Positions 1 through 25,799 of a stretch of 25,799 nt of DNA are shown piece by piece. Under the pieces are notes generated by a model. That model searched no databases. It was not told the origin of the DNA and saw only the letters and a list, made by a program, of their open reading frames with translations. The position numbers and the translations under genes were made by a program. The stretch spans positions 434,001 to 459,799 of the forward strand of contig NW_026515692.1 of the NCBI RefSeq assembly GCF_025526975.1, in the 5' to 3' direction. The DNA comes from Fimicolochytrium jonesii (lineage: Eukaryota). Position 1 is the stretch's first letter; every line of letters begins with the position of its first letter.

Positions 1-1606
1 ATCCCGTAGTCTACGCATCTGTCGTACGCGTTTGCAAGAGCAACTGCACAGACATATGACTGAAAAATGGCAATATCTCTGTGCAAAAGTTACAATGAGT
101 GACTTTTCTTTGTCAATGTGGTATTATCGAAGCAATTTACCTGTTTCCGGTGCATTTCTCCATTCTGTGCCATGCGACGGTCAGAGCTTTGTCGGCAGTT
201 TCTTCGGGAGCACTCAGATCGATTTCCATAAGATCAGTATGTTCCAGACCTTTACTGGTTAAAAAATATGTCGGATGTAAGCTCTGTGTTCCCCTGAATT
301 TACCGGTAGTAATGCCTGTGTAGAAGCCACCCATTACCTAACCAGCGTGACACACTCTTCTAACTCGGCAGCTGTTATCTCTTCCAATTTCTCCAACAAC
401 CTCGTGATGAATGTGTCTTTACTCGAAAATGTTTCGTCATCTGATGAAGGGGGTGTCCCACGGGGTGTCCCATTGCGCGAACGGGTCCCCGTTTTCGAGG
501 GTTTTGTGACGTGGTTTATGCTTTGCTTGCGCTTTTTTTTGCGCTTCTTTGCTGGACGGTGTGCCTTGTTGTCATCATGTTTTGGTATCTTTCTCTTGTC
601 ACCAGTTGTTTCGGTGTCGTCCGTTTCTTCGCCCGATTCCTCGTCTTCGTCCGAGTTCCTCTCCGTTTCCGTGGCGTCCTTCCCTTCCCCACATTCCTCG
701 TCTTTGTCTGAGTTCCTCTCCGAGGCGTCTTCGGTGTCCAAGTTCACGTTTGGTGCAAGAGGTGCTGCACCCTCTTCCGACTTGTCCCTAGTTTTTTCTT
801 CTGGGTCCGAGCTGATTGTTGCTACGCGCTCGTACACTTGAACTCTCCGTTCGTCGGCGTGATCCTCTGTCGTATACTTTGCAAGACTCGTTTTATCAAC
901 AGATGACCTAGTAAAAGGTGTGGACTTTAGACGTTTTTAAGCTTATGGCTCCAGAAAGCGACAGACTTTACCGCACGCTTCTTTCCATCACTAAGCGGGT
1001 TACACCTTTCTGTGCCAGGATCGCCACGAATAGTCCTATGACAGACGTCAAGGGTTCTTCAAACGTCACGTCTTGCAGTGGAAAGTAATGGACAACAGTG
1101 CCAGTTGTAAGCGATTCCAGGGTTCCGTTTATTTTTGTATAGACTGGCGGCGCTGTGCCTTGTATCCATCCGCGCATGGTCTCGTGTATTGTCCTCATAA
1201 CCTCGTTCCTGTCGTCTTCAAGATTAGGTATATCATCGAGAGAATAAAGGTCGGAAACTGTTTTTCGGATGAGGTGGTGGGCATCATCTTTTCCAGAGTT
1301 GCCGATAAATCGCAAGAGGTCCTCAAATGACTTCAGGAGACTGAGCACAGGTTCTCCGGCGCTGCCCATACGCGCCCGCTCGTAGCCTGTCAAGAACTTG
1401 AGCAGTCTGATGCTCAGAGTGTCTGCGGTCCATAGTGCTTTCCCGGCGTCGTCGCTTCCTTTTTTTTGAAGAAACCTAATGGACGTCGGGTCGCCACGAT
1501 AAGAATCGCGGAAATCTTCCAGTTGTTCGAGGGAGATGTGTTCTTTGTTGAGGAGCGCTTCTAGCTCATTCAACATTGCGATATCTGAATTGTCTGCACC
1601 GTCCAT
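1..1606 (-). CDS. Multi-exon hypothetical protein with an acidic low-complexity tract and basic NLS-like stretch; 3' end runs off the window
   Basis: ORFs 968-1606, 334-837 and 137-334 join in frame via GT-AG introns on the minus strand: 971-908 (GTAAAG..TTTTACTAG), 337-255 (GTAATG..TTTTAACCAG), 140-79 (GTAAAT..TTGCACAG). Exons 1606-972, 907-338, 254-141 and 78-<1 are all open. PAKKRKKKRK motif. Upstream exons are possible. Confidence 0.7.
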
Positions 1607-2725
1607 ATCTTGTTACTGGTCCGAAATGGGAAAAGGGGGTGTAAGCGTCTTTGTGTTGTTTCCGACAGCCTGTGGTATAAGTGCACCGAAGCGGAGAGTT
1701 GTCCATTTTGCTGACTAAGCAGATGAGGATGACTCAGCACAGACACTCGGGTGCTGGAGGTTCCTAAAGCTATACTGTTCTGCAAACTTATCACAGGTCT
1801 TTCAGTGAGCACGGAGGGGGATACTCGTTTTGCCCTACTAACATCCCGCTTGTTACCATCGCGTATTCCAATCGCACAGGGGGCGACAGCGCACTTGCCA
1901 AAAGGTACTTGCCGCGGCGGAAAAACCTAGACAACAGACTCGGATTTGACGAAAGGTCCTTTTACAGATTGTGGAGTTGATCACTGTATCTCTTTCAGTT
2001 ATGTCGTTTCTCGGCATGGCACTAAAAGCAAACATATCACCGGCACCGGCGACTAAGCCTGCCCTTCTTACAAATCTCGTAATTCCACCTCTACGGGATT
2101 CCAGCGCGCGCTGTTCAAGTCCAACACTGGCAACTGCTGTCACCGACCGCGACGTCGCCTTTCGCTTCTTGACCTGCAACGGCATCGAGTAGCGGAGAGC
2201 ATCGCGCAAGACTTTGTTGCTGATTGACGGCACACTTGTCTGCAGCGTCTCCAATCATCAACACGAAAGCCGGGGTCACTCTGTCATGCCGGCAAGACGA
2301 TAAGATTAACCGATGCCGGAGCTTGCGTGGATGCTCCTTTTGGCTGGCGCCTGCTGTTTGGAAGGTCACGCTAAAACGTGGTCGGCGACAAGACCTCAAA
2401 GGTCTTGCAACGGTTTGTAGTGTTCTTGGCGTTGATTCCTATTCTTTTTCCTAAGCGTTACACGTGCTAACAGACGCTTTACTCTTGCTTGCAAACAGAA
2501 CATTGCGGCGGAATAACACATGAAACGCCAACGGCAACTAACAGACCACTCAACGATGCGCACAAGTTTGCATCCATGCGCGCCTTTTTTCACCAGTGTG
2601 ATGCAAGGGGTTTCACAAAGCGAAGTGTTTCATTTGTGCGATTGCTAGGGTAAGTGGCAAAACCCTATAAACCGAAAACGTGCCTGCTCTTTCCACGTCT
2701 CAATCCCTTTACAGTCATCTAAATC

Positions 2726-5600
2726 ATGTCCCTTATTGTCGCTGCACATCCTGTCCCGTTCAACGTGATTCAGGAGCTTGTTGGAAGCAAAACACTTCCC
2801 GTCCTTACAGGTATGTGCAATCTAAGCGTGGATCAAAATGTCACTTTACAAACTCTAACCGGAGCCACTCTCTTAGATACCAACTCGCACCGCTTTTATC
2901 TCCTGAAAGACTCGTGCGCCGGTTTTGCAGTCAACTACAGCAAAGTTCGGAGCATCATTCAGAGGGGCAAGCTCGCCATTACTAAGCTGGTGCTCAGTGG
3001 GCAGGAGCTACACCAGTTTAAAAGCATTGCCTTCTACGAAACTACGGCTTCGCACCTTGCCTTTGTCGATCAAACTGGTTTTGCGCAACTGCTACAGTTG
3101 TGCGGAGTCTCCGAAGCTGCTCGCGAGGGATTGTTGCGGGTAGAGGAGAACTCGGTGTCTTTTACACAAGGTATGTAGTAGTCTCGACCTAGATGACCCA
3201 GACGGACCCAGTTTGCAAAGCTCGGGAGCGCAACCTGGCTCCAAACCTTGCATCGCCGTTTGGCAGGGCGCCCTAGGTCGCTTAGGGTTAGGGTTAGGGT
3301 TAGTCCATGCTTTTATCGCCGCGCATTACTGATGGTCATAATCTGTCCCATTGTTTAGTTGCTGTTTCGCCTGCAGCCACACCAACTACACCAATATCGT
3401 CTGGTGCGGATGTTCCGTATCCCTCGCCGCCATCAGGAAGTGCCGCCTTTACGCCAGCGTCACACCCTAGTGGTACTGTTGGAACCAATGCTCCGTTATT
3501 CGAGCCGCGAGCCACACGCGACTGTGAGATGTCGGAGCAATCAACCCGCGAAACGAGCTTTAACAGAAGCTTCAACACCGAGTTCAACACCGGCACAAGC
3601 GACGCAGCATTCAGCGATGACGAAGACACAATTGAGTCGGATCTGCGACTTTCTAGAAGGGAAAAAATGACGGATGTAGACGACGCGGACCTTGCAAACG
3701 GAATAAAGTCGGTCATCAAATTCAAGTGGTAAGTACACTTGTAGATACAATCTTGGTTTCTTCCTGCGCCCTGTTTTACAAGGCGACTCAACTAAGCGTT
3801 GTTCTTGATACACTGTAGTTACACACTCCAGGACTTTGAAATGACGACGTTGAACCACTCCGAGTTCCACCACTTGCGAGAGTTTTTCAGCACCCCACGA
3901 CCGCGCGCCAAAGGAATCAACCGAGTGCGCAATCCTCAGACGATCGCCAAGAGTCGTGAACGAATTTGCGGGTTTCTCGGCTGGCTGAAGCAATCGGGAC
4001 GCGTAAAGCAACCATCGTTTAAAGACTTTCACGACTTGGACCTTTTCTTGGTGAGCGTCCCTCCCTTATTTGACAAGTGACATTTTTGGTAATATGTCCA
4101 TAACATTTGTCGCTCACCTGGTCGGTTAGGACAAGTATGTAGAAGGATATCTCGTAGGAATTCGCGGGCTGTCACACGGCTCCGTCGCAAACGCCATCAC
4201 AGCTGCGATAGATGTGCACAAATTTCTAGAGTCGGAATCGTCTACAAGACTGCCGGGAACAAAAAAGTCGATGAGCATCACACGTCTTCAAAGCTACCGA
4301 AACAGAAAGCAGACTCTTGCAGAGCGAGAGCGTCAAGCCACTGTAGATGAGGATGGATCGACAATTTTATGGGAGCAAGTTTGTAATGTGCTTCGGCAGT
4401 ACACGCAGCCAAAAGAACATTAACATATTCCACTCCAGTTTCTAGAAGCGATTCGCTGCCAGAAAAAAGTGGTCGACAGCCTGCTAGTTGACGCACAGGA
4501 CAGCCGGCTTCCGGCGCAAGTGCAAAAATACTTGGCGCTCGCTTTCTACGCGGCGATTCCACCCTCCAGAAGCAAAGAGATTCGACTTCTTTTGGACCGA
4601 ATCCTTACCGAGTCAGAAAGTCGAACCTCGCTACAAAATCACATCACCCTTGTTCAGGGGCGCCATGTGATTGTTGTAAGGTATGTGGATATGGTGGCGA
4701 GCGGTCATTTTTCCGCGGAACACTACCTTATCGTCTTTTGTTTCCACCCTCTTTTTCTTCCAGCGACTACAAAAACAGTCTTTATAATGGGACAAGAGAC
4801 GCCATCGAACTCCCTGACGATTCAAGCATAATTTTAAAGTATCTTACATACTTTCTCCAGCCGATAGTTCGTGCGCGAGTTACGTCGGGGAAAAAACACG
4901 GCTATCTTTTCTGCAAAAACAACGGTGACGCATTCGACAGCGCGGGCGAATGGTCGGCGTATCTCGCCAGGATTGTCGAAAAGCACATCGGAATCGCCAA
5001 CATTTCCAGTAACGCCTTGCGCCATTCTTTCACGACGTATATGGAGTCTGCAGTGGAAAGTGACCATGTTCGGCTACGCGAGAGCACCGCGTACGCAATG
5101 CGCCATAACATCAGGTATAGTACCGCAATGGCTATCTGCGGAGTGTGAGGACAGTATTGGGACTGAATTCTTGACATCTGTAAAGGATCCAGCAACACAC
5201 ATACAACAACACCCCGTCTATAGAACGCAAAAGAAAAGCGGTCGACTTTGCTAGTCGCGTGTTCAAGCGCATAGTGCTGGAAGATTCGGCAACGGAAGCG
5301 GACTCCGACAACGGCGCACCACCCCTTGGAGCACTTGTAGGAACGAAACTGCTAAATGGACGACCTGGATTTGGAAAAGTAGTGCGTATCGAGAACGCCA
5401 ACGCCATCATAATGCTATTAACGCCGCGCCAGACCGAAGGGGCAACTTTGAGCGAATATGTCGCTGACATCGGAAGTCTATTACGACGCAACATAGCTAG
5501 GGAGATTCTTTATCCTATTGATGGTGTTTATACTAGAGAGCAAGGGGTGTATGAGGTCTTTACGTCTTTAGAAGATGTGAAAAGGATGTTGGTACGGTAG
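2726..5600 (+). CDS. Spliced tyrosine recombinase/integrase, about 767 aa, 7 exons
   Basis: Exons 2726-3170, 3359-3728, 3819-4050, 4130-4378, 4439-4680, 4764-5114, 5186-5600; all six introns are GT-AG and phase-compatible (2304 nt CDS). Catalytic residues in canonical order: IPPSR (R), DYK (K), NALRH (HxxR with H>N), AMRH (H/W), QQHTY (Y). Linking of exon 1 to the rest is the least certain part. Confidence 0.85.
3282..3303 (+). repeat. Short interstitial telomeric tract (TTAGGG)3TTAG inside predicted intron 1 of the recombinase gene
   Basis: Read directly from the sequence; same orientation as the distal telomeric tracts. Confidence 0.9.
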
Positions 5601-6791
5601 CTGTCGATTCGTGGGAGCTTTGACGCGTGACGCGTGACGAGCTGTTAACAGCAATGAAAAAAGCGATTGTCCAATTTCAGAAGCAAAGAGATTCGACTTC
5701 TTTTGGACCGAATCCTTACCGAGTCAGAAAGTCGAACCTCGCTACAAAATCACATCACCCTTGTTCAGGGGCGCCATGTGATTGTTGTAAGGTATGTGGA
5801 TATGGTGGCGAGCGGTCATTTTTCCGCGGAACACTACCTTATCGTCTTTTGTTTCCACCCTCTTTTTCTTCCAGCGACTACAAAAACAGTCTTTATAATG
5901 GGACAAGAGACGCCATCGAACTCCCTGACGATTCAAGCATAATTTTAAAGTATCTTACATACTTTCTCCAGCCGATAGTTCGTGCGCGAGTTACGTCGGG
6001 GAAAAAACACGGCTATCTTTTCTGCAAAAACAACGGTGACGCATTCGACAGCGCGGGCGAATGGTCGGCGTATCTCGCCAGGATTGTCGAAAAGCACATC
6101 GGAATCGCCAACATTTCCAGTAACGCCTTGCGCCATTCTTTCACGACGTATATGGAGTCTGCAGTGGAAAGTGACCATGTTCGGCTACGCGAGAGCACCG
6201 CGTACGCAATGCGCCATAACATCAGGTATAGTACCGCAATGGCTATCTGCGGAGTGTGAGGACAGTATTGGGACTGAATTCTTGACATCTGTAAAGGATC
6301 CAGCAACACACATACAACAACACCCCGTCTATAGAACGCAAAAGAAAAGCGGTCGACTTTGCTAGTCGCGTGTTCAAGCGCATAGTGCTGGAAGATTCGG
6401 CAACGGAAGCGGACTCCGACAACGGCGCACCACCCCTTGGAGCACTTGTAGGAACGAAACTGCTAAATGGACGACCTGGATTTGGAAAAGTAGTGCGTAT
6501 CGAGAACGCCAACGCCATCATAATGCTATTAACGCCGCGCCAGACCGAAGGGGCAACTTTGAGCGAATATGTCGCTGACATCGGAAGTCTATTACGACGC
6601 AACATAGCTAGGGAGATTCTTTATCCTATTGATGGTGTTTATACTAGAGAGCAAGGGGTGTATGAGGTCTTTACGTCTTTAGAAGATGTGAAAAGGATGT
6701 TGGTACGGTAGCTGTCGATTCGTGGGAGCTTTGACGCGTGACGCGTGACGAGCTGTTAACAGCAATGAAAAAAGCGATTGTCCAATTTCAG
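4567..6791 (+). repeat. Direct tandem duplication, 1111-bp period, with CAG microhomology at the junction
   Basis: 4567-5680 matches 5678-6791; ORF pairs offset by 1111 translate identically (5259/6370, 4871/5982). Identity breaks at 4566/5677 and at 5681/6792. Confidence 0.95.
5678..6711 (+). pseudogene. Duplicated 3' half of the tyrosine recombinase gene (from the catalytic Arg codon through exon 7)
   Basis: Second copy of part of exon 5 and of exons 6-7; lacks its own N-terminal exons. Confidence 0.75.
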
Positions 6792-6925
6792 CGATTGGAA
6801 TTGTGTTAAGGAATGAAAGAGCGATTGCGACGCTCAAGGGGGATACGATTGAAAGGGGGGGGGGGGGGGGGGTGAAAGAGCGATCGTCAGCTATGGGCTT
6901 TGTACTAAAGAATGAAAGAATGAAT

Positions 6926-7166
6926 GAAAGAGCGATTGTCGCGTTAAGATCGACACGATGAAAGGGAAGAAAGAACGATTGTCGCGTTAAGGTCACACGC
7001 ACGATGAAAGGGGATGAAAGAGTGATTGTTCCTTTCAAAGTCAACAGGATGAAAGGGGAAGAAAGAGTGATTGTTCCATTCAAAGTCAACACGATGAAAG
7101 GGGAAGAAAGAGCGATTGTTCCATTCAAAGTCAACACGATGAAAGGGGAAGAAAGAGCGATTGTCC
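6926..7166 (+). repeat. 45-bp minisatellite with core GAAAGAG(C/T)GATTGT
   Basis: Core at 6926, 6969, 7016, 7061, 7106, 7151 (spacing 43, 47, 45, 45, 45); degenerate cores at about 6767, 6815, 6874. Confidence 0.9.
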
Positions 7167-7478
7167 CTTTGATGTCAGCTTTTTTCTTGACCCTAGATAG
7201 AAAAGATAGATGTCCTTTTTTATCTTTGGTTATGGATTTAAATCTGTTGATTTTGCAAATTTGTATTTCTAAGTTTCTATAAGTTCTACATGACGGCGTG
7301 ACTAGAAAACGGATTTTGCTATAAGGCATCCAGGTCTGTAGGGTCAAAACAGTTGAGTTTCTTCCGCTCCCTGCCGCCTCTCTGATCAGATGGTTTCATT
7401 TTAAATCCTTTGTGAACAAGGGCAACTGAGCTTCGTCCAATATCCCCATTTAATTCTGAATCAGGTTGAAGAGGGCAC

Positions 7479-7679
7479 TCAATGGCTTGCTGATTGTCGA
7501 AAAGGAGAAATTGTTTTCGATGGCGAGCGTATATACGAGTAATTGGAAGCCGTCTCGGTGACTAACCTGGGGGAGCCCAGTTTAAGGTTTTTCTCAAGGA
7601 GTTTAATACTTTCGTTGAACCACGCGCCCTGGCTCAGGCGAGTGATTTGGACGGTTATCTTTGCAGACATGTTTTGCAT
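7479..7679 (-). CDS. Short hypothetical ORF, possibly spliced or decayed
   Basis: ATG lies just downstream of a 49-bp promoter-like block shared with the 7979-8431 gene; no recognisable domain. Confidence 0.3.
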   Translation of the reverse strand: MQNMSAKITVQITRLSQGAWFNESIKLLEKNLKLGSPRLVTETASNYSYIRSPSKTISPFRQSASH

Positions 7680-7697
7680 AATTGTTAATATGTAAAG

Positions 7698-7746
7698 GTT
7701 TACTAAATGTAAATAGCATCATATCTTTAAATACTGTTTTTGCAAC
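7698..7746 (-). promoter_or_regulatory. Conserved upstream block, copy 1 (minus strand: GTTGCAAAAA-n3-TATTTAAAGATAT-n5-TATTTACATTTAGTAAAC)
   Basis: Ungapped 40/49 match to 8437-8485; both lie directly upstream of a minus-strand ATG. Confidence 0.65.
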
Positions 7747-7978
7747 ACGCGGAGCGTCACTTGTTTGAGCGTTTAACTTAAAGAGAAACTAACCGACATC
7801 TACCGTCTGCATAGCGCACTTGCCCCTCCCCCCCCCCCCCCTCTCATGGAGCGGTATTTTGGAGCACCGCGCTTTTCCAGACTCTTGCAGGCTTTGGATG
7901 AGAAAGGAGAAATTGGCGTTCAATAGTTCATATACTGCTTAGTCAGCACGAGCACCTTGGTGTTTTGGACAGGATGTT

Positions 7979-8431
7979 CTAATCTTCGGGCAGGAACACA
8001 AAAGCAAAGCCTTCGCAGAAATCTAGTTGGTCGTATTTCTTGATACAAGCAAGTGCAATGACGCCAGTGGGGTTATTAAGGATTTCATCATAAGTTTCTT
8101 TCCCAAAGCTTGGCACCAATTCTTGAAAGAAGTCAGCCGCAGAATAAACTGGATACAAGCCTTTGGTCCCTTCAAAACAGAATTTATACACCGGTTTGGC
8201 ACTTCTAGAACACGCTTCTCTTGCGCTTTCACGCACGGCGTAATGTGCGTCCTGAAGTCTGTAATGGAAGTAGTCATACATCCTGCTTAAACGTTTTTGT
8301 TTCCTTTTGCTGCATGATTTGAACAAGTCGTTTCCGATGCGATGGTCTCCGTGCACTGGATAGCGCACCGTATCGACAAATTCCCAGAATTCACTTTCAA
8401 GCTCCAGCTGCGTGCGTTTTGTTTTGGTCAT
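7979..8431 (-). CDS. Hypothetical protein, 150 aa, DUF4240-like pattern
   Basis: Intronless ORF. N-terminal FWEFVD and C-terminal GKETYDEILNNP..EGFAFV recall DUF4240 from memory; not searched. Confidence 0.55.
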   Translation of the reverse strand: MTKTKRTQLELESEFWEFVDTVRYPVHGDHRIGNDLFKSCSKRKQKRLSRMYDYFHYRLQDAHYAVRESAREACSRSAKPVYKFCFEGTKGLYPVYSAADFFQELVPSFGKETYDEILNNPTGVIALACIKKYDQLDFCEGFAFVFLPED

Positions 8432-8436
8432 TATGT

Positions 8437-8485
8437 GTTTATTAAATGTATATAACCGTATATCTTTAAATAGACTTTTTGCAAC
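8437..8485 (-). promoter_or_regulatory. Conserved upstream block, copy 2
   Basis: Matches 7698-7746; ends 5 nt before the ATG at 8431. Confidence 0.65.
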
Positions 8486-8523
8486 GCGCCGTTTCCCAAT
8501 TTATACAAATAATCGACGCGAAA

Positions 8524-8705
8524 CCGATGCAAAATCTGATGTAACATGCGCCGAAAACCGATGCAAATTCCGCATCAAAACCGATGCAACTATTGTCTCC
8601 ATATATAAGCAACCAATCCGATGCAAATTACATAGGTGATTTCATATCCGGTGCAAATGACAGAACATGACCTCATATCCGATGCAAGTCTAGGACTATA
8701 TAAAA
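8524..8705 (+). promoter_or_regulatory. Array of CCGATGCAA motifs followed by a TATA box in a divergent intergenic region
   Basis: Perfect CCGATGCAA at 8524, 8558, 8581, 8618, 8679; variants at 8648 and 8536; TATATAAAA at 8697-8705, about 40 nt before ATG 8745. Confidence 0.7.
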
Positions 8706-8744
8706 GAGGGTTTTCTGCTGTTTTTCGTTGAAGAAATAAATACA

Positions 8745-9104
8745 ATGATCGACAAAAACATCTGCGGGTGCATAAGAAAATGCGAATGCGACGATGAATT
8801 GAAAGCGAAAATGGTCATCGTTGCCAATGTTGGAGATATAGTAAATCTTATAGAAGGAGTTTGTAGTGACATTCACCTGGCGGCATCTGTCACACAAGAT
8901 GCACAGCAGCTTGCAGGGGTATGCAGCGGTGAGACTGAAGACCGACTGGGCTCGCTGCTCTACCATTTAAGGAGCCCTATGATTGTGGATTACACAAAAG
9001 CGCTGCTGAAGACCGCGCGCGAGCTTCAAGAGCTTTTGATATCAGGTAACGAGGTACACAGATATGTCAGTGCGATTTACTTCCCGCCGCCTAAACGTAG
9101 ATAG
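8745..9104 (+). CDS. Hypothetical protein, 119 aa
   Basis: Intronless ATG ORF downstream of a TATA box and motif array; N-terminal CxC..CxC, otherwise helical-looking. Confidence 0.55.
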   Translation: MIDKNICGCIRKCECDDELKAKMVIVANVGDIVNLIEGVCSDIHLAASVTQDAQQLAGVCSGETEDRLGSLLYHLRSPMIVDYTKALLKTARELQELLISGNEVHRYVSAIYFPPPKRR

Positions 9105-9516
9105 ACTACACTATGTTTGTATTTTTGCTAATGTTTAAAATCACATGTTTCGTAATTATTGCTTTTATTCTCAATATTTGCGAACCCATGCTGCACGTGG
9201 CTGCCCCAAAACATTTCCTGGACCGTTAGATGAAACAAACGTCTTTTAATAACGAGATGGTAATTTTGTACTTTACTCGCATGGGCACGCCGCCTTTTGC
9301 TCTTCTGCTTTTTTCATTCATTCGGTAGTGTGTTTTCAGCTATTTTTTGAGACCGTCATGTTGTTGCGCTGTCGATTTTGCAATTAGTCAGCTGAGGCAC
9401 CGAGGTGTGCGTTTTTGGGTCCAAGATTGTGCTTTTTCTCCTATTGTTTACCTCGTTGATACAGCCCGACTAATGGCTCGGTTCCTGAAGGTAGGTTTCC
9501 TGGGCATCTCATACTT

Positions 9517-10029
9517 TTATAAGAAGTCTTCTCTTACCCGCCGCAAGTCACTACAGATACAGGGGTCCGCACCGTCCTCGATATCCGCGATGTCGATGTT
9601 GCTTTCCTCGCAAAGATCATACATCTGTTTGAGACAATGGTCGTGATGTTCCGCTTTTTCACGGAGTCGATTCCATCCCTCATAAAGAACCTCACCCCGG
9701 TTTTTGCGTAGTATTTCCAGAATATCCTCAAACGACTCATAAAGGGACCACGAGTTCACTCCCAATGCAACAATCGTTCTTTGATACGCATAATTCCTGT
9801 TACAGAGCTGTCGGGCAATGCACATACACGTCGCGCTTTTCGACAGATTGTCGTGTGCCTTTTTTAGATCGTTCATTGACTCAATTATTGTGTTTTCCTG
9901 CAGTCCCCGGAGTTCTTCTTTCAGCCGGGACACCTCTGCCTGTAGGTCCTGGTGTTCGTTTTGCTGTTCGTCTTGTTCTCTGTTTGTCTCAGCGTCACCT
10001 TTCTTTATGTTTTCTGGTTTTTCCGACAT
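9517..10029 (-). CDS. Hypothetical coiled-coil protein, 170 aa
   Basis: Intronless ORF with a heptad-like N-terminal half (LQAEVSRLKEELRGLQENTIIESMNDLKK); divergent from the RING gene. Confidence 0.65.
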   Translation of the reverse strand: MSEKPENIKKGDAETNREQDEQQNEHQDLQAEVSRLKEELRGLQENTIIESMNDLKKAHDNLSKSATCMCIARQLCNRNYAYQRTIVALGVNSWSLYESFEDILEILRKNRGEVLYEGWNRLREKAEHHDHCLKQMYDLCEESNIDIADIEDGADPCICSDLRRVREDFL

Positions 10030-10165
10030 TTAGCGGATTTGGATATGATAGACACTTACTTTTTAATTATAGGTTCGCAAGCGCACCTATTTCTCCCCGC
10101 AGGAAAAAAACTAGGAGAGATGATATACAGCTAGTGCTTTTATATCTATAACAAAAGACGATCAG

Positions 10166-11041
10166 ATGTCAGACCCCTCTATAGAAAACGCGATGGAAAA
10201 CGCAGTCATCACAATCGAGCAGCGCATCGACAAAGACCTGATGAGCTGTGTCATCTGTTTGGATGAGCTCGACTTTCCCATTATTCAATGCTCAAATGGA
10301 CCGCATTTCATATGTGCGGCGTGCGTTCCAAGAATCGACAAATGCCCAGTTTGTATGAGCGGAGGCTTCCTACACAATCGTCACCTCGAAAACCAGCTGA
10401 TGCCCTTTGCAACATCTTGCACGGTCCCAGGCTGCGATCGCAAGTGCCTTCCTTGGGCAATAAAAAGTCATGAGCGCCGATGCGCTCATAGCTTATTTCC
10501 CTGCTTTATCTGCGGGAAACAGGTCTCTCTCCATGGTCTCGCAAAGCATTACAGCAGCGAATGCTCATGTGTGTATCAGGTGCACGACCGTTCAGGGCAT
10601 CAAAGAGAAAGCCTTTTAACAATAGGCAGCTTGCATCCCGTCTTGCCTTTAAGAGACGAAAACAGCATATGCCTCTACTCTCAGGGCGTTTACCTTTTAT
10701 GCAAGCCGATAGGTGGGAACTTAAGCGAGCACCCTTATTGGGGCGTCGTTGCTGTACAAAAGCCGCGCAACACGCCGACAGCAGAACCTCCTTTTGTAAC
10801 GCTTCGCGTCCACGACAAGACTGGGCAATCTTTGTCGTTTTTGTCGGTAACAATCAGAGCATTTAACGAGCTGAAACACGTTACGGCAGCGCATGCAGCC
10901 CTTATCCCCGCCATCAGCAATGACACGGAGCTCCATTGTAGTGTTCAAAGCAATAACATCTGGTTTTCCCCGCTATCAGGCATCCACTACGACGATGCGA
11001 CAGATAATGACGATGACCTCGACAACGACGATGCGACATGA
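10166..11041 (+). CDS. SINA/SIAH-like RING E3 ubiquitin ligase with TRAF-type zinc fingers
   Basis: C3HC4 RING CVIC..IIQCSNGPHFICAAC..CPVC followed by NRHLE and C/H zinc fingers (CTVPGC..HERRC..CFIC..HYSSEC); intronless; TATA-like TATATCTATAA upstream. Confidence 0.8.
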   Translation: MSDPSIENAMENAVITIEQRIDKDLMSCVICLDELDFPIIQCSNGPHFICAACVPRIDKCPVCMSGGFLHNRHLENQLMPFATSCTVPGCDRKCLPWAIKSHERRCAHSLFPCFICGKQVSLHGLAKHYSSECSCVYQVHDRSGHQRESLLTIGSLHPVLPLRDENSICLYSQGVYLLCKPIGGNLSEHPYWGVVAVQKPRNTPTAEPPFVTLRVHDKTGQSLSFLSVTIRAFNELKHVTAAHAALIPAISNDTELHCSVQSNNIWFSPLSGIHYDDATDNDDDLDNDDAT

Positions 11042-11061
11042 CATGAAAAATGTGCTAATTT

Positions 11062-11739
11062 TCATCCGGGTCTCAGATTACCATAATCGACCCAGAATGC
11101 TATCACCTCCAAAAGCTCGTTCTTGCTCCCTTTAAACCACTCGCAATGTCCTTTGGTGGTTTTACAGCAGCACTCGATATGACCAAGCCATTTGTTTTTT
11201 GTCTTTAGTTCATTGTGTATCAAGCGCTCGCACAAGCGATGGCGGCTTACCTTCCAATACCCTTCTAAAGTAATAGGTTGTTTGCATTGCCTCTCCCACT
11301 GTTTTCCGCGCTTTACCGGTCCCACCTTTGTGTTTGTACAACCGATTTTATACTGTTCCAGTTCTACGGATTGATTTCCACTTTTCCGAAACATATATAT
11401 ATACCCCGGTTCGTCGTTGCCTTTTTCCTTGTCGGACAGCAGTACGCTAAGAACGCGAAGACAACTGTGTCCCTTTAGCCGATCGGCAATCAAATTTAAA
11501 TCATGATCTGGTGAGCAACGTTTTGATGTGCGGACAGGGACAGGTGGCGGCTCAATACAAATAGGACCCAAAGGTTGCGGTAAATGGGTCTGCGATTCTA
11601 ACGCTTGAGATTGCGATTGCAACCACTTGTTGCGCAATACTACTACAACCTTCTGGGGCAGAACGGACTTGATAAATAGGAAAAGTAAAGCACATATTGC
11701 TAGTAATTTAACGTGTCGCCAAAACTCGCATCTACGCAT
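11062..11739 (-). CDS. T5orf172/Mug113 (GIY-YIG-like) domain protein with a hydrophobic N-terminal segment
   Basis: PGYIYMF..YKIGCT..R..QW..C..ERLIHNEL..C..H.EWF motif series; N-terminal LLAICALLFLFI. Confidence 0.8.
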   Translation of the reverse strand: MRRCEFWRHVKLLAICALLFLFIKSVLPQKVVVVLRNKWLQSQSQALESQTHLPQPLGPICIEPPPVPVRTSKRCSPDHDLNLIADRLKGHSCLRVLSVLLSDKEKGNDEPGYIYMFRKSGNQSVELEQYKIGCTNTKVGPVKRGKQWERQCKQPITLEGYWKVSRHRLCERLIHNELKTKNKWLGHIECCCKTTKGHCEWFKGSKNELLEVIAFWVDYGNLRPG

Positions 11740-11838
11740 CTTACTGTTTCACCACAAATTACTGTAGCGACAGTGCGCCCGCATGTAGCGTGTTGTGTAC
11801 TTTTACGACGTGCGAATAATTAGAGCTCTGAGGTATAC

Positions 11839-12242
11839 TGCGAATAAATGGGCAACTCTTAATTTCGGCTTTATGCAAATTTGAATGATTAAATAATAAA
11901 AAGAAACAGATACTGAAAATAAATAGGCAACGTCTATGTCAGCTTTAGGCAGAATTGAATAATAAATAATAAAATAAATTAGATAATGCGAATAAATGGG
12001 CAACTCTTAATTTCGGTTTTTACGCAAAACTGAAAGATTGAATAATTAAATAATAAAAAGAAACAGATACTGAAAATAAATAGGCAACGTCTATGTCAGC
12101 TTTAGGCAAAATTGAATAATAATGCGAATAAATGGACAACTCTTAATTTCGGTTTTTACGCACAACTGAAAGATCGAATAATAAAAAATCGAAATGATGC
12201 ATATAAATAGGGAACGTCTAATGTCAGCTTTAGGCAAAATTG
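11839..12242 (+). repeat. AT-rich diverged tandem repeat, 3 copies (148- and 136-bp spacing)
   Basis: TGCGAATAAATGG..CAACTCTTAATTTCGG..ACGTCTA..TGTCAGCTTTAGGCA starting at 11839, 11987, 12123. Confidence 0.9.
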
Positions 12243-12797
12243 GATAAATGAACGACCAGAAGATAAGAACATCGAAATAATATATTGAGCTTGTTTTAAC
12301 TTCAAAACTTTCCAACAACCAGCGGATCCTCTTCCAATTAGTTGGTCCTGCGGTTGCAGGTGGTGCCTCACCTCCCTAAAACCTCTGGACGCACTCTATT
12401 ATCCAAGTGAGTACCGTTCCTTTATTTATTATTTTTTCCACAAATAGTGTAAAGAAAAATAAGAGTCCATAGGGTCTAGGGCTTTGCCGTCTTCAATAGT
12501 TTTGTATAAAAAGTCGGAAATAAATCGAAAAATTGACAATACAATCAATTTCTCAACCTATACAGCAGTATATATAGAAAAGTTTCAAGAGCGGGCTCAA
12601 CCCCTGAGCCCATGGACGCAAATTTATGGAACCGTTTTCCCCTACATGTCGGTACAGATTCGACTTACATATCGTCTGCCTGACTCGATGAATGGAGGGC
12701 GTCCACAGGTGGGAGCTCGCCAGCGTTTCCTGAGCTGTCAGAATTCTGCTCTTCTGTTCACTGAGTCATCACCGAAATCTGGAAGATTCCCGGGGTT

Positions 12798-12848
12798 ATG
12801 CCCCATATGCCCCATATGCCCCACATGCCCCATATGCCCCACATGCCC
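12798..12848 (+). repeat. 9-bp tandem repeat (ATGCCCCAY) x5.7
   Basis: Read directly; about 150 nt upstream of the Rep-like ORF. Confidence 0.9.
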
Positions 12849-13001
12849 AAGAAGCAGGGCATTGTAGACCTGCACGACTTAGCCATGACAACAAGAATTT
12901 GATTTAGTGTGAACACACGATTTACAACCCTCACCCTGCCATCCGTCCTTCCTACGCACACACGCGCACACAAACACATACAAACACACCTTTCAGCGGC
13001 A

Positions 13002-13439
13002 ATGAACGGCTCCGTAGACCCTTTCAAAGAAGTCGCAAAGTTTACAGACTATGCCGACTTCAAGCAGTGGTGCTCCCACAACAAACTCCCCCGTGGATAC
13101 GCAAAGGCAGTTTGGGATTTCCACGAGAAGGAAGCCCGCGATATGGAATATAAACGCGAACGGCGCCACAACATTTTCGAGGACGGCGACCCTATCGCTG
13201 GAACCATCACGTCCCCTGCACTGCTCGACCTTCGCTTCGACGCACCCATCCGCAAGACCCTTGTTCTTGTCGGTCCAGCCGGTTCCGGGAAGGTTCGATG
13301 GGTTCTCGAAAACAGCCCCAAGCCGATCTACATCATTCGTTCCCCAAGCGACCTCCGCGGCTTCAGCAAGTTCCTGCAGCTTACAGGACTGTTCCGGGTT
13401 ATGGGTTATATTTGGTGGTCCGGAAAGTGTCAAAAATAG
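13002..13439 (+). pseudogene. Truncated CRESS-DNA-virus-like Rep (SF3 helicase) fragment; endogenous viral element
   Basis: KTLVLVGPAGSGKVRWVLENSPKPIYIIRSPSDLRGF has a Walker A (GKT>GKV) and the following W..KP..DL.F pattern seen in CRESS Reps. No HUH domain and no in-frame Walker B; the ORF runs into the array unit at 13381. Confidence 0.65.
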
Positions 13440-13864
13440 GTGCTAGCAATGTTCAGGGGCGTCTTACTGTACTGTACATAAAATTTTGGGGCATGTTTTC
13501 CACTCAATGCTCCCGGAAAATCCGTTTTTCAGATTTTTTACTATGAAAATGTGACCAAAACGCATTTTCTGAAACTCTGAGTGGATGGAATTTGCTTAAA
13601 GTGGAATATGTCTCAGAAAACATCCCCAAAAACATCTAGGAACCTTCATCTACTCTAGTATTCATCAACTCCTGGCACTTTTTGTTTCCAGGCAATATGG
13701 GGGTGTTCTCCAGTTGGCGGCGAATGACTCATTTTGGTTTGCTCTCAATTTGCTACATGTTCAAATCCTTTTGAGGCCCAAATACTTTCTTTTCTTCCAC
13801 TGCTCCTCCTGATGGTGGAGGATGGCAAATGCCTTTTTGCATTGCAATACATGGATATGACAGG

Positions 13865-14450
13865 GTGTTTGTCAACCAGCAAATCATGCAAAAAGCATGC
13901 AGTGCATGTCCGTTTGCATGCACTATGTCATCCGCACCACCTTGGACACCTGAGGAAAGTTGTGCGGATTTGAAAGATAATATAGTTACGGAAGTGGAAC
14001 CAGGGAGATTCAATGACTATTGAAGGAGCTATGGCACACGTAAGTCCCCAGGGGTGGGACTTAGAGAATTTTCAAAGATTTTGGTGACTCATGGCGCAGG
14101 TTTGATTCTCAGAGGGGGCCAGGCCTTCTTTTCTTTTTTTCCTCCTTCAAAATGTCTTCAAATACGTCTAGCATTGCTTGACAGTGTCAGGAAACAATCA
14201 AAAAGCTGAGAAGTGCAGGTAAAAAGTGTTTTTGGCCGATCTACAAGCAAAACATGCGAAAAACCGGCGGTGCGTGTCCATTCGCATGCACTACATCATC
14301 CGTTCCACCTTGGCCATCCAAGGCAATGGTGCGGATTCAAAAGATAGTATAGGTACGGAAGGGCAACCAGGGAGATTCAATCACTATTGACAGAGCTATG
14401 GCACCCGCAAGCTCCAATGGGTGGGACTTAGAGAATTTTCGAAAATTTTG
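13865..14450 (+). repeat. Pair of diverged ~200-bp hairpin-rich modules upstream of each 545-aa ORF copy
   Basis: CCACCTTGG..GCGGATT..ACCAGGGAGATTCAAT..AGCTATGGCAC..GTGGGACTTAG at about 13865-14080 and 14226-14450; again at about 16729-16862 (partial) and 17055-17280, and in the later units. Confidence 0.85.
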
Positions 14451-14501
14451 CATTTTGCGCCGTCTGGTTGACCTGACCAAACACAGGTAACATTCAACCG
14501 A

Positions 14502-14590
14502 CAGACATTGGCATAGTGGCAAGTGCTAATGTTATCTGAACTAGTGCCCCAAGTTCCAACCCCGGTTTTGCTGGGGATACTTTTTTTTTT
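14502..14590 (+). ncRNA. Degenerate tRNA-like / Pol III promoter-like element, also at +2830, +5091, +7358 and +10188
   Basis: A-box TGGCATAGTGG at 14509-14519 with a D-arm GCAT/GTGC; T-loop-like GTTCCAACC at 14553-14561 at tRNA spacing; T10 run at 14581-14590. Anticodon and acceptor stems pair poorly. Confidence 0.35.
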
Positions 14591-14983
14591 CTTTTTCCCG
14601 CGCCACCCGAAACACGATGTGGGCGTAACGAAAGTTGTAGCCAGATATATGTTCTCATAGTTAAAGTCATCTCAGATGTGCAATTAAGCTGTAAACGGCT
14701 GCAGAAAATGCAAAAAACAAAATAGGATTGACGCTTTTCTCAAAATCCAACACCACCTGGAATGCATTAAAGCCAGTCCATACACATGTCCTTTACCTAG
14801 GAACCCCCTACAGATGAATTCCCATAGTCCCCGGACACCCATAGCGCACTCTATACAACTCTACTATGCACGCATACTGGTTAGGGTTAGCCTGCGCCCT
14901 ATCTGGCGAATACGTTTTCAATGCATTTCATCGATGGCAAATAGCGCAGTTGCATAAGATACTCAATTCACAACCGAGGGTGC

Positions 14984-16621
14984 ATGGTTCAAACCTTGCG
15001 TTCGACACAACAACAGAGGGATTTTTCCGGGGGCAAAATAAATATCACCATGCACCCATATCAATACGATGTGGACTGGATGGCGGTTACGATCAGTTTA
15101 ACTGATCTTAACCAGCTGTTCGATAGGTCCACCATTGTCCAAATGGCGGGCGCTCGTCCGCCGTTCAAGGATGACCCATTCTATAAGGAATGGATTACGG
15201 TTGTGAGCCAACCGTTCATACTGAGCATCCCGCCGAGTCGGGGTGTTAGAGAGGGGATCATTGAGGGATTATATAGGGACCATGGAATAATTGTGCGGGG
15301 GAGTGACAGCCCTAATAGCACGATTCAGGGCAGACAGCATGTGGCGTTGGATACCCTGATTGGGACCTTGTCGGAATGCGTTGAAGGGGGAATGGTTAGG
15401 ATAGTGCAGTACGGGATGAAGGCTTACTGGGAGACCATGGCAGCGAAGGATGCGGTCTACGAGAGTTCAGGGGGCCGGTCGAATACCTTCGACATAGGAT
15501 TGATGATCAGGAGCATGGATATCCCGGTGCTGAGGGGACGAGATGAGGCAGGGGATGAGACGTTCCCAATGTTCGGGCCCTTGGGGAAGGGATTTGGGAG
15601 TGTAAGCTTCGATGAGGGCCTAGTTTCAGTGACAGTGTACCCAAGAATCGTACATGCTCTCAAAGCCTACGCATCGAATATATCGATGAAGACTCCGAAG
15701 GTGATGAGGAGTTTGAGGGGACGGAAGGAAACCTTGGGGGGCCTGAGGCGATGGTTAAGAGGGAATATGGGGAAGTTGGGGGGAGTCAGGATTGAGGCTA
15801 GAGTGCAAGCCCCTACCGTAGCAGCGGCGATTAAGGTGGTGGAGGGCCTCAAGATCCTTGACCTTGAGACGGTGGTTGGAATCCTGGGAGAAGAATCGGT
15901 TCGACTAGTACAGGTGGAAGACTACCTTCGAAACCTGGATGAGATCTGGATAGCAGCAAAGGAGCGCGTATTCAGAGGCAGTCGAGACACCCAGGCGGTA
16001 ACACCTGAGCAAGCCCAGCGATTCAGAGATGTGCTCAACGCTTTCGGGTTCAACCCAGGCTGGAGGAAAAGGCAGGCACCTACCATTACCAAAGATGGTG
16101 CCTGGTGGTTGAGCCCGGAGGCTGGGCTACCACCTGCGGTTGAGCAGGATCCCCGAGCGGAGTTGGAGGAGTTGTACAGTCAGTATGGGGCACAGCTTAG
16201 ATGCGAATGTGGAGGAAGCATATTCCATAAGGTGGGGGGGAAGAAGGAGTTCAGATTGAGGTGCGCCAGATACACCCATGCATTGTGTAGTGAAACCTGG
16301 AGGGCAAACCAGATAAGGGATAGGATTGAGGAAGTGATTAGGGTACACCGGGAAGCTGAGGATAGGGAAGCTCAAGAGAGGGAGGCAGCCCAGCAGCGAG
16401 AGGCTGGAGATTCAGCAAGACGGGACCAAGTGGCAGAGGCCAAGGAGGATATCACAGCAAGGGCGAAGTTCAGGAAGCATAGTAGGGGGGAGCGGTGGAA
16501 TTGGGTACGAGGTTCAGGATTAGTGGGAAGTACCTGGTATGGCAGCATAGAGGAATGTGTGGATGCAATCTGGGAGGAGTTTGGGGAGAATTGGGAGCAG
16601 CATGTAATGATACGATTGTAA
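14984..16621 (+). CDS. 545-aa element-encoded protein; tentative Rep_trans-like core plus C-terminal Zn ribbon
   Basis: Long intronless ORF; motifs YDVDWMAVT, QYGMK, FDIG, VTVYP, GGVRIEARV; C407xC409..C427..C435. The ORF is secure, the product assignment is inference. Confidence 0.85.
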   Translation: MVQTLRSTQQQRDFSGGKINITMHPYQYDVDWMAVTISLTDLNQLFDRSTIVQMAGARPPFKDDPFYKEWITVVSQPFILSIPPSRGVREGIIEGLYRDHGIIVRGSDSPNSTIQGRQHVALDTLIGTLSECVEGGMVRIVQYGMKAYWETMAAKDAVYESSGGRSNTFDIGLMIRSMDIPVLRGRDEAGDETFPMFGPLGKGFGSVSFDEGLVSVTVYPRIVHALKAYASNISMKTPKVMRSLRGRKETLGGLRRWLRGNMGKLGGVRIEARVQAPTVAAAIKVVEGLKILDLETVVGILGEESVRLVQVEDYLRNLDEIWIAAKERVFRGSRDTQAVTPEQAQRFRDVLNAFGFNPGWRKRQAPTITKDGAWWLSPEAGLPPAVEQDPRAELEELYSQYGAQLRCECGGSIFHKVGGKKEFRLRCARYTHALCSETWRANQIRDRIEEVIRVHREAEDREAQEREAAQQREAGDSARRDQVAEAKEDITARAKFRKHSRGERWNWVRGSGLVGSTWYGSIEECVDAIWEEFGENWEQHVMIRL

Positions 16622-17813
16622 TAGATTGACTACAAGTGTGTAATACAATATCTGGGTAAACATGTGGGTGGAAATATTTTTGCTTCCCGTGAGAAGGTGT
16701 CTACTATACAACACTTCATCAGTTCAAACCGTACCACCTTGGACACCCAAGAAAAGTTGTGCGGATTCAAAAGATGGTATAGTTATGGAAGTGGAACCAG
16801 GGAGATTCAATGACTATTGAACAAGCTATGGCACACGTAAGTTCCTAGGAGTGGGACTTAGCACAATTTGAGAAAACATATCAGAGGAACTGGAGAACAC
16901 ACTCCTGGGGACTTAGCAAATTGGCGCAGGTTCGATTCTCAGAGGGAGCAAGGCCTTCTTTTCTTTTTTTCTCCTTCAAAACATCTTCAAATGTGTCTAG
17001 GAGTCCTCAACAGTGTCAGGAAATGATCAAAAAGCTGAGAAGTGCAGGCAAAAAGTGTTTTTGGCCTGTCGACAAGCAAAATATGCGAAAAGCATGCGGT
17101 GCGTGTCCATTTGCATGCCCTACGTCATCCGTACCACCTTGGACACCCAAAGAAAGTTGCGCGGATTCAAAAGATAGTATAGTTACGGAAGTGGAACCAG
17201 GGAGATTCAATCACTGTTGACAGAGCTATGGCACCCGCAAGCTCCAATGGGTGGGACTTAGAGAATTTTCGAAAATTTTGCATTTTGCGCCGTCTGGTTG
17301 ACCCGACCAAACACAGGTAACATTCTACCGACAGACATTGGCATAGTGGCAAGTGCTAATGTTATCTGAACTACTGCCCCAAGTTCCAACCCCGGTTTTG
17401 CTGGGGATACTTTTTTTTTTCTTTTTCCTGTGCCACCCGAAACACGATGTGGGCGTAACGAAAGTTGTAGCCAGATATATGTTCTCATAGTTAAAGTCAT
17501 CTCAGATGCGCAATTAAGCTGTAAACGGCTGCAGAAAATGCAAAAAACAAAATAGGATTGACGCTTTTCTCAAAATCCAACACCACCTGGAATGCATTAA
17601 AGCCAGTCCATACACATGTCCTTTACCTAGGAACCCCCTACAGATGAATTCCCATAGTCCCCGGACACCCATAGCGCACTCTATACAACTCTACTATGCA
17701 CGCATACTGGTTAGGGTTAGCCTGCGCCCTATCTGGCGAATACGTTTTCAATGCATTTCATCGATGGCAAATAGCGCAGTTGCATAAGATACTCAATTCA
17801 CAACCGAGGGTGC

Positions 17814-18338
17814 ATGGTTCAAACCTTGCGTTCGACACAACAACAGAGGGATTTTTCCGGGGGCAAAATAAATATCACCATGCACCCATATCAATACGAT
17901 GTGGACTGGATGGCGGTTACGATCAGTTTAACTGATCTTAACCAGCTGTTCGATAGGTCCACCATTGTCCAAATGGCGGGCGCTCGTCCGCCGTTCAAGG
18001 ATGACCCATTCTATAAGGAATGGATTACGGTTGTGAGCCAACCGTTCATACTGAGCATCCCGCCGAGTCGGGGTGTTAGAGAGGGGATCATTGAGGGATT
18101 ATATAGGGACCATGGAATAATTGTGCGGGGGAGTGACAGCCCTAATAGCACGATTCAGGGCAGACAGCATGTGGCGTTGGATACCCTGATTGGGACCTTG
18201 TCGGAATGCGTTGAAGGGGGAATGGTTAGGATAGTGCAGTACGGGATGAAGGCTTACTGGGAGACCATGGCAGCGAAGGATGCGGTCTACGAGAGTTCAG
18301 GGGGCCGGTCGAATACCTTCGACATAGGATTGATGATC
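17814..18338 (+). pseudogene. Copy of the 545-aa ORF truncated after codon 175 by telomere addition
   Basis: Matches 14984-15508, then one C and (TTAGGG)22. Confidence 0.9.
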
Positions 18339-18339
18339 C

Positions 18340-18471
18340 TTAGGGTTAGGGTTAGGGTTAGGGTTAGGGTTAGGGTTAGGGTTAGGGTTAGGGTTAGGGT
18401 TAGGGTTAGGGTTAGGGTTAGGGTTAGGGTTAGGGTTAGGGTTAGGGTTAGGGTTAGGGTTAGGGTTAGGG
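18340..18471 (+). repeat. Interstitial telomeric tract (TTAGGG)22
   Basis: 132 nt of perfect repeat. Confidence 0.98.
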
Positions 18472-20074
18472 TTACAGGACTGTTCCGGGTTATGGGTTAT
18501 ATTTGGTGGTCCGGAAAGTGTCAAAAATAGGTGCTAGCAATGTTCAGGGGCGTCTTACTGTACTGTACATAAAATTTTGGGGCATGTTTTCCACTCAATG
18601 CTCCCGGAAAATCCGTTTTTCAGATTTTTTACTATGAAAATGTGACCAAAACGCATTTTCTGAAACTCTGAGTGGATGGAATTTGCTTAAAGTGGAATAT
18701 GTCTCAGAAAACATCCCCAAAAACATCTAGGAACCTTCATCTACTCTAGTATTCATCAACTCCTGGCACTTTTTGTTTCCAGGCAATATGGGGGTGTTCT
18801 CCAGTTGGCGGCGAATGACTCATTTTGGTTTGCTCTCAATTTGCTACATGTTCAAATCCTTTTGAGGCCCAAATACTTTCTTTTCTTCCACTGCTCCTCC
18901 TGATGGTGGAGGATGGCAAATGCCTTTTTGCATTGCAATACATGGATATGACAGGGTGTTTGTCAACCAGCAAATCATGCAAAAAGCATGCAGTGCATGT
19001 CCGTTTGCATGCACTATGTCATCCGCACCACCTTGGACACCTGAGGAAAGTTGTGCGGATTTGAAAGATAATATAGTTACGGAAGTGGAACCAGGGAGAT
19101 TCAATGACTATTGAAGGAGCTATGGCACACGTAAGTCCCCAGGGGTGGGACTTAGAGAATTTTCAAAGATTTTGGTGACTCATGGCGCAGGTTTGATTCT
19201 CAGAGGGGGCCAGGCCTTCTTTTCTTTTTTTCCTCCTTCAAAATGTCTTCAAATACGTCTAGCATTGCTTGACAGTGTCAGGAAACAATCAAAAAGCTGA
19301 GAAGTGCAGGTAAAAAGTGTTTTTGGCCGATCTACAAGCAAAACATGCGAAAAACCGGCGGTGCGTGTCCATTCGCATGCACTACATCATCCGTTCCACC
19401 TTGGCCATCCAAGGCAATGGTGCGGATTCAAAAGATAGTATAGGTACGGAAGGGCAACCAGGGAGATTCAATCACTATTGACAGAGCTATGGCACCCGCA
19501 AGCTCCAATGGGTGGGACTTAGAGAATTTTCGAAAATTTTGCATTTTGCGCCGTCTGGTTGACCTGACCAAACACAGGTAACATTCAACCGACAGACATT
19601 GGCATAGTGGCAAGTGCTAATGTTATCTGAACTAGTGCCCCAAGTTCCAACCCCGGTTTTGCTGGGGATACTTTTTTTTTTCTTTTTCCCGCGCCACCCG
19701 AAACACGATGTGGGCGTAACGAAAGTTGTAGCCAGATATATGTTCTCATAGTTAAAGTCATCTCAGATGTGCAATTAAGCTGTAAACGGCTGCAGAAAAT
19801 GCAAAAAACAAAATAGGATTGACGCTTTTCTCAAAATCCAACACCACCTGGAATGCATTAAAGCCAGTCCATACACATGTCCTTTACCTAGGAACCCCCT
19901 ACAGATGAATTCCCATAGTCCCCGGACACCCATAGCGCACTCTATACAACTCTACTATGCACGCATACTGGTTAGGGTTAGCCTGCGCCCTATCTGGCGA
20001 ATACGTTTTCAATGCATTTCATCGATGGCAAATAGCGCAGTTGCATAAGATACTCAATTCACAACCGAGGGTGC

Positions 20075-20599
20075 ATGGTTCAAACCTTGCGTTCGACACA
20101 ACAACAGAGGGATTTTTCCGGGGGCAAAATAAATATCACCATGCACCCATATCAATACGATGTGGACTGGATGGCGGTTACGATCAGTTTAACTGATCTT
20201 AACCAGCTGTTCGATAGGTCCACCATTGTCCAAATGGCGGGCGCTCGTCCGCCGTTCAAGGATGACCCATTCTATAAGGAATGGATTACGGTTGTGAGCC
20301 AACCGTTCATACTGAGCATCCCGCCGAGTCGGGGTGTTAGAGAGGGGATCATTGAGGGATTATATAGGGACCATGGAATAATTGTGCGGGGGAGTGACAG
20401 CCCTAATAGCACGATTCAGGGCAGACAGCATGTGGCGTTGGATACCCTGATTGGGACCTTGTCGGAATGCGTTGAAGGGGGAATGGTTAGGATAGTGCAG
20501 TACGGGATGAAGGCTTACTGGGAGACCATGGCAGCGAAGGATGCGGTCTACGAGAGTTCAGGGGGCCGGTCGAATACCTTCGACATAGGATTGATGATC
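20075..20599 (+). pseudogene. Truncated copy of the 545-aa ORF (codons 1-175)
   Basis: Same breakpoint GATGATC|C|TTAGGG as at 18338. Confidence 0.9.
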
Positions 20600-20600
20600 C

Positions 20601-20738
20601 TTAGGGTTAGGGTTAGGGTTAGGGTTAGGGTTAGGGTTAGGGTTAGGGTTAGGGTTAGGGTTAGGGTTAGGGTTAGGGTTAGGGTTAGGGTTAGGGTTAG
20701 GGTTAGGGTTAGGGTTAGGGTTAGGGTTAGGGTTAGGG
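20601..20738 (+). repeat. Interstitial telomeric tract (TTAGGG)23
   Basis: 138 nt of perfect repeat. Confidence 0.98.
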
Positions 20739-22341
20739 TTACAGGACTGTTCCGGGTTATGGGTTATATTTGGTGGTCCGGAAAGTGTCAAAAATAGGTG
20801 CTAGCAATGTTCAGGGGCGTCTTACTGTACTGTACATAAAATTTTGGGGCATGTTTTCCACTCAATGCTCCCGGAAAATCCGTTTTTCAGATTTTTTACT
20901 ATGAAAATGTGACCAAAACGCATTTTCTGAAACTCTGAGTGGATGGAATTTGCTTAAAGTGGAATATGTCTCAGAAAACATCCCCAAAAACATCTAGGAA
21001 CCTTCATCTACTCTAGTATTCATCAACTCCTGGCACTTTTTGTTTCCAGGCAATATGGGGGTGTTCTCCAGTTGGCGGCGAATGACTCATTTTGGTTTGC
21101 TCTCAATTTGCTACATGTTCAAATCCTTTTGAGGCCCAAATACTTTCTTTTCTTCCACTGCTCCTCCTGATGGTGGAGGATGGCAAATGCCTTTTTGCAT
21201 TGCAATACATGGATATGACAGGGTGTTTGTCAACCAGCAAATCATGCAAAAAGCATGCAGTGCATGTCCGTTTGCATGCACTATGTCATCCGCACCACCT
21301 TGGACACCTGAGGAAAGTTGTGCGGATTTGAAAGATAATATAGTTACGGAAGTGGAACCAGGGAGATTCAATGACTATTGAAGGAGCTATGGCACACGTA
21401 AGTCCCCAGGGGTGGGACTTAGAGAATTTTCAAAGATTTTGGTGACTCATGGCGCAGGTTTGATTCTCAGAGGGGGCCAGGCCTTCTTTTCTTTTTTTCC
21501 TCCTTCAAAATGTCTTCAAATACGTCTAGCATTGCTTGACAGTGTCAGGAAACAATCAAAAAGCTGAGAAGTGCAGGTAAAAAGTGTTTTTGGCCGATCT
21601 ACAAGCAAAACATGCGAAAAACCGGCGGTGCGTGTCCATTCGCATGCACTACATCATCCGTTCCACCTTGGCCATCCAAGGCAATGGTGCGGATTCAAAA
21701 GATAGTATAGGTACGGAAGGGCAACCAGGGAGATTCAATCACTATTGACAGAGCTATGGCACCCGCAAGCTCCAATGGGTGGGACTTAGAGAATTTTCGA
21801 AAATTTTGCATTTTGCGCCGTCTGGTTGACCTGACCAAACACAGGTAACATTCAACCGACAGACATTGGCATAGTGGCAAGTGCTAATGTTATCTGAACT
21901 AGTGCCCCAAGTTCCAACCCCGGTTTTGCTGGGGATACTTTTTTTTTTCTTTTTCCCGCGCCACCCGAAACACGATGTGGGCGTAACGAAAGTTGTAGCC
22001 AGATATATGTTCTCATAGTTAAAGTCATCTCAGATGTGCAATTAAGCTGTAAACGGCTGCAGAAAATGCAAAAAACAAAATAGGATTGACGCTTTTCTCA
22101 AAATCCAACACCACCTGGAATGCATTAAAGCCAGTCCATACACATGTCCTTTACCTAGGAACCCCCTACAGATGAATTCCCATAGTCCCCGGACACCCAT
22201 AGCGCACTCTATACAACTCTACTATGCACGCATACTGGTTAGGGTTAGCCTGCGCCCTATCTGGCGAATACGTTTTCAATGCATTTCATCGATGGCAAAT
22301 AGCGCAGTTGCATAAGATACTCAATTCACAACCGAGGGTGC

Positions 22342-23979
22342 ATGGTTCAAACCTTGCGTTCGACACAACAACAGAGGGATTTTTCCGGGGGCAAAATAAA
22401 TATCACCATGCACCCATATCAATACGATGTGGACTGGATGGCGGTTACGATCAGTTTAACTGATCTTAACCAGCTGTTCGATAGGTCCACCATTGTCCAA
22501 ATGGCGGGCGCTCGTCCGCCGTTCAAGGATGACCCATTCTATAAGGAATGGATTACGGTTGTGAGCCAACCGTTCATACTGAGCATCCCGCCGAGTCGGG
22601 GTGTTAGAGAGGGGATCATTGAGGGATTATATAGGGACCATGGAATAATTGTGCGGGGGAGTGACAGCCCTAATAGCACGATTCAGGGCAGACAGCATGT
22701 GGCGTTGGATACCCTGATTGGGACCTTGTCGGAATGCGTTGAAGGGGGAATGGTTAGGATAGTGCAGTACGGGATGAAGGCTTACTGGGAGACCATGGCA
22801 GCGAAGGATGCGGTCTACGAGAGTTCAGGGGGCCGGTCGAATACCTTCGACATAGGATTGATGATCAGGAGCATGGATATCCCGGTGCTGAGGGGACGAG
22901 ATGAGGCAGGGGATGAGACGTTCCCAATGTTCGGGCCCTTGGGGAAGGGATTTGGGAGTGTAAGCTTCGATGAGGGCCTAGTTTCAGTGACAGTGTACCC
23001 AAGAATCGTACATGCTCTCAAAGCCTACGCATCGAATATATCGATGAAGACTCCGAAGGTGATGAGGAGTTTGAGGGGACGGAAGGAAACCTTGGGGGGC
23101 CTGAGGCGATGGTTAAGAGGGAATATGGGGAAGTTGGGGGGAGTCAGGATTGAGGCTAGAGTGCAAGCCCCTACCGTAGCAGCGGCGATTAAGGTGGTGG
23201 AGGGCCTCAAGATCCTTGACCTTGAGACGGTGGTTGGAATCCTGGGAGAAGAATCGGTTCGACTAGTACAGGTGGAAGACTACCTTCGAAACCTGGATGA
23301 GATCTGGATAGCAGCAAAGGAGCGCGTATTCAGAGGCAGTCGAGACACCCAGGCGGTAACACCTGAGCAAGCCCAGCGATTCAGAGATGTGCTCAACGCT
23401 TTCGGGTTCAACCCAGGCTGGAGGAAAAGGCAGGCACCTACCATTACCAAAGATGGTGCCTGGTGGTTGAGCCCGGAGGCTGGGCTACCACCTGCGGTTG
23501 AGCAGGATCCCCGAGCGGAGTTGGAGGAGTTGTACAGTCAGTATGGGGCACAGCTTAGATGCGAATGTGGAGGAAGCATATTCCATAAGGTGGGGGGGAA
23601 GAAGGAGTTCAGATTGAGGTGCGCCAGATACACCCATGCATTGTGTAGTGAAACCTGGAGGGCAAACCAGATAAGGGATAGGATTGAGGAAGTGATTAGG
23701 GTACACCGGGAAGCTGAGGATAGGGAAGCTCAAGAGAGGGAGGCAGCCCAGCAGCGAGAGGCTGGAGATTCAGCAAGACGGGACCAAGTGGCAGAGGCCA
23801 AGGAGGATATCACAGCAAGGGCGAAGTTCAGGAAGCATAGTAGGGGGGAGCGGTGGAATTGGGTACGAGGTTCAGGATTAGTGGGAAGTACCTGGTATGG
23901 CAGCATAGAGGAATGTGTGGATGCAATCTGGGAGGAGTTTGGGGAGAATTGGGAGCAGCATGTAATGATACGATTGTAA
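22342..23979 (+). CDS. Second intact copy of the 545-aa protein
   Basis: Translation identical to 14984-16621. Confidence 0.85.
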   Translation: MVQTLRSTQQQRDFSGGKINITMHPYQYDVDWMAVTISLTDLNQLFDRSTIVQMAGARPPFKDDPFYKEWITVVSQPFILSIPPSRGVREGIIEGLYRDHGIIVRGSDSPNSTIQGRQHVALDTLIGTLSECVEGGMVRIVQYGMKAYWETMAAKDAVYESSGGRSNTFDIGLMIRSMDIPVLRGRDEAGDETFPMFGPLGKGFGSVSFDEGLVSVTVYPRIVHALKAYASNISMKTPKVMRSLRGRKETLGGLRRWLRGNMGKLGGVRIEARVQAPTVAAAIKVVEGLKILDLETVVGILGEESVRLVQVEDYLRNLDEIWIAAKERVFRGSRDTQAVTPEQAQRFRDVLNAFGFNPGWRKRQAPTITKDGAWWLSPEAGLPPAVEQDPRAELEELYSQYGAQLRCECGGSIFHKVGGKKEFRLRCARYTHALCSETWRANQIRDRIEEVIRVHREAEDREAQEREAAQQREAGDSARRDQVAEAKEDITARAKFRKHSRGERWNWVRGSGLVGSTWYGSIEECVDAIWEEFGENWEQHVMIRL

Positions 23980-25171
23980 TAGATTGACTACAAGTGTGTA
24001 ATACAATATCTGGGTAAACATGTGGGTGGAAATATTTTTGCTTCCCGTGAGAAGGTGTCTACTATACAACACTTCATCAGTTCAAACCGTACCACCTTGG
24101 ACACCCAAGAAAAGTTGTGCGGATTCAAAAGATGGTATAGTTATGGAAGTGGAACCAGGGAGATTCAATGACTATTGAACAAGCTATGGCACACGTAAGT
24201 TCCTAGGAGTGGGACTTAGCACAATTTGAGAAAACATATCAGAGGAACTGGAGAACACACTCCTGGGGACTTAGCAAATTGGCGCAGGTTCGATTCTCAG
24301 AGGGAGCAAGGCCTTCTTTTCTTTTTTTCTCCTTCAAAACATCTTCAAATGTGTCTAGGAGTCCTCAACAGTGTCAGGAAATGATCAAAAAGCTGAGAAG
24401 TGCAGGCAAAAAGTGTTTTTGGCCTGTCGACAAGCAAAATATGCGAAAAGCATGCGGTGCGTGTCCATTTGCATGCCCTACGTCATCCGTACCACCTTGG
24501 ACACCCAAAGAAAGTTGCGCGGATTCAAAAGATAGTATAGTTACGGAAGTGGAACCAGGGAGATTCAATCACTGTTGACAGAGCTATGGCACCCGCAAGC
24601 TCCAATGGGTGGGACTTAGAGAATTTTCGAAAATTTTGCATTTTGCGCCGTCTGGTTGACCCGACCAAACACAGGTAACATTCTACCGACAGACATTGGC
24701 ATAGTGGCAAGTGCTAATGTTATCTGAACTACTGCCCCAAGTTCCAACCCCGGTTTTGCTGGGGATACTTTTTTTTTTCTTTTTCCTGTGCCACCCGAAA
24801 CACGATGTGGGCGTAACGAAAGTTGTAGCCAGATATATGTTCTCATAGTTAAAGTCATCTCAGATGCGCAATTAAGCTGTAAACGGCTGCAGAAAATGCA
24901 AAAAACAAAATAGGATTGACGCTTTTCTCAAAATCCAACACCACCTGGAATGCATTAAAGCCAGTCCATACACATGTCCTTTACCTAGGAACCCCCTACA
25001 GATGAATTCCCATAGTCCCCGGACACCCATAGCGCACTCTATACAACTCTACTATGCACGCATACTGGTTAGGGTTAGCCTGCGCCCTATCTGGCGAATA
25101 CGTTTTCAATGCATTTCATCGATGGCAAATAGCGCAGTTGCATAAGATACTCAATTCACAACCGAGGGTGC

Positions 25172-25696
25172 ATGGTTCAAACCTTGCGTTCGACACAACA
25201 ACAGAGGGATTTTTCCAGGGGCAAAATAAATATCACCATGCACCCATATCAATACGATGTGGACTGGATGGCGGTTACGATCAGTTTAACTGATCTTAAC
25301 CAGCTGTTCGATAGGTCCACCATTGTCCAAATGGCGGGCGCTCGTCCGCCGTTCAAGGATGACCCATTCTATAAGGAATGGATTACGGTTGTGAGCCAAC
25401 CGTTCATACTGAGCATCCCGCCGAGTCGGGGTGTTAGAGAGGGGATCATTGAGGGATTATATAGGGACCATGGAATAATTGTGCGGGGGAGTGACAGCCC
25501 TAATAGCACGATTCAGGGCAGACAGCATGTGGCGTTGGATACCCTGATTGGGACCTTGTCGGAATGCGTTGAAGGGGGAATGGTTAGGATAGTGCAGTAC
25601 GGGATGAAGGCTTACTGGGAGACCATGGCAGCGAAGGATGCGGTCTACGAGAGTTCAGGGGGCCGGTCGAATACCTTCGACATAGGATTGATGATC
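25172..25696 (+). pseudogene. Truncated copy of the 545-aa ORF (codons 1-175; G16R)
   Basis: Same breakpoint; G>A at 25217. Confidence 0.9.
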
Positions 25697-25697
25697 C

Positions 25698-25799
25698 TTA
25701 GGGTTAGGGTTAGGGTTAGGGTTAGGTTAGGTAGGTTAGGGTTAGGGTTAGGGTTAGGGTTAGGGTTAGGGTAGGGTTAGGGTTAAGGACTGTTCCGGG
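25698..25799 (+). repeat. Telomeric tract with variant repeats, followed by the first bases of another unit
   Basis: TTAGGG with TTAGG/TAGG/TAGGG variants, then TTAAGGACTGTTCCGGG (unit start lacking one C). Confidence 0.9.

Follow-up and report, generated by a model that had tools for sequence, protein, structure and literature searches.

Rep_trans enzymes (family PF02486), among them pT181 RepC, RepD (RepDE, 4CWC; RepDN, 4CWE), RepSTK1 (4CIJ), CTX RstA and the MOBT relaxases of Tn916 and ICEBs1, appear restricted to bacteria, according to the accessible text of a 2026 paper that adds an archaeal branch (PMC13107129). This branch, Rep-Arvir (DUF7845, PF25227), consists of archaeal TBP-fold initiators whose link to Rep_trans, in the same text, is by structure only (TM 0.49–0.54). 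In the consulted part of a further source, the viruses listed with TBP-fold initiators are those of bacteria and archaea (PMC13595969). A literature search, with subscription papers and Repbase Reports mostly outside its reach, returned neither a Rep_trans-type gene from a eukaryote nor a telomeric element that employs such a gene, from the texts that it covered.

IS91 uses a tyrosine nickase and has one fixed end and a variable end that carries donor-flanking DNA. Y′ elements occur in long and short forms, in head-to-tail arrays with telomere tracts. The eukaryotic rolling-circle transposons in the literature covered are all HUH-based, including the Replitrons, whose description leaves telomeres unmentioned in the portion consulted (PMC10288648); the consulted portion of PMC12730594 held nothing relevant to the comparison.

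Here we analyse an intact open reading frame (ORF) at 14984–16621 (+) of a 25,799-nucleotide stretch of Fimicolochytrium jonesii DNA, hereafter the window (RefSeq assembly GCF_025526975.1, contig NW_026515692.1, positions 434,001 to 459,799 of the forward strand). We see an even chance that the unit carrying it belongs, as an intact copy, to a class of DNA transposon not yet described in eukaryotes, with a TBP-fold (non-HUH) rolling-circle nickase and one true end, copied to the telomere and ligated to chromosome 3′ ends, so extending telomeres and capping broken chromosomes by DNA strand transfer and not by reverse transcription.

Units separated by telomere tracts

All features of the array lie on the plus strand, and every unit opens with TTACAGGACTG (the fourth without one base). 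The first, a long unit of 4,958 bp (13381–18338), is made up of an upstream region, the ORF, another copy of the upstream region and the 5′ part of the ORF. This second ORF copy amounts to its first 525 bases, after which, following GATGATC, a telomere tract of C + (TTAGGG)22 lies inside it (18339–18471). A short unit of 2,128 bp (18472–20599), identical to 13381–15508, is followed by C + (TTAGGG)23 (20600–20738), added at the same point. The second long unit, again of 4,958 bp (20739–25696), differs from the first by one base and carries a second complete and identical ORF at 22342–23979; beyond it, an imperfect telomere tract leads into the opening of a fourth unit (25697–25799), with a noisy tract and one base missing at the junction, and here the window stops. 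All three units have a common distal end, the healing point after GATGATC, and the 5′-only copies of the ORF, beginning at 17814, 20075 and 25172, each run into TTAGGG tracts. Because TTAGGG stands on the plus strand, the ORF is directed towards the telomere. The array copy number may be misassembled, since the end of the window is probably also that of the contig.

At the healing junctions (18325–18345, 20586–20606 and 25683–25703) a single C falls outside both the ORF and the TTAGGG phase. It completes a short hairpin, AGGAT/ATCCT (z −2.4), which suggests a brief fold-back before telomerase acted.

The proximal end meets two kinds of target. At 18472 and 20739 the unit start is preceded by GGG of a telomere tract, and at 13381–13387 (+) the same TTACAGG is fused, with no telomere tract, directly to a P-loop ORF (12909–13380, +) whose Walker A coding sequence (GPAGSGK) precedes it and which the unit start cuts off. 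Family searches, including Pfam and PHROGs, gave no assignment for this truncated ORF, which we presume to resemble the helicase part of CRESS-virus Reps. GC content falls from 0.50–0.61 before 13381 to 0.36–0.46 after it, and the CpG observed/expected ratio, 1.11 over the whole left part, is 0.65 in the unit, so we take 13381 to be a true boundary. The TTA of TTA|CAGG may be unit sequence or a target preference. The start lacks a strong hairpin (z 0.02 to −1.25). Two copies of GGGTTA stand shortly after it (at 13396 and 13403, spanning 13396–13408), and another telomere-like word, GGTTAGGGTTAG, occupies 14879–14890, 105 bases upstream of the ORF; such words are possible sites for telomere-binding proteins.

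The sequence-only reading had envisaged a single-gene replicon or transposon of about 2.8 kb, a size that the array does not support: 2,830 bp is only the spacing of the internal duplication, and the units between tracts measure 4,958, 2,128 and 4,958 bp. In the long unit the final 829 bp of the two internal copies show no difference; upstream of that stretch the copies diverge, with four of the last six differences falling at CpG sites. The 2,830-bp repeat lacks defined ends and a strong hairpin. Upstream of the ORF lie two degenerate copies of a repeat with a period of about 370 bp (13870–14450, +), and repeat comparison located two further copies at 16729–17280 (+). The four are 81–86% alike, with interrupted frames that read as a decayed CxxC-containing peptide, and the upstream copies have no match to an Rfam family.

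The left part of the window contains several other features. A lone interstitial (TTAGGG)3 at 3282–3302 (+), oriented as the terminal tracts are and with no unit after it, is possibly the scar of an older healing event. At 4100–6791 (+) there is an apparently spliced tyrosine-recombinase-like gene (Phage_integrase, E 0.0076, under the cut-off), presumably Crypton-like, with a perfect 1,114-bp tandem duplication (4567–5680 / 5678–6791); an apparent GT–AG intron is present in a neighbouring gene, which together with the telomere tracts marks the host as a eukaryote. A Sina-type RING gene (10166–11041, +; E 6e-8) and a convergent T5orf172/MUG113 gene (11062–11739, −; E 3e-15) sit in a gene-dense block of high CpG content. 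A 45-bp tandem repeat of 5.3 copies (6926–7164) and an AT-rich repeat of about 140–157 bp (11835–12247) complete the set.

Head-to-tail units with short telomere tracts between them, in long and short versions, are a feature shared with Y′/TLH subtelomeres, MoTeR and Athena/Terminon elements. The present unit differs from these in encoding neither the helicase of Y′/TLH nor a reverse transcriptase (RT), in having its ORF on the G-strand and directed outwards, and in that its innermost copy has no telomere tract on the inner side. The main alternative to a self-mobilising element, less probable in our view, is that the ORF encodes a Rep_trans-fold nickase and the host made the array by telomere recombination (loop-back or break-induced replication, as in Y′/MoTeR arrays without telomerase). 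The real substrate of the enzyme would then lie elsewhere, for example in a 2,830-bp circle popped out of the internal repeat, which would fit such a pop-out although no circle was observed, or in a larger element of which the unit is a remnant. D-loop or telomere loop-back recombination amplifies telomere-separated units in Pyricularia without telomerase, as the accessible part of that study describes, and so yields the same kind of array with no element enzyme (PMC8381367). The common healing point and the long units one base apart look like the result of one recent amplification; taking exactly 2,830 bp out of the long unit gives the short one, and 829 bp of identical repeat are there to recombine through; and TTA could be a 3-base microhomology. 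Against this, a compositional boundary and a gene truncation fall on exactly the base where the unit starts, that start does not vary between telomeric and non-telomeric junctions, microhomology repair into a tract of 22 repeats would rarely land on the last one, and the 2,830-bp repeat is without defined ends or a strong hairpin. The near identity of the units fits a self-mobilising element and host recombination alike. A defined end is favoured by the exact match between start and element boundary at both kinds of target, as seen at a single non-telomeric junction and one chromosome end.

The encoded protein and its homologues

The ORF is open across 545 codons and is the sole long ORF of the unit, as six-frame translation confirmed. 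Both full-length homologues begin near M23 (15050), whose ATG stands in the context ATCACCATG; for these reasons translation probably starts there, giving a protein of probably 523 aa, although we number residues in the 545-aa frame throughout. The residues singled out in the sequence-only reading (D29, D31, W32, D170, Y219, R269, E271 and R273) are all where it placed them, as is its CxC-x17-C-x7-C cluster (C407/C409/C427/C435). Its statement that RT, DDE, HUH and Walker motifs are lacking agrees with Pfam and NCBIfam, which gave no RT, DDE, HUH or helicase match; in Pfam, a Walker motif or helicase match was likewise absent from the unit's ORF.

Three regions can be distinguished. A predicted TBP-fold rolling-circle endonuclease domain with following helices (15056–15979, +; residues 25–332) is delineated by the structure model and conservation. 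The Cys cluster (16160–16333, +) is zinc-ribbon-like and weakly matches zinc ribbons of recombinases and topoisomerase I, in each case under the curated cut-off (PF13408, E 0.013; for homologue P0006, PF01396, E 0.015; for homologue P0002, TopA in NCBIfam, E 0.099). The third is a small C-terminal domain of strands followed by a helix (16436–16618, +; pLDDT blocks 83–89), which is conserved in the long homologues and has no Pfam match. It is possibly a DNA-binding module and may resemble AP2/arm-binding domains.

Three homologue searches, scoring 7,996, 7,998 and 7,995 candidates (lengths 194–954 aa), yielded four clusters besides the query (P0002, P0003-5, P0006 and P0007) that are 36–52% identical; all homologues are unnamed or annotated 'hypothetical'. 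Among pattern matches, confirmed relatives numbered 0 of 37 and 0 of 84 in viral contigs and 0 of 601 and 0 of 85 in metagenome contigs, and tblastn against phages and plasmids gave matches only at E ≥ 1.

In the 199 columns covered by all five family rows, 47 are invariant. The expectation that the proposed catalytic residues would be conserved was borne out: D170, Y219, R269 and E271 are each invariant in 5/5 rows, as is R273, and D29, D31 and W32 are invariant in the three rows that reach them. D170 is the sole invariant Asp among ten in these columns, and E249 and E271 are the two invariant Glu among 14. Four of the six Tyr are also invariant (Y143, Y219, Y229 and Y314), and Y219 is therefore not singled out by conservation alone. 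It is flanked by Lys at −2 in four of five rows and by an invariant Arg at +2 (R221), which may be compared with R189-x-Y191-x-K193. All four long rows retain the Cys cluster, though with modifications.

An ordered three-motif pattern, xD...Y.[KRH]...R.E, is present in all five rows and in 0.06–0.16% of 5,000 shuffles per sequence, and it also matched 16 of 19 Rep_trans and 8 of 13 Phage_CRI proteins; because the pattern was written after the query had been seen, this is a weak control.

Fold and motifs compared with Rep_trans

Sequence comparison gave no link to described families. No family member scanned matched PF02486 or PF05144 in Pfam, PHROGs and NCBIfam held no relevant match, and PDB sequence searches returned nothing under E 0.36. 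We also built our own profiles from 19 Rep_trans and 13 Phage_CRI sequences, excluding the shortest and broken matches, which gave eight hhalign templates. Against these the family scored a probability below 1%, lower than the reversed-query control, whereas the positive comparison, of Rep_trans with Phage_CRI profiles, matched at 91–95%. With a relaxed threshold, and as a lead only, hhalign placed D170 on RxD in three of four templates, Y219 on YxK in three of four and R-x-E on RxE in two of four.

Structure prediction points to a relationship. The model of residues 25–332, which used no templates and family rows only (five distinct sequences, none from Rep_trans), reached pLDDT 79.5 and pTM 0.78; a full-length model from three sequences was poor (pLDDT 52), had no Foldseek match at E ≤ 0.001 and was excluded from evidence. 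For the domain model, Foldseek returned from the PDB only RepDE (4cwc, 7e-4) and RepDN (4cwe, 8.4e-4) at E ≤ 0.001, both with probability 0.97 and with TM-scores of 0.28–0.32; the third match had E 0.08, and RepSTK1 ranked 7–8. Foldseek TM-scores are only 0.28–0.33 overall. A fold unrelated to Rep_trans is not what the prediction gives. VIA, run over 48,161 PDB chains, placed RepSTK1 first (Z 7.3, rmsd 4.0, 180 residues aligned over model 1–280) and RepDE second (Z 5.4, rmsd 4.9, 153 aligned), followed by five TBP chains (Z 4.0–5.1) and the first other fold (3.6). VIA-align on the top 989 Foldseek chains gave RepSTK1 (Z 7.3, rmsd 4.0, 180 aligned), RepDN (6.0) and RepDE (5.4), then thirteen TBP chains (4.4–5.0), with other folds at 3.1 or below. 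The best Z here is below 8, a range in which, the tool cautions, a match may represent a common arrangement. Between Rep_trans proteins and TBP the published Z is 5.4 (PMC4797284), and Rep first with TBP next is thus the order expected of a relative.

The ESM Atlas gave a similar picture. For the query, Rep_trans/Phage_CRI clusters were the top four of ten structure rows (TM 0.35–0.41, under the naming bar), and the top feature matches were unnamed clusters or RdRP; for P0002, all nine Pfam-named entries among 30 feature matches were Phage_CRI or Rep_trans (score 0.93–0.94).

In the model, D31, D170, Y219 and E271 each lie on a β-strand of their own, in the order of RepDE D46, D142, Y191 and E214. 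The structural alignments begin at model 1, equivalent to RepSTK1 3 and RepDE 40; provided that no gap interrupts the first seven residues, D31 would fall on the metal ligands D9 of RepSTK1 and D46 of RepDE (PMC4797284). We regard D31, D170 and E271 as candidate metal ligands and Y219 as the candidate nucleophile.

Measured against the published motifs (PMC5714925), the family keeps some Rep_trans features and has lost others. The Asp of motif N′, which in RepDE is the first metal ligand, D46, has its counterpart in D31, invariant in three of three rows and on the first strand. An invariant strand-borne Tyr lies between motifs I and IV (Y219, model 195 on strand 190–196, 5/5), and the RxE of motif IV is present as R269-I-E271-x-R273 (5/5, strand 244–251), without the preceding W/L. 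For motif I, D170 is invariant on its strand in 5/5 rows, and the R position reads T/S/T/T/E; for motif II (T/SxY/ExG) the family has G-[FY]-G-S-[VL] before the Tyr strand, in which only the S/T could correspond, to the invariant S206; and for motif III (YxKxxE) all five rows have Y-P-R-x-V-H. The caveat of the sequence-only reading, that its match was partial, was apt: RxD lacks R and the second D, and YxKxxE is replaced by YPRxVH. The HUH motif is absent; H224 is the sole invariant His, and the fold matches are TBP-like, in place of the RRM-like Rep fold of HUH transposons.

With N′, the strand-borne Tyr and RxE present and RxD, motif II and YxKxxE absent (PMC5714925), we do not file the protein in PF02486. 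The proposal of a Rep_trans-type initiator accordingly holds for the fold, on structure searches, the ESM Atlas and conservation, and fails for PF02486 membership, on the lack of a profile match and the altered motifs I–III. Judged from the model, the protein very probably has the TBP-like fold of rolling-circle nickases and is probably a working nickase. Given the failure of Pfam and hhalign and the altered motifs I–III, it would represent a new eukaryotic branch of these enzymes; by analogy it is predicted to work like PF02486 enzymes, as archaeal Rep-Arvir does.

The same data speak to a highly improbable reading in which the ORF product binds DNA through a TBP fold or catalyses some other chemistry, and its structural matches reflect a shared curved sheet only. 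The Z-scores of 7.3 and 5.4 are indeed under 8 and little above that of TBP (5.1), profile comparison is negative and motifs I–III are altered. Yet Rep structures outrank TBP in all three structure searches, the invariant D, D, Y and R-x-E stand on strands in Rep_trans order, and the language-model features of the 36%-identical P0002 lead to Rep_trans/Phage_CRI and not to TBP. Confident matches to another transposase or host family, which would have pointed elsewhere, were likewise missing from the Pfam, PHROGs, NCBIfam and PDB searches.

Among described nickases, the Rep_trans proteins are the best structural matches in the PDB, alike in the predicted TBP-like sheet and in the order D...D...Y...R-x-E, all on strands; they differ in being encoded on bacterial replicons and not at a eukaryotic telomeric locus, and the ORF protein adds a C-terminal zinc ribbon and an extra domain. 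Phage_CRI proteins (inovirus gpII, PF05144) share an N-terminal D-W strand, a G-x-[ST]-V-x-[FW]-like strand before the Tyr and a G-x-[VL]-R-x-E-x-[KR] strand, and with Rep_trans they account for 9 of the 30 ESM Atlas feature matches of P0002; here, however, hhalign was not significant, there are no phage genes and the family alignment has no SGNP-type motif. Rep-Arvir, as described in the accessible text, resembles the ORF protein in its structure-only link to Rep_trans, divergent Tyr motif and appended DNA-binding domains (PMC13107129), and differs in that Pfam scans gave no PF25227 match and that a zinc ribbon takes the place of its wHTH.

Proposed mechanism and its implications

Direct observations are the array itself, a start that is fixed at both kinds of target, an ORF pointing outwards and the conservation of D31, D170, Y219 and E271. 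Taking these with the predicted fold, we lean slightly towards the ORF product being the enzyme of a one-ended, self-mobilising DNA element that caps telomeres or chromosome ends. D31, D170 and E271 would bind a divalent metal, the strand would be nicked at the fixed start TTA|CAGG, and Y219 would form a 5′-phosphotyrosine at the unit start. Host replication would then displace the strand out to the telomere, and no second terminus would be needed, because the displaced copy would carry the unit together with its telomere tract. A 3′-OH on the G-strand of a telomere or broken chromosome would attack the adduct. The outcome would be head-to-tail arrays of [unit + (TTAGGG)n] with one shared distal end, in which the innermost unit caps a broken gene; the short unit would have arisen when recombination popped out the 2,830-bp internal repeat. 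Outward ORF polarity is what would be expected if the 5′-phosphotyrosine end joins a chromosome 3′-OH, and a fixed 5′ end on the sense strand, joined to the G-strand both of telomeres and of a broken gene, with a shared, tract-bearing distal end is what nicking, run-off displacement and strand transfer would be expected to leave.

Such an element would share with Helitrons, Replitrons and IS91 its proposed Tyr-nickase chemistry, a fixed end and a variable other end carrying donor-flanking DNA; it differs from them in that their HUH fold is unrelated, no helicase is found in the unit and its targets are chromosome ends. A non-autonomous telomeric retroelement (MoTeR2- or Terminon-like, with RT supplied elsewhere and the ORF as antisense cargo), which would also fit the fixed proximal end, the telomere-capped distal truncation and the telomere-like words near the start (13396, 13403), and has a parallel in the Rep ORFs that Terminons carry according to the consulted part of PMC6431247, is very improbable, since the RT and 3′ hammerhead of MoTeR/Athena/Terminon elements are missing within the unit (Pfam gave no RT, further long ORFs are absent, and the minus strand has no hammerhead core), 11500–18600 has no Rfam match at E ≤ 1, the distal ends are identical and not ragged, and the ORF would be antisense to the copied RNA.

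The idea of a self-mobilising nickase element is directly testable, because the present copy, short and intact, lies in one exon and offers candidates for both the nick site and the catalytic residues. If true, the locus would hold a jumping element of telomeres whose type has not been described. If the enzyme also mobilises the unit, chromosomes could be capped by a route based on DNA, in addition to those through telomerase, retroelements and recombination. A eukaryotic TBP-fold nickase, if confirmed, would extend the Rep_trans superfamily to eukaryotes, the third domain of life.
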